Notes: generated by a model from the letters alone, not told the origin. A stretch of 64,000 bases of DNA from an uncultured delta proteobacterium (GCA_963696385.1 CAVOKF010000004.1:672001-736000); one strand, 5' to 3'; counted from the stretch's first letter, positions 1 through 64,000 are shown. Program-made: numbers and translations.

Positions 1-803
1 CAGATGCAGCGCACGATGTCGATGTTCGTGCGCTCGCTCCGTCCGCCGATGTTGAAGGTCGATCCCGGCTGGGCCCGCATCAGCACCTCGAATAGGGCTA
101 GGCAGTGATCCTCGACGTAGAGCCAATCGCGGACGTTTTGTCCGTCGCCGTACACCGGCAATGGCTTGCCCTCGAGGGCGTTCAAGACGATGAGCGGGAT
201 GAGTTTCTCCGGGAACTGATAGGGCCCGTAATTGTTCGAACAGTTCGTCGTAAGCGTCGGCAATCCGTACGTCGCGTGGGTGGCGCGAACGAAATGGTCG
301 GCGGCAGCCTTCGAGGCTGCATAAGGCGAATTCGGCGCATAGGGCGTGGCCTCGGCGAAGAGGCCGGTCGGTCCGAGCGAACCGAACACCTCGTCGGTCG
401 AAACATGGAGGAACCGGAATGCCCGCGCCCGGGCCGGATCCAACGACTTCCAATACCCGAGCGAAGCCTGAAGAAGCTCGAAGGTCCCGAGCACGTTCGT
501 GCGAACGAACTCCCCCGGTTCGTCGATGGAACGGTCAACGTGCGACTCGGCCGCGAAGTTGACGACGCCCATCGGGCGATGAGTTTCGAGAAGGCGCGCG
601 ACGAGCGCGCGGTTTGCAATGTCGCCGTGGACGAAGACGTACCTCGGATCGCCCGCTACGGACGCGAGGTTTTCCAGGTTGCCGGCGTACGTCAGCTTGT
701 CCAGATTCAGGACACGCCATCCCCGATCGATAGCGTGCCGTACGAAATTCGAGCCGATGAAGCCGGCACCGCCGGTAACCAGCAGCGTATGTTCAGACTG
801 CAC
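1..803 (-). CDS. rfbB: dTDP-glucose 4,6-dehydratase (3' end runs off the window)
   Basis: Read by hand on the minus strand from GTG at 803: [22 protein letters not shown]...[12 protein letters not shown]...[12 protein letters not shown]...HVSTDEV...YAASKAA. Absent from the ORF track because it is truncated. Confidence 0.93.
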
Positions 804-920
804 GAGATCCGGATAGGAGACTATCGACCGCTCCGGCAGTGTGCAAGCGCGCGCGCCCTCGCCCATGCGGCGAGGACCGTGATCCGTGCCGCGCCCCTCT
901 TTCGATTCGGCAACCGCGCG

Positions 921-2570
921 CTACCGCCGATGTTCGATGAACACCGTGAAATCGGCCACCTTGAACCGCTCGTACCGGGCGCCGCTTCGCTTCAGTTGCC
1001 ACTCCGCGTCGTTCGGGCTCGCGCGCGGTTCGGAAGGGTGAAAAATATACGCCACGTCGCGGGCTGCCTCGAACCCGCGACGGTAGGCCGGATAGCGGTC
1101 ATCGCTCGGGTTCAATGGAACGACGGTGGGGTTTTCTTGGAACAAAAACGTCAGCCGATAGGCCAGCCAGTATTGAGCGGCGCCATACGCGACATGGTGT
1201 TCTCGAAGCAGTCGCCCCACGTCGAGCTCCTCTCGCGCCGCACCCCGCGCGGACCGCACCGGTAGCCCCGCCTCGACGTACGTGACACCGTAACTGATCC
1301 ATCCGTTTACCGCCGCCGCGACGAGGTAGGGCGTAGCGAGCGCGGCGAAGCGTCGGGTTCCGAGCAGGAATGCAGTGGGTCCCAACGCGAGCGGCATCGT
1401 CAGAATGATGGGTGCCAAATATCGCGTGGACCACATGTCGACCGGCATGCCCGAAACGAGAAAGCCGGCGAGCGAACAGCCCATGGTGGCGAGCGCAAAC
1501 AAGGCGAGGCGTCGGATGCCCCAAGGAATTCGTCGCATCCAAACGAGCCCCGCGGCCGAGACCGTGGCGACCGCGACCAGGCCCGCGCCGACGTCCTGAA
1601 TCACCCGAAACCACCGGGGAACGGGCACGGCCTCGGCATACAGACCGCCGCGATGAGCAAAGATCTCGTAACTGAGTGTCCAGGGCAGCGATTGCCGTGT
1701 GAGCAGATGCAGATTCGACGATAGACGGTCGATCGAGAACGAGACCGACGTCGTGCCGGTGGCTTGTGGGCAGAAACCCCTCAGCACTCGCACCACGATC
1801 CACCCGAGCAACAACCCGAGTCCGGCTGAGGCCACACGGTGAACCGTGGGTCGGCTCGTGAGCGGCTTGGTGAACGCGCACGCGAGAGCCAACAAGACGA
1901 GCGGACCTATCCACTGGATCGCGTAGAGATCCAGATAAAGCGTGAAGACAGCGGCGCAGCTGCCGAGAAAAAGTCGCAGCGAGGCGCGCGGCGAGCCCTG
2001 CGACCCGGCCAGGAGCCAAAGCGAGGTCGCAAAGAGCACGATGCAGAATTGCCGCTGAACGTAAATGAGACAAAGATTGACCGCCATCGGCGTGAAGACG
2101 ACGGGCAACGTCAACCACGCGGCTGCCCAGGGCGCGAAGTTCTTCCGGCTGATACCGAAGAAGAGCCCCACCACGATCAACTGGCCCACGAACGGCACGA
2201 GCAGAAGTGCCAGCGGACTCGCTCCCAGCACCACGAACGCAAGGGCTGCGACGATGGAGTCGACCGGAGCTTGATACGCCGCGCCCCAAAGGGTCCACGC
2301 CCACTCACCCCGCAAGAGGTGCATGGCTTGTAGCCCGACGACGGCGGCATCCGAATTCACGGCCCCGGCGTCGAGCAACACGGGAAATCGGAACACGGCC
2401 GCGAGGCACAGCAGGGCGAGGAGCGGAGCGCTTTGGGAGCCCCATGCCGCGAGCCGACCGCACGTCTCGCGCCACACGTCTCGCGTGCGGTTGGTAGGCG
2501 CCCCGGCTTTCCGTGCAACACTCTTCGGTTCGCAGGGCCCTTCGACGGCCTTCTGGTTCGTGGCCCGCAC
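921..2570 (-). CDS. Polytopic membrane protein, GT-C/PMT-like glycosyltransferase
   Basis: Many TM segments; first-loop motif NSDAAVVGLQAMHLL..W...YQ. Start placed at GTG 2570, 8 nt after a TACCAT -10 box (track start 2615). Confidence 0.65.
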   Translation of the reverse strand: MRATNQKAVEGPCEPKSVARKAGAPTNRTRDVWRETCGRLAAWGSQSAPLLALLCLAAVFRFPVLLDAGAVNSDAAVVGLQAMHLLRGEWAWTLWGAAYQAPVDSIVAALAFVVLGASPLALLLVPFVGQLIVVGLFFGISRKNFAPWAAAWLTLPVVFTPMAVNLCLIYVQRQFCIVLFATSLWLLAGSQGSPRASLRLFLGSCAAVFTLYLDLYAIQWIGPLVLLALACAFTKPLTSRPTVHRVASAGLGLLLGWIVVRVLRGFCPQATGTTSVSFSIDRLSSNLHLLTRQSLPWTLSYEIFAHRGGLYAEAVPVPRWFRVIQDVGAGLVAVATVSAAGLVWMRRIPWGIRRLALFALATMGCSLAGFLVSGMPVDMWSTRYLAPIILTMPLALGPTAFLLGTRRFAALATPYLVAAAVNGWISYGVTYVEAGLPVRSARGAAREELDVGRLLREHHVAYGAAQYWLAYRLTFLFQENPTVVPLNPSDDRYPAYRRGFEAARDVAYIFHPSEPRASPNDAEWQLKRSGARYERFKVADFTVFIEHRR

Positions 2571-2734
2571 GCTCGCCGATGGTAGCCCGGAGCAGGGCGC
2601 TTCAAAACGAAGCAATCCGAGGGCACCCGGTTTTTGGCAGCCGACTCGCCTGCGGCAAAGGGTTCACGCCGAGGGCCGTTTCTCACTTTTTTGCCCCGCG
2701 CACGAGCGGCCGGTGGTGTAGCCTCTCGCGCCGC

Positions 2735-3685
2735 GTGCAGTCGGACGACGAGAAGCGCCGGAACCGAACGGTCTGGATGAGGCGGGCCATCGCCGCGGCA
2801 ATCCCCGCGGCCGGCATTCTGGAGCTATCGGCGCACTGGATTCAGACGGCGTCGATCGTTCCCGAGCGAGATTGGAAGGCCGCGCGGGAATATACGGCCT
2901 CGAACACGAGGCCTGCGGACCTCGTGGTGTTCGCACCCCGCTGGACCGATCCGATCGGGCGGGAAACCTTTGGCCCGACGATCGCCAACTTGGAACGCGA
3001 GGCTCGCGACGACGAAACGACATTTCCTCGAGCGTTCGAAGTCTCGATTCGGGGCGCTCACCTGGCCGCGCTCGCGTCGTGGCGCCGCACCGCCGAAAAG
3101 CGATTCGGCGGCGTTGTCGTGGCGACGCTGGAGAACCCACGGCCGGCGACCCGGGTCGACGATTTCGTTTCGAGGGTGAATTCCGAGCAGATGCGAGTGT
3201 CACTGGCTCAGTCTGGACGCATCACCGACTGCGTCTTCGTGCGCACAGTCCCATCGACCGGCGGGTTGGGGGCCGGCCAGCCCATCTCGGCCGAGCGTTT
3301 CACTTGCCCAGGGGGCGTGGTCGTCTCCACCAGTATCGTCACCGACCTCGACTACTATCCACATCGTTGCATCCAGGCGCCCGTTTCGGCAGGTGGCACC
3401 GTCGTCCGTTTGCGGTTTCTCGACGTGACCTTTGGCCATGCCCTTCACGGTCACCATGCGATATACATAGAGGCCGATCGCCCGTCCGACGAACCGCCCG
3501 TGTCCATTGCCTTCCGCGTCCATGATGCTCTCATTGGAGAGGCCTCGTATCGCGACGGCGACGGGTGGAAGCCGTTCGAGTTCGACACGAGCGCCATAGC
3601 CGGGACACGCGGCGACGCGGTCGTCGAGATCGGTGCTTCGGGCGGAGGCCGGCGCATGTACTGCTTCGCGGCGGACACGCGGTGA
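2735..3685 (+). CDS. Hypothetical membrane-anchored/exported protein
   Basis: N-terminal hydrophobic anchor, Cys-containing beta-rich C-terminus; stop overlaps next start (GTGA). Start inferred from TAGCCT at 2719-2724. Confidence 0.6.
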   Translation: MQSDDEKRRNRTVWMRRAIAAAIPAAGILELSAHWIQTASIVPERDWKAAREYTASNTRPADLVVFAPRWTDPIGRETFGPTIANLEREARDDETTFPRAFEVSIRGAHLAALASWRRTAEKRFGGVVVATLENPRPATRVDDFVSRVNSEQMRVSLAQSGRITDCVFVRTVPSTGGLGAGQPISAERFTCPGGVVVSTSIVTDLDYYPHRCIQAPVSAGGTVVRLRFLDVTFGHALHGHHAIYIEADRPSDEPPVSIAFRVHDALIGEASYRDGDGWKPFEFDTSAIAGTRGDAVVEIGASGGGRRMYCFAADTR

Positions 3686-5382
3686 AGCTCCGGTCGATTC
3701 GCTGGCCCGATCGCATCGGCTGGCGCGATCACGCGCTCGGCGCGGCGTTCGGTGCGGCCTACCTGCTCACGCTCCTCGCGACCGCGGGCGGCATCGGAAT
3801 TGCTCGCGACGAGTCGTTCTACTTCCGCGCGGCGAATAGCTACCTCAGCTGGTGGCAGCTGCTGTTCGAGCGGGGTAGCGCGGCTCTGAGCCAAAGTGCC
3901 ATCGACGGTCCCTGGAGCGACAACCACGAGCATCCCGCACTGATGAAAACGCTCTTCGGGTTTTCATGGTGGCTTTTTCACGAGAAATGGCACGTGTTTT
4001 CGGCGGCAAGTACGGCCTATCGCTTTCCTGCGATGTGCACCGCAGCGATGGCCATTTGGACGACGTACATCTTTGGTGCGAGGTCGTGGGGTCGGCAAGC
4101 CGGCGTTGTCGCAGCGACGCTTCTAGCGCTCATGCCGCGGGTGTTCTTTCACGCGCATCTCGCCTGCTTCGACGTTCCGATCATGTCGATGTGGCTTCTG
4201 TGTGTCTATGCGAACTGGCGTGCGCAAGGGACACGCGCCATTGGGTGGACCCTGGCTGCCGGCGTGACCTTCGGCCTCGCGCTCGAAACCAAACACAACG
4301 CCTGGATGCTTCCGATCGTTCTCGTCCCGCACGCGGTGTTCGTGCATCGACGCGCTCTGGTCCGTGGCCTGAAGGCGGGTCGCCTGGCGGTGCCGTCGAG
4401 CCTCGTATCCATGGCCGTAGTGGGGCCGCTCGTCTTCCTGTTGCTGTGGCCTTACCTGTGGAACGACACGCTCGCCCGTTTGCAGTGGTATGGCAACTTT
4501 CATTTGAATCACGTCTACTACAGCATCGAATTCCTCGGGCATAACTACGGATTGCCGCCCAATCCGAAATCCTACTTGCCGGTCATGGTGATTGCGACCG
4601 TGCCGACGATTACGCTCTTGCTCTTCGCCGTCGGTGCCGTGGACCGGGCCCGCGCCGGGGTCTTGCGCTTGGTTGCCTGGATTTCCGCGCGGCTCAACGT
4701 GCACCGTCCAACGGCCATGCGGCCACCGGCCGACGCGGCGGAGACCGATCTGCTGATTGCGCTGTCGCTTCTCGTGCCGATGTTCTTTTTCTTTCTGCCC
4801 AAGACCCCGATCTTCGGTGCGACCAAGCACTGGCTACCGGCCTACCCGTTTTTGGCGCTTTTTGCGGGGCGCGGCTTCGTGCTGGCCTCAGGGGCTCTGC
4901 GTCGTGCGATGCCGAACCTCTCGGCGCGCGGAGCCCTGGCGGCCGATTCCGCGCTGTTCGCATCCGTCGTCCTCGCGCCGCTGGCGGTGACGGCACACTC
5001 GCATCCGTTCGGCCTTTCGTCGTACGTGCCGGTGGTTGGAGGCACGGCGGGCGGCGCGGATCTCGGCCTGAATCGACAGTTTTGGGGATACACGTCGCAA
5101 AACGCCGCTACGGAATACTTGAACGCCCACGCTCCGAGAAATGCCTCCGTGTTCATCCACGACACGACGGCCGACGCCTGGTTTCGCATGCAAGAAGACG
5201 GGCACGTCCGTCGCGACCTTCGCGCCGTGGGCTCGCCTTCCGAGGCGCAAATCGCGCTCTTGGAGCATGAACTGCACATGAACGAGGTCGATTACGCGAT
5301 CTGGGTGGCGTTCGGTTCGGACGCACCCACGTACGTCGTCACCCATGACGGTGTACCGATCGTCAGCATCTACCGACGCTGA
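3682..5382 (+). CDS. ArnT/PMT-family (GT39-like) glycosyltransferase
   Basis: GIARDESFYF acidic loop, HEHPALMK, many TM helices; GTG start overlaps upstream TGA. Confidence 0.82.
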   Translation: MKLRSIRWPDRIGWRDHALGAAFGAAYLLTLLATAGGIGIARDESFYFRAANSYLSWWQLLFERGSAALSQSAIDGPWSDNHEHPALMKTLFGFSWWLFHEKWHVFSAASTAYRFPAMCTAAMAIWTTYIFGARSWGRQAGVVAATLLALMPRVFFHAHLACFDVPIMSMWLLCVYANWRAQGTRAIGWTLAAGVTFGLALETKHNAWMLPIVLVPHAVFVHRRALVRGLKAGRLAVPSSLVSMAVVGPLVFLLLWPYLWNDTLARLQWYGNFHLNHVYYSIEFLGHNYGLPPNPKSYLPVMVIATVPTITLLLFAVGAVDRARAGVLRLVAWISARLNVHRPTAMRPPADAAETDLLIALSLLVPMFFFFLPKTPIFGATKHWLPAYPFLALFAGRGFVLASGALRRAMPNLSARGALAADSALFASVVLAPLAVTAHSHPFGLSSYVPVVGGTAGGADLGLNRQFWGYTSQNAATEYLNAHAPRNASVFIHDTTADAWFRMQEDGHVRRDLRAVGSPSEAQIALLEHELHMNEVDYAIWVAFGSDAPTYVVTHDGVPIVSIYRR

Positions 5383-5478
5383 ATGACCGGCGGGTAGAGC
5401 CAGCGAGACCCCGCCCGCAAATCCGCTGCGGGTTCGGCGAACGCTTCGCCCGCGCCCGCAAGCCGCGGCCGGCCCGCG

Positions 5479-6216
5479 CTATCCGTGGCCGTGCGGCTTG
5501 ATCGGGCGCGGCGGGTTGCGGCGCCACGGCGGATATCGCAGTGCGGACCGCACGGTCGACCATGTATAGCGGAACAGGCCTGGGATGTTGACCGACGAGC
5601 TCTCGCCGTCGTACCGGACCGGACAGGGCACGTCCGCCACGCGAAATCCGGCTGCCACGGCGGCCATGAGGATGTCGCTCGCGAAGGCATGGGTGTTGCT
5701 GAAGGCGTCCATGTCAATCGTGGCGATCACCTCCCGCGAATAGGCGCGCATTCCGCTGTGCCACTCGCCGAATGCCGTGCCGAACCACAAATTCTCGAAC
5801 AGCGTGAGCGTGCGATTGCCGAGATATCGATAAAGAGGCATTCCGCCGCTCATCGCGTCGGCGCGTGAGCGGATGCGGTTGCCTTGAATCAAATCGTAGT
5901 ATCCGCGCGCGACGTACTCGACCATCAAATCCGCCAGCGCCGGCTCGTACTGGTAGTCCGCGTGGATCTCGAGGGCGACGTCCGCGCCTTCCTCGAGAAA
6001 CAGTCGGAACAGACGCTTCAGGTTGCCGCCGTAGTTGAGGTTTGTCTCGTGGCGCACGACGCGGAGTCCGAGACGCGAGGCGACGTCGTACGTTCCGTCG
6101 GTCGAGGCGTCGTCCCCCACGATGACGTGTGGCTTCAGGCTGTCCGGCAGGGCTTGGAATGTCTTGGCCAGCGTACGCTCCGCGTTGTAAGCAAGCATGA
6201 GAACGACTGGCTTCAT
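5479..6216 (-). CDS. GT2 glycosyltransferase (polyprenol-phosphate glycosyltransferase-like)
   Basis: MKPVVLMLAYNAERTL, VGDDASTDGT, EIHADYQY, HSGMRAYSR motifs. Confidence 0.88.
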   Translation of the reverse strand: MKPVVLMLAYNAERTLAKTFQALPDSLKPHVIVGDDASTDGTYDVASRLGLRVVRHETNLNYGGNLKRLFRLFLEEGADVALEIHADYQYEPALADLMVEYVARGYYDLIQGNRIRSRADAMSGGMPLYRYLGNRTLTLFENLWFGTAFGEWHSGMRAYSREVIATIDMDAFSNTHAFASDILMAAVAAGFRVADVPCPVRYDGESSSVNIPGLFRYTWSTVRSALRYPPWRRNPPRPIKPHGHG

Positions 6217-6255
6217 GGATCCGCAACTGATACCACAAACTCGTTCGCGTGTTGC

Positions 6256-7137
6256 ATGACGGGCGGCGCGAGAGGACGGGGTCGAACCGCCCTTGTGCTT
6301 GGCGGTGGCGGAATGCTCGCTGCGGACATCCGCCCGGCGCTCGAGGCGCGCGGCTTCGAAGTGGTGAGCGTTGGCCGCACCGATTGTGACGTGACGCAGC
6401 CGGCCATGGTGAGGTCGACGGTCGAGCGGATCGCGCCGGGGCTCGTCCTCAACTGCGCGGCCTATACGCACGTCGATAGGGCCGAAACCGAGGTCGCTGC
6501 CGCTCGTGCCGTGAATGCCGACGGTGCGGGCCATGTCGCCCAGGCCGTCGCCCGAATCGGTGCCAAACTCGTTCACATTTCGACGGATTACGTATTCGAC
6601 GGAACGCTTCGCCGTCCGTATCGAGAGACCGACACCCCAGCGCCTCTCGGCGTTTACGCGCGATCCAAGCTGGAGGGCGAGCTCCGCGTTCTGTCTTCCG
6701 GCGGCAATGCAACCGTCGTGCGGACCGGAGAGCTCTATGGGAGCGGCGGCCCGAACTTTTTCGCGGCGATCATCGCTCGAGCACGCGCAGGCGGCCGGGT
6801 TCGAGTGGTCGATGACCAGGTCGTGAGCCCGACATGGACCCGAGAGCTCGCACGACAGATCGCGCTTCTGGTCGACGGCGCTCCTCCGGGGCTCTACCAC
6901 GCGACGGCGGACGGCGAGACCACCTGGTACCAGGCGGCGTGTGCGGCCTTCAGCGTCCTCGGTATCGATGTCGTCGTCGAGCCGATATCGACGCAGTCCT
7001 GGGGGTCGCCGACACCGCGCCCTCTCTACTCGGTGCTCGCCCACCAGGCGCTCGATGATTTGGGTCTGTACCGCATGCGTACGTGGCGCGACGCGCTCCA
7101 CGAGTGGCTGCTTGATTCTACGTGGCGTTCGGCTTAG
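6256..7137 (+). CDS. rfbD: dTDP-4-dehydrorhamnose reductase
   Basis: GGGGML, NCAAYTHVDRAE, HISTDYVFDG, YARSKLEGE, VVDDQVVSPT. Confidence 0.93.
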   Translation: MTGGARGRGRTALVLGGGGMLAADIRPALEARGFEVVSVGRTDCDVTQPAMVRSTVERIAPGLVLNCAAYTHVDRAETEVAAARAVNADGAGHVAQAVARIGAKLVHISTDYVFDGTLRRPYRETDTPAPLGVYARSKLEGELRVLSSGGNATVVRTGELYGSGGPNFFAAIIARARAGGRVRVVDDQVVSPTWTRELARQIALLVDGAPPGLYHATADGETTWYQAACAAFSVLGIDVVVEPISTQSWGSPTPRPLYSVLAHQALDDLGLYRMRTWRDALHEWLLDSTWRSA

Positions 7138-7147
7138 GAGCCCCGGG

Positions 7148-8374
7148 ATGCATTGCCGAATATGCGCGAGCACTTGCCTCGACACGTTTCTCGACCTGGG
7201 ACACCAGCCGCTCGCCAACGCTCTGCTGCGCGCATCCGATCTGGAGGCACGCCCTGAGCCTCGCTTCCCCCTTGCCCTCGCCATCTGCGAGCAGTGCGCG
7301 CTCGTACAACTCACCTATGTCGTTCCCGGAGAGGTCCTGTTTCGGCACTATTATTATTCGTCTTCCGTATCCGAAGTGATGACGCGTCACTTTGCCGTAT
7401 ATGCAGACGAGGTTGCCCGTCGCTTCGTGCCGGAGGGCGGTTTGGTCGTCGAAGTCGGCTCGAACGACGGCGTCCTTCTGCAGTCGCTGGTCGGTCGCCC
7501 GCTGCGCATCCTGGGCGTCGACCCCGCGCGCAACCTGGCCGAGGTCGCGGAGCGTCGCGGGGTCCCGACGGTTGCCGATTTTTTTTCCGAAGACGTCGCG
7601 AAACAGATCCGAAGCATCCACGGCCGAGCGTCCGCAGTCATTGCGAATAACGTCTTTGCACACATCAACGATCTCACGAGCGTCGCGCGCGGGCTCGACG
7701 AGCTGCTCGCCGAGGACGGGGTCTTCGTGTTCGAGGTGCCCTATCTAGTCGATCTCGTGGAAAAGCTCGAGTTCGATACCGTATATCACGAGCATCTCTC
7801 GTATTTTTCGGTTCGTCCGCTCGTCGCCCTTTTCGAAATGTTCGGTTTCGAGATCTTCGAGATCCGTCGGCAGTTGGTTCACGGCGGGTCCATTCGGGGG
7901 TTTGTCCGGAGGAAGCGGGTACGACCCTCCGACGTCTCACCGAGCTCCACGCAGCCGTTCCTGGAACTCGAAGAGAGGGCCGGTGTCTCCGATGCGCCGC
8001 GCCTCGCGGCGTTCGCGGCACAGGTATCGGAGCTGTGCTCCAGCCTTCGGATGACGCTGCTCCGGCTCCGCGCGGACGGCCGCCGGATTGCCGGCTACGG
8101 TGCCTCGGCGAAAGGCACGGTCTTGCTCAACGCGTGTGACCTTGGCCGCAGCGAGCTCGAGTTCATCGTCGATTCGACGCCTGCGAAGCAGGGTCTGTTC
8201 GCTCCCGGGAGTCATCTCCCGATCCGCCATCCCGACGCGTTGCGGAGCGAAAGCATCGACTACGCGCTGCTTCTGGCGTGGAACCACCGGCACGAGATCA
8301 TCGACAAGGAGCGCCTCTACCGCGACGCCGGAGGTCGGTTCATCGTGCCATTGCCCAAAGTGGAGATCGTTTGA
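7148..8374 (+). CDS. NDP-hexose C-methyltransferase family SAM methyltransferase
   Basis: N-terminal CRIC...CEQC zinc site, EVGSNDG, YHEHLSYFS, GYGASAKG; TAGGAG RBS. Confidence 0.88.
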   Translation: MHCRICASTCLDTFLDLGHQPLANALLRASDLEARPEPRFPLALAICEQCALVQLTYVVPGEVLFRHYYYSSSVSEVMTRHFAVYADEVARRFVPEGGLVVEVGSNDGVLLQSLVGRPLRILGVDPARNLAEVAERRGVPTVADFFSEDVAKQIRSIHGRASAVIANNVFAHINDLTSVARGLDELLAEDGVFVFEVPYLVDLVEKLEFDTVYHEHLSYFSVRPLVALFEMFGFEIFEIRRQLVHGGSIRGFVRRKRVRPSDVSPSSTQPFLELEERAGVSDAPRLAAFAAQVSELCSSLRMTLLRLRADGRRIAGYGASAKGTVLLNACDLGRSELEFIVDSTPAKQGLFAPGSHLPIRHPDALRSESIDYALLLAWNHRHEIIDKERLYRDAGGRFIVPLPKVEIV

Positions 8375-8925
8375 GCGCGCTCCGCACGGTCGAAACGGCG
8401 CTGCCTGGCGTTCGGATCGTCGAACGGGCCTCGTGGGACGACGAGCGCGGTTTTCTGGTGGAGACCTTCGACGCGGCGCGGTACTCCGCCGCGGGAATCG
8501 CCGGGCCCTTCGTGCTCGGCCTGCACACCCGATCGAAGCGGGGAACGCTGCGGGGGTTACACTTTCAGCAACCGCACCCTCAAGGCAAGCTGGTCGAGGT
8601 CGTCCGCGGAGAGATTTTCGACGTCGTGGTCGACGTTCGGCGGCGCTCCCCTGACTTCGGCCGGTGGATTTCGGTGACGCTTTCCGATGACAACCATCGT
8701 CAGCTCTGGATTCCGCCGGGGTTTGCGCACGGTTTCTGCGCCGTCTCCGACATGGCCGATGTGGTCTACAAGGTCGATGCGCCGTTCGTGGCGGGGGCCG
8801 CGCGCCACGTCGCGTGGAACGATCGCTCGCTCGCTATTGCTTGGCCCGTCGCCGACCCGGTGATGTCGGCCAAGGATCGCAGTGCCCTTCCGTTGGCCGA
8901 GCAACCCGATCTGCCGGAGCGTTAG
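8371..8925 (+). CDS. rfbC: dTDP-4-dehydrorhamnose 3,5-epimerase
   Basis: DERGFLVETF, GTLRGLHFQ, QGKLV, LWIPPGFAHGF; TTG start overlaps upstream stop. Confidence 0.92.
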   Translation: MSALRTVETALPGVRIVERASWDDERGFLVETFDAARYSAAGIAGPFVLGLHTRSKRGTLRGLHFQQPHPQGKLVEVVRGEIFDVVVDVRRRSPDFGRWISVTLSDDNHRQLWIPPGFAHGFCAVSDMADVVYKVDAPFVAGAARHVAWNDRSLAIAWPVADPVMSAKDRSALPLAEQPDLPER

Positions 8926-8964
8926 GGTGCAGGCAGGCAACGTACGAACCGGACCCGTGAACCG

Positions 8965-9903
8965 TCAGCTCTTCCTCCCGGCCATGACGAGCGTCGCCCC
9001 CCTCTTCGAGACGGCGCCGGCCACCGTCAGTGGAACGGCGAGGGGCGTTAGTAGGATGCCGGCCGCGAAGTTCAGCGCTTTGAAGCCCGCACCCGCTCGC
9101 GAAGGCCTGCCCGTCAGCTGGTGAAAAAAGACGTTTGGTTCGTCGGAGACGGAATTGAGCGCGCTTTGAACCCAGCCGAACAAGTCGATCTCGACCTCCA
9201 GATGAAAGCTGCGCATGACTTCGAGTCCGGCGCTTTCGAACATCCGCGAAAGCGAAGCCGGTCCAAAATGAAAGAGGTGCCGGGGCACGTCGAGATGAAA
9301 CCACCGGGCCCCGTATAGGCGCGCCTGAAGCCCTTGAGCGTCGGGCACCGCGACGATGACGGTGCCACCGGGCGCGAGCAAACCGACCGCGTGCTCGAGG
9401 ACTTCGCGCGGATCGCGCATGTGCTCGAGGCTGTGCCAAGCCGTGATGCATGCGTAGGGAGCTTGGGCGCTGGCGTGGTCGAGATCGGACCAGACCTCCA
9501 GGCCCGAGGCGCGCGCGACGGCCGGATTCATCTCCGTGCCCGAGACGATCCATCCTCCGTCGCGCGCAGCGACGAGGAACGTACCGTCACCGCATCCGAT
9601 GTCGAGCAGCCGCCGTCCCAGTCCAGCACCCACCACTTGCCGGAGCATTCGGGCGCGGCGACTCATGCAATAGCGCTCCGTGAAACCGTGACGGCCCCCG
9701 TGGTAGGCGGGCCCGTAGTAGGGGGCCAGGTCCTTGGGAACCGGAAACGTCTGGCCGAGACCGCACTCGGTGCATTCGGTGATTCCGAACGACTCGTGCG
9801 TCTGCGGGTCGATCACGCCTTCGAACCTTTCGCGGAGCCTGCCGCCGCATCCTCGGCAGGACGTGGGCATCGGCCCGGAATTCCCGGAGCTCGGACGATT
9901 CAT
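8965..9903 (-). CDS. Class I SAM-dependent methyltransferase with CxxC pairs
   Basis: CRGC...CTEC, LLDIGCGDG, WHSLEH, DVPRHLFHF; ATG overlaps upstream stop. Confidence 0.85.
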   Translation of the reverse strand: MNRPSSGNSGPMPTSCRGCGGRLRERFEGVIDPQTHESFGITECTECGLGQTFPVPKDLAPYYGPAYHGGRHGFTERYCMSRRARMLRQVVGAGLGRRLLDIGCGDGTFLVAARDGGWIVSGTEMNPAVARASGLEVWSDLDHASAQAPYACITAWHSLEHMRDPREVLEHAVGLLAPGGTVIVAVPDAQGLQARLYGARWFHLDVPRHLFHFGPASLSRMFESAGLEVMRSFHLEVEIDLFGWVQSALNSVSDEPNVFFHQLTGRPSRAGAGFKALNFAAGILLTPLAVPLTVAGAVSKRGATLVMAGRKS

Positions 9904-11369
9904 AGGGGTTCTCTCGTGTCGGGGTTTCCGGCCCGGCAAAGTGTCGTGCGCGCGGACGCCGCCGCGCAACAGAGCGTGCCAATCACCATCATATAGTAAT
10001 TGCAAAATGCCTGTTTCGCAAATGCAAAGAAAATAGCGAGCACCAACGCAAACGCCGTCGCGAAGCCGGATGGCGTACGAGGAATGCGCACGAGCGCGAT
10101 GAGCGCTGACGGAACCAACACGAAGAAGCTCATCGACAACGGGAACATCGGTGTACCCGCGTGGTGGCTAGCCGACCAAGCCAGGTAGCTCAACGCGTCG
10201 GGGCGAAACGGCTGCTTGCCCTGAAAGGCCACGACGGAGTCGAAGAACGCCCTCGCGTTCCAGAGGACCCAAGGCACGACGATGATCGCCGCGATCAGTA
10301 AAGCCTCCACGACCAGGCGTACGCGTTGCCGGACGCTCGGGCGGTCCTGGAGCATGAACACGAACGGGACAGCGAAGATGGCGTATTGTTTGATACCGAG
10401 GAGCAGGCCCAAGGGGACGGCGATCAACCGAGGCGCGCGGCACGCCACAAAGACGGTCGCGGCGACAAACAGGACGACCTGCGGTTCGGTCCAACCTTGT
10501 TCCAGAACGAACAAGATGCGCGGCGAAAACCAAAAGATCGAGGCAGCCACCGTCGCGAGCCGTCCGGGGCGGGCGTATGCCATGAAAGCGCCGGCGAGGG
10601 CGGTCGAAGCCATATTGCTCAATCGATAATCGCCGAAACGGTCGCCGACCCAGCCAAGGATCAGGCTGAGGGGCGGATACGGGTAGCCGACCAATATGCG
10701 TCCGCCCCGGGCGAGCCCCGCCCCGTACCAATGAGCGGATCCGTAGATATTGGGCATCGTGATGGCATACGGATTGTGGCGTAGCGCCAGCGCTTTGAAG
10801 GCCTCGAAGTGCCACGCGAAAACGTCGATGAAGGGGGGCCGTGACGCTTCCAACGTCCGCCAGGCCAAAGTCAAGTGGATCGCCATCAGGATCGCGGGAA
10901 TGACCCGTTGAGCGGTACGTCCTGCGCAGATGGCGATGCCGACCAGCAGGGCCACCAGTGCGAGGCTGAATTGAACGTCGTGACCGCTCCAAAACGGCGT
11001 CCTCACGTAGATCCCCGGTGGCATTCCCACGAGGAGCGCCGTCTGCAGTGCAACGCCCAGCCCCAAAAGGCCGGCGATGGGGGTCACGCCCGAACGACGC
11101 GTCCTCGCCACGCGCGGGAGCATTGCGGCGGCGACCAAGGCGAAGAGGCCGACCGTCAGGTACTTGAGCGGCTCCGGTCCATACGCGCCGTTATCGAGCT
11201 CGAGCGCGTATCCGATGGAAATGGCCGAACCGCCGCATAGGAGCGGCACGATGAGGCCGTCGAATCGGTCCGACGTGACGACGGCGCGAATCGCACGGGC
11301 CGTCACGGAGTCGCGATGCGCCTCGCCGCCGCCCTCGTGAGCCGGTACGTTGGCGGCCAGGCGGACCAT
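9900..11369 (-). CDS. Polytopic membrane protein, GT87/DUF2029-like glycosyltransferase
   Basis: IDVFAWH...HNPY...GYPYPP, GIKQY, about 12 TM segments. Confidence 0.65.
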   Translation of the reverse strand: MVRLAANVPAHEGGGEAHRDSVTARAIRAVVTSDRFDGLIVPLLCGGSAISIGYALELDNGAYGPEPLKYLTVGLFALVAAAMLPRVARTRRSGVTPIAGLLGLGVALQTALLVGMPPGIYVRTPFWSGHDVQFSLALVALLVGIAICAGRTAQRVIPAILMAIHLTLAWRTLEASRPPFIDVFAWHFEAFKALALRHNPYAITMPNIYGSAHWYGAGLARGGRILVGYPYPPLSLILGWVGDRFGDYRLSNMASTALAGAFMAYARPGRLATVAASIFWFSPRILFVLEQGWTEPQVVLFVAATVFVACRAPRLIAVPLGLLLGIKQYAIFAVPFVFMLQDRPSVRQRVRLVVEALLIAAIIVVPWVLWNARAFFDSVVAFQGKQPFRPDALSYLAWSASHHAGTPMFPLSMSFFVLVPSALIALVRIPRTPSGFATAFALVLAIFFAFAKQAFCNYYMMVIGTLCCAAASARTTLCRAGNPDTREPL

Positions 11370-11527
11370 TCGCTTCAGCACGCGCTCTAGCTGGCTCGAG
11401 GATGGCGCGTCAAGGGCGTGTGGCCGACGTGATGGGCACTCGAGCCGGCTCCGTCATCGATCGATCATGGTATGACGACGGCCGGTTTTTCAGGTGAAAG
11501 GCGGACGGCGGGCTCGAGCGGGACCCC

Positions 11528-12691
11528 CTACGGCCCATCGGTCGGCGGATGCACCCATTCGAGGTTTCCTTCGAGTCGTCTGCTCACCCATACGTGGTCG
11601 TGTGCGTCGACGATGACGGCGCCCACGCCGTCGAGCGATTCGACGAGCGCAAGGCCACGTTCCGGCCCGAGAATGAACACGGCGTCGTCGATTTCGTCGG
11701 CCAAAAGCGCCGTCGGCGCCCAGATCGTGACGCTCCGCGATGCGGTCGCGGGATAGCCGGTGTGCGGGTCGATGATATGGTGATAACGCTTGCCGCCGAC
11801 CGTATACGTGCGTTCGTAGTCGCCCGCCGTGCTGAACGCGTGATCGCTCACCGGCATCACGGCGAAGTAGTCCCCATCGGGTCCCCTCGGGTCGCGGATG
11901 CCCGCGTTCCACGCCGCCCCATCGGGCTTTTTGCCGCGTGTGTACAGATCGCCCCCCGCTTGCACGTAAAATGACGTCAGCCCGCCGTCCGACAAGACCT
12001 TGGACGCATGGTCCACGGCATAGCCCTTCGCGATCCCGCCCAGGCCGATCCGAACGTGCGCTTCGTCGAGGTAGACGGTATGCGTGGGGGCGTCGACCTT
12101 GACGTGCCGATACCCCACGTACTGGAGCCGCTCGCGGACTTGCTCGGGCGTTGGAGGGTGCGGGTCGAGATCCTGGTCGAATTTCCAGAGGCCGTGAAGT
12201 GTCTCGAACGTAATGTCGAATGCGCCTTGGCTCATCTCGCTGTCGCGCAGCGACTCGGCAACGACGTCGAACGTCTCCTGGCTCACCGCGACCGGATGCC
12301 TCCCGGCCGCGGCGTTGATGCGCGATACTTCGCTCTTGGGGTCCCAGGTCGTCATCAGCCTCTCGAGCCGTACGATCTCCGCCGTGGCCTCGTCGAACAG
12401 CGCGCGCGTGCGGCTCTCTCCGACCGTGGACGTCGTGTACGCGGCATAGGCGAGGTGGGTGCCCATCGCGCTGCCGCTGCCCGTCACTTTCGTCGCCGAG
12501 AACGAGGGGACGGGGCCGCCCCCCTGGTTTCTAGCCGAGGGCGCGAGCTCGCCTGCCGATTTCGCGGCCGATGACGACGAACGGGAGTCGACCGGTGTCG
12601 CCGAGGCCCCCGATCGCTCCGATGTCGAGTTGCGACAGGAGAACACGAGACCCGCCGCGATGAGCCAGGCGCGGGTCCAGAGCGACTTCAT
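11528..12691 (-). CDS. apbE: FAD:protein FMN transferase, lipoprotein
   Basis: Lipobox VFSC, AMGT, GAFDIT, LGGIAKGYAVD, AGGDL, STAGDYER, YHHIIDP. Confidence 0.93.
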   Translation of the reverse strand: MKSLWTRAWLIAAGLVFSCRNSTSERSGASATPVDSRSSSSAAKSAGELAPSARNQGGGPVPSFSATKVTGSGSAMGTHLAYAAYTTSTVGESRTRALFDEATAEIVRLERLMTTWDPKSEVSRINAAAGRHPVAVSQETFDVVAESLRDSEMSQGAFDITFETLHGLWKFDQDLDPHPPTPEQVRERLQYVGYRHVKVDAPTHTVYLDEAHVRIGLGGIAKGYAVDHASKVLSDGGLTSFYVQAGGDLYTRGKKPDGAAWNAGIRDPRGPDGDYFAVMPVSDHAFSTAGDYERTYTVGGKRYHHIIDPHTGYPATASRSVTIWAPTALLADEIDDAVFILGPERGLALVESLDGVGAVIVDAHDHVWVSRRLEGNLEWVHPPTDGP

Positions 12692-12808
12692 CGGTTTCCG
12701 CAGAGCCTAGCGCATTCGCCCATCGACGACGGCGCTCGGGCTCCTCCGATGGCCCGGGCTTCTGGCATTTGACGAACCCTCGAGTCGTGGGCAACTCTCT
12801 TCCGGATC

Positions 12809-13988
12809 ATGCCCCTTGCGCCTGAACTCGCTGCCGCGATCGATCGCGCCGTCGACGAATCTTCGGAGGACCTCGTCGCGCTTGCGCGGCGCATCCACGC
12901 TCACCCCGAGCTCCGCTTCGAGGAGCACAAAGCGAGCTCGTGGCTCAGCGAGTTCATGGCCGCCAGGGGCCACCGGGTCGAGCACGGCGTTGGCGGAATG
13001 GCCACCGCGCTGCGATCCCGCGCTGGAAAGCGGGGAGGTCCTTGCGCCGCCATCCTGGCGGAGTACGACGCGCTGCCCGGGGTCGGTCACGCGTGCGGCC
13101 ACAACCTGATCGCGGCCGGCGCCGTCGGGGCCTTCGTCGCGGCGGCGGCCGTGGCCGAGTCGGCCGGCGGCGAGATCGTTCTCTTGGGCACTCCCGCGGA
13201 GGAGGGGGGAGGCGGCAAAATCGAGATGATTAAGGCGGGCGTCTTCGACGGCGTCGATGCCGCCATGATGTTTCATCCCTTCGATCGCGATCTCGATCGC
13301 CCACCCGACCCTCGCGTCGCTCTGGCTCACCTTCGAGTTCCACGGGCACCCCTCGCACGCCGCGCTCGCACCGCACGACGGGCGAAGCGCTCTCACCGCG
13401 TGCCTCGACACATTCAGGTTGATCGACGGGCAGCGGCTCCACTTTCGCGACGGGGTGCGCGTGCACGGGTACGTGACCGACGGCGGCCAGGCGGTCAATA
13501 TCGTCCCCGAGCATGCGGCGTGCGAGTTCAGCGTGCGGGCGCGCGACGGGGTCGAGCTCGAACGCGTGCGCGGGATCGTCGAACGTTGCGCGAGAGGGGC
13601 CGCAACCGCCAGCGACGTGCGGGTGACGGTGAGCACGCGTCAAGGCTACCGCGACATGGTCAACAACCTGGCGCTCGCTCGCAGGTTCGGCGCCCATCTG
13701 GAGGCCCTTGGACGGCGGCCGCGCGAGCGTGATGATCGAATCGGCACGGGCAGCACGGACATGGGAGATGTCTCGCACGTGGTGCCCTCGATTCATCCAT
13801 GGTTGGCTATCGTCGACGAAGGTGCGGCCCTCTGCCATGAGCACAGCTTTGCGCAAGCCGCGGCGAGCGAGATGGGATGCGCCACGGCGATCGTCGCGGC
13901 GAAAGCGTTGGCGCGGACGGCAGTCGAGTTCCTGATGGAATCCGAGATGCGTGATGCGGTTATTGAGGAGTGGGATCGAGCACGCTGA
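12809..13988 (+). CDS. M20 amidohydrolase (AbgB/Acy1L2-like), split by a +1 frameshift near 13293
   Basis: HAHPELRFEE, AEYDALPGVGHACGHNLI, GTPAEEGGGG in one frame; FHGHPSHAA...GSTDMGDVS...CH in the next. Removing one base in GATCTCGATC joins them. Confidence 0.85.
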
Positions 13989-14478
13989 CGTCGATCCGGT
14001 GTCTCGCGGCCTGGTTGACCATCAAACTCACGAGGTCCGCCGCCCGCGCAACTTCGGGAAGTCGCTCGAAGGTTCCGTCCCAGAGCTCGAGGCCGATGCG
14101 ATCCCGGTCGACGACGACCCGAAGCACTTGGGGCCACCCCCAGCGGCGAGCGCGAGGAACACCGAGCGGCAACAAGGCTCGCACTTCGAGCCATTCTTCG
14201 CTGACGATCACTCCGCGCATCTGTGTGCGCAGCACGGTGGCGACGGCGCTCAGTACGATGATGGCCGCGAGGATGCTCGCCGGAACAGGTCGCCCTCGGT
14301 CGCCTTCGACGACCCACACGAATACGCGCGAGCTCGACGGCGCGTATCCGTACGCGTAAGAGACGACGGCGCCGAGCGCCAGTGCTCCGGCGAGGTACAA
14401 GGCCGACGGGATGCGCATCCGAAGGGGGGGCCCGAACTTGGATCGGCTCCGCGGATGGGCCGGCGGCGAGTACGTCAT
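13960..14478 (-). CDS. Hypothetical membrane protein (2 TM plus PH-like C-terminus)
   Basis: Two hydrophobic helices then RGVIV...LEVR...W.QV pattern; start uncertain (could extend to 14622). Confidence 0.55.
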   Translation of the reverse strand: MTYSPPAHPRSRSKFGPPLRMRIPSALYLAGALALGAVVSYAYGYAPSSSRVFVWVVEGDRGRPVPASILAAIIVLSAVATVLRTQMRGVIVSEEWLEVRALLPLGVPRARRWGWPQVLRVVVDRDRIGLELWDGTFERLPEVARAADLVSLMVNQAARHRIDVSVLDPTPQ

Positions 14479-14660
14479 GTCGAAGCGAGCGACCGAACCA
14501 TTCACGTCGGTTACGCTGAGGCGGTCGCCCTCGCTCTCCGCGACGCCCGTCGGCACGGGCTCGCTCGGCGGCGGTGAAGCGGAGCTCAACGTACGGCACC
14601 CATCCCTGAGCGTAGTTTGCACGCGCTTCAGCGGGCGGGCCAGGGTTTACAAGGCGCCCC

Positions 14661-16007
14661 TCATCCGGATCGGCCCATCGGATTGCCCCCGCTGCGTCTG
14701 GCTTGTCCGTTGCGACGGTATTCGCGTAGGCTAGCCATCTCGCTCTTGCTGGGGTTGATGACGACGAGGCCGTGGTCGCCATCCAGGATCGCAACGTCGC
14801 CGTCGGATGCCCAACGAAACAGGCCTTGCACGTCGACGACGGCGGGCACTCCCATCAGTTTGAGCAGGGTTCGCGTCCTGGGCCCCGACGCGCGCTCGGT
14901 GAGCGCGATGCCGGCGGGCTGCGAGCGTGCGGCGACCAACAGATCGAAGACCGTGAGGCTATCGCCAAGAAGGATGGGTTTGCTCGGGACCGTTTGGCGC
15001 CTCTCGGCGCCGGTCAGAACGGTCAGCGCGTCGCACAAATCCTCGACATCGCGAGCGCGCTCTTCGAGATACGGGTCGCGCGTCAACGACGCCGCGGTGC
15101 GCGTGACGTCGCGCGCCACCTTGGAGAGCGCCTGTGCGACGCCGACGCCGCTTCCGGTGAGCTCCGTGACGCGCTCGCGAAAGCGCGCGTCCTCGAGAAT
15201 CTCGGCGTAGGTGCCCAAGAACTGCGACTCACTTCCGAGGCCGAGGGTGCGGGCCCGCTCGCGGAGTCCGCGGATGGCCTTGTCGACCGTATCGAACGCG
15301 CCACGGAGCAGCCGCACGTCGGCCGGCGCGTCCCGCTCCGTCGCGCGGTCGCCCGGCCGCGCCGAGGGTCGTCGCAGTGCGGCGACGGCCCCGAGCGCGC
15401 GTCCAACCATGGCGGGCCGTCCTGTCAGCGTCACCTTGCGGGTGCCGCCGGCCGTCCTGCGCGCGCGCTTTTCGCGGGCCTCGTCCACGAGCTCGGCGTG
15501 CCGAATGCCGGCGGCGATGAGTCCACCGATCACCGTGAGCAGTTCGACGTCTGGGTCGGTGAAAGGCGCACCGCGTCTCTGAACGACGAGCGCCCCGAGT
15601 GGGCCGACGATGCCGCGTACGGGCACGACCAGGAACACGGGGAAGCGTTCCTCGCGAAGCTCGGCGAAATGCTTGTACGCGGCGTGTTGCTCGGCCGTAT
15701 CAATCGAAATCGGGCGCATGTACTCGAGCGCTTCGCCGGTGATTCCTTCGCCGACACGCAATCGCACCTGTCCGATCGCGTCGTTGGTGAACCCGACGTT
15801 GCCGCGCATGACGAGCTCGCTCTTGTCTCCCTCGACGACGTAAAGCGAGCAAACGTCTGCCTCCAGCAGTGACGCGATGCGGCGCGGCGCCTCGTCGAGC
15901 AGGGTCAGCAGCGGCATCGGGCGCGCCGCGAACGCCACGAAGTCGAGCACTCCGTCGAGACGCCTGTTGCCGGGTGAGTGCACTCGCGGGCGCACACTGC
16001 GAACCAT
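14661..16007 (-). CDS. GAF-domain PtsP (EI-Ntr)-like protein lacking the C-terminal PEP-binding domain
   Basis: GAF (DVCSLY...GEGITG...YKHF), HPr-binding helical region (DPYLEERARDVEDL), swivel-like region (GVPAVV...ILDGDHG); ends at 448 aa. Confidence 0.8.
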   Translation of the reverse strand: MVRSVRPRVHSPGNRRLDGVLDFVAFAARPMPLLTLLDEAPRRIASLLEADVCSLYVVEGDKSELVMRGNVGFTNDAIGQVRLRVGEGITGEALEYMRPISIDTAEQHAAYKHFAELREERFPVFLVVPVRGIVGPLGALVVQRRGAPFTDPDVELLTVIGGLIAAGIRHAELVDEAREKRARRTAGGTRKVTLTGRPAMVGRALGAVAALRRPSARPGDRATERDAPADVRLLRGAFDTVDKAIRGLRERARTLGLGSESQFLGTYAEILEDARFRERVTELTGSGVGVAQALSKVARDVTRTAASLTRDPYLEERARDVEDLCDALTVLTGAERRQTVPSKPILLGDSLTVFDLLVAARSQPAGIALTERASGPRTRTLLKLMGVPAVVDVQGLFRWASDGDVAILDGDHGLVVINPSKSEMASLREYRRNGQARRSGGNPMGRSG

Positions 16008-16117
16008 CCAACGAATTATGGCCGGGTACGCGGGTCTGCGTCCATGCCATCCGTGCGGCGGACGCCCGCCGCGGTCTTTTGCAGGGTGCCGGTGATTGGA
16101 TTAGCGTCAGGCGGATC

Positions 16118-16573
16118 ATGAGCTCAGCGGCCACCCCACCCCATCCGCTCAAACTCCGCTTCCCATCGGCGGAATGGTGCGTCGCCTACAAGGACGCGAT
16201 CAACGCGAACAACAGCTACAAAACGGCGGCGAAGGAGTGGACGTACGGGCCCGTCGCTTATGTCGTCACCGCCGAGCCGGCAATCGGCATCCCTGACGAC
16301 ATGGCCATGTGGCTCGACTTGAACCAGGGCGAATGCAGAAGTTGCCGGCTGGTGAGTCGACAGGAGGCCGACTCCGCGTCGTTCGTCATCGTCGCCTCCT
16401 ATGCCCGATGGAAGGAGGTCATTCGCAAGCAACTCGATCCGACCAAGGGGATGATGCAAAACAAGTTGAAGCTCACGAAGGGACACATGCCGACCATCGT
16501 GAAGTTCGTTACCTCGAACAAAGAGCTTGTCGAGTCGACCACGCGCGTGCCGACGCAGTTCGTCGACGAGTGA
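16118..16573 (+). CDS. SCP2 sterol/lipid-binding domain protein
   Basis: FPSAEW...Y..AIN, LDPTKGMMQNKLKLTKG. Confidence 0.8.
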   Translation: MSSAATPPHPLKLRFPSAEWCVAYKDAINANNSYKTAAKEWTYGPVAYVVTAEPAIGIPDDMAMWLDLNQGECRSCRLVSRQEADSASFVIVASYARWKEVIRKQLDPTKGMMQNKLKLTKGHMPTIVKFVTSNKELVESTTRVPTQFVDE

Positions 16574-16623
16574 TCGAACGTCGAACTTGACCAAAGCGAC
16601 CGAGTTCTTCGATCATCGCAATC

Positions 16624-17349
16624 GTGAATTCAAAGTTGGCGCCTCCGGTCATCCTGGTCGCCGATGACGAGCCGACGATGCTCGAGCTCGTCGCCCGTCA
16701 TCTGCGATCCATCGTGCAACCGAAGATGGAGGTCATCGAGGCCTCCGACGGCGACGAGGCGTGGCGTCTCGCGCGAGAGCGCCTTCCCGATCTCGTCGTG
16801 CTCGACGTCATGATGCCTGGGATGAGCGGGTGGGAGGTCTGTCGGAAGATCCGTCAAGACGCCGCACTCGCACACACCGGCGTGCTGATGTTGACCGGGA
16901 TCGGCGAAACGTTGAACGAGGCGACCAGTCCGTTGTTCGGCGCGGACGAGTTCATCGACAAGCCGTTCGACTTCGAGAGGCTCGACGAGAAGGTGATGAG
17001 CGTTCTCGATCGTCGGGCCTCGCAGCGCGACGCCGTCCCGCGGTCGTTGTCGGATGCCGATGATCACCGGATCGGTACGCGCCCTGCGGCCGACGGCAAC
17101 GGCATCGGCGGTCCCGCGTGGCCCGCGCGGCCCCGTCCTCTAAAGGGTCACGCCGAAGCAAGACAGGGTTTGGCGTCCAGTAGGTCGGCGAAGCGGACCA
17201 GAAATCCAACGAAAGCCCCGAAAGGAGAGAAGAGCATGGCTGCGAAGAAGAGTGCAAAGAAGTCGGCCAAGAAAACGGCCAAGAAAACGGCAAAGAAGAC
17301 GGCCAAGAAGGCCGCCAAGAAAGTCGCAAAGAAGGGCAAAAAGAAGTAG
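16624..17349 (+). CDS. Response regulator receiver with Lys/Ala-rich C-terminal tail
   Basis: ILVADDE, DLVVLDVMMPGMSG, MLTG, GADEFIDKPF; ends in (AKKx)n. Confidence 0.85.
   Translation: MNSKLAPPVILVADDEPTMLELVARHLRSIVQPKMEVIEASDGDEAWRLARERLPDLVVLDVMMPGMSGWEVCRKIRQDAALAHTGVLMLTGIGETLNEATSPLFGADEFIDKPFDFERLDEKVMSVLDRRASQRDAVPRSLSDADDHRIGTRPAADGNGIGGPAWPARPRPLKGHAEARQGLASSRSAKRTRNPTKAPKGEKSMAAKKSAKKSAKKTAKKTAKKTAKKAAKKVAKKGKKK
17236..17349 (+). CDS. Putative 37-aa histone-H1-like basic peptide (in-frame internal start)
   Basis: AAAGGAG Shine-Dalgarno at 17221-17227, ATG at 17236, MAAKKSAKKSAKKTAKKTAKKTAKKAAKKVAKKGKKK (12-nt period repeat). Confidence 0.6.
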   Translation: MAAKKSAKKSAKKTAKKTAKKTAKKAAKKVAKKGKKK

Positions 17350-17385
17350 CGCCCGCCCTCCCGTGAGCGGTAGGCGGCCCTGCCC

Positions 17386-18309
17386 TCAAAGAGGGAGGGG
17401 AAACGCCTGTCGAAAGGCTCGCACCGTCTCGAGCTCGTCGTGGCCATGGAAGAAGCCCGTGTGCTCGCGAAATGCGCGCGCGTCGACGACAACCGGATAC
17501 TTCAGATGGGAGAGCGCGCCGATCGCCAGTTTCGGCAGTCCGAAGCGGCCTCGCCACGCCGTGGCCAAAAACTCCGGCAGCGCAACCGGCACCCGGCCGG
17601 CCTCCCGTACGAGGCTCGACAGCGGCAGGGCTTGCGGCCCTGCGACGTTGAATACTCCGCGTGGGCGTTTTGCGAGCGTCAGCGCAATCGCGTCGATGAA
17701 GTCGTCTTCGTGCAGGAACTGGAAGAGCGGGTCGAATCCGAAGACCAGCGGCACACGCCGCCCTGCGAGGAACGCCGCGAGCGTTCCATGGCCCGTGGGG
17801 CCGAGCGTGTAGCAAACCCGCAGTACCGTCGTCGTGACTTCTGGGAATCGCCAGAGGGCCATCGCCGCGTAAAGATCCGCTGCGACCAGGTCGGCCAGCT
17901 CGGGAAAGCGGTCGAGCTCCAACGGGGGCTCGTCCTCCGTATGAAACAGGGGCAAGTCGGGGCCTGCGCCGTAGAAGGTGTGCCGGCCGACGAACACGCA
18001 GTGTTCGACTCCGAAAGCTTGCGCGTGTTCGAAGACTGCACGCGTACCGCCGACGTTGATCTGCGATCGGTGCTCCTCCCCCGGAACCGCCAACGACGTG
18101 ACGGTGGCCATGTGCACGACCGCCTGCGGACGCCTTTTGCGGAAAACTTCCTCCGCAGCGCGCTTGCGCACGTCGACCTGGTAAAACTCGATGGGCGCCT
18201 CCGACCACGGACGACGATCGATGCCGATGACCTCGTGGCCTTCGCGAGTGAGACGCAGGGAGAGCTTTCGCCCCATCGCTCCTGCGGCGCCGGGGATGAG
18301 CACTTTCAC
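17386..18309 (-). CDS. NAD-dependent epimerase/dehydratase (extended SDR)
   Basis: VLIPGAAGAMG, INVGGT, GFDPLFQFLHEDD, GVFNVAG. Confidence 0.85.
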   Translation of the reverse strand: MKVLIPGAAGAMGRKLSLRLTREGHEVIGIDRRPWSEAPIEFYQVDVRKRAAEEVFRKRRPQAVVHMATVTSLAVPGEEHRSQINVGGTRAVFEHAQAFGVEHCVFVGRHTFYGAGPDLPLFHTEDEPPLELDRFPELADLVAADLYAAMALWRFPEVTTTVLRVCYTLGPTGHGTLAAFLAGRRVPLVFGFDPLFQFLHEDDFIDAIALTLAKRPRGVFNVAGPQALPLSSLVREAGRVPVALPEFLATAWRGRFGLPKLAIGALSHLKYPVVVDARAFREHTGFFHGHDELETVRAFRQAFPLPL

Positions 18310-19121
18310 GCCGACTCCCCAACGGGTTCGCCCCGCCGCCGCCGCGCCCCTCTGTCGAGCATCTCGAAAATAATCGATTTGACTTGGTCGACGTAGCCGG
18401 CAACCACGGCGTCGTCCTCGTTGCCCGTACCCTTGAAGTGAAGGGGAGCGCCGAATTCAATTTCCACCTTTACCGGAAGCGCGATAGGCAGTCCGTACGG
18501 CACGATCGGGACATACGGGATTCCTAGGACGCGCCCGAGCCGGTACGCGTTGGCGACGGTCGGAAACGCTTCGCTGGCGCCGAGCACCACGAACGGGACG
18601 ATCGGCGCCCGCGTCTTGAGTGCGAGGCGCACGAACCCAGACCCGAAGTGCACCAGGGAGTATCGATCGCGAAACAGTTTGGCCGTTCCGCGTGACCCTT
18701 CCGGGAAGACGAGCAAGAGGCGATCGTCGTTCAACAGGCGCTCGGCGTGCTCCGGCGATCCCGTGAATTGTCCCGTACGGCTCGCCCAAAGACTTGCGAC
18801 AGGAAAGCGGTTCACGAACCGCTCGACCATGCCCTGCGCGAGTCGTGGCGGGTCCGCCTCGAGAAGGCAGCAAGCGATGACCATCGCTGCGTCGATCGGA
18901 ATCCCGCCCGAGTGATTGCCGACCAACATCGCTCGGCCTCGTGGCGGGACGTGCTCGATGCCGCGCGCGCGAACCGAGAAGTAGTACCGGTAGGCGATCG
19001 CCAGCACCGTGAAAAATCGCCCAAGGTACCTTTTCGAGATGCCGTACGGATCGAGGCCGAGGGCGTTGAACGGAAGCTCGAGACGCTCGATGGCTTCGTG
19101 GACCTGGGATTCGATGCGCAA
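18306..19121 (-). CDS. Lysophospholipid acyltransferase (PlsC family)
   Basis: VGNHSGGIPID (HxxxxxD), VFPEG motifs. Confidence 0.88.
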   Translation of the reverse strand: MRIESQVHEAIERLELPFNALGLDPYGISKRYLGRFFTVLAIAYRYYFSVRARGIEHVPPRGRAMLVGNHSGGIPIDAAMVIACCLLEADPPRLAQGMVERFVNRFPVASLWASRTGQFTGSPEHAERLLNDDRLLLVFPEGSRGTAKLFRDRYSLVHFGSGFVRLALKTRAPIVPFVVLGASEAFPTVANAYRLGRVLGIPYVPIVPYGLPIALPVKVEIEFGAPLHFKGTGNEDDAVVAGYVDQVKSIIFEMLDRGARRRRGEPVGESA

Positions 19122-19183
19122 GGCCGCGAGAGCATCCGGCCGCGCGCGCTCGCGCGCAAGCCGTCCGCCGAAGAGCCGGCGCC

Positions 19184-19825
19184 TTACGCCGCCCTTCCGA
19201 GGCGAAGCTTGTCCTCCTGTCCGACGTGGAAGAAGCGTCGGAGCTCGGAACGCAACTCACCGAAGCGTGCCGGAGCCAGGAAATCGCGTTCCAGCCGGCG
19301 AACGAAGCGATTCGCCGCATCGTTCGCCACCCGATATCGTTCGCCGAGCTCGGTGTGAGCCCCGTGCGTGAACGCGACCCGCTCATACAGGCGGGCGCGC
19401 AACCGGGCGCTTTGGGGGGCACCAAAGCCTTGCATCCAGGCCGCCAGGACCACCCACTTGTCGACCTCCGCCTGAATCTCGAGTTCGAGCTGCGTGGCTT
19501 CGCGGCGGATGCGTGCTCGCTCGACCACGTAGACGAAGTGACTGACTCCTTCGATGATCTGGCACAGCGTGTCGAGCTCGGCTTCTCCTTCGAGAAGCGG
19601 CAAACGCAGGCTTACCTCCAGCGATCCGTCCGCGGATTCGCGCAGCAGCAGCGCTTCGCGCTCACGGGCCTCGCTGCCTTCGGCGGAATCGGCAACGAAA
19701 TCCACGACGTCGGCAACTCGATCCAGCCGATACACACGCTCGAGCGCGACTTGCACGCGCGATGCAAGCGCCAATTCGCGAACGAGGGCGGCCCCATTGC
19801 CGGCGAGCCGCTCGGCGCCATTCAC
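19184..19825 (-). CDS. Hypothetical protein (EGVSHF / LELEIQAEVDK motifs)
   Basis: GTG start overlaps upstream TGA; codon usage fits the genome. Confidence 0.7.
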   Translation of the reverse strand: MNGAERLAGNGAALVRELALASRVQVALERVYRLDRVADVVDFVADSAEGSEAREREALLLRESADGSLEVSLRLPLLEGEAELDTLCQIIEGVSHFVYVVERARIRREATQLELEIQAEVDKWVVLAAWMQGFGAPQSARLRARLYERVAFTHGAHTELGERYRVANDAANRFVRRLERDFLAPARFGELRSELRRFFHVGQEDKLRLGRAA

Positions 19826-20427
19826 TGAAGAACCCCTCGCGGGCCGCGGGTGGGAACGACGCCTCGCACGGAAAGGGCGCTGGCGAGGCAATCGCTTCCC
19901 GTCTTGAGCCAGCGCTCGTAAACTCTCAGCAGCCCGCGCGAAGTCTCGGAGCCCATGGCGATGGTCGCGTCGGCGACTTCGGTCACGACCTCGACAAATC
20001 CTTCGAACTTGTCGGCGAGCTCGGCAAAGAGATCGGGTCCCGCCGTCTCGTCGTGCCCGCGGCGGAGCATGGAGCTCGCTGCGCCGTACGCCCGCGTCCC
20101 AAGCCCATGGAGGTACTTTGCGTTCACACCGCGTGCCTCGAAGTGGTCGCTAAAGAAGCCGCAGCCGTAGAGCACTCCGTCCCCCAACGTACGAAGGCGT
20201 TCGAATCGCTCGGCAGGGTCCGGCATGCGCACGGCCTCGTCGAAGAGCAAGGTCAGCGGTCGATCCATGGCCTCGCCCGCGCGCGGATCCGGGTGCGCGT
20301 AGTCCGCGAGGAGGCCGACGAGATAGCGGGTGGCACCGTCGGTGGCCTCCACGCCCCGCAACCGCATCGCGTCCTTTACAGCCTCCAAGAAGAATTGCGA
20401 TACCGACCGGGCTGCCAGAATGGTCAT
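19822..20427 (-). CDS. Hypothetical helical protein
   Basis: GAGGA RBS; LGDGVLY..GFF and LLRVYERWLKTG motifs; first gene of an overlapping 4-gene run. Confidence 0.75.
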   Translation of the reverse strand: MTILAARSVSQFFLEAVKDAMRLRGVEATDGATRYLVGLLADYAHPDPRAGEAMDRPLTLLFDEAVRMPDPAERFERLRTLGDGVLYGCGFFSDHFEARGVNAKYLHGLGTRAYGAASSMLRRGHDETAGPDLFAELADKFEGFVEVVTEVADATIAMGSETSRGLLRVYERWLKTGSDCLASALSVRGVVPTRGPRGVLQ

Positions 20428-20653
20428 TGCGGATGTCCTCGCGCTTGCCGACCTCGGCCGTCACCCGTTCGAGGCCACACCCTATTTTGTAAGTGTTTTT
20501 AGCCACTCCCGCAATTTGCTCGGGAGCATGGCAGCGGTCCTGAGCGGACGCGTCTGGCAGACACAGTCGCAGAGTGCTTGCCAGACGCTCAGGTGCGGTA
20601 AGCCCCAGCGCTTCCGGCAAGTTAGAAATGCGCTGCCACCTCCACCGAGGGGC

Positions 20654-20681
20654 TTGACGGCTCCCCTTCATGTCTTAGTTT
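20654..20681 (+). promoter_or_regulatory. Sigma70-type promoter of groES-groEL
   Basis: TTGACG-N16-TAGTTT immediately upstream of the CIRCE. Confidence 0.55.
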
Positions 20682-20693
20682 GGGCGCCGACCG

Positions 20694-20720
20694 CTGGCAC
20701 TCCGCACCAATGAGTGCCAA
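20694..20720 (+). promoter_or_regulatory. CIRCE element (HrcA operator)
   Basis: CTGGCACTC-N9-GAGTGCCAA vs consensus TTAGCACTC-N9-GAGTGCTAA, upstream of groES. Confidence 0.88.
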
Positions 20721-20882
20721 CAATCTGCACCGGGGCCAGGCATCTGCGCACCGAGGCAGGGGTCAGGATTTCAACTCACCCAACCCGTCTCACTCCTCGC
20801 CGGCGCCCAATGGGCGGCGGACGGGGACTGTTGCCTACATGCCGAGCCCGCCGAGGCACGGCCTAACTGAGGAGAGAATCAC

Positions 20883-21176
20883 ATGTCCAACATTCGTCCG
20901 CTTCACGACCGCGTGATCGTCAAACGCGTCAAAGAGGAGGAGAAAACCAAAGGCGGCATCATCATTCCGGATTCCGCCAAAGAAAAGCCGATCGAAGGCG
21001 AAGTCTTGGCCGTCGGGAACGGAAAGATCCTCGAGGACGGCAGCGTTCGCAAGCTCGACGTAAAGGTCGGAGACCGCGTGCTGTTCGGCAAGTACAGCGG
21101 CACGGAAGTGAAGGTCGATGGCGACGAGCGGCTCATCCTTCGCGAGGACGACATCCTCGGCGTGCTCGAAAAGTAA
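20883..21176 (+). CDS. groES: Co-chaperonin GroES
   Basis: [12 protein letters not shown]...[13 protein letters not shown]...REDDILG; GAGGAG RBS. Confidence 0.99.
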
Positions 21177-21268
21177 TCCGGGGCCGGATTCGCCGCTCGC
21201 CTATCCGAAAGTCCGGCGGAGCATCGCTTCCGCCACCCCATCCACTCTGATTCGTCCCCTCTCATTGA

Positions 21269-22915
<1,647 letters not shown>

Positions 22916-22968
22916 GGTTGCCGGTTCGGGGCTCCGCCCCCGAGCCGTCTGCTGAGAGACACGGGAGG

Positions 22969-23006
22969 ACCCCGGGGCGAGGTGATCGCTCCGGGGTTTT
23001 CTCTTG
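22969..23006 (+). terminator. Intrinsic terminator after groEL
   Basis: ACCCCGGGGCGA-GGTGA-TCGCTCCGGGGT stem followed by TTTCTCTT. Confidence 0.75.
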
Positions 23007-23109
23007 GTTTCGGTCGATGTGGGGCGTGCACTCTCGATGCCGCTTGCAGCCAGGCGCTCCGGCGCACAGGCGGCCTCGCTCCCCGGGTCGGCTACACTGG
23101 CCGCCCCAC

Positions 23110-25339
23110 GTGAGCACCGAGGACGTCGTCGAGGGCACCATCGAACGGGTGACCTTCGAGAGTCCGACCTCGAATTTTCGTGTCATTAAGCTTTCTGTCA
23201 CGGGGCGTACCGATCTGTTGCCGGTAGTGGGCACGTTTCCGCCGATGGCCGTGGGGGCGCGCGTTCGCGTGCACGGCCGGATCGAGCGCGACCGCAAGCA
23301 CGGCGAGCAGCTCCGAGCCGACTCGCTCATCGAGCTGGCTCCCGACACGCTCGCCGGGCTCGAAAAGTACCTCGCCTCAGGGCTTATCAAGGGGCTTGGA
23401 CCCAAGCTCGCGCAACGCATCGTGACGACCTTCGGACTCGAAACTCTTCGCGTGCTCGAGGAACAACCCGAGAGGCTCGGCGATGTAGAAGGCGTCGGTG
23501 GCAAACGGCGGATCGCGATCACGCAAGCGTGGCAGGAGCAGCGAGGTCTGCGCGACGTCATGGTGTTTCTCCAAGCGCACGGCGCCGGTGCGGGTCTCGC
23601 GACGCGTATCGTTCGGCGATACGGAAATGCCGCGATGAACGTCGTATCGCGAGAACCGTACCGACTCGCGCTCGACGTTCGTGGCGTCGGCTTCAAGACC
23701 GCGGATCGCATCGCCGCGACGATCGGCGTCGCACCGGATTCGCCGGAGCGAATGCAGGCCGGTCTGCTGCAAGTGATCCACGATCGTGGGGAGGCCGGGC
23801 ACGTTTGGACCTCGGAGCGGGAGCTCGAAGCGCTTTCGGCGCGGATGCTCGCACTCGACGAGAACGATGGATCGGTTCAAGCCTGTCTGGCGGACGCGCT
23901 CCGGGCGTTGGAGGTCGGACGACGTGTCGTCGCGGAGGCGGAGACGAGGCCGACCGACGACCGCGCGGTCTACGCCGTGGAGATGCATGGGGCAGAGGCT
24001 CGGCTCTCGCGCCGTCTCCTCCAGATCGCGAACGCCGCCGCGCGTCCCCTCGACGGCGTATCCGAAGCCATCCAGGCGTTCGAGACCCGGGCGCACGTCG
24101 AGCTGGCACCGGAGCAGCGAAACGCGGTGCGAGAGGCGGCGCGCCGCCCGCTCTTGGTCGTGACGGGAGGTCCGGGCGTCGGCAAGACGACCCTCGTGAG
24201 AGCCATCCTCGCCGTGTTCGCGCGCGCCGGAGTGGAGGTTCGACTGACCGCGCCGACCGGACGCGCGGCGAAGCGGATGACCGAGGCCACGGGCGTCGCT
24301 GCGGCGACGCTCCATCGCCTCCTCGAGTTCGACCCGAAATCCGGTTCGTTCAAGAGAGATGGCCGATGGCCCATTGATGCCGGGGCCGTCATCGTCGACG
24401 AGGCCTCGATGATCGATTTGCCCGCGGCCGATGCGTTGACCCAAGCGATTGCGCCGGGCACGAGGCTGATCCTCGTGGGGGACGTGGATCAGCTGCCGAG
24501 TGTCGGCCCGGGCGCCGTTTTACGCGATGTGATCGCTTCGAGTGCCATCCCGTGTGTGCGTCTGCGCGAGATCTTTCGACAAGCTGCCCGAAGTCTCATC
24601 GTGGCCAATGCACACCGGATCAACGATGGCAAGCTTCCCGTTACGCCCAACGCCGCCGAAGCCGCGGCGCATGGATCGGACTTCTTCATGATTGAGCGTC
24701 GCGACCCGGACAAGGCGCGCGACACCATCGTGGATTTCGGTCCGATCGCGCATTCCCCACCGATTCGGGCTCGATCCGGTGCGGGACGTCCAAGTCCTGA
24801 CGCCGATGAATCGGGGCGCGGCCGGTGCCATCGCTCTCAACCAGGCTTTGCAAGCTGCACTCAATCCGCATGGCGTGTCGCTTGCCCGCGGCACTCGCAC
24901 CTTCCGGACGGGCGACAAGGTCATGCAACTGCGCAACGATTACGACAAAGGCGTCTTCAACGGCGACGTCGGGATGGTCGCCAGCGTCGATCCGGAAGAG
25001 CACTCGATGGCGGTGCGTTTCGACGAGCGAGAGGTTGCGTTTGACGGTTCCGATCTCGACGATCTGACGCTCGCCTATGCTTGCACAGTGCACAAATCGC
25101 AAGGCAGCGAGTACCCGGCCGTCGTCATCCCGCTGCTGACCACGCATTTCATGATGCTGAGCAAGAACCTTCTGTATACGGCGGTCACCCGGGGCCGGCG
25201 TCTCGTCGTCCTGGTCTGCGATCCGCGCGCGCTCGAGCTGGCGCTCTCGAGGCGCCGAGACGGCGAACGACGGACGGGTCTAGCGGCTCGTTTGGCAAAA
25301 AATGCGCCTCCGGCCTCGGACATGAGCAGCCTACGTTGA
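23110..25339 (+). CDS. recD2: RecD-like (RecD2) SF1B helicase, +1 frameshift near 24738
   Basis: YLASGLIKGLG, GVGFKTAD HhH, GGPGVGKT, IVDEASM, VGDVDQLPSVGPG; second frame has GDKVMQLRNDY and LAYACTVHKSQGSEY. Confidence 0.9.
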
Positions 25340-25376
25340 CGCCGAGCCGGCTTATGGCAAGGGTGTGAGGGAAAGA

Positions 25377-25934
25377 ATGCTGCGGCGATTGCTCGTCGGC
25401 TTGGTGCTGGGGTCGCTCGTCGGGGCGCTCCTCGCCGTCGGGCTCGTGGCCGGGCTGAAGGTCGCCGTATTTGGCGACGGCGCCGGCGGCGCCGTACTCG
25501 CATACCTGGCTGCGGCGCTTGCCGGTGTCTTGACCGGGCTCGTCGCGGGCAAGCCCATCTGGGCCTCGGGTGCCGGCATCGAGGCGGGGCTCAAGGCCTT
25601 CTTCGGCGCGCTGCTTGCTGCGGGGGCGATGTTTGCGCTGCGTCGTTGGGCCACAGCGTGGGCCCTCGACCTCAGCACCCTCGGTGCAGGCGGCCCTGAT
25701 TCCGCCGGTCACCTGCCCGCCGTATCCCTGCCTCTCATCGGCGCAGCCCTCGGAGCGCTGTTCGAACTCGACAACACGAGCGGTGCAGAGGACACGGCGG
25801 GCAAGCCTCTGCCCCCCCGGAAGCGCGTGGCCGCGCAAAGCGCGAGCGATCGAGCGAAGCCGGGCGCCACGGAGCCTGACGAAGTCGAGCCCGGACGTGA
25901 CGCTGAGATCGTCCCGGGGCGCAGCAAACGCTGA
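25377..25934 (+). CDS. Hypothetical membrane protein
   Basis: Four hydrophobic segments and charged tail; stop overlaps next ATG. Confidence 0.7.
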   Translation: MLRRLLVGLVLGSLVGALLAVGLVAGLKVAVFGDGAGGAVLAYLAAALAGVLTGLVAGKPIWASGAGIEAGLKAFFGALLAAGAMFALRRWATAWALDLSTLGAGGPDSAGHLPAVSLPLIGAALGALFELDNTSGAEDTAGKPLPPRKRVAAQSASDRAKPGATEPDEVEPGRDAEIVPGRSKR

Positions 25935-26749
25935 TGCCGCTCGCGCGGCTCGTCGTCTACATGGCTACTGCCGCTGTTCTGGCCACGACGGCCTTCTCGC
26001 TGATCGTGCGTCCGCCGCCAGTCGGCTGGGCGGCGCTCATCCTCGCCGGGTATGTCGGGCTCCTTCTTGGCGGCGTGTTCGTCATTCGCTGGCGCGTCTT
26101 CGTCGACGCCGTCATCCGCGGGCCTCGAGGCGCGCGTGGGGTGGTCCTTACGTTCGACGACGGACCGCACCCGGAGTGGACCCCACGGATTCTTCGAGTA
26201 CTTGCCGAGCACGGGGCTACAGCGACATTCTTTGTCGTGGGGCGCAAAGCCGAGGCCCATCCGGAGGTGGTGCGGGCGATTCTCGGCGGAGGCCACTCGG
26301 TGGGACTTCATTCGCACGGCCACGATTGGCTGTTTGCCATGCGCGGTGCCCGCCGAGTGCGCCGAGATCTCGAGCGTGGTGTGGCCGTGCTCGAGAGCCT
26401 GACGGGTGCGCGTCCGGTGCTCTTCAGGCCTCCGATCGGTCATACGAATCCGACCATCGGCCGTGTTGCCGATGCACTCGACCTAACCATCGTAGGTTGG
26501 ACGATTGGCGGGCGCGACGGGTGGGCCGGCGCCCGCCCAAACGATGTTGCAGCGCGCGTGCGACGCGACCTGCAGGACGGTGCGATCATCCTTCTTCACG
26601 ACGCCCCCGAATCGGGAGATCGCGAGCCCGCCGCCCTCAGCGCCTTGCCCCAAATCCTGGATGCAGTCGCCGCTGCCGGCCTCGAGATCGTTGCTTTGCA
26701 ACCGTGGCTCGAGAGCCTTCAGGAGTCCGCTGCCGGAAGCACCACGTAG
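25934..26749 (+). CDS. Polysaccharide deacetylase (CE4/NodB)
   Basis: LTFDDGP, HSHGH, FRPPIG, IILLHD. Confidence 0.92.
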   Translation: MPLARLVVYMATAAVLATTAFSLIVRPPPVGWAALILAGYVGLLLGGVFVIRWRVFVDAVIRGPRGARGVVLTFDDGPHPEWTPRILRVLAEHGATATFFVVGRKAEAHPEVVRAILGGGHSVGLHSHGHDWLFAMRGARRVRRDLERGVAVLESLTGARPVLFRPPIGHTNPTIGRVADALDLTIVGWTIGGRDGWAGARPNDVAARVRRDLQDGAIILLHDAPESGDREPAALSALPQILDAVAAAGLEIVALQPWLESLQESAAGSTT

Positions 26750-28230
26750 AAGCGAGCCCCGGTCGTAAAAGACGCGTCGAGTCCCACTTCGCCGCCTGCC
26801 GACTCGACCAATCCCCGGCAAACTGCGAGCCCGAGCCCTGTGCCCTCGCCCACGTCCTTGGTCGTCACGAAGGGCTCGAAAAGCCGATCGCGTATGGAAG
26901 GGTCAATCCCCGGTCCGTCATCCTCGATCTCGATGCGGACGCGCGCTTCGCCACGCACCGGGTGCGCCCGAATTCGAATCCGATGTCCGGCCGCCCGCGC
27001 GATCGCCGCGCCGGCGTTGAGGACGAGGTTGAGCAGCACCTGCATGAGACGGGGCGCGGGGAAGGCGACGATCGGCGATCCTTCTACGTCCGCTTCGAGC
27101 CGGATTCCGCGGAAAGTCGGCTGCGGACGAACGAGCGACACGACGTCGTCGACGACCGCCCGAACGTCGGCCGGGGTCTGCTCTTCGCCGCCGAGCGTCG
27201 GAGTCTCCTCGGGCCGCGCAAAATCGAGCAAGTCCCTCACGACGGCATGGATCCTCTCCGTCTCCCGGCGCATGCGCTGCAGAAAGTCGCGCTGCTGGCC
27301 GGCGGCCAGATCTCCTTCGAGCAGCAGCTCCTGCATGCCCATCAGCGCCGACAGTGGATTGCCGATTTCGTGAGCGAGTCCGGCCGCAAGACGCCCGACG
27401 CTCGCCAAGCGCTCGCTGCGAACGAGCTGTGCCTGCGTTTGCTTCAAACGGGTCGTGGTCTCGGTAAGCTCGTCGATCTTGAGCAGCAGCGTCGCTTCCT
27501 CCGCGATCAGTTCGCCGGCCATTGCTTGGACGCTGGCACCGAGATCGAGTAGCTCGCGGGCACCGCTGCGCGGCACGCGCAGCGTGCGGGCGCCGCTCGC
27601 CACGCGATCCGCGGCAGCGACAAGCTCCTCGAGCGGCCGCACGATCAGGCGTGTCAACGCGAAGTAAGCGAAGACCATGAGCGCCAGCGCGAAGACGCCC
27701 ATGTACAAGGCGACGAGCCGGACGAGGGGGCGGCCACGCTCGACCTCCGCGCCGACATCGATCCGCGCCACCGCGAAGCCGCCTCCTCCCGGTGCGGTCA
27801 CCTCGAGCAACGGGCGACCGGTGGCATCGCGGACCCTTTCAATCGACTCCGTAGCGTTTGTCGGGGGCCGAATGGCCGCGACGTCCAGCGGCCGCCCGGC
27901 GCAGCCGGCGAGCGCGCCATCGCCGGCGAAAAAGCATACGGCTTCGACGTCTCGCAGCGCCGCATGCCCTTGAAGGGCGCGGATGACGGTGCCCCGATCG
28001 GCGGAAGCGCCGGCTTGTGCGGCGATCGCTTCGCAGAGAGCGCGCGCCGCTCGCTCGTGTCCGGAGAGCAGGGTCGCGCGCGTCAAACTCGCGACCGCCA
28101 GGAACAGGGGCCCGAAGGCAAAGATCATGAGCCCCGCGAGCGCCAGGACGATCTGCAACCTGAGGCCCATTTGCAGCGCCGGCCGCAATCGCGCTGCCGA
28201 GGGTGCGGTCGACAAGCGAGCAACCGTCAC
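26719..28230 (-). CDS. HAMP-domain sensor histidine kinase
   Basis: Two TMs, HAMP, LAHEIGNPL H-box, QVLLNLVLNA, DDGPG, FEPFVTTK, GTGLGL. Confidence 0.92.
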   Translation of the reverse strand: MTVARLSTAPSAARLRPALQMGLRLQIVLALAGLMIFAFGPLFLAVASLTRATLLSGHERAARALCEAIAAQAGASADRGTVIRALQGHAALRDVEAVCFFAGDGALAGCAGRPLDVAAIRPPTNATESIERVRDATGRPLLEVTAPGGGGFAVARIDVGAEVERGRPLVRLVALYMGVFALALMVFAYFALTRLIVRPLEELVAAADRVASGARTLRVPRSGARELLDLGASVQAMAGELIAEEATLLLKIDELTETTTRLKQTQAQLVRSERLASVGRLAAGLAHEIGNPLSALMGMQELLLEGDLAAGQQRDFLQRMRRETERIHAVVRDLLDFARPEETPTLGGEEQTPADVRAVVDDVVSLVRPQPTFRGIRLEADVEGSPIVAFPAPRLMQVLLNLVLNAGAAIARAAGHRIRIRAHPVRGEARVRIEIEDDGPGIDPSIRDRLFEPFVTTKDVGEGTGLGLAVCRGLVESAGGEVGLDASFTTGARFYVVLPAADS

Positions 28231-28339
28231 AGGAGTGACGGTAGCGAAAAAGGGCGACGATGGGACTCGATCGACGCGATCGGGGATCGGGCTCGGTCGG
28301 CAGGTTCGCTCGGTGAGCGCGCGCCACCGCTTCGGACTC

Positions 28340-29215
28340 TCACTCCGTCAATCGTGCCGAATCAACAGCAATTCCAAATGCTTCCCATACCACGCGAGCC
28401 ACCCCGCCTCCGCTTTCCGGAGTTTCCTCGAGCACGTCGGTTGCGCTCGATTTCACCTCGTGAGGCGCCTGTCCCATCGCGAAAGACCGGCCGGCAACCT
28501 CGAACATCGGGATGTCGTTGAGCCAATCGCCGACGCAAACGGTGTCCGCGAGGGCGATTCCCTCACGCTCGGCAATCCAACGCAATGCCGTGCCCTTCGT
28601 GCCACCGCCCGCGCGCACGATCATCGCCCATGTTTCTGCGTGCGGACCGCGCCGAACGGGAAACACCGCGATAAAGGCCGACTTGGGTAAATCCCGCGCG
28701 ATTTCCGCGTGCACTTGCGCGATGCGCTCCCGCGTCCCGAGCGCGACGGCGGCCGTGACGCCCTCGGAGGTGTCCCATAGATCGTGGGTGAAAACGTCCG
28801 GTGCAATGCGCACGTCGCTGGACCAGGTCGACACGTATCCGACGTAACGCGATCCGGAGGGATCGTGCCCAATGGCGTCTGCGGCGAAGACGAAGGTGGT
28901 CACGCCAGCGCGCGCCAGCGCACCGCGCAAGATGGCCACTTGCCTGCCGCGCAGCCCTAGGTGCAAGAGCGTCGCATGGTCGCGCGCGTCGACGATATGG
29001 CTTCCGTCGGCGCACCCTAGTGCCGTGCGCAACCCGACTCGCTCGGAAATCCGGCGCGTGCCCGAGTAAAGCCGCCCGGTGATGACGCTGACGCAGACCC
29101 CGGCGGCGATCGCGGCACGCAGGGCTCGAACGTCGTGCTCGTGTGGTTGGCCGCGCGGATCGAGCAGGGTGCCGTCGAGATCGACGGCCAAAAGCCTGGG
29201 CTTGCCCGAGGTCAC
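28340..29215 (-). CDS. Cof-type HAD-IIB hydrolase
   Basis: [30 protein letters not shown] overlaps rpmA stop. Confidence 0.88.
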
Positions 29216-29472
29216 GCGGTGGCTGGATAGACCGAGACCTTGCGCTGAGCGCGCGTGCGCCATTCGTACCGCACGACGCCGTCGACCAGCGCGAACAGCG
29301 TGAAGTCCTTCCCGACGCCCACGTTGTTTCCCGCGTGAATCGTGGTTCCGACCTGTCGAACGAGGATGCTGCCGGCGTTCACCTTCTCGCCGCCGTAAAC
29401 CTTGACGCCCCGTTTCTGGGAGTTCGAGTCACGACCGTTACGTGTGCTACCTGCACCTTTTTTGTGAGCCAT
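29212..29472 (-). CDS. rpmA: 50S ribosomal protein L27
   Basis: [16 protein letters not shown]...GKDFTLFA. Confidence 0.99.
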
Positions 29473-29498
29473 GGCGACCTCGCGAGCGCTTGCAAAGA

Positions 29499-29813
29499 CT
29501 AGCCGACGATGTTGGTGATCTCGAGAGCGGTGAACGGCTGCCGGTGACCGCGCTTGCGCCTGTAGTTCTTCCGCCGCCGAAACTTGAAGATGATGACCTT
29601 CGGCGCCAGGCCCTGCGCGACGATCTTGGCCTCGACCTTCACACCGCCAAGCAGCGGACGGCCTAGCCGTATGCCTTCGTCCGGCCCCTTGATCAGCAGC
29701 ACCTCTTCGAAGGCCACGGCGTCGCCCACGGCGCCTGGAAGCTTCTCGACGCGGAGCTTATCGCCCTTGCCGACCCGGTACTGCTTGCCGCCCGTCCTGA
29801 ACACCGCGTACAT
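29499..29813 (-). CDS. rplU: 50S ribosomal protein L21
   Basis: [14 protein letters not shown]...[19 protein letters not shown]. Confidence 0.99.
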
Positions 29814-29957
29814 CAATCGCCCTCTTTGCATGTTGGCCACGCCCGTTGAAGGGTCGCGGCGGGGTCTTGGGGTCGCGCAGTATACGGGCCGAACCGCGCT
29901 TGTAAAGGTGGCGCCATCCTCGAGCCCGGGGCAGCGCCGGGTGCTAACGTCGCGCCC

Positions 29958-30857
29958 ATGTCGTTGCGGATAGAAGGGACGTATACGGCACTGGCGACGC
30001 CACTACGCGACGAGCCGGGCCAACCGATCGATTGGGCTGCGCTCGACGCCCTCGTCGAGGCGCAGATCGCCGGCGGCGTGACTGGCCTAGTCCCTTGCGG
30101 GACGACGGGCGAGAGTCCGACGCTATCGCACGAGGAGCACGGTGCCGTCGTCGAGCGCACGGTCAAGCGGGTCGCGAATCGCGCGCAGGTCATCGCCGGT
30201 GCGGGGTCGAACTCGACCCGCGAGGCGATCGGGCTCGCTCAGCATGCCGACAAAGTCGGGGCCGACGCGGTGATGGTCGTGGTCCCCTATTACAACAGGC
30301 CCTCGCAGGAAGGCCTGTTCCGGCACTTCGTCGAAGTCGCTCGAAGCGTCCGAATTCCCGTAGTCGTCTACAACATCCCCGGTCGAACGGGCGTCGACCT
30401 CGCACCGCAAACGCTAGCGCGCATTTGCGCCGAGGCGTCGAACGTCGTCGCCGTCAAGGAAGCGAGCGGCAACGTCCTACGCACCCAGACCCTCGTTCAG
30501 ATGCTGGGTGACCGCCTGATCGTCCTCAGTGGCGACGACGCACTCACATTGGCGATCATCGCAGCCGGTGGACGTGGCGTCATCAGTGTGACCTCCAACG
30601 TTTTGCCTGCCGAGGTCACCCGGGCCACCCGACTCGCGCTCGAGGGCAAGCTCGACGAGGCTCGACGAGCGCACCTGGCGCTCCTGCCCGTGCACGAGGC
30701 CATGTTTCTCGATGCGAGCCCCGGTCCCGTCAAAGTGGCTCTATCGCTGAGAACAGGCGTCAAGCCCGCCCTTCGTTCACCCTTGTGCCTCCCGTCCGAG
30801 TCGACGCGCGTAGCCATCGCCGCTGCGTTGGACGCTTACGCACGGTGCGAGCATTGA
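29958..30857 (+). CDS. dapA: 4-hydroxy-tetrahydrodipicolinate synthase
   Basis: GTTGESPTL, PYYNRP, YNIPGRT, VKEASG. Confidence 0.97.
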   Translation: MSLRIEGTYTALATPLRDEPGQPIDWAALDALVEAQIAGGVTGLVPCGTTGESPTLSHEEHGAVVERTVKRVANRAQVIAGAGSNSTREAIGLAQHADKVGADAVMVVVPYYNRPSQEGLFRHFVEVARSVRIPVVVYNIPGRTGVDLAPQTLARICAEASNVVAVKEASGNVLRTQTLVQMLGDRLIVLSGDDALTLAIIAAGGRGVISVTSNVLPAEVTRATRLALEGKLDEARRAHLALLPVHEAMFLDASPGPVKVALSLRTGVKPALRSPLCLPSESTRVAIAAALDAYARCEH

Positions 30858-31666
30858 TGCGAATTGCCGTGGTGGGCGCCAGCGGCAGGATGGGCCGGGC
30901 CGTCGTCCGTCTGGCATGTGCCGAGGGCGTCCCCATCGCATGCGCGATTGGCACGGTGGAGGTCGGGCGCGACGTGGGCGAGCTCGCCGGGCTCGGACCG
31001 ATTGGCGTTTGCGTCGTGGACGGGTTCGCGGCTCTCGAGCACGCGCGTGCGGACGTCGTGGTCGACTTTTCGGTTCCCGCGGCGACCCTTGCGCTCGCAC
31101 CGATCGCGGCGCAAGCGGGGACGGCAATCGTCAGCGGCACGACCGGTCTCGACCCCGACGCGCGATCGGCCCTCGATCGGGCCGCGCAGTCAGTCCCGGT
31201 GTTGTGGGAACCCAATATGAGCCTCGGGATCCACGTGCTGTCGCGGCTAGCGGCAGAGGCCGCTATGGCGCTGAGCGATTGGGATGTCGAGATTGTGGAG
31301 ACCCACCATCGGGCCAAAGTCGATGCGCCGAGCGGGACGGCTTTGCGCCTCGCGGAGCGATTGCTCGAAACTCGCGCCGGGGTGGCGACGCGCCTCGTGC
31401 ATGGACGTCACGGCAAAGTCGGCGCGCGAGACCGGGAGGAAATCGGCGTCCACGCTCTACGCGGCGGCGATGTCATCGGTGACCATGTCGTCCATTTGAT
31501 GGGCGGTGGCGAGCGGCTGGAACTCACGCACCGTGCGACGAACCGCGACGTGTTTGCCCACGGCGCACTTCGTGCGGCGCGGTGGCTCGCGGGAATGAAT
31601 CGGGGGCGGTACTCGCTTCGCGACATTCTCGACGTGGGGCCCGCCCGGTCAGAAAGTCAGCCGTAG
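30857..31666 (+). CDS. dapB: 4-hydroxy-tetrahydrodipicolinate reductase
   Basis: GASGRMG, GTTG, ETHHRAKVDAPSGTA. Confidence 0.97.
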   Translation: MRIAVVGASGRMGRAVVRLACAEGVPIACAIGTVEVGRDVGELAGLGPIGVCVVDGFAALEHARADVVVDFSVPAATLALAPIAAQAGTAIVSGTTGLDPDARSALDRAAQSVPVLWEPNMSLGIHVLSRLAAEAAMALSDWDVEIVETHHRAKVDAPSGTALRLAERLLETRAGVATRLVHGRHGKVGARDREEIGVHALRGGDVIGDHVVHLMGGGERLELTHRATNRDVFAHGALRAARWLAGMNRGRYSLRDILDVGPARSESQP

Positions 31667-32848
31667 CGAAAGCGCGCGGGTGTGGGCGTCGAACGACGGC
31701 AGAACTTCGACGTGCGGCCTTAGGCTGCCCCGGGTCGCTGATTCGCGCAGCTTTGGGTCCGGATGCTGGGGTTCGCCCGCCACCAGCCAGACACCCGTCG
31801 CTGCGGCGGCGGTGCCGACCGCCCCGAAGACCCAGCCGAGCGTGGACGCCGTCTTGGCGTTCCGGTTTCTTCGACAAGCGTCCACCGCCGATGCATTGAC
31901 GGGTTCGTCGCATACGTCCGTTACGGAGCGCGGCACGTTTTGGCGGTCCAGATCGCTGCTATTTTTGTCGTTGACCCAGCCGGCCGCCTCGACCGCTGCC
32001 ACGACGATGGCCGCTGCGCCGACTACGATCGCCGAGAAGCCAAGGATCGTTCGGCCTCCGACGACTCCGCCGGTCGGAGTTTCGCGCTGCCGCGTGGCGA
32101 CGCCTGCCGGTGACGTCGCAGTGAGGTCGAATTCCACTTGGCGCTCGCCGCCCTCGTCGACCGTCGTGACCTCGGGCGCCGGAGTCTCGAACCCCGGCAC
32201 CCGCACGACGACGGTGTGCTGGCCCGCTGCAACCGTCATGCGCGCGGTCCCCCGGCGCAGCTCTCGGCCCACACCGTCGACCTCCACCGTTCCATCGCCA
32301 TTTCCGGCGCGGACCACCAGCACGCCAGTCTGCTGGGGTGCGGCGAGTTTAGCCAAGAGGTGGGCGGCGATATCCGTGAGCACGACGCCGTTCGGGTCAG
32401 TCAAGCTATCGGCATAAGAGCGGCTCGCGTCCGTTGGGGGTTGACCCCGCGTCCAGAGATGAATGTCTGCCGCGACCAGTCCTGCCTTTTGCTTCGTCAT
32501 CGTCCCCCACACGAACCGATCGGCGCGCAGTTGGTCCCCCATCCGTTGCAGGCAGAGGGCGTCCGCTCGGGGAGGGCAACGTAGAGCGATCGACAAGGTC
32601 TCGAACGATTGAGTCGTTTCCACGAGCGACCAATGTGGACTCGCGCGAACAAGCGCGCGAAGGGCGTGGGTCAGCGCGTCGGCTTGATCGTCGGCGTCGT
32701 CGGTTCGGATCGAAAGCACGTAGACGGGCAAAGCGTTCGGACCGTCGTCGGCAGCTCGCGCCGGGGATGACCGAAAGGCCCCCGCGGCGATCACCAAAAA
32801 GGCGAACGCGAGCGCCCGGAGCACTATGGTTTGCGCCGCACCGATCAT
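31649..32848 (-). CDS. PEGA-domain exported protein
   Basis: Signal peptide, PEGA-like region (VEVDG...GQHTVVVRVPG), C-terminal hydrophobic segments and terminal F. Confidence 0.7.
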   Translation of the reverse strand: MIGAAQTIVLRALAFAFLVIAAGAFRSSPARAADDGPNALPVYVLSIRTDDADDQADALTHALRALVRASPHWSLVETTQSFETLSIALRCPPRADALCLQRMGDQLRADRFVWGTMTKQKAGLVAADIHLWTRGQPPTDASRSYADSLTDPNGVVLTDIAAHLLAKLAAPQQTGVLVVRAGNGDGTVEVDGVGRELRRGTARMTVAAGQHTVVVRVPGFETPAPEVTTVDEGGERQVEFDLTATSPAGVATRQRETPTGGVVGGRTILGFSAIVVGAAAIVVAAVEAAGWVNDKNSSDLDRQNVPRSVTDVCDEPVNASAVDACRRNRNAKTASTLGWVFGAVGTAAAATGVWLVAGEPQHPDPKLRESATRGSLRPHVEVLPSFDAHTRALSLRLTF

Positions 32849-32939
32849 CCGGGTGCGCTCACTCCGAAGCCTCGCTGCCAAGACAGATCCACTCGTACCC
32901 GAGCCCCGTTCGATCCCGGACCCACTCGCGAAGCGTACC

Positions 32940-33548
32940 ATGCGTATCACCGGCGGGATCTATCGGTCGCGGACACTGCATGCGCCGCGCGGGCGCGCGA
33001 CCCGGCCGACGTCGGATCGTGTCCGGGAGGCGCTCTTCGGGATTCTTGCGTCGGCGCGGGTCCTCGCGGGGGCTCGCGTGCTCGATCTGTACGCAGGAAC
33101 GGGTGCGCTCGCGATCGAAGCTCTCTCTCGGGGCGCCGAGCGAGCCTTGCTCGTCGAGCGTTCGCCCGAGGCCATCCAGGTGCTCCGAGCGAATGTCGAG
33201 TCTCTCGGATGCGGTCGAGTCGCTCGCTGGATCCAGGGCGACGTCGCGCGCGTCGTGCGCCGGGTTGCGGTCGAAGGGCCGTTCGACCTGGTGTTCGCCG
33301 ATCCGCCCTGGGCCATGGTCGACACCGGTGTAGCCCCTGAAGCGCTCTCCGACCTCGCCTTCGCCGGCGCGGTGGCGGATAGAGCTTGGGTGGTGCTCGA
33401 GCACGCAGGGCGCACCACGCCCCCCGATGTAGCTGGCCTCTTTCGCGGCGAAACGCGCCGATACGGCGACACGTCCCTTACATTCTACAAACCCGCTATA
33501 CTCGGCGCGCCTCGCACGGACGTACACGCGGGGCCTCCTTCCGATTGA
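32940..33548 (+). CDS. rsmD: 16S rRNA (guanine(966)-N2)-methyltransferase
   Basis: MRITGG, TRPTSDRVREALF, LDLYAGTG, FADPPW, YGDT. Confidence 0.95.
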   Translation: MRITGGIYRSRTLHAPRGRATRPTSDRVREALFGILASARVLAGARVLDLYAGTGALAIEALSRGAERALLVERSPEAIQVLRANVESLGCGRVARWIQGDVARVVRRVAVEGPFDLVFADPPWAMVDTGVAPEALSDLAFAGAVADRAWVVLEHAGRTTPPDVAGLFRGETRRYGDTSLTFYKPAILGAPRTDVHAGPPSD

Positions 33549-33561
33549 GTCCTCCCAAGAG

Positions 33562-34164
33562 ATGAGTCCTCCCTCGAGCCGTCCGCCCGCTGGCGTTCCT
33601 GTTTCGGGCGGCAACGCGAAGTACGCGATCGTTGCCGTCGTGCTGGTCCTCGGCATCGTCGCGGTCATCGGGCAGCGCAATTGCTCGAGCCACGCGAGCG
33701 GGCCCGCTCCGCTGGCAAGCGCGTGGGTCGCTCCGTCGAGCGCCCCTCCGTCCAATCCGAAGCTCGACGACATCCCGCCCCCACCTCCGCCGGAAGAGAG
33801 GCCCGAGGCGGGGTCGATTGCGCCGAAAGTCGTCTACGCGTCGGCGGCCGGCTGTGACGGCAAGTGCTCGGGCACTCCTCCTCCGGAACTCGGACAGGCC
33901 CTTCAGGCACGGGCCATCCAGGCTCGCCGCTGTTACAACCAAGCGCTCGCCCAAGACTCGTCGCTCAGGGGCCACGTCACGATCGCGGTGCGTGTCGGAC
34001 CGGGCGGCAACGCTTGCTCCGCATCGGTTTCCACGAACGATATGGGGGCGCCCGGGGTTGCCAACTGCGCCGCGAACATCTTTCGGGCGAGCTCGTATCC
34101 GTTGCCTCGGGGGGGATGTGTCGACGCGGTGGTACCGCTTTCGTTCGTTCCCCAAGGCCAGTAG
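33562..34164 (+). CDS. TM + Pro-rich linker + AgmX/PglI (TonB-C-like) domain protein
   Basis: RRCYNQAL..D..LRG.V....VG...VANC...VVPLSF pattern typical of myxobacterial gliding-associated proteins. Confidence 0.75.
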   Translation: MSPPSSRPPAGVPVSGGNAKYAIVAVVLVLGIVAVIGQRNCSSHASGPAPLASAWVAPSSAPPSNPKLDDIPPPPPPEERPEAGSIAPKVVYASAAGCDGKCSGTPPPELGQALQARAIQARRCYNQALAQDSSLRGHVTIAVRVGPGGNACSASVSTNDMGAPGVANCAANIFRASSYPLPRGGCVDAVVPLSFVPQGQ

Positions 34165-34221
34165 AGGACGCGTGCGGCTCGGGCTCGCGCCTGCCGTTTT
34201 CTCCGACGCGGCGAGACGGAG

Positions 34222-35082
34222 GTGACTTTTGATCCCGGCCCGTCGACGCCTTCCCCGGCGAACGACGCGAGGCGTGCCGTATTGCTCGAGGTCGCCTACG
34301 ACGGCACCGATTTTCACGGCTGGGCCGCACAGAAGGGGGCGCGTACGGTCGAAGACGCGCTAGGGGGAGCCGTTCGCGCGATGGACCCGCGAGCCGGGCC
34401 GCTGCGCGGCGCCAGCCGCACGGACGCGGGCGTGCACGCGCAGGGCCAGCTCGCTGCGTTCGACACGTCGAGCGTCATTCCGGCGCGCGGCTGGGTGCTG
34501 GGGCTCAACCAGCACCTGCCGAGCGATGTTGCCGTACGCGCGGCGCGGGCGGTTCCGTGCGGGTATTCCCCGCGGTTTGCCGCGCGATCGAAGCGCTATC
34601 GTTACCGCGTTCTCGTGGACCCCGTACGCGATCCGCAGTGGCGCACCCTGGCTTGGCGGGTGTCGAGCATCGACTTGGTCGCGATGGTCCACGAGGCGGC
34701 ATCCGCGGTGGGCACTCACGATTTTGCGAGTTTTCGGGCGGCGGCCGACGAACGGCGCAGCACCGTGCGGACGCTTACCCGAGTGCACGTGGAGCGCGAG
34801 ACGGATGCGCGAATCGTCGCGGTCGTCGTCGAAGGCGACGCGTTTCTTTACAACATGGTGAGGATCCTGGTTGGCACGCTCGTGGACGTCGCGCGAGGGC
34901 GGCTCGCTGCAGGAACGATTGCGCGGTCGCTCGCGCAGCGCACACGCAGCTCTGCGGGCACGACCGCGCCGGCGCACGGGCTGGTCCTCGAGCGGGTTGA
35001 CCTGCGGCTGCCCGACGACGCTGGGGAGCGTTGGCCCCCGCCGGACAACGAGTTTGACCCCTCGGCGGCATCGGGGCCATGA
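34222..35082 (+). CDS. truA: tRNA pseudouridine(38-40) synthase
   Basis: AYDGTDFHGW, SRTDAGVHA, GTHDFASF, FLYNMVRILVG. Confidence 0.97.
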   Translation: MTFDPGPSTPSPANDARRAVLLEVAYDGTDFHGWAAQKGARTVEDALGGAVRAMDPRAGPLRGASRTDAGVHAQGQLAAFDTSSVIPARGWVLGLNQHLPSDVAVRAARAVPCGYSPRFAARSKRYRYRVLVDPVRDPQWRTLAWRVSSIDLVAMVHEAASAVGTHDFASFRAAADERRSTVRTLTRVHVERETDARIVAVVVEGDAFLYNMVRILVGTLVDVARGRLAAGTIARSLAQRTRSSAGTTAPAHGLVLERVDLRLPDDAGERWPPPDNEFDPSAASGP

Positions 35083-36107
35083 GAGGGGGCACGCGGGTAC
35101 TGGTGCGCGCCGCGCGACCCGGGGAAGGGGCCGCCGTAGCCGGGCTATGGCGCGAATTGTGGGACGCTCACGAGCAGTGGGGTGGATACCCGGGCTCGCA
35201 TGACGCGCGCGTCTACGCGCAGGTCGCGGCGAGGCTGGATCAAGATGCACGCCTGCGCGCGGGACACGCTCTCCTCGGTCGCCACGCGCACTTCGTTGCC
35301 GATCTCGGTGGCGCACCCTGTGGTCAGGTCGAGGGTTGGCTCGATCATCTTGGCGAATCGAGTACGTCTCCGTTGACGTGCGAGGTCCGTTCGCTCGTGG
35401 TCGCCCGCAGCGCGCGCGGAAAGGGTGCGGGTCGTGCGCTGCTCGAGGCGTTGGCGGTTGCTGCGCGGGACGCGGCGGGCCGAGTTCCTTGCATCCTCGC
35501 CGCCGAGGTTCTCGAGCCGAACCCCGCGCACGCTTTCTATGCGCGCGTCGGATACGCGCCCGTGTCCTGGAGCGCCAGAATCGACGCGCCCGAAGGCGCC
35601 GTCGCGCCGAGCTCGCCCATCAAGACTCGCCTCGCGACGCCTCAGGATGCGGGTGCGATAGCCGAGCTCGAGGAGGCGCTCGCGCAGCGCCGGTTGGCCG
35701 TCGGTGACGCTCGCTTCGAACGACCGACCATCGACGCCGCGCTCGTGGCTACTCTCGCAGCGCATCTGGGGGTCGACCCGGTCGCGTTTCCGGGCGATCC
35801 TGCGACCATCGTGGCCGTCGATGCGACAGGCGCCGTGATCGCGGCGGCCAGCGTCGCGGTGCAATCGCTTGAGCCGCCGTTTCTTCCATTGCGGCGGGGG
35901 CTTGTGGGTCGCTTTGCCGTTCAGCCGGGCCGGCCTGCCCGCCCGCTCGTTCGAGTGCTGGTCGCGCTCGGTTGCCGCATGGCGGCATCGCATGGCGCAC
36001 ACTACGTCGAGCTCACGGATCTCTCCGCCCCGGGCACGGAATTGCACGATGCCGCCCTAGCCACAGGTGCAGAGCCTTGGTCGCGCGTCGTGACGAAGCG
36101 CTGCTGA
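35079..36107 (+). CDS. GNAT acetyltransferase (tandem domains)
   Basis: LVVARSARGKGAGRALL motif A, N.A..FY..VGY. Confidence 0.75.
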   Translation: MRGGTRVLVRAARPGEGAAVAGLWRELWDAHEQWGGYPGSHDARVYAQVAARLDQDARLRAGHALLGRHAHFVADLGGAPCGQVEGWLDHLGESSTSPLTCEVRSLVVARSARGKGAGRALLEALAVAARDAAGRVPCILAAEVLEPNPAHAFYARVGYAPVSWSARIDAPEGAVAPSSPIKTRLATPQDAGAIAELEEALAQRRLAVGDARFERPTIDAALVATLAAHLGVDPVAFPGDPATIVAVDATGAVIAAASVAVQSLEPPFLPLRRGLVGRFAVQPGRPARPLVRVLVALGCRMAASHGAHYVELTDLSAPGTELHDAALATGAEPWSRVVTKRC

Positions 36108-36152
36108 GCCGGGGGTGCTTGCTCCGCGGTCTCGTCGGACTACCTTCTCACC

Positions 36153-37589
36153 GTGCCCATGCGCTTCAAGTTTCGTCTCGTTGCCGTCCCGTTAGCGGTC
36201 GCTTGCGGAATGTCTTTGGCCGCTGTCGGATTGGCGCAAACGTCGGCTCCTCGCCCGGCGGGGGCCGCGACCGCGGCTCCGTCCGTCCCGACGCCTGCCC
36301 AAGTCCAGGCGTCGACCGCCGAGGCTCGGCGGCTTTCCGACGGATTCGTCGCCGTGGCGGAGCGCGCGAGCCCGAGCGTGGTCCAAATCGATATCACGGT
36401 GCGGGACGACAAGGCGGATTTGCTTGCCCGCTTTTTCGGACGCGGAACGGGCGATGAACCGATCGCCCGCGGCACCGGGTCGGGTGTGGTGTTCACCTCC
36501 GACGGGGCGATTCTGACGAACAACCACGTGGTCGAGGCCGCCCTCACGATCAATGTGCGGCTGCGGGATGGCCGGTATCTGCCCGGCCGTCTCGTCGGAA
36601 GCGATTCGGCGACCAATCTGGCGGTCGTCAGAGTCGATGCGACGGGGCTCACGCCGGCCAAGTTCGCCGACTCGGACCTGGCGCGTGTCGGAGAGTGGGT
36701 CGTCGCCATCGGGTCGCCTTTCGGGCTCGGTTACACCGTCACGGCCGGCGTCTTGTCTGCCAAGGGCAGAGGCGGACTCGGAATGAACGCGATCGAGGAC
36801 TACTTGCAGACGGACGCGAGCATCAATCCGGGCAACTCGGGGGGCCCGCTCTGCAACTTGCAAGGCGAGGTGCTCGGGATCAACACGATGATCAATGGGC
36901 GCGGCCAAGGGATCGGCTTTGCCGTACCGAGCACGATGGCACAGCGAGTGGCCGACCAAATTCTGAAGACGGGCCGCGTTTCGCGCGGATGGATCGGCGT
37001 TTCCGTTCAGGATGTGACCCCCGAGCTCGCGGCAGCCATGCACCTGACGCCCGGTGCGGGAGCGCTCGTGAACAATGTCGCTCTGGACGGACCGGCGTTT
37101 CGAGCGAACGTGCGTCCCGGCGATCTCATCGCGTCCGTCGGGGGCCGTTCCATTCACGACGGCCACGATTTGATTCGCGAGACGATCTCTCGCGAAGTGG
37201 GGCAGCCGGTTCAGCTCGAAATTATCCGTGCCGGCCAACACTACAGCGCGAACGTAACGCTCGCCGAGCGTCCCGAGGCCGCCGCGGCCGCGCCGCCCGT
37301 GCAGCTGCCGGCCACGGCGCACCAGGGCATGGGACTCGTGGTGAGGGACCTGTCCCCGGAGCAGGCGGCTGAGATGAACCTCCCGGCCCGGCCGGTTCCG
37401 GTTCTGACGCAAGTGACCCCGGGCTCGGCCGCGGACCGCGCGGGACTTCGCCCGGGCGACGTCATCATCGAGGCCAATGGAAGCCGGGATCCGACATCCG
37501 CACAACTGGCGGAACTCGCCCGCTCCGGAGCGCTCGTTCTTCGCGTCAAGCGCGGCGATGCCTTTTTCTACGCCGCACTCAAACGCTGA
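36153..37589 (+). CDS. HtrA/DegP-family serine protease with two PDZ domains
   Basis: Signal peptide, TNNHVV, QTDASINPGNSGGPL, two PDZ; catalytic Asp position reads Asn. Confidence 0.92.
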   Translation: MPMRFKFRLVAVPLAVACGMSLAAVGLAQTSAPRPAGAATAAPSVPTPAQVQASTAEARRLSDGFVAVAERASPSVVQIDITVRDDKADLLARFFGRGTGDEPIARGTGSGVVFTSDGAILTNNHVVEAALTINVRLRDGRYLPGRLVGSDSATNLAVVRVDATGLTPAKFADSDLARVGEWVVAIGSPFGLGYTVTAGVLSAKGRGGLGMNAIEDYLQTDASINPGNSGGPLCNLQGEVLGINTMINGRGQGIGFAVPSTMAQRVADQILKTGRVSRGWIGVSVQDVTPELAAAMHLTPGAGALVNNVALDGPAFRANVRPGDLIASVGGRSIHDGHDLIRETISREVGQPVQLEIIRAGQHYSANVTLAERPEAAAAAPPVQLPATAHQGMGLVVRDLSPEQAAEMNLPARPVPVLTQVTPGSAADRAGLRPGDVIIEANGSRDPTSAQLAELARSGALVLRVKRGDAFFYAALKR

Positions 37590-37641
37590 CGACCGCTGAT
37601 CGTCCTTGGACGGTGCCGCGAGATCGACTACGGGTCTCGCG

Positions 37642-38784
37642 ATGGTCGAGATCCGGCAGATCCCGATGGGGGGCCCCATCCACGATTTCCTCGAGGTCGT
37701 CGATTACATCTACCGTGGGGATCCCGTTCACGTTCGCCCGCTCGACTTCGAACTCCGCGATCGACTGAGCCCGCGGAAAAATCCGTTCTTCGAGCATGGC
37801 GAAGGAACGATCTTCACGGCCTATCGCAACGGCTGGTGCGTCGGCCGAATCACGGCGCAACTCGACCGCGGGCACCTCGCCCGGTACGGCGATTCGACCG
37901 GCTTCTTCGGGTTCTTCGATACGATCGACGACGAGGAAGTGGCCAGGGACCTTCTGTCGCGTGCGGAGAGCTGGTTGCTGGCCAAGGGGATGACGCGCGC
38001 GCGCGGCCCCCTTTCGCTCAACATGACCGAGGAGGTGGGCTGCCTGGTCGAAGGGTTCGACCAGCCCTCGTTCATCCTGTCGCCGCATCATCGCCCGTAC
38101 CAGGGCTCGCTCATCGAGCGTGCAGGCTACGCAAAAGCCAAGGATTTCTACGCGTGGACCTATGCGGTGACGGAGCCGAACGCGCGCGTGAAGCGAGCCT
38201 GCGAAGAGGTCGCGTCGCTCGCGGAGGTTTCACACCGAACGCTGTCGATGGATAACCTGCACAAGGACGTCGAACTCTTCGTCGACATCTACAACGACGC
38301 CTGGGGCGACAACTGGGGCTATGTCCCCGCCACCCGGCGCGAGATTCAGAAGATGGCTTCCGATTTCCGGTTGATCCTCAAACCCGAGATCACGTGCATC
38401 GTCTCGATCGACGGCGAGCCGGCCGGCGTCGCCTTGGCCTTGCCCAATTTGAGCGAGGTCACGCAGGATCTCGGCGGCAAGCTGTTTCCCTTCGGGCTTC
38501 CGAAGATTCTTTGGCGCTTGAAGGTTCAAGGGACGCGAACGGCGCGGCTCATCGCCCTGGGCATCCGAAGGAAGTGGCGTGGCGTCCGCAGGTACGCGGG
38601 CCTCTCCGCCTTCATGTACGCCGCCATGAACGATGGCGGTCGCAAGCTCGGCATGCGCGGGGGCGAGCTTGGCTGGACGCTCGAGGACAACGGGCGGATG
38701 AACGCCGGCATCCGATTGATGGGTGGCACGGTCTACAAGCGGTATCGCGTGTACGAGAAACCATTGATCCGGGGGACGGCATGA
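37642..38784 (+). CDS. GNAT-fold conserved protein (YghO-like)
   Basis: NPFFEH, VGRITA, GFFGFFD, GCLVEGF, WTLEDN motifs. Confidence 0.75.
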   Translation: MVEIRQIPMGGPIHDFLEVVDYIYRGDPVHVRPLDFELRDRLSPRKNPFFEHGEGTIFTAYRNGWCVGRITAQLDRGHLARYGDSTGFFGFFDTIDDEEVARDLLSRAESWLLAKGMTRARGPLSLNMTEEVGCLVEGFDQPSFILSPHHRPYQGSLIERAGYAKAKDFYAWTYAVTEPNARVKRACEEVASLAEVSHRTLSMDNLHKDVELFVDIYNDAWGDNWGYVPATRREIQKMASDFRLILKPEITCIVSIDGEPAGVALALPNLSEVTQDLGGKLFPFGLPKILWRLKVQGTRTARLIALGIRRKWRGVRRYAGLSAFMYAAMNDGGRKLGMRGGELGWTLEDNGRMNAGIRLMGGTVYKRYRVYEKPLIRGTA

Positions 38785-39770
38785 GAGTTCTCGTAACGGG
38801 AGCAAGCGGCTTTCTGGGCGGCCATGTCGTCGAACGGCTGAGCGCTCGCGGAGACCAGGTTCGTGCGTTGGTCCGGTTGACGTCGAACCGCAAGCACTTG
38901 GAGCGGCTGAACAACGTCGAGCTGTTCGAAGGAGCGATCGAGCAGATCGATCGCATGCGCGAAGCGGTGGACGGAATGGACGCCATCGTTCACGCGGCCG
39001 GAATCATCAAGGCGCGCGGCACCGACGAGTTCTTTGCCATCAACGTCGGAGGTACCTCCAATCTCGTTCAGGCGGCGCGAGTCTCGTCAGCGGTCCGTCC
39101 GCTCAAGCGTTTCGTCCATGTATCCAGTCTGGAAGCATGCGGTCCATCGGCCGACGGCGAGCCGGTTCCCGTCGATCAGGAAAGTCCCGTGACCGCGTAC
39201 GGTCGCAGCAAACTCGCGGCCGAGAAGGTCGTGCTCGCCGTCAGGGACGAGGTGCCGGTCACCATCCTGCGGCCCGGCGCCATCTACGGTCCCCGCGATG
39301 GCGAGATTTTCGAGGCGTTTCGGTCGATCCAACGAGGGGTACTCCCTCTCGTGGCGGGCGGCGAGGCGAAGGGCATGTGGATTTACGCGACCGACTGTGC
39401 CGAGGCGTGCGTCCGCGCGATCGAGGCGGACGTCCCGAGCGGTCGCATTTACTTCGTCGACGACGGTTGCGGTCCGCTTCCGGCGAAGACCATGCTCGCC
39501 GACGCGGAGGATGCGCTGGGCCGCCGGGCGACGATCCGCGCGAACCTGCCCGTACCCGTGCTGATGACGATCGCCCGCGGCGTCGAAATCTTCGGCCGCA
39601 TCGCAAACCGTCCCGTCATGCTCACGCGCGAAAAAGCCGGCATGTTGTTGCAGAACTGGGTCTGCTCGTCCGAGCAAACGCGCCGCGATCTGACCTGGGA
39701 GCCGAAAGTCCCGTGGAACGATGGAGTGCAGCGGGCGGTGAAGTGGTACCGCGATAACGGCTGGCTTTAG
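38781..39770 (+). CDS. NAD-dependent epimerase/dehydratase
   Basis: VTGASGFLG, HVSS, YGRSK, IYGPRD. Confidence 0.9.
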   Translation: MRVLVTGASGFLGGHVVERLSARGDQVRALVRLTSNRKHLERLNNVELFEGAIEQIDRMREAVDGMDAIVHAAGIIKARGTDEFFAINVGGTSNLVQAARVSSAVRPLKRFVHVSSLEACGPSADGEPVPVDQESPVTAYGRSKLAAEKVVLAVRDEVPVTILRPGAIYGPRDGEIFEAFRSIQRGVLPLVAGGEAKGMWIYATDCAEACVRAIEADVPSGRIYFVDDGCGPLPAKTMLADAEDALGRRATIRANLPVPVLMTIARGVEIFGRIANRPVMLTREKAGMLLQNWVCSSEQTRRDLTWEPKVPWNDGVQRAVKWYRDNGWL

Positions 39771-39884
39771 CTGCCGTGGGCGGGTGCCTGGGCCCCAGAC
39801 CTAGCGCGGCGGGCCAGACAGCACTACTTTCCCCCGCATCCGCACCGCGACGGGCGCGTGCGCTAAGGACCGCCAACCATACCC

Positions 39885-42968
<3,084 letters not shown>

Positions 42969-43006
42969 GTGCTGGTGACGGCCACCCTTTGATAGGATTG
43001 CCAACC

Positions 43007-43528
43007 ATGAACGGTCGGGCATGGTCGAGCGGGTTGGCGATGGTCGTCGTCTCGGCACTTTTGGGCGCAGCCGTCGCGGCGTGCGGCGGACACGAAGCGG
43101 CATTCCCCAACGTGAAAGTAGGCCAGATGCCTGCCGACCAAACGTGGCCGGGCGTCTATTACAACCCCGTCTACGGGTATCTTCATCTGGTTGGTCAGGA
43201 AGGCAACATCGTGGGCCGATGGAAGCGCACCGACTCGAGCCATTGGGGTGAGCTCAACGGCACGATCGAGGGCAACATCCTGCGCTTCAAGTGGACCGAG
43301 CACACCTACGGCGCCGTGGGCCCGTCGGCCGATCTCCACGGCACCGGTGTTTTCGCGTACAAAATGGGTACAAACGACATCCCGGAGCTCGACGGTCAAT
43401 ACGCGCTGGAGGATTCGGACAAGACCGGCGATTGGCATTGCATCAAGCAAATCGGGCTGAAGCCCGACCTGAGCTCGATCAACGGCGACAGCCCAACGGG
43501 CGCTCCGACGCAAGATCAGTGGAAGTAG
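43007..43528 (+). CDS. Hypothetical lipoprotein
   Basis: Lipobox VAAC, beta-rich mature domain. Confidence 0.75.
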   Translation: MNGRAWSSGLAMVVVSALLGAAVAACGGHEAAFPNVKVGQMPADQTWPGVYYNPVYGYLHLVGQEGNIVGRWKRTDSSHWGELNGTIEGNILRFKWTEHTYGAVGPSADLHGTGVFAYKMGTNDIPELDGQYALEDSDKTGDWHCIKQIGLKPDLSSINGDSPTGAPTQDQWK

Positions 43529-43538
43529 CGCGTTTGCC

Positions 43539-45038
43539 GTGCCCGTGGCGCAGGCGCACGAAAACGATCCCGTGATCGCTGGCCCCCTGGGGGGCCTTTG
43601 GCTCTCGGCGGTTCGTATCCAGACGCCGATCTCGATTGTTCGCGCACTCCGGTGGTGGCGCGAAATGTCGCGTCTCGGGGTAAACGTCCCGCTCTTCGTA
43701 GCGCACGATTTTGGGCTTCTCTATGCGGTCTCAGCCGAACAAATCCAACTGCGAGACGATGCCATCGGGCAAGCCTTCGCCGGTACTTCAAGCGCTGCCG
43801 CGCTCGTCACGCGGTATCGCGCCCTGGTCGCCGAGTTGGCGGCGGACGCCGGGGCTCGGATCGCCAAGATCGGGTTGACCGATGACCTGATCGCCGTCGT
43901 GCTCGTCCGTCTGCTGGCCGGAACCTCTCGCATCGCGGAAGTCTCGCCGCCCTGGCCGCAGACTTTGCCGCTCGACGTGGAACTCGTGCGCGAGCTCGAA
44001 TCGCAACTGCCTCGGCTCTTCTCGGCGGTGCCGCGACGCTACGAATTTTCGTTTTTGCAGGCCTTGACGAGCGATCGGCTCCGATTGCTCGCGACGACCG
44101 ACGCGCTGGACGTCAACACGCTGCGACTGCTCGCCATGTTCCCCGACGAACCGACCCTTCACGGATCGTTCGCCGAGGTCGATCTGCTCGCCGCGTTGTC
44201 GAACGCCATGGCCAGCGACGTCGTCGAGTTCTCGCTCGAGCTCTTGCCCCGTGTCCTCGAAACCAGGCGCTCCGATGGGCTCCGTTCGCACTCGGCCGAC
44301 GGCTACGCCGGTGTTGGGAGGTACGGGAGCCTCGATTCGATGGTGTTGACCGAACTTGCGTGGAGCGACGAAGAGCTTGCCCGCCGCGCGCTCGAGGGCG
44401 AGATCCTCTTCTTTGCCCGTGAGCAGGCCACCGGTCCGGCGGCTCGTCTGCACCACGTTCTGGTCGATGCGTCGGCATCGATGCGGGGCGATCGCGAGGT
44501 GTTCGCGAGGGGTCTGGCGATCGCCCTCGCCAAGAAGCTGCAGCGCGGAGGTGAAGAAGTGCGGATGCGGTTTTTCGACTCGCGTCTGTACGACATCCGG
44601 CGCGGACCATCGCGCACGGCTCTTCCGCTCGCGTGGGTGCTCGGCTTCAAAGGAGAGCGCGGGCGCAACCCGGCCCGCGTATTGGCTCACCTTGCGACGG
44701 AGCTCGAATTGCTGCGGACGCGGGATCCTCGGGAATCCGTCGTCCACCTGATTACCCACGCCGCCCTTCATGTACCCAGGGCGATCGCCGCCGAGGTCGG
44801 CCGTCTCGCCCACTTGTTCTGTGTTTTCATCCTCCCGAGTGGCGGCGTTCTCGATCTGGATTGGCTGGATCTGATCGAGAGCTACGCGGTCGTCGGTCAC
44901 GAAACCCTAAAGCGGCAGAGTGAGCGCGTGAACGCCGGAGCTCGCATCATCGGCGACATCACGGACGCCGGCCGCACCGACGGGTTCGGCGTCGGGCGGG
45001 CCCGCGGGGTGGGTCGCGCTCGGGTGCGTCACGTGTAG
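43539..45038 (+). CDS. VWA-domain protein (CoxE/ViaA-like)
   Basis: HVLVDASASMRG (DxSxS MIDAS), RFFDS; helical N-terminus. Confidence 0.7.
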   Translation: MPVAQAHENDPVIAGPLGGLWLSAVRIQTPISIVRALRWWREMSRLGVNVPLFVAHDFGLLYAVSAEQIQLRDDAIGQAFAGTSSAAALVTRYRALVAELAADAGARIAKIGLTDDLIAVVLVRLLAGTSRIAEVSPPWPQTLPLDVELVRELESQLPRLFSAVPRRYEFSFLQALTSDRLRLLATTDALDVNTLRLLAMFPDEPTLHGSFAEVDLLAALSNAMASDVVEFSLELLPRVLETRRSDGLRSHSADGYAGVGRYGSLDSMVLTELAWSDEELARRALEGEILFFAREQATGPAARLHHVLVDASASMRGDREVFARGLAIALAKKLQRGGEEVRMRFFDSRLYDIRRGPSRTALPLAWVLGFKGERGRNPARVLAHLATELELLRTRDPRESVVHLITHAALHVPRAIAAEVGRLAHLFCVFILPSGGVLDLDWLDLIESYAVVGHETLKRQSERVNAGARIIGDITDAGRTDGFGVGRARGVGRARVRHV

Positions 45039-45364
45039 CCGAAAAGCTTCGGAAGCTTCGTGGCGAGCATTTGGTTTCCGGTCACCTTCAGCTTGCCCGA
45101 AAAAAAGAACGGCAGCGCGTTCGCTTCCGGGTTCTCGAGCAACGTCTGGAAATCGTCGTCGCTGATCGTTACGGTACAATCCGCCGGCCCGCTGCCCGGC
45201 TTGCACGAGGGGCCGGAGCTCGTCACGTCCACGTTCCATTCGCCCCCCGTCGGGCCCGTGATGGTCATTTGATACTTGGCGCCGATCGCCTTGGCGTCGT
45301 CCGCGTTCTTCGCGAGCGTGGCGGGCAATTGAACGTTAAATAAATTTCGAATGTCGACAGCCAT
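45029..45364 (-). CDS. SCP2 sterol/lipid-binding domain protein
   Basis: GGEWNVD...ADCTVT...FFSGKLKVTGN; GAGGAGG RBS. Confidence 0.88.
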   Translation of the reverse strand: MAVDIRNLFNVQLPATLAKNADDAKAIGAKYQMTITGPTGGEWNVDVTSSGPSCKPGSGPADCTVTISDDDFQTLLENPEANALPFFFSGKLKVTGNQMLATKLPKLFGYT

Positions 45365-45398
45365 CTGCTTGCCTCCTCGAGCGCGAGCGCGCGCGGAG

Positions 45399-45412
45399 TG
45401 AATCGCGATTCA
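45399..45412. promoter_or_regulatory. Perfect 14-bp palindrome, candidate operator of the SCP2 gene
   Basis: TGAATCGCGATTCA overlapping a minus-strand TTGACG-N17-TTCACT promoter-like site. Confidence 0.5.
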
Positions 45413-45440
45413 GCGCCATCGTCAAGCGCACGCGCACGCG

Positions 45441-46448
45441 TCAGCTGCTGCCCGACGTTCGGTTCCGTCCCGCGGCTTTGGCGCGGTACAAGCGCTCGTC
45501 CGCGGTGCGGATGAGGATCTCGATCGTCCTCGAGTCGTCGGACAGCTCGTTGAGCGATACGTAGCCCCCGCTGACCGTCGTGCGCAGAACCGACCCTTCC
45601 GCCGCGATCTCGAGCTTTTCGATGGCGGTTCGAATGCGCTCGGCGAACCGGCCGACGTTGTGGTGTTCGATGCCCCGCACGAGTAGGACGAACTCCTCGC
45701 CTCCGAAGCGGGCGAATACGTCTTCGGCCCGAATCATGCGCGCGACTTGGCTCGACACCTCCCGGAGCACCTCGTCGCCCGCCATGTGCCCGTATCGGTC
45801 GTTGATCTGCTTGAAACGATCGATATCGAACATGATGAGCGCAAGCTGCCCCGAGTGGCGTTGAGCGAACGCGAGTTCGCTCGCCATGCGCTCGACGAAA
45901 TACCTTCGATTGTAGGTCCTCGTCAGCGGGTCGCGCATGGCCGACTCGTACAGCTGATGGGTCAACATCTCCGCCTGCGAATCGAGGATGGCGAACGACA
46001 CGCTGACGTTCGGTCCGATGTGGATCCGGTCACCGCTGTTCAACTTGACTCGCGTGACCTTTTTGCCATCGATGAACGTTCCGTTGGTCGATTCCAAATC
46101 TTCGAGCAGGTAGTCGTTCTCGTCGAGGCTCAAGATGCGCGCATGCAGGCGACTCGCGCCCGCGTCGTCCAGACGAACGTGCGCTTCTTTGCCTCGTCCG
46201 AGCAGCGTCTCATGATCTTTTACCGAAAAAGCTCGCCCCGCGCCCGGTCCGGAGATCACCGTCAGGAGTGCGCGCGTGCGCCCCTTCGATTGCTGCGCGG
46301 GCGGTGGCATCGCCAGGGTGTCGGCTAGGCCCGTGCTCGGCTCCTCCTCGTTCCAATCGTGGTGGACTCGAGGGATCGATGGCTGCTCGTCCGCGAACTT
46401 GGGCGCGTGCGGTACGGTCGTGACGTCGCGTTTCTTCTCGTCGGTCAT
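45441..46448 (-). CDS. FHA-domain diguanylate cyclase
   Basis: FHA (LGRG, SRLHA, STNGT), RAED I-site, GGEEF. Confidence 0.92.
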   Translation of the reverse strand: MTDEKKRDVTTVPHAPKFADEQPSIPRVHHDWNEEEPSTGLADTLAMPPPAQQSKGRTRALLTVISGPGAGRAFSVKDHETLLGRGKEAHVRLDDAGASRLHARILSLDENDYLLEDLESTNGTFIDGKKVTRVKLNSGDRIHIGPNVSVSFAILDSQAEMLTHQLYESAMRDPLTRTYNRRYFVERMASELAFAQRHSGQLALIMFDIDRFKQINDRYGHMAGDEVLREVSSQVARMIRAEDVFARFGGEEFVLLVRGIEHHNVGRFAERIRTAIEKLEIAAEGSVLRTTVSGGYVSLNELSDDSRTIEILIRTADERLYRAKAAGRNRTSGSS

Positions 46449-46533
46449 GGCACGTCCCAGCTGAAGGCCCATCCTACCATTCGACCCTGGACGATGCGTG
46501 CTTGCGCCGCTACAAGCCCCGGTAAGAGCGCCG

Positions 46534-47379
46534 ATGGGACTCCTCGACGGCAAGGTCGCGCTCGTAACCGGCGCCGGTGGAGGAATCGGACGCGCCCACG
46601 CGCTCCTTTTCGCGCGAGAGGGGGCGAGTGTGCTCGTCAACGACGTCGGCGTCGACCGAGACGGATCAGGCACCGACGCGTCCCGCGCCGAACGGGTCGT
46701 GGCGGAGATCCGCGCGGCCGGTGGCGTGGCGGCGGCAAGTCACGATAGCGTCGCGACCCAGGAGGGGGCTGCTGCGATCGTGCGTTCGGCACTCGCGGAG
46801 TTCGGTCGGGTCGACGTGCTCGTGAACAACGCGGGAATCTTGCGCGACAAGAGCTTCTTGAAAATGGACGAGCCGATGTGGGATTCGGTCGTCGCGATTC
46901 ATCTCAAAGGCACATTTCTGTGCTCGCAGTGCTTCGCTCGCCAGATCGTGGCGCAGGGGGGCCGCGGGCGCATCGTCAATACGACCAGCGTGAGCGGGTT
47001 GCTTGGAAATTTCGGCCAAGCCAATTACTCCGCGGCCAAGGCGGGCATCTACGGGCTGACTCGCACGATGTCGATCGAACTGCAAAAGCATCGGATCACC
47101 GTCAATGCCATTGCGCCTATCGCCAAGACGCGCATGACCGAGGATTTGCCGATGTTTCAGGGCATCGACACGCTGACCCCCGAACACGTCGCCCCCTTGG
47201 CGCTCTTTCTCGCGAGCGAATTGTGCTCGGATCGGACGGGACACGTACTGGCCGTCGCAGGCGCACGCGTATACGCCTTCAAGATCGTCGAAACGCCGGG
47301 TCGGTTCAAGGAATCGGACCGTGGCGTCTGGACGGCTCAGGAAATCGCCGACAGCTGGGAGGCGATCGTCAAGGCATGA
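46534..47379 (+). CDS. SDR oxidoreductase (3-hydroxyacyl-CoA dehydrogenase/MFE-2-like)
   Basis: TGAGGGIG, VNNAGILRD, GNFGQANYSAAK. Confidence 0.92.
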   Translation: MGLLDGKVALVTGAGGGIGRAHALLFAREGASVLVNDVGVDRDGSGTDASRAERVVAEIRAAGGVAAASHDSVATQEGAAAIVRSALAEFGRVDVLVNNAGILRDKSFLKMDEPMWDSVVAIHLKGTFLCSQCFARQIVAQGGRGRIVNTTSVSGLLGNFGQANYSAAKAGIYGLTRTMSIELQKHRITVNAIAPIAKTRMTEDLPMFQGIDTLTPEHVAPLALFLASELCSDRTGHVLAVAGARVYAFKIVETPGRFKESDRGVWTAQEIADSWEAIVKA

Positions 47380-47382
47380 GTC

Positions 47383-47586
47383 CCGGCAAACCGACTTACT
47401 ACAGCGCCCCGTTGAACGGTACCCGAGCGTTCTGGGTATGCCTGCTTTGCAGGCTGGCGCTGTACTAAGATGATTTCCTTGGGGCTTTGCCCCAAACCAC
47501 CCATGGCCTCCTGGCGATTGAAGTACACCGCCCAGCGGATCCCTTTGTTCTGCGGCGGTGCACTTACGCCCTGTCCGGTCCGCCGG
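47383..47586 (-). ncRNA. Putative structured non-coding element (ncRNA or MITE-like)
   Basis: Multiple nested hairpins and an end-closing stem that pair better on the minus strand (G-U wobbles); no recognised family motif. Confidence 0.45.
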
Positions 47587-47630
47587 CGCGCGGCGCGGCG
47601 ACCGGATCGCGTGCTAGCGTGGGCGCTTCG

Positions 47631-48281
47631 ATGCTCGATGCTCGCGCCCTGCTGACCGCCACCGTCGACTACGTACGAAAAAATCCAGACGAGCTCGTAC
47701 GCGCGGCCGTCAATGCTGCCGGGTTGCGTTTTGGTGTTCCCCTCGCGGCACTTCGCTGGCTCAGCTCTCAGGCCAAGCTTCCGCGCAAGGCTCCGAGAGA
47801 CATCGACATCGGCAGCGCCCCGCCCGCCTTGCGCGTCACTCTATCCGTCGACGCGATGGGCACTCCGGTTCGTGCGAGTGCGGCCGTTCGCGTGGACGAG
47901 ATCGACCTGTCGTCGGACGCGATGCGCATCGGAGTGCGCTTGAGTGACGTGCGCCTCGCCCTGATTGGCGACAGCGACACGCCCGTTGCGACGCTCATCA
48001 AATCCGGTGCGCTCGATCTGTCGAAACCCGGCAATCTGGTCAAATTTTTGCCTAAACGCCCGCCCTCGGTCGTCGAAGCGGACGGAGACCGAATCGTCAT
48101 CGACCTGCTGAAGCTCCCCACGTTCGCAAGCAACACGCGACTGAGGCAAGCCCTTGCCATCTTCACTCCGGTCGTGAACGTGCGTGCGGTGGAGACGGAT
48201 CGCGATCACCTTTACATTGCGCTCCGCGCGAGCCCGAGGGGCTTGGGCAAAGCCATTGCGGCCCTGCGGGGCCGCAGCTGA
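47631..48281 (+). CDS. Hypothetical protein
   Basis: ORF with genome-typical codon usage; TAGCGT -10-like box 10 nt upstream. Confidence 0.7.
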   Translation: MLDARALLTATVDYVRKNPDELVRAAVNAAGLRFGVPLAALRWLSSQAKLPRKAPRDIDIGSAPPALRVTLSVDAMGTPVRASAAVRVDEIDLSSDAMRIGVRLSDVRLALIGDSDTPVATLIKSGALDLSKPGNLVKFLPKRPPSVVEADGDRIVIDLLKLPTFASNTRLRQALAIFTPVVNVRAVETDRDHLYIALRASPRGLGKAIAALRGRS

Positions 48282-48417
48282 TCGCTTACCAAGGACGCTC
48301 GGCAGGACGGTGCACGGCAGGGGTTTGCCCCCGATCATCACCTTGCCGATGGGCCGTGGCAAGCGGGGCGATCTTCGCGGCGCGTGTGCTAAAAGTGACG
48401 CTCGCGGGCAACGAGCA

Positions 48418-48491
48418 CGGGGAGTCGCACAGTCCGGTAGTGCACGAGCTTTGGGTGCTCGTCGTCGCGGGTTCAAATCCCGCCTCCCCGA
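48418..48491 (+). tRNA. tRNA-Pro (anticodon TGG); CCA not encoded
   Basis: Acceptor CGGGGAG/CTCCCCG, D stem GCAC/GTGC, anticodon arm CGAGC-TTTGGGT-GCTCG, T arm GCGGG-TTCAAAT-CCCGC. Confidence 0.95.
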
Positions 48492-49268
48492 CAAGGGTAA
48501 AAAGTTTAGCGCTATTCTCTACTTTGCGGATCCAAGGGATCACGGCGCAGGCGCCGAGACATCGACCGCCTGAAGGGCGCTCGGTGCGGGGCAACCTCCG
48601 GCGTGCGCCCCCCGGCGGGTCGTCGACGTCGAGGTCCTGTCGGCGACCTCGCGTTCCAGTCGCCTTCGGGATTGCCCACGAGGGTCCTTCGCAGTGCGCC
48701 GACTCGCCCGTGGCCAGCGCGTGCCGACGCAAGCAGGGAGCCCTCTAATACAAATGAAAAATCGTTAATCTCGGACTTGCCGCTCGCGACTCGGCACCGT
48801 TCAATCCGCTTGGGCGCGGCAGCCAAGAGCGGCGCGCACCACGGTATCCGTCGGATGACGTCGCTGCAGAACGAATACGCCCGGGGCCTACCGAGTCATC
48901 GCCGGATGCATCGTGCGCATGGCCGGCGGCGTGTTCCCGCAACGTGATCGAAAAAAGTTTTCACTCTCCGATGCAGGGAAGGCAAACGCCTACATCGAGC
49001 AACGGTCGGCGGTCGGGCATGACGTTCTGCAGCCCGGAACTGGCTCGTACGGGTCGAATACCGCCTTGTACAACCCGCACTTGGCGCAATGCCAGCCCGC
49101 CGCGAGGCGGGTGTCGCGCATCGATCCACGGCGGCGGGTGAATGGGCACGAACGACCGTGAATGACGACGAGCGACAGCCCCCGACCGCGTTCCGAGGTC
49201 CCACCGATTTTTTTACCAAAAGTTCTGCATCGCCTTGGCGATTCATTTGTGTATAGTCGTTTACCCCA

Positions 49269-49673
49269 ATGGCTGACTCACTTCGTTCTCAACTCGCCGA
49301 CCTCGCTGATTCATTCGCCACTGCGGTTCTCAGCGCCATTCGTTCGGCGTCACTCGATGAACTTCTGGCGGAAAGCGGGGGTCCGCGCCGCGGGGCATCC
49401 CGTGCCGTCGGCGCCGTGCGCGCGGCCCCGCGATCCTCCCGAGGCTCATCGTCCGGCCGCCTTCCGCGGCGGTCGGCCGACGACATTGCCCAGGTACTCG
49501 ATTCGGTGACGTCGCTCGTCAAAAAGCACAAGGAGGGGCTGCGCGCGGAGCAGATTCGCGAGGAGCTCGGGCTTCAAGCGAAGGAACTGCCCCGCGTCCT
49601 CAAAGAGGGACTTTCTTCGCGAAAGCTGAAGAGCAAGGGCCAGAAGCGCGCGACTACGTATTTCGCGTCCTGA
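49269..49673 (+). CDS. Small basic putative DNA-binding protein
   Basis: N-terminal amphipathic helices, Arg/Gly/Ser linker, C-terminal wHTH-like region (GLRAEQIREELGL...GQKRATTYF). Confidence 0.75.
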   Translation: MADSLRSQLADLADSFATAVLSAIRSASLDELLAESGGPRRGASRAVGAVRAAPRSSRGSSSGRLPRRSADDIAQVLDSVTSLVKKHKEGLRAEQIREELGLQAKELPRVLKEGLSSRKLKSKGQKRATTYFAS

Positions 49674-49846
49674 CCGGATCGCGAACCCCCCCCGATCCGC
49701 TAATGCGCTTCGATCGTTGCGGTCGGGGCTGGTTGCCCCGAGCATCGAGCGGAAGCGATATCCAACGAATACGGGTGCACCCCGAGGGGTGCCCGGTGAG
49801 GGCACACGGGGGCGTTTGGGGCGGGCACGGGCGAGTGGGTCAGCCA

Positions 49847-51343
49847 TCATCTGCCGAGATATTCGTCGAGTGCGGCGAGATCGATCTCGTAGATCGAAGC
49901 GCCGTTGATCGGCGACCAAAAGATCCGCCGGAGCATTCGCGGATGCGTCTCGGCAAACCGCATCATCTTGTGCGTCCGGTGCATCGCCACGAGGCGTACG
50001 CCGCGATCCCAGAACCGGCGCAAGATGGCCGCAGTGTCCGGCGACGTGTCGGCGCGGTCGTGAATCTCCCAGATGTCGTGGAACACTTCGGGATACGGAT
50101 AGAGGAAGTAGCGGCTGAGTCCCTGCACGCAAACGACTCGATCGTACTGCCAGCGCAGCATGCAATAGTCCGCTTCGGCTACGTTTAGAATGGGACGATC
50201 GGCGTTCGCCTCGAGGATTTCGCGTGCGCCTTGGTATTGCCGCGTCGGCAGGTGAGTGGCCAGGATCGATAGCGTGGCGCGCCCGTGCAGAACGAGCGCG
50301 GGCACCAGCAAGGCCGACGCCAGGACGGTCAACGGGCACGACGGAGCTCGGCGTGGCGCGAGCACCGCTAGAAGGGCGAACGCGATGGGAACGGAGTACT
50401 CGCGCGTGCGCATGGCCTGCGCCGTCAGCGCGATGCCCGTCAGCGCCATGCCGGACAGCACGATCGCGTCGGACCCCAGCCGGGCCGGGGCGACGCGTGC
50501 ACGCCACGCGACGAGCGCCACGGACGCGATGACGGCGATGAGCAGAAGCAGCCACTCCGGGTGAGACAGGAGCACTGCGGGCGGGAAGCCATGAAACTCC
50601 GCGATCTCCTGATCGTCATAGAGATGGGCCGTGTCGCGCCCCATCTCGCCGATGTGCAGAGCTGCAAAGCGCCATGTCGTCCCCCGTGCGTCCATGTACG
50701 GGTTGACCGTGAGGCCGAGCGCCAGTCCTGCAGCCGTCACGGCAGGGTCGACGAGGAGCCTCCGACCTTCTGAGAAACGCAGCAGGGCCAGAGCGGCGAC
50801 GCCGCCGATGTGGAAAGGGAGCAGGACGAGGCCGCCCTGGTAACTGATCATGGCGATGTAGCCGATCGCCAGAAGGCTCGAGCGGCGCCGAAGGACGCGA
50901 GGCTCGAAAAAGGCGACCTGGGTCATCGCGAAGAGCAGAGGCACGACGAGTTGACCGCCTCGCAGCTGCAGGAATCGCCAGTCCTGCGTCGAGAACAGCA
51001 TGGGCGCTACGGCCCAGATCCACCCGTAGGCCACACCTCTCGCCCTCACGAAGAGGTACATCGCGGCGCAGACGCCCGCGAAAAGGGTTGCCGTGGCGAT
51101 CTTCATGCCCAGCTCGGCGTCGCGGACGAGGCCGAATGGTGCGAGCAGAATGTGATATCCCCAGTAGTGATCGACCGGCAGCTCCCGGAGGATCGTGAAC
51201 GGCAGGCTCCGCGCGGCGTCGGGTACCCATGGGCCACGCGCGATCTCGCGCGCAACCGCAAAGTGATAATGGTTGTCGGCGGACGCGGGGTAGCCCGGAC
51301 GCAGGGTCAGCAACGTGGCCGCGTACGCGGCGCTCAGCAACAC
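49847..51343 (-). CDS. Polytopic membrane protein, GT-C-like
   Basis: SADNHYHF acidic/His loop, DHYWGYHILL, about 11 TM segments; start uncertain, track extension overlaps the permease. Confidence 0.6.
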   Translation of the reverse strand: MLLSAAYAATLLTLRPGYPASADNHYHFAVAREIARGPWVPDAARSLPFTILRELPVDHYWGYHILLAPFGLVRDAELGMKIATATLFAGVCAAMYLFVRARGVAYGWIWAVAPMLFSTQDWRFLQLRGGQLVVPLLFAMTQVAFFEPRVLRRRSSLLAIGYIAMISYQGGLVLLPFHIGGVAALALLRFSEGRRLLVDPAVTAAGLALGLTVNPYMDARGTTWRFAALHIGEMGRDTAHLYDDQEIAEFHGFPPAVLLSHPEWLLLLIAVIASVALVAWRARVAPARLGSDAIVLSGMALTGIALTAQAMRTREYSVPIAFALLAVLAPRRAPSCPLTVLASALLVPALVLHGRATLSILATHLPTRQYQGAREILEANADRPILNVAEADYCMLRWQYDRVVCVQGLSRYFLYPYPEVFHDIWEIHDRADTSPDTAAILRRFWDRGVRLVAMHRTHKMMRFAETHPRMLRRIFWSPINGASIYEIDLAALDEYLGR

Positions 51344-51389
51344 GACGCCACATGTGCCGATTGCCGTGGATCGTTTCTGGGGCGGTGTA

Positions 51390-52700
51390 CTAGGGACCGT
51401 GGGCGACCCCTCGAGCCCCGGCGAGGCGATAGAGGATGGGTCCGAGGGCGACCAGGACTGCGCCGATGGCCAGCGAGGGGATAAATCCCACACGCTCATC
51501 CATGCACGCCCAGGATGCGACGGCAACAATCGCCGCCGGCGGAATCCCAAGAAGCGTGGCTGCGATCGTGCCGCCGGGAACTCGAAACGGCCGAACCAGC
51601 CCGGGCTCGCGGACGCGCAATACGACGAGCGCGACGAACTCGAGAAGCAAGCTCGCTCCGTAAAGGACCACGTCGAGTGCGACCAGGTGACTGAACCCAA
51701 TGCCAAGGCACGCGGCGTATGCGACCGAGCAGGCGACGATGGATGCCCATGGCGCGCGGTTTCCCCGCGCCCGACGCGCCGACCACCGAGGCAGATGGCC
51801 GTCGTCTGCCAGGGCCGCCGGAACACGCGAGTACGAAAGGAGCAAAGCGTTGAACATGCCGAGACCGCAAAGCATGCCGCCGGCGGCGACCCCCACCGCC
51901 ATGACGTTGCCTCCGACCTGACGGGCGGCGTCCACCCACGATCCGGTGGTCCAGCTGCCCGGGTCGACTCCTGCGAAACGCATCGCGAAGACCGGCAGCA
52001 CGTACGTGAACGTAACGAGTGTGACGGTTGCGATGACCGCTCGCGGGTACGTGCTCTCCGGCCGGTGGACCTCGGCGGCAATCGTCGAGGCGTTGTCCCA
52101 CCCCATATAGTTCCACATGGCGACGAGCACGCCGTCGAGGAGATTGGGCGTCCGCGCCGCGTGGACGACTGGCCCACCGGCCGTGCCGGCGCCGCGCGCG
52201 AGTGCGAATGCGACGAGCGCAGCGAAAGGCGCAAGCAGCAGGCCGCCCAGGGCGATCGAGCCGCGCCCGACGCTCGCTGCCCCTCGGATGTTCCACACCC
52301 CGCTTGCCGCGATCACGAGCGCCGCCGCGGCGATGCTCGCGCGGCCATGCGACCAGGAAGGCACCAGTCGCCCGAGGTACAGAGCGAAAAGTGTCGGGTA
52401 AATGGCCATGTCGAAGACGCTCGCAACCAACGAGAGCCAGGCCTCCTGAAATCCCCAAAACGGGCCGAGGGCCCGACGCACCCACGCGTAGTAGCCGCCC
52501 TCGTCCGGGATCGCGCTGGCCAGCTCGCCGACCATGAGGGCGGTCGGTACGCTCCATACCCAGGGCGTTACGACGAGCGCGAGCAGTGCGGTGCCGTAGC
52601 CGTGCCTTACGAGCTCTTCCAGGCCGTAGGGTCCGCCCGAGACCATGAAGTACGTCGACGCCACGAGCGGCCAGAAGCCCAGCTTGGCTCTTGCCCGCAT
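51390..52700 (-). CDS. APC-family amino acid/polyamine permease
   Basis: YFMVSGGPYGLE, GELASAIPDEGGYYAWV, WNYMGWD, RPFRVPGG. Confidence 0.9.
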   Translation of the reverse strand: MRARAKLGFWPLVASTYFMVSGGPYGLEELVRHGYGTALLALVVTPWVWSVPTALMVGELASAIPDEGGYYAWVRRALGPFWGFQEAWLSLVASVFDMAIYPTLFALYLGRLVPSWSHGRASIAAAALVIAASGVWNIRGAASVGRGSIALGGLLLAPFAALVAFALARGAGTAGGPVVHAARTPNLLDGVLVAMWNYMGWDNASTIAAEVHRPESTYPRAVIATVTLVTFTYVLPVFAMRFAGVDPGSWTTGSWVDAARQVGGNVMAVGVAAGGMLCGLGMFNALLLSYSRVPAALADDGHLPRWSARRARGNRAPWASIVACSVAYAACLGIGFSHLVALDVVLYGASLLLEFVALVVLRVREPGLVRPFRVPGGTIAATLLGIPPAAIVAVASWACMDERVGFIPSLAIGAVLVALGPILYRLAGARGVAHGP

Positions 52701-52756
52701 TCCGATCGTCCGGAGCCCGTGTGGTCGCCCGCTGGGTTTCGTTGCAGGGCGTTCGG

Positions 52757-52972
52757 TTAGTCCTCGTCGACGACGACCATCTTTTGCAATTCGAGCAAGC
52801 CCGTCCGCGCACTTTTCAGCCTCGAGAATGCGTCTTCCGCAGGCTTGGTGATCGTCGTTTTCTCGGCCCGCGGTGCCACACGGGTGCGACGAAGGATCTC
52901 GGCGAGGGCTCTCTCGGCGACCTCGACCTCTTCGATGGCGCTCGCCAGCCTCTGCGCGAACATCCTCTTCAT
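52757..52972 (-). CDS. Small helical/coiled-coil hypothetical protein
   Basis: 71 aa with heptad-like pattern, fills an otherwise empty gap. Confidence 0.55.
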   Translation of the reverse strand: MKRMFAQRLASAIEEVEVAERALAEILRRTRVAPRAEKTTITKPAEDAFSRLKSARTGLLELQKMVVVDED

Positions 52973-53263
52973 GGGGCGTCATCGTAGCGCGCCGTCGCCC
53001 GTCCGTGCCTATCCGCAAGTCGCGCGAATAAATAAAGTGCAATGGTTCTTGCGGGATGGGTCACTAGCAAGCCGCGGGAGCGACGTTGGGGGGACCGGAC
53101 ACAGCCCGGAAAAAAAGGCAAACGAGGCTAAATAAGACGCTGAGCCAGGCGAGGGGTCCATTCCGCATCGCGGTAAGAGCGCCCCACCCCCCCCCCGGAT
53201 GTGCGATCCGGGCGATGCGCGAGCGATGCGCGACCGAATTCGATCTCCCCGGCGGCGACGAGC

Positions 53264-53292
53264 TTGCGTCGACTCGCATGAGCGCGTACCTT
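53264..53292 (+). promoter_or_regulatory. Sigma70-type promoter for the RRM gene
   Basis: TTGCGT-N17-TACCTT about 200 nt upstream of the ATG. Confidence 0.5.
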
Positions 53293-53496
53293 TCCGCTTC
53301 GCTCACGAACGTTACCTGGCTCACCACGCTCTCTCGACTCTGGGATCGCGACTGGCCGCCTCATGACGCAACGTGGAACCGTCGCGGGTGTTCCGCTGCG
53401 GCTGTCCCTCCGATCCCGGCAGCTCAATTGGATGGCAGGCTTTCGGCGCCCAGAAAGGGGCGCCTTCGACGAGCTGTCGAGAGACAAGTGACCATC

Positions 53497-53856
53497 ATGG
53501 GAAATCGACTGTATGTGGGCAACCTTCCGTTCAGCGCGACCACCGAGACGCTTCGCGAAGCCTTTGCGCCGTCCGGCGACGTCGCCGACGTGCATATCGT
53601 AACCGATCGAGAGAGTGGCCAGTCGCGCGGCTTTGCGTTCGTGACGATGGGCAATGCTCACGAGGCCGCGAAGGCTATCGCGGCGATGAACGGCGCGATG
53701 CTGGAAGGGCGCGCGTTGCGCGTCAACGAGGCGGAAGATCGACCGCAGCGTAGCGGCGGCGGTGGCGGCGGCGGCTTCGGTGGGCGCGGCGGTGGCGGCG
53801 GTGGCGGTGGTGGCGGCCAAGGCGGAGGCAACTCCGGTCGGCGCAACAAGTGGTAA
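53497..53856 (+). CDS. RRM RNA-binding protein with Gly-rich tail
   Basis: RNP2 LYVGNL, RNP1 RGFAFVTM, LRVNEA, poly-Gly tail. Confidence 0.95.
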   Translation: MGNRLYVGNLPFSATTETLREAFAPSGDVADVHIVTDRESGQSRGFAFVTMGNAHEAAKAIAAMNGAMLEGRALRVNEAEDRPQRSGGGGGGGFGGRGGGGGGGGGGQGGGNSGRRNKW

Positions 53857-54089
53857 TCAGGGCTTTGCCCTAGTGCGTCGCGTCCGCGGCGCCTCGCCCC
53901 AGCGAGTCAGAGCTGCGACCGGCGCGGTCCGCGGCCGGAGGATACGGAGCGAAAACCATCGACGGGCGGCCGGCCGCCCGTCGCCTTTAGGGCGTTTCAA
54001 GCGCTCCGAGCCCCCGTTTCAGGCGATCCCAGTCCCCGAAGGGCCTGGTGGTGGTACGATGCCGCGTTCGGCGCGCGAAACGATCTGAC

Positions 54090-54422
54090 ATGATGGCCAA
54101 GGACAAGCCGCGACCGCTCGTGCGGATCACCAACCAGTTTCGAAAGCGACAGGCGATGGTCTACGACCTCACCTGCGATGAGGTGCGCCTCACCATCGAG
54201 GTAACGGCGCGAGACAACGAAGACGGTCTGGGCGAGTGGAGCGTCGGCGCTCACGCGCGGCAATCGCCGGAGAAACCGACCATCGACGAGCCAGGCACGA
54301 CGCGCAGCGATGCCCTCCGGGCGGTTGCCCGAGCATGGGCAGCAAAGCAAGGTGGCTTTGGCTTTCCGGCTCTCGACTGGGACGCGGTCGCCGAGGCGTT
54401 GCTCGCGGTGCGCGCGATCTGA
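54090..54422 (+). CDS. Hypothetical protein
   Basis: 110 aa, ends LDWDAVAEALLAVRAI; TACGAT box upstream. Confidence 0.65.
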   Translation: MMAKDKPRPLVRITNQFRKRQAMVYDLTCDEVRLTIEVTARDNEDGLGEWSVGAHARQSPEKPTIDEPGTTRSDALRAVARAWAAKQGGFGFPALDWDAVAEALLAVRAI

Positions 54423-54476
54423 ACCGGTCCGTTGGCGGCGCGCAGACCGGTCGTGGCGCGTCCAAGTCCGGGTGCG

Positions 54477-56605
54477 TTATCTCTTCGACACGACGCTCCA
54501 GGTCAAGGCCTGCGCATCGCGCACGTCGTCGGTGCCAGGGCTTACCCGTCGATAGCGACCTTCTGCATCCATCTCGTAGACGCGGCAGGTGTCCAAATCG
54601 AGTGGCGCTTGGCATTCGCGACGCAAGCGATCGCACAGCGCTGGGCTCGTGACGGGAAACAGCAATTCGACGCGGCGATCGAGGTTTCGCGGCATCCAGT
54701 CCGCGGAGGCAAGAAAGAACTCCTCCTCGCCCAAAGGCCCGAAACCGTACAGTCGTTCATGTTCGAGGAATCTGCCGACGAGCGAGCGAACTCGTATTCG
54801 ATCCGAAACGCCCGGCATTCTCGGCCTTAGGCAGCAGATTCCGCGAACGACCAGATCGACTTCGACCCCGACTTGAGACGCTGCATACAGCGCGCGGATG
54901 ATCTCGGGGTCCACCAGCGCGTTGAGCTTGGCGAAGATTCTCGCCGCAAGGCCCGAGCGGGCGCGGTCGGATTGGGCCCCGATTTTTTCGAGGAAGGCGT
55001 GCCGCAGCCTCTTCGGTGCGACCGCGATCTTGCGATACGGGTAACTCCGCGAGAACCCCGACAGGGCGTTGAAGAGCTCCGATAGGTCATCGCCGATCTC
55101 GGTGTCGGCGGTGAGCAGGCCCACGTCCGTATAGAGCTTCGCCGTCGAGGCGTTGTAGTTGCCCGTCGACAGATGCACGTAGCGCCGAAGCTCGTCGCCT
55201 TCGCGCCGCACGACGAGCAAGGCTTTGGCGTGCGTCTTCAGCCCGCGCGATCCGTAGAAGACGTGCACGCCGGCCCGCTCCATGGCGCGGGCCCATCCGA
55301 TGTTGTTCTCCTCGTCGAAGCGGGCCTTCAGCTCGATCGATACGGCGACTTGTTTGCCGTTGTCCGCAGCGCGCACCAGCGTGCGGACGACCTCGGCGTT
55401 CGATCCGGCGCGGTAGAGGGTCATCTTGATCGCCAGCACGTTCGGATCGTCGGCGGCGAACGACAAGAGGTCGAGAACCGGTACGAACGACTCGTACGGA
55501 TGGTGCAGCAAGATGTCGTGTTCTCGAATCGCCTCGAATGGACTGTCGTGCGCAGCCCATTCGGGAGGAACGCGCGGCGGCAGCAGCGGGTCGCGCAGAT
55601 CCGGACGCGGCAGCGATGCGAGCGAGAACAGGGACGCGAAACCGAGCAGAGATCCGCACTCGTACAGGTCGTCGGGGTCGAGTTCGAGCTTTTCGAGCAA
55701 CAGCGTCCGAATCCGCTCGGGAACGCCCGGCGCGACCTCCAAACGAACGCCGGCGCCGAAGCGGCGCCTCCTCACCTCGCGGTCGACGAGCGCCAAGAGA
55801 TCGTCGGCCTCTTGCTCCAGGATTTCGAAGTCCATGTCTCGCGTGACGCGGAATGCATGAGATCCACGATCCGCATACCCGGGAATAAATCGCTCAGATT
55901 CGAGGCAATCACGTCTTCGAGCGGCACGAATTCGAGGTGCGCCGTGCCTTTGGCGTGCGGGTCCGCTGGTTCGTGGCCAAGGGGCACGAATCGCGGCAGG
56001 CTTTCGGGAACTTTGACGCGCGCGAAACGCCATTCGAGCGTAGTGGGCTCCTCGACTTCCACCGCGAGCGATAAAGATAGATTCGACAGAAATGGAAAGG
56101 GATGGAGGGGATCGACGGCGAGCGGAGTCAGGATCGGGAACACCGATTTGCGAAAATAGGCCCTGAGCCACTCGTGCTCCGAGGCGCTCAGCGAATGGGT
56201 GGGACGTATGCGGATTCCGGCGTTCGCGAGCGCCGGCAGGAGATCGCGCTCGAACAGGGCATCCGCTCGGGTGAGGTCGGCGAGCACCGTGTGACGGACC
56301 TGCTCGAGCTGCTCGGGGACCGACAGGCCGTCGGCCCCCGCAGTGGGAACGAGGGCCTCGAGCTGCTCGTGGAGACCCGACACGCGAATCATGAAAAATT
56401 CGTCCAAGTTCGAGCCGAAGATCGCCAAGAACTTCAGCCGCTCGAGCAGAGGCCATGCGTCGTCGCAGGCTTGGTCGAGTACGCGGGCGTTGAACGCCAG
56501 CCACGAAAGTTCTCGGTTAATGAAGAGGCGCGCATCGTCGACTGCGCCGGCCGGCTTGGGACTCGACGAAGCGACGGGCGCGCCTTCGCCGCCGGAGAGG
56601 GTCAT
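54477..56605 (-). CDS. ppk1: Polyphosphate kinase 1, one-base deletion frameshift near 55863
   Basis: NRELSWLAFNARVL, NLDEFFMIRV, HPFPF in frame 1; FRVTRD, LLHHPYESF, IKMTLYR, KTHAK, GRFLEH, SADWMPRNLDRRVE in frame 2. Confidence 0.93.
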
Positions 56606-56658
56606 GACCGACCGGTCGCAGACCTTTGCGACGAACCTGCGTGGATTTGTTCACGATG

Positions 56659-56673
56659 TGGCAAAAACGATGC
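56659..56673 (+). promoter_or_regulatory. Sigma54-like -24/-12 site upstream of peptide/di-heme genes
   Basis: TGGCAAAAACGATGC has correct GG-N10-GC spacing; partial consensus match only. Confidence 0.35.
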
Positions 56674-56774
56674 GTAGGCGGCGCTCCAGCGCCTCTTTGT
56701 GCGGGCCCGCCTCTATGTTAGGAGACCTGCAAGAGGTGCCACCTGAACGCCCACGGGGCAAGGATTGGAGACCC

Positions 56775-56927
56775 ATGAAGAGAACGCTGATTGCTGCGAC
56801 CCTTTTTCTTGCCCTGGGTGCGCTTGGGGTGGGGCTCGTTTTTGGCTCTGCCGGTCAGGCCCGCGCGGCGAGCCTCGCCGAGAGTCGGCTGAGTACCCCG
56901 TCGGACGGGGATGGCGGAGGTTGGTGA
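56775..56927 (+). CDS. 50-aa secreted peptide (Sec signal + about 19-aa mature part ending GGGW)
   Basis: GGAG RBS; MKRTLIAATLFLALGALGVGLVFGSAGQARA|ASLAESRLSTPSDGDGGGW. Confidence 0.65.
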   Translation: MKRTLIAATLFLALGALGVGLVFGSAGQARAASLAESRLSTPSDGDGGGW

Positions 56928-59022
56928 TCGCCTTGCGCGCGCCGGAGCGGCGCTCTCGCTCGCAGTCGCCGTAGGGAGCTGCACGCCGGGTTCAGGTCCC
57001 CATGTCCCGCCCGCGCCCGGGCCCGCGAAAGGTGCACGCGCGGAGGCGCTTTCGGACCGGCTGGCTGGGTTACGCGCTTGGGAGGGTGCGACCCGAGATC
57101 GCACCGACTTCGCTCGCGTGCGAACGTCCGACATCGCTCTCGGCACGGATCCCTACGTCATTCGGCGCATGGATGGCCCGAAAGGCGACGATCCAGCGCA
57201 GGCCGGGCGCTTCGTCGGCATTTTGCGTGGGCGCGGGGCGCTGGTGGAGCTCGATGAAGCCTTGCACGAGGTTCACCGGCTCGCAGCGCCGGGTTCCCCG
57301 AGCGGTCTGGCGGTCTCGCCGGCCGCGGTGTTTGCCGTCGGCGAGCTCTCCAGCCGCGTCGCGCGTTTCCGCAGCGTGCGCGGGCGCCTCGAGCCCGCGG
57401 GGTTCATCAATCTCCCCGGGGTTCGTGCGATGCGCGATGTCGCGACGGGCCCTGAGGGCGTCGTGTACATCGTTGAGGAGCACGATGGTCGGCTCGTGAC
57501 GTTGCGTCCCGGAAGCGATGACGAGGAGACCCCGGCGGCGCGGGTGGACGCCGTACTGTGCCAGGGTCCCATACACGTGCTGAGGGTGGCGAAGTTCCTT
57601 CTGGTGGATTGTCTCATCGACCATCAAGTGGTCATCCAGTCGGTCGATGCCCGCGGGTTCCCCGACCCTTCGACCGAGATCCGCATCGCCCGAGACGGTC
57701 CGATTTGGGGGATCGATGCTCTGCCGCGGGCGGACGGGTTGATGGTCGCTGTCGGAGCCGTCGAGGATCACCCGCTGGATCGCACTCAGGGGTCATTCGG
57801 CTTCATCGACTCATTCGTCGCGCTGTATGGGGTGGACAACGGCCGAGCGGCCAAGATCGGAGAAGTGAACGCGTCCGCCTACGGGCTTGTGACGCCCAAG
57901 GCATTGAAGGTCCTGCCTCTTCTCCCCTCCGGCGGGCTCGAAATCGTCGTCGCTGGTTATGGCTCCGATCGTCTCGCTCGGTTCGACTGGACGGATGCGA
58001 ATCCGCTTGGGTCGCCGACCGTCCAAATGCGCACCATCCCGCCGGGAGCCGCTATGATCGAAGCCGCCGGAGATGGATCCTGGCTCATCGCCGATCCGTT
58101 GATCGATTCGTGGGTGCGGGTCACATCGTCCGATACTGTCGTAATGCCCGTGGAGGACGACCTGTCGCGTCAGCGCACGGTCGACTCGAGGTTGGGTGAG
58201 GCACTCTTTTTCACCACGCTGATGGCGCCGTGGAACCGGTCGGACGGCCGTCTCAGTCGCTTCACGTGCGAGACATGCCACTTCGAAGGTTACGTCGATG
58301 GTCGCACCCACCGCACCGGTCGTGGCGATATCCTGGCGACGACGAAGCCGCTGGCCGGGCTGCTGAACAATCGACCCCACTTTTCGCGAGCTCTCGATCC
58401 GGACCTGACGACGATGGCGGACAACGAGTTTCGCGTTGCCGGAGCGAAGAGCGACCACGATCCATGGTTCGCTCTGTCGGCCGAGGACTTTCCGTGGATC
58501 CGCCGCCTCGGCGTGACCGGAACGACGCTCACCGCCGAAACTCTTCGACGCTCCCTCGTGAGTTTCTTCATGGATTTCACACCGCGGCCAAACCCTTCCG
58601 TCGAGGGTCGCACGCATTTTAGCGATCTCGAGCGTTCGGGTGCGATCGTTTTCCGGGACGAGTGCGAAGGTTGTCACCAAGCCCGTCTGGTGGCCGACGA
58701 CCCGTCGACCCGCGTTCCGTTCGAAGGATGGCAAGCTCTCGTGATGACGCCTCAAGGAGCGATCGTTTGGGCCCGTGCCGAATACGCGAAGACGGGGGTC
58801 ACGCCTTACGTCAACGAGCGTGGCGCACGGGTCGTTTCGCTGAGGCGCCTGTACAAGAAGCACCCGTATTTCACGAACGGAACCGCGAGGGACGTACGCG
58901 GGGTCCTCGATCGCGTTCGAGTGGCAGACACCCGCTTCTTCCACGAGGGCGGGTCCGAATCCGCGCGAAGCCTCTCGGAAGCGGAAAAAACGGCCTTGGC
59001 GGCATTTCTCGACTTGCTTTGA
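56911..59022 (+). CDS. Lipoprotein: beta-propeller + di-heme cytochrome c peroxidase/MauG-like domain
   Basis: Lipobox VGSC; YncE/YVTN-like strand repeats; GEALFF...CETCH, G..VF..ECEGCH, SLRRL...PYFTNG, E..AL.AFL..L. Confidence 0.8.
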   Translation: MAEVGDRLARAGAALSLAVAVGSCTPGSGPHVPPAPGPAKGARAEALSDRLAGLRAWEGATRDRTDFARVRTSDIALGTDPYVIRRMDGPKGDDPAQAGRFVGILRGRGALVELDEALHEVHRLAAPGSPSGLAVSPAAVFAVGELSSRVARFRSVRGRLEPAGFINLPGVRAMRDVATGPEGVVYIVEEHDGRLVTLRPGSDDEETPAARVDAVLCQGPIHVLRVAKFLLVDCLIDHQVVIQSVDARGFPDPSTEIRIARDGPIWGIDALPRADGLMVAVGAVEDHPLDRTQGSFGFIDSFVALYGVDNGRAAKIGEVNASAYGLVTPKALKVLPLLPSGGLEIVVAGYGSDRLARFDWTDANPLGSPTVQMRTIPPGAAMIEAAGDGSWLIADPLIDSWVRVTSSDTVVMPVEDDLSRQRTVDSRLGEALFFTTLMAPWNRSDGRLSRFTCETCHFEGYVDGRTHRTGRGDILATTKPLAGLLNNRPHFSRALDPDLTTMADNEFRVAGAKSDHDPWFALSAEDFPWIRRLGVTGTTLTAETLRRSLVSFFMDFTPRPNPSVEGRTHFSDLERSGAIVFRDECEGCHQARLVADDPSTRVPFEGWQALVMTPQGAIVWARAEYAKTGVTPYVNERGARVVSLRRLYKKHPYFTNGTARDVRGVLDRVRVADTRFFHEGGSESARSLSEAEKTALAAFLDLL

Positions 59023-59097
59023 CGCACACTCGTCGACATGACCCCTGGACTTGGTCTAAGGTCGCCTCGCTTGTTTTCGGAAGGGGTAATCAGAAAT

Positions 59098-59628
59098 ATG
59101 TTGAAGCAAAAATACGCAGGGGCGCTTGCACTTGTCGCGATCACGGGGGCGATCACGTGGGGGGGAGTCGTCGTCACCGGTTGCTCGTCCAGTGAGTCGA
59201 GCTCTCCCCCCGAGGACTCGGGGTTGGACCAAAGCGCTTCCGACGCGCCGAGCGATCAGGGAACGGGTTCCGAGACGACGGCCGACGCCTCCGATGCCGG
59301 CGTGAGCGACGCCTCCGACGGCGCGGTCGGCGATGCGTCCGATGCCGGCGTGAGCGATGCGTCCGATGGCGGCCACGGCGATGCGTCCGACGGCGAGGTC
59401 GGTGACGCCTCCGATGCCGGCGTGAGCGATGCGTCCGATGGCGGCCACGGCGATGCGTCCGACGGCGAGGTCGGCGACGCGTCCGACGGCGCGGTGGGCG
59501 ATGCGTCCGACAGCGGGGTGGGCGATGCGTCCGACAGCGGGGTGGGCGATGCGTCCGACAGCGGGGTGGGCGATGCGTCCGACAGCGGCAGCGACGCGCC
59601 CTCGGATGGCTCAGTCGAAGCCGACTAA
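59098..59628 (+). CDS. Acidic low-complexity repeat lipoprotein
   Basis: Lipobox VTGC followed by Ser-rich linker and DASDxxxx repeats. Confidence 0.75.
   Translation: MLKQKYAGALALVAITGAITWGGVVVTGCSSSESSSPPEDSGLDQSASDAPSDQGTGSETTADASDAGVSDASDGAVGDASDAGVSDASDGGHGDASDGEVGDASDAGVSDASDGGHGDASDGEVGDASDGAVGDASDSGVGDASDSGVGDASDSGVGDASDSGSDAPSDGSVEAD
59284..59592 (+). repeat. Coding tandem repeat, 24-nt unit x about 13 (DASDxxxG/S)
   Basis: Units such as GATGCGTCCGACAGCGGGGTGGGC; includes a 72-nt higher-order duplication. Confidence 0.92.
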
Positions 59629-59637
59629 CGGAAACGG

Positions 59638-59665
59638 GGCACCGGGCTGACAACAGCCCGGTGTC
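59638..59665. terminator. Hairpin between convergent genes
   Basis: GGCACCGGGCTG-ACAA-CAGCCCGGTGTC 12-bp stem; no clear U tract. Confidence 0.55.
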
Positions 59666-59727
59666 TCGCAATTTCCGCGTTTCGGGTTACCGGATCCGGC
59701 TGGCCGCTGTCCTGTCGCAGCCGGCCA

Positions 59728-60229
59728 TCACTTAATGAAGTATCCTGAAACGCGCCATCGCCCATCGCGTTCCTTGGTCGGCGTGACCGTCTCGATTGCA
59801 CCCGGCTTCTTTTCGAAGTGCGTGTCGAACTTGAGCACCACGTATTGTCCGTCCGGGGCGCCCGGCAGTGTCGTCGAGAATTTCGCCGTCTTGAGCGTTC
59901 GCGAGAATCACCTTGCCGAGCGGATCGCGCACTCCATGGACGGCCCTCTCCCAGCCCGCCTGGTCGAGGGTGCCTCTGAAGAGAGCCGCGGCCTCGCTGA
60001 AGCTCTGCCCGTTGTTGCCGGCGTCCACGAGAGCGAGCCAGGCTTCGGCCGCCGCGCGTGCAGCCTTCTCGTCCCCCGCGGTCGATGCATCGGCTGCGGC
60101 CGCCGGCGCCTCAGTCGTCTGAGCGTCGATTCCCGGCGATTTCCTCTCCGTACAGCCGCAGACCGCGAGCAGCGCCGCAACGGTGGCACGCAAGAGGTCC
60201 AGCCGGGCCCTCGCGCGTCGGTGAGCCAT
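59728..60229 (-). CDS. DUF4019-like lipoprotein, +1 frameshift near 59906
   Basis: AAEAWLALVDAG...VRDPLGKVI then, after removing one base, SRTLKTAKFSTTLPGAPDGQYVVLKFDTHFEKK...ETVT...DGRWRVSGYFIK. Confidence 0.8.
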
Positions 60230-60381
60230 TGCGCCGAGGCTAACTCCGCTCGCACGCCGGAGCAATAACAGGTTGGTTCGACCTCCGCTCTTGGTTCGCA
60301 CGTGCGCGGCCTTTGCGTCCGTTTGCGCCGTGCAGCAGCGCGTCCGGGGGGATGGATCCGGGGAACATACGAAACGGACCC

Positions 60382-61017
60382 CTACGGATTGCGGCGGACA
60401 GGGAACGACGCAAGAACCAGCTCGACGGCGCGGCTCAAGCGCCCATAGTCGACCGGTCCGGGATTGACCTCGGTACGAGCCGAGCCGTGCCAGACGAGTT
60501 GATGGGTTTCCCCATCGAACGCGTCGATCACGAATGCACCCTCGACGAGGTCTCCCTCCTCTTGGTCGAGCTCTCCGTGGTATTCCGATGTCCCCATGTC
60601 GGCGGGGCCCGGCACGTTGCCCGGGGTGTCGTTTGCGCGCGACGCCTCCGGCAAACCGGAGACGCCACCGCCGAGCGGCATGATCCCCGTGCCGGTCGGC
60701 ACCTCCACCTCGCGACGCCCGGCCTCGACTCTCACGACGAGATCGGCCTGATCGCGGGCGGCGAGTCGGTACCCTCGGCTCTGAAGAATTTCCGCGGCGA
60801 GCTGCCGGACGTGATCGCGCACATCGGCCGATCGAGGCGAGGCCGCATGGCCGGCAGGAGCCCGGCGGCTCACGTCGAAAGCGATCGTCCGGTACCGTTC
60901 GAAGTGGGCATCGGGCGATTGAATCGCGTGAACGTGGATCGCCGGTGCGCAGCCTGAGCCGCCGCTCATCAGCGCGGCGACCAGAACGAGAAGGGAGATC
61001 TTCACGGGGTGGGCCAT
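60382..61017 (-). CDS. DUF4136-like lipoprotein
   Basis: Lipobox GSGC, F..YRT, L..RGY, EGAFVIDAFD...LVWHG, LASFP. Confidence 0.8.
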   Translation of the reverse strand: MAHPVKISLLVLVAALMSGGSGCAPAIHVHAIQSPDAHFERYRTIAFDVSRRAPAGHAASPRSADVRDHVRQLAAEILQSRGYRLAARDQADLVVRVEAGRREVEVPTGTGIMPLGGGVSGLPEASRANDTPGNVPGPADMGTSEYHGELDQEEGDLVEGAFVIDAFDGETHQLVWHGSARTEVNPGPVDYGRLSRAVELVLASFPVRRNP

Positions 61018-61170
61018 CTTACGGCGTCTCACCGGATCCTGCTCGACGCGAGTACGGGCAACTCTGGCGCGTTTTTCCGCGCGCGGATGCGGCCGGCGTC
61101 CCGGCGGCCGGAACGAGACCTCGGGTCGGGCTCCCGGCTGGGAGGTCGGCCGGATCGGGCCAGCCCCGGT

Positions 61171-62085
61171 TCATTGGAGTCGCTCGAGAAGATCTTCACG
61201 TTCCAGCGCCAAGGCTCCGAGCGTCGTTCGGACCATGTCGAAGTGCTCCTCCAAGAGGTCGAGCCAATCTGCGACGCGAAACGTGAGCGCGCGTCCGCTC
61301 GTGAGCGCGCGCGCCTCCCACCCGAGGATCGGGTCTCCGAAAGCGGCGGCGCCGCACACGAAGTCGCCCGCGCGACCTCGCCACACGACCTGCGGAGCCG
61401 AGTGCACGGCTTCGACCTCTCCATCGAGAAGAAGCACGACTCGTCCGCCGGGATTTCCACGCTCGATCAAGATGTCGTCGCGGTCGAATGCCATGACCTC
61501 GGAGGCGACCGCGAGGTCGCTCAAGGTCTGCACCCCGGCACCGCGGAGCAGCGGCGCTTCCGTCAGCACGGCGAGCCGCTCGATCACGTCGAGCTGAAGG
61601 CCGGGCGGACAGGGCGGCGGCGCCCCGCGACGTGAATCGCCGCCCGCCGCCCAAAGTCTTTGCTCGAGCTCCGCCACGGTTCTCACCGATCCGAACACGG
61701 CTGATCGGGTCAGCGCGAAGCTCTCAGAAAGAAGCTCAATCCACGCTTCGGCCTGAACCTTCATCGCCTCGATGTCCGTGAGCGCGATCGCCGTCCGAAT
61801 GCGCGGCCGCTCGAGCAGAGCGTCGGACATGCCGAACACGGATCGGCTCTCGTAGGTCCATGGCGCGCTCCCCTCGCGCACGAGCCGCACACGGCCCTTA
61901 CGGAGGAAGTAGTAAAATTCGGGCGGGTCGCCCGCAGAAAACAGAGTCTCGCCGGCTTGGGCGATCTGCTCCTCGAGCAGGGAAGTCAAGCGATCGGTCA
62001 CCCAGGACTCCGTTACGCCCGCATGCGCGCCGAAGGCGGCCAGGAACAGCTCACGATGGATCCGCTCGAGCTCCACATCAGGCAT
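61171..62085 (-). CDS. Protein with two cyclic-nucleotide-binding-like domains
   Basis: GETLFSAGDPPEFYYFLRKGRV...FG...PRIRTAIA and LIERGN..G..VLLLDGEV...GDFV. Confidence 0.8.
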   Translation of the reverse strand: MPDVELERIHRELFLAAFGAHAGVTESWVTDRLTSLLEEQIAQAGETLFSAGDPPEFYYFLRKGRVRLVREGSAPWTYESRSVFGMSDALLERPRIRTAIALTDIEAMKVQAEAWIELLSESFALTRSAVFGSVRTVAELEQRLWAAGGDSRRGAPPPCPPGLQLDVIERLAVLTEAPLLRGAGVQTLSDLAVASEVMAFDRDDILIERGNPGGRVVLLLDGEVEAVHSAPQVVWRGRAGDFVCGAAAFGDPILGWEARALTSGRALTFRVADWLDLLEEHFDMVRTTLGALALEREDLLERLQ

Positions 62086-64000
62086 GGCCGGCCTCGGGCA
62101 GGTGCGACGGGTTCTCGGTGGCCGATAGGGACCGCTCTTTCGTGCAGGCCGCCGCAAGGCCAGCCAGGATCGGGTCGCGGTCACGCATGAGCGTGGCGAG
62201 GGCCTCATCGCGCCCGCGGGGAATCGCCGGCCCACCCAAAGAAGCCGCTCGCGCGGCGCGCTCCGGCAAAGACAGGTCCTCCGTAATCAGACGGAGCAGG
62301 GCGCGGAGCTGCTCTTGGTCGCGGTGTCTCAGTAGCGCATCGAGCAGCTCGCCGGCGTTGGCACGCGTGTACGGGTCGTCCGAGAGGCACGCGAGCCGCA
62401 CGCGCCGGAAGTCTTCGCGCGGGTGGGCGATGGCGAGGAGTCGAAAGACGCGCTCGATCGACTGGCGGAGCTTGTCGTCGAGGAGGCCATCGAGCAGCCG
62501 AGCGGCCGCCCCGGGATGGCCCTGCACGAGCGGGGCTGCGCCGAGAGCCACTCGACTTGCGAGCAAGCGGAAGTGCCGGGTGAGCGCGGCCCGAGCGATC
62601 CGTTCGACCCGGGCGCGATCCAACGGGATGCGCCTCTCCGTGACGAGAATCTCCAGTGCACGGATCGACTTGTAGCGGACGAGGCCGTCCTCCTCCGTTT
62701 CGATGTTGTCGAGAAGGTGCTCGGCCGCAGCCCTCGTGCCGAATCGCCCGAGCGTCTTTGGAAGGTGAATGCGGTCGCGGTGCGGTCGCGTCGTGTCGCG
62801 CAGCGCCCACCAGACGGCCTGCAGAGCGTCTTCCCCGAACGCGACGAGCGCGGCCCGGACCGCCTCGCGCCCCTCTCGCGCCGACAGGAGTTCGACCAGA
62901 CGAGGGATGAGCCGCGGGTCGCGCTGACGCGCGGCCGCCCGTGCGAGCAGCTCGGTGTGCTCGGGCGATGTGTCCGTGGAATCGCCGAGCGCCAAAAGGA
63001 GGCGCGACAGCGCCGGCGTCGGGGCGACGTCGGCGATGGCGGCCAGCATGCCGAGTCGCCCGCGGTCGCCCGAGTCGCCGACTTCGCGCAGTTGAGTGCG
63101 GAATCCGTTCGTCTTCCATCGCGTCCTCCATGGGGTCGCGCAGGGCCAGAACGACGGTCGCGTATCCGCGCACGCGTGAGCCGACGTCGTCTGCCAAACG
63201 TGCGACGTCGAGTTCGTTGTGCATCGCGAGCGCGCGGGCCGCCGCCATTCGGACGCCTTCACGACGATCTCCGAGCAATCGGTGCGCCAGGACCATCCAA
63301 TCGGTGCGCGTGGATGCCCCGAAGTGATCGAGGGCCTCGGTGAGCACCCGCTCGTCGGAGTGCAGCAGGATCAACGCCGGCACGAAGCCTTCGTGGCCGC
63401 GACGCGACAGGGCTTTCATCGCGCCGACCACCTCGAGGGGGTCCTCGCTCGCGAGGTGCTGGACGAGGATTTGCGCGCTCTCGAGGTCCAATGGCCCCGG
63501 GCTGTCTTGCCCCTGCAGAGAGCCGACCGTGACAGCCTTCCGGAGCAGAGCCAGATAAGGCTTGTGCATCGTCACGGCCACCGCGAGCCACGTACCGGCT
63601 AGTGCGGCGACGCCCCACGGAAGCAGCCACGGCGCCGTCGCCCAGGTCCCGCTCAGCGCCAGGAGCCCGGCCCCCGTGAGGGTCTGCGACGCACGCACCA
63701 GTGCGCCGTCGATCAACGGCTTGAAGTGTTGGCGTATCCGCACCGGCAGCGGCAGGTAGATGAGCTCTCCCGAGATGCGGTGCATCGAGTATCGTAGGGC
63801 GCCGTCGATCGCCTTCATCACGAGCACGGCGCTCAACGCGCCCCCGAACAAAACCACTTCTGCGGCGCCGAGCAGCAAGAGCACCGGCGTCACGATTACG
63901 GCTGCCGTGACGCCGAGACGCCGCACGACGGCGCTGCCCAGGAGTACCTGCACGATCAGCGAGAGAACGTTGAGCGCGAGATAGTAGCGGGCAATGAATG
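62078..64000 (-). CDS. Npt1/Npt2-like MFS transporter fused to HEAT repeats (5' end outside window; frameshift near 63102)
   Basis: TM region with DGALRYSMHR..ELIYLPLP...K..ID, followed by HEAT repeats (VRMAAARAL, VRYKSIRAL, TRANAGELL). Confidence 0.78.

Follow-up and report, generated by a model that had tools for sequence, protein, structure and literature searches.

An exported protein ending in Gly-Trp is paired with a propeller/two-haem lipoprotein in soil and peat Polyangia

A small exported protein that ends in Gly-Trp and a lipoprotein that joins a beta-propeller to a two-haem domain are encoded by two genes that form a conserved unit. The unit was found in the window, the 64,000-nucleotide stretch of DNA from an uncultured delta proteobacterium that was analysed, and its carriers are soil and peat myxobacteria of the class Polyangia. 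Neither family has a curated model, and together they constitute a tightly conserved pair. The pair points to a tryptophan-centred reaction outside the cytoplasm, and it is highly probable that the small protein and the enzyme are functional partners. All features described below lie on the plus strand, and positions are those of the window.

The small Trp-ended protein and its pairing with the enzyme gene

The small ORF, 50 codons closed by TGA, occupies 56775..56927 (ATG at 56775, TGA at 56925-56927), with a Shine-Dalgarno-like GGAG (56767..56770) 4 nt 5' of the ATG. A Sec signal of 31 residues (56775..56867), ending ...GQARA/AS where the slash marks the cleavage site, was predicted from sequence alone; if the ARA/AS site is cut, the mature peptide would be ASLAESRLSTPSDGDGGGW, a free 19-mer. 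The protein ends in GGGW, and reading of its codons places the final Gly-Gly-Trp at 56916..56924, the G and W being invariant in the alignment described below. The last 17 nt of the ORF are shared with the 5' end of the enzyme gene (56911..56927), which suggests that translation of the two is coupled. The initial annotation had proposed an ORF of this length with a ribosome-binding site, a Sec-like signal and an AxA site leaving about 19 residues, and all of these were located; the overlap that it described with a lipoprotein carrying a propeller and two CxxCH motifs was likewise borne out by the coordinates, the lipobox and the blades of an AlphaFold2 model.

That the stop codon lies in TGATC had been raised as a caution, GATC sites in this assembly being suspected of error. 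Short-read contigs of two runs from two studies (X1, which may be the window's source sample, and X5) span 56600-57686 and match the window except at two positions, 56766 (T>C) and 57409 (A>G). Because both differences restore GATC, the errors at such sites are real, but the TGA at 56925 is not among them, being upheld by the contigs of both studies. The contigs also agree with the ...LVFGSAGQARA/AS end of the signal, which has no lipobox Cys. A frameshift that split off the enzyme's N terminus and an error of sequencing in TGATC were considered as explanations of the small ORF, and both were rejected given the agreement of the contigs with the TGA. Frames of at least 40 residues that end in GW number 110 of 90,111 in the window's genome (0.12%), and the small ORF is the sole credible exported protein among them, so that a role of the GW end as a general C-terminal sorting tag was rejected for this genome.

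An export signal, Gly tail and terminal Trp encoded upstream of homologous enzymes had been named in the initial annotation as the feature on which its proposal would stand or fall, and the homologues clearly bear it out. Among 24 distinct full-length genome loci, with enzyme identities of 42-90%, there are 22 in which an ORF that has an export signal and ends in GW before the stop adjoins the enzyme gene (the partial locus L011, L018, which is the same as L004, and the distant partial hit L027 were left out). The same was seen in 46 of the 62 metagenome loci that could be assessed, having at least 250 nt upstream, and these yielded 36 distinct GW tails, 33 of them with a GGW end. A cultured strain, Minicystis rosea DSM 24000, also carries the pair (locus L006). 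Conservation of the small protein is limited to the export signal and the last two residues: only G29 and W30 are invariant in an alignment of 22 sequences, and the linker varies freely, being A/P-rich, G/S-rich or K/E/D-rich. The terminal Trp is never Phe or Tyr in the 22 genome tails and the 36 distinct metagenome tails. All three stop codons are used in the 22 loci (TGA in 9, TAG in 9 and TAA in 4), which, together with the invariance of G and W alone and the variable linkers, argues for selection on the end of the protein. The possibility that the GG-rich end acts as a Shine-Dalgarno sequence was rejected, since the Gly codons are mostly GGC, GGAGG is spelled in only 2 of the 22 loci and the GW gene follows the enzyme gene instead in several loci (L005, L059, L086 and L088, with one on each side in L058).

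The tail is borne by varied carriers, namely a bare lipid anchor, a lipoprotein with a PSCyt1 domain (L024), a secreted domain with eight Cys residues (10 loci, with an AxA cleavage site as read from the sequence) and, in the window, a short Sec peptide. From this it follows that function resides in the tail. Most relatives of the small protein are lipoproteins, with lipoboxes such as LLGC, AVGC and LAC, and even L001, the 90%-identical relative, has a lipobox (...LVFAC followed by AG). The description of the product as a secreted, RiPP-like 19-mer thus fits only the window's own lineage, because most relatives are lipoproteins or carry a small domain. No known family of RiPP precursors or recognition elements matched the small proteins, for which NCBIfam gave only hits below its cut-off and Pfam none, and the small GW partner represents a type of gene overlooked by annotation pipelines.

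No GW ORF was present in the fetched DNA of 2 of the 24 genome loci and 16 of the 62 metagenome loci. In one clade without an adjacent GW ORF, an rsmG-like gene lies directly upstream of the enzyme gene instead. Comparison of the enzymes with (38) and without (10) an adjacent GW gene, from which 11 loci were dropped as no full ORF was recovered, revealed no conserved position that differs and three weak positions (58, 246 and 458). Either the peptide is encoded elsewhere in such genomes or the enzyme is able to work without it.

A third gene follows in the window (59038..59628, likely start at 59098) and encodes an acidic lipoprotein with DASDG repeats and a VVTGC lipobox, in which a 24-nt tandem repeat extends for 12.8 copies (59283-59589). 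It is followed by a GC-rich hairpin at about 59629..59676 (-46.7 kcal/mol, z -6.3, with none of 200 shuffles as good) that is likely to be the end of the transcript; the hairpin was missed by a simple terminator scan because it has no T run. The repeat lipoprotein and the hairpin had both been noted in the initial annotation, but its view of the lipoprotein as a component of the system was abandoned. The gene is co-transcribed with the pair in the window but is lineage-specific, and it was rejected as a member of the conserved module because it was found only in the window and L001.

Architecture and haem ligands of the enzyme

The enzyme gene (56911..59022, ATG at 56911) encodes a lipoprotein of 703 residues with the lipobox VGSC, Cys24 being encoded at 56980-56982. 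An AlphaFold2 model of residues ~80-415 (57148..58155) has 28 strands arranged as a seven-bladed beta-propeller with NHL/Pizza-type repeats, and the best Foldseek match was hydrazine synthase beta (5c2v_B, E 4.5e-11). A conserved propeller loop, GGVEDHPLDRTxGSFGxIDSF (residues 282-302), includes nine invariant residues (E285, D286, D290, R291, G294, F296, D300, S301 and F302). Residues 415-703 (58153..59019) are helical and, according to the model and profile matches, form a two-haem domain. Its haem motifs, CETCH (C453-H457, 58267..58281), which is invariant, and CEGCH (C585-H589, 58663..58677), in which C, C and H are invariant, lie one in each half of the domain; as CxxCH, both hold without exception in alignments of 38 and of 53 sequences. 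The family comprises 335 clusters at 50% identity and has no match to any Pfam or NCBIfam model. Contigs of an RNA run (X20) cover 57444-58600 and not the small ORF; as they are only 90-95% alike they come from a relative, they may reflect DNA carry-over, and they do not count as evidence that the genes are expressed.

The predicted structure of residues 415-703 (pLDDT 85.3) places the haem domain in the bCCP/MauG fold. A Foldseek search of the PDB returned 41 matches at E<=0.001, and among the matches listed all were bCCP, MauG, MauG-like proteins or hydrazine synthase gamma. Structure comparison (VIA) gave Z 13.6 for MauG, 13.3 for 6e1c and 12.9 for hydrazine synthase gamma (5c2v_C); relatives with the bCCP/MauG fold spanned Z 10.3-13.6 and peroxidases Z 10-13, with unrelated cytochromes dropping to 5.7. 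Superposition on MauG aligned 241 residues (rmsd 4.7, 23% identity). The best match in both the Foldseek search (E 1.8e-5) and a profile search of PDB sequences (E 0.0016) was 6e1c, titled 'MauG-like protein associated with microbial copper homeostasis', which we take to be MbnH; 5c2v_C was marginal in the profile search (E 0.72). Alignment by hhalign to the genome's own CCP_MauG (PF03150) proteins was confined to the second half of the haem domain (95%, E 2.4e-8), and the first-haem half aligned to canonical CCP_MauG only over LGxxLFF...CxxCH (E 0.002, probability 14%). The PF03150 model itself gave no match to the window protein at E<=1 and weak matches in 7 of 38 homologues (best E 0.037). 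The di-haem domain is accordingly bCCP/MauG-like, as first described, with MauG and 6e1c among the best matches by fold, profile and hhalign.

The likeness of the enzyme to MauG and MbnH extends to the fold but not to the ligand of haem 2. At the position of the Tyr that is the sixth ligand of this haem in MauG (Tyr294) and BthA, and is Met in peroxidases, the window enzyme has Val; throughout the column aligned with the Tyr of 6e1c, or with the genome's own ...AFY proteins, the residue is Val or another that is not a ligand. The His of 'PYFH[DN]G' is replaced by Thr. His678, nine residues past the ligand column, is invariant, which suggests from the alignment that haem 2 may have bis-His ligation. 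In the available text of a study of these enzymes, Tyr is needed as a ligand for the bis-Fe(IV) state of MauG-type enzymes, and Tyr-to-His variants of MauG and BthA lose that state (PMC6405878). MauG-type bis-Fe(IV) chemistry is therefore not to be assumed with Val at this position, and, by the behaviour of those variants, remote oxidation of the MauG type by this enzyme is doubtful. The region after haem 1 has no profile alignment to canonical members, so that a counterpart of MauG's haem-bridging Trp could not be placed; the region carries the invariant motif NxPHFSRALD. The Trp midway between the haems, Trp93 in MauG, is not universal, being Ser in BthA. A predicted complex of enzyme residues 47-703 with two haems and the C-terminal 30 residues of the small protein, run without controls, scored 0.06 and 0.11 against a mark of 0.32, which speaks neither for nor against an interaction.

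A proposed reaction at the terminal tryptophan and its alternatives

The reading favoured here, which we regard as about evenly balanced, is that the terminal Trp on its tether is the dedicated substrate of the enzyme. The genetic pairing, the invariant Gly-Trp end, the export signals and the fold of the enzyme are observations; binding of the two proteins, a chemical change of the Trp and the role of its product are inferences. The product of the first gene would be a mere carrier. It consists of a signal peptide, usually a lipid anchor, sometimes a small domain and a flexible low-complexity linker, and ends in Gly-Gly-Trp with a free carboxylate. The second gene, usually overlapping the first or lying a few bases downstream, provides the lipoprotein in which the seven-bladed propeller is fused to the two-haem domain of bCCP/MauG fold. 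The tethered Trp would be presented to the active site like free tryptophan on a string, and oxidation of the indole by haem 1, once activated by peroxide or oxygen, would yield hydroxy-Trp, kynurenine or a quinone; this product could serve as a peptide-borne redox or metal-binding group or could be released. That the haem domain performs such an oxidation, as argued by analogy, has an even chance of being correct. Were the Trp modified, no MauG-like enzyme so far would have a simpler substrate than this single tethered residue, and the pair would offer a tractable model of haem-driven Trp chemistry and possibly a new cofactor or metal ligand, carried on a peptide and formed outside the cytoplasm.

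The same genetic evidence would be explained equally well by a tail that merely binds, and it is possible, if on the unlikely side, that the tail is a non-covalent ligand that blocks either a pocket of the propeller or the cavity of haem 1 with its Gly-Trp carboxylate, with no chemistry at the Trp. The small protein would then be a subunit with a regulatory or structural role, such as that of an inhibitor or a gate displaced by the true substrate. The overlapping genes, which suggest near 1:1 synthesis, are consistent with such a subunit, as are the absence of the Tyr ligand required for MauG-type chemistry and the propeller itself, beta-propellers commonly binding peptide ends. The strictness of the Trp, however, which Phe or Tyr never replaces in the tails found, exceeds the need of a hydrophobic plug, and chemistry on the Trp is favoured over a ligand role because the characterised relatives of the peroxidase/MauG-fold domain oxidise a Trp of their partner. 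A Trp that acted only as a ligand would represent a new mode of regulating or assembling a periplasmic haem enzyme. On either reading, the pair provides the first functional handle on the widespread fusions that resemble hydrazine synthase beta-gamma, whose roles are given as unknown in the available part of PMC12758564.

It is decidedly unlikely that the tail is a docking tag that brings cargo or an anchor, for instance a cytochrome domain that donates electrons or a lipid anchor in the other membrane, to the enzyme for positioning or electron-transfer wiring. The true substrate would then be a different one, for instance peroxide or, as with hydrazine synthase gamma, a nitrogen oxide. The tail of L024 does sit on a lipoprotein with a cytochrome-like PSCyt1 domain, a large membrane protein with a Cytochrome_C554 domain is encoded directly upstream in L009 and L012 (with look-alike ORFs in L013 and L014), and the enzyme has the architecture of the fused hydrazine synthase beta-gamma-like proteins described in the accessible part of PMC12758564. 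Yet most loci have no cargo beyond a lipid anchor, the enzyme has a lipobox of its own, and the mature window peptide, as a free 19-mer, would have nothing to dock. A lack of any partnership at the protein level, with the small ORF a regulatory translated leader, a by-product of the ribosome-binding region or an artefact of assembly or annotation, would fit the overlap with the enzyme-gene start and the GATC errors but is extremely improbable in view of the export signals or lipoboxes, the ORFs downstream of the enzyme gene in some loci, the use of all three stops, the predominance of GGC Gly codons, by which no GGAGG is formed, the match of contigs from two studies to the TGA and the low background rate of GW ends.

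Comparison with known systems

In the literature searched, which did not extend to subscription journals, nothing was found on a dihaem enzyme with a GW-ended partner. According to the available text of a preprint, a C-terminal (G/S)GW tag is among the peptide substrates preferred by a tryptophan halogenase (bioRxiv 10.1101/2022.07.19.500721). MauG, in the biogenesis of TTQ in pre-methylamine dehydrogenase, is likewise a periplasmic two-haem enzyme of the same fold with a co-encoded partner protein that supplies the substrate Trp, and in the accessible parts of two papers it acts on a Trp of that partner (PMC6405878, PMC7876137). Unlike the window enzyme, MauG has no propeller, and the Trp pair on which it acts lies inside a folded subunit of 15 kDa, whereas here the Trp is terminal on a flexible tail.

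The gene for MbnH adjoins that of its Trp-bearing partner MbnP, as in the present pair, and MbnH converts a Trp of MbnP to kynurenine. MopE/CorA proteins with dihaem partners similarly combine conversion of Trp to kynurenine with copper binding. In contrast to the small GW-ended protein, MbnP is a folded copper protein, and copper genes were not seen in any of the loci read.

The order of domains in the enzyme, a seven-bladed propeller (5c2v_B) followed by a peroxidase-like dihaem domain (5c2v_C), is that of hydrazine synthase beta-gamma fusions, homologues of which are described as highly prevalent in environmental bacteria and without known function in the available part of PMC12758564. That text discusses the homologues with an alpha-subunit partner, some having extra c554 domains, and its available part makes no mention of a small Trp-ended partner. 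No large haem protein is encoded beside the enzyme gene in the window. Hydrazine synthase gamma has a third covalent Cys-haem bond, through Cys165.

The ~37-kDa subunit of quinohaemoprotein amine dehydrogenase (QhpABC, QHNDH) is a seven-bladed propeller. QhpABC unites the same three ingredients as the present pair, two c-type haems, a propeller and a small Trp peptide; in the available text the peptide is of ~9 kDa, its Trp becomes a quinone cofactor, and the authors suggest that the haems may carry out the last oxidation, in the periplasm (PMC7876137). The QhpABC gamma peptide differs in undergoing radical SAM cross-linking, hydroxylation by a cytoplasmic flavoprotein and ABC export, and radical SAM, flavoprotein and ABC transporter genes of this type were absent from the loci read here. 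The gamma peptide also carries its Trp internally, bonded to a Cys, whereas the Trp described here is terminal. Although a relationship is still possible, QHNDH chains were not among the fold matches listed.

In mycofactocin biosynthesis from MftA (...GVY), in that of PQQ from PqqA and in the pearlins, including the Trp of ammosamide, the body of the peptide is a carrier and the last residue is the raw material of the enzyme. All of these operate in the cytoplasm, by means of radical SAM, flavin or PEARL enzymes. The present pair likewise has a ribosomal carrier with a C-terminal residue on offer, but its enzyme is a c-type haem protein and both partners have signals for export. An extracytoplasmic analogue of this logic, in which the exported C-terminal Trp is turned by the c-type haem enzyme into a new Trp-derived redox cofactor or copper-binding group, is a rather unlikely but specific form that the favoured reading could take. 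The scaffold would be disposable and often lipid-anchored, one candidate product would be Gly-Gly-kynurenine or a quinone at the free C terminus, and the product would either stay tethered and work like a swinging arm or be cut free, as an exported counterpart of the cofactors that are made from carrier peptides in the cytoplasm.

Gene layout and conservation of the small gene

The three ORFs described in the initial annotation were all present as described. The small ORF runs from an ATG at 56775 to a TGA at 56925-56927, with GGAG 4 nt 5' of the start, and encodes MKRTLIAATLFLALGALGVGLVFGSAGQARAASLAESRLSTPSDGDGGGW. The ORF for the 703-aa enzyme starts within it at 56911 (a 17-nt overlap) and specifies a lipobox (VGSC) and two CxxCH motifs. 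The third ORF (59038-59628, likely start 59098) encodes an acidic lipoprotein of DASDG(x)VG repeats, built from 12.8 tandem copies of a 24-nt unit, and a strong hairpin lies 3' of it (-46.7 kcal/mol, z -6.3). No Pfam or NCBIfam model scored meaningfully against any of the three proteins. The proposal that the repeat lipoprotein belongs to the system had to be abandoned, as the window shares it with L001 alone (L001:4269-4865), the closest relative at 90% identity, and no gene downstream of the enzyme gene was conserved across loci. The repeat region (window 59098-59628; L001:4269-4865) is where short-read assemblies break up. The neighbouring genes in the window, which encode Ppk, a DUF4019 protein, a DUF4136 lipoprotein and a cNMP-binding protein, look unrelated to the pair.

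Conservation of the small ORF was tested on DNA fetched around homologues of the 703-aa protein. Such homologues were found at 16 loci of a species-representative genome collection (record titles Polyangiaceae, Polyangia, Minicystis and Labilithrix) and in 11 genomes of a 401-genome sample of the phylum, the window's own included, where all matches bar one weak partial one fell in the window's class. Exclusion of L011 (partial), L018 (a duplicate of L004) and L027 (a distant partial match) left a genome set of 24 distinct full-length loci at 42-90% identity. A frame with a signal peptide and a terminal Gly-Trp-stop adjoins the enzyme gene in 22 of these 24 loci. The frame lies just upstream in 21 of the 22, ending between ∼80 nt before and ∼20 nt after the enzyme start; in L005 it is found at the 3' end of the enzyme gene. 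No GW frame was found in L010 (3 kb flanks) or L019 (1.5 kb flanks). A metagenome scan retained 80 loci, 62 of which had at least 250 nt upstream, and 46 of these 62 carry such a frame, in counts that are not fully de-replicated and in part repeat genome loci; the 46 provide 36 distinct tails, 33 ending GGW. In four further metagenome loci, L059, L086, L088 and L058, a GW gene follows the enzyme gene; the one in L058 is a second copy, so that GW lipoprotein genes at L058:1386-1796 and L058:4112-4327 flank the enzyme gene on both sides. Judged from these arrangements, a two-gene unit exists, with both products exported according to predicted signals.

At L009:312-2660 and L012:176-2602, an ∼800-aa membrane protein with a Cytochrome_C554/multihaem domain is encoded directly upstream of the GW gene, and look-alikes occur in L013 and L014 of the same clade; this protein is a possible electron-transfer partner. 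In a separate clade (L010, L068-L071, L074 and L078; ∼50% enzyme identity), the enzyme gene is directly preceded by one for an rsmG/gidB-like methyltransferase, and the fetched DNA shows no GW gene. Enzymes with and without an adjacent GW gene showed no difference at conserved positions, which fits equally well with a peptide encoded elsewhere and with a peptide-independent enzyme.

Trivial origins of the Gly-Trp end were also considered. Of the 90,111 frames of at least 40 aa in the window's genome, 110 end in GW and 14 in GGW; four GW-ended frames have a signal-like start, and only the small ORF resembles a real exported protein. A ribosome-binding site in disguise was rejected: the Gly codons are mostly GGC, GGAGG occurs in two of 22 loci and some copies lie downstream. 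A regulatory leader peptide is disfavored by the export signals, the folded-domain variants and the downstream placements. A stop-codon error was likewise rejected, since three stop codons are in use among the loci (TGA in nine, TAG in nine and TAA in four). Contigs from two runs in two studies span 56600-57686 and differ from the window at two positions, 56766 (T>C) and 57409 (A>G), each of which restores GATC (GGATTGG to GGATCGG and CAATC to CGATC, respectively). Base calling in the assembly thus appears to go wrong at GATC sites, possibly through an effect of methylation on long reads. The earlier concern over GATC errors holds for the assembly; it does not extend to the small-ORF stop codon, on which the contigs agree. 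Separately, ppk (54477-56605, minus strand) is read as two overlapping frames, an N-terminal part at 55772-56605 and the remainder at 54477-56504, with the switch (window 55800-55920) at ...ggtatgcggatcgtggatctcatgc..., which contains two GATC sites; this split is probably a 1-nt assembly error and not a broken gene.

The small protein and its carriers

Alignment of the last 30 residues of the 22 genome copies revealed that only the final Gly and Trp are invariant, with GGW ending 19 of them. The stretch from signal peptide to tail is of low complexity and ranges among copies from Ala/Pro-rich to Gly/Ser-rich to Lys/Glu/Asp-rich. A lipobox (LLGC, AVGC or LAC) is found in most copies, with signal-peptide cleavage sites read by eye; the window copy has lost the Cys (LVFGSAG, where the 90% relative has LVFACAG). 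In L024 (L024:885-1457, plus strand), the tail forms the C-terminus of a 190-aa lipoprotein whose cytochrome-like PSCyt1 (planctomycete cytochrome C) domain has the haem motif CTNTACH (Cx4CH, not CxxCH) and Gly-rich linkers on both sides. In ten metagenome loci (L076, L081, L083, L087, L091, L094, L098, L101, L102 and L104), the gene 5' of the enzyme gene encodes a protein with a Sec signal and AxA site, an 8-Cys domain of ∼60 aa (APCxxAC...VCGATSARP; more fully APCxxACxDEIxxC...C..L....R.C...C.K.IV.DC..DLSVCGATSARP), a Pro/Gly linker and GGW. The same tail occurs on different carriers and is therefore a movable module. By this comparison, the carrier is in most cases a mere tether, and the sole selected feature of the small protein is a flexible Gly-Trp end with a free carboxylate.

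The enzyme and its departure from MauG

Clustering at 90% gives the enzyme family at least 1,254 members, none of which has a name other than "hypothetical" or any precomputed Pfam domain. At 50% identity the family falls into 335 clusters, almost all of ∼650-720 aa with a shared layout; the gene is single-copy in the window's genome. The full-length AlphaFold2 model (pLDDT 76.9, pTM 0.81) predicts a seven-bladed propeller at residues ∼80-415, for which the best PDB match was hydrazine synthase beta (5c2v_B, E 4.5e-11). The propeller repeats resemble NHL/"Pizza" blades, and a conserved acidic/His loop, VEDHPLDR, contains the invariant residues E285, D286, D290 and R291. The C-terminal 289 residues, modelled alone from 53 sequences (pLDDT 85.3), matched, among the hits listed, only dihaem peroxidase-fold proteins. 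Foldseek ranked 6e1c, a MauG-like protein associated with microbial copper homeostasis, first (E 1.8e-5), ahead of peroxidases, MauG and hydrazine synthase gamma. VIA-align gave Z values of 13.6 for MauG, 13.3 for 6e1c and 12.9 for both YhjA and hydrazine synthase gamma, with peroxidases down to 10.3 and the next unrelated cytochrome at 5.7; these values are tied, so fold cannot tell a peroxidase from a MauG-like enzyme. Profile comparison matched the enzyme to 6e1c (E 0.0016), and hhalign matched its second-haem half to the three PF03150 proteins of the window's genome (95%, E 2.4e-8). Motifs typical of the superfamily are present (RLGEALFF...SRFTCETCH, ERxGAxVF...CExCH, SLRRLYKKxPYFTNG and a final ...FLDLL). 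Model and motifs together indicate a propeller and a peroxidase/MauG-fold dihaem domain in one chain.

The description as a dihaem MauG-like lipoprotein stands for the fold, and the enzyme departs from MauG at the Tyr ligand. Haem ligands and pocket geometry were deduced from alignments, not from model coordinates. In alignments with 6e1c and with the genome's own ...AFY proteins, the Tyr-ligand column is Val in the enzyme, the His of PYFH[DN]G is replaced by Thr, and an invariant His678 lies nine residues downstream. Canonical CCP_MauG proteins of the window's genome (L028 and L029, contig C8) have FWDGR/TWSGR and, at the MauG ligand position, the Tyr of ...AFY; they are therefore regarded as MauG-like and not as Met-ligated peroxidases. 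The stretch that follows haem 1 is nearly invariant in the family (CETCHFEGYVDGRTHxTGRxD...ATTKPLxGLxNxPHFSRALD); alignment to canonical members stops at CxxCH, and the full-length model has low confidence here. By sequence, the enzyme is thus a divergent superfamily member with its own, highly conserved haem-1 surroundings. According to PMC6405878, MauG and BthA need Tyr-His ligation to reach the bis-Fe(IV) state, and peroxidase activity survives in Tyr-to-His variants.

Possible roles of the tail and comparison with known systems

Because the carrier is only a tether in most loci, and not even a tether in the window, the Trp itself must matter. The tail would enter the enzyme, which would then oxidise the tethered Trp. 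We give oxidation of the terminal Trp roughly an even chance and rate it the most likely role, because Trp residues of co-encoded partners are the targets of characterised relatives of the haem domain and a C-terminal (G/S)GW is accepted elsewhere. MbnH acts in this way on a Trp of its partner. MauG does so on Trp residues (PMC6405878 and PMC7876137), and a Trp-specific enzyme is reported to accept C-terminal (G/S)GW like free tryptophan (bioRxiv 10.1101/2022.07.19.500721).

The missing Tyr ligand favors a second, less likely reading, in which the tail would be a purely non-covalent regulatory or structural ligand. That the tail is a docking tag for electron transfer, as the PSCyt1 carrier of L024 and the neighbouring multihaem proteins suggest, is ranked third and is improbable.

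The pair can be compared with several known systems. Mycofactocin, PQQ and the pearlins resemble it in that a carrier peptide supplies its last residue as starting material; their pathways are cytoplasmic and use enzymes other than the dihaem type. MauG and MbnH have in common with the pair the idea of an enzyme with a Trp-bearing partner. Quinohaemoprotein amine dehydrogenase has similar ingredients, namely a dihaem, a propeller and a small Trp peptide (PMC7876137), and none of its maturation genes were present in the loci read. Fused hydrazine-synthase beta-gamma-like proteins, described in PMC12758564 as highly prevalent and of unknown function, have the same domain order as the enzyme. A literature search found no description of a GW-ended partner paired with a dihaem enzyme. 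The system belongs to an established type, which pairs a MauG-fold enzyme with a Trp-bearing partner dedicated to it; the sort of partner is new, and the protein family is unmodelled.
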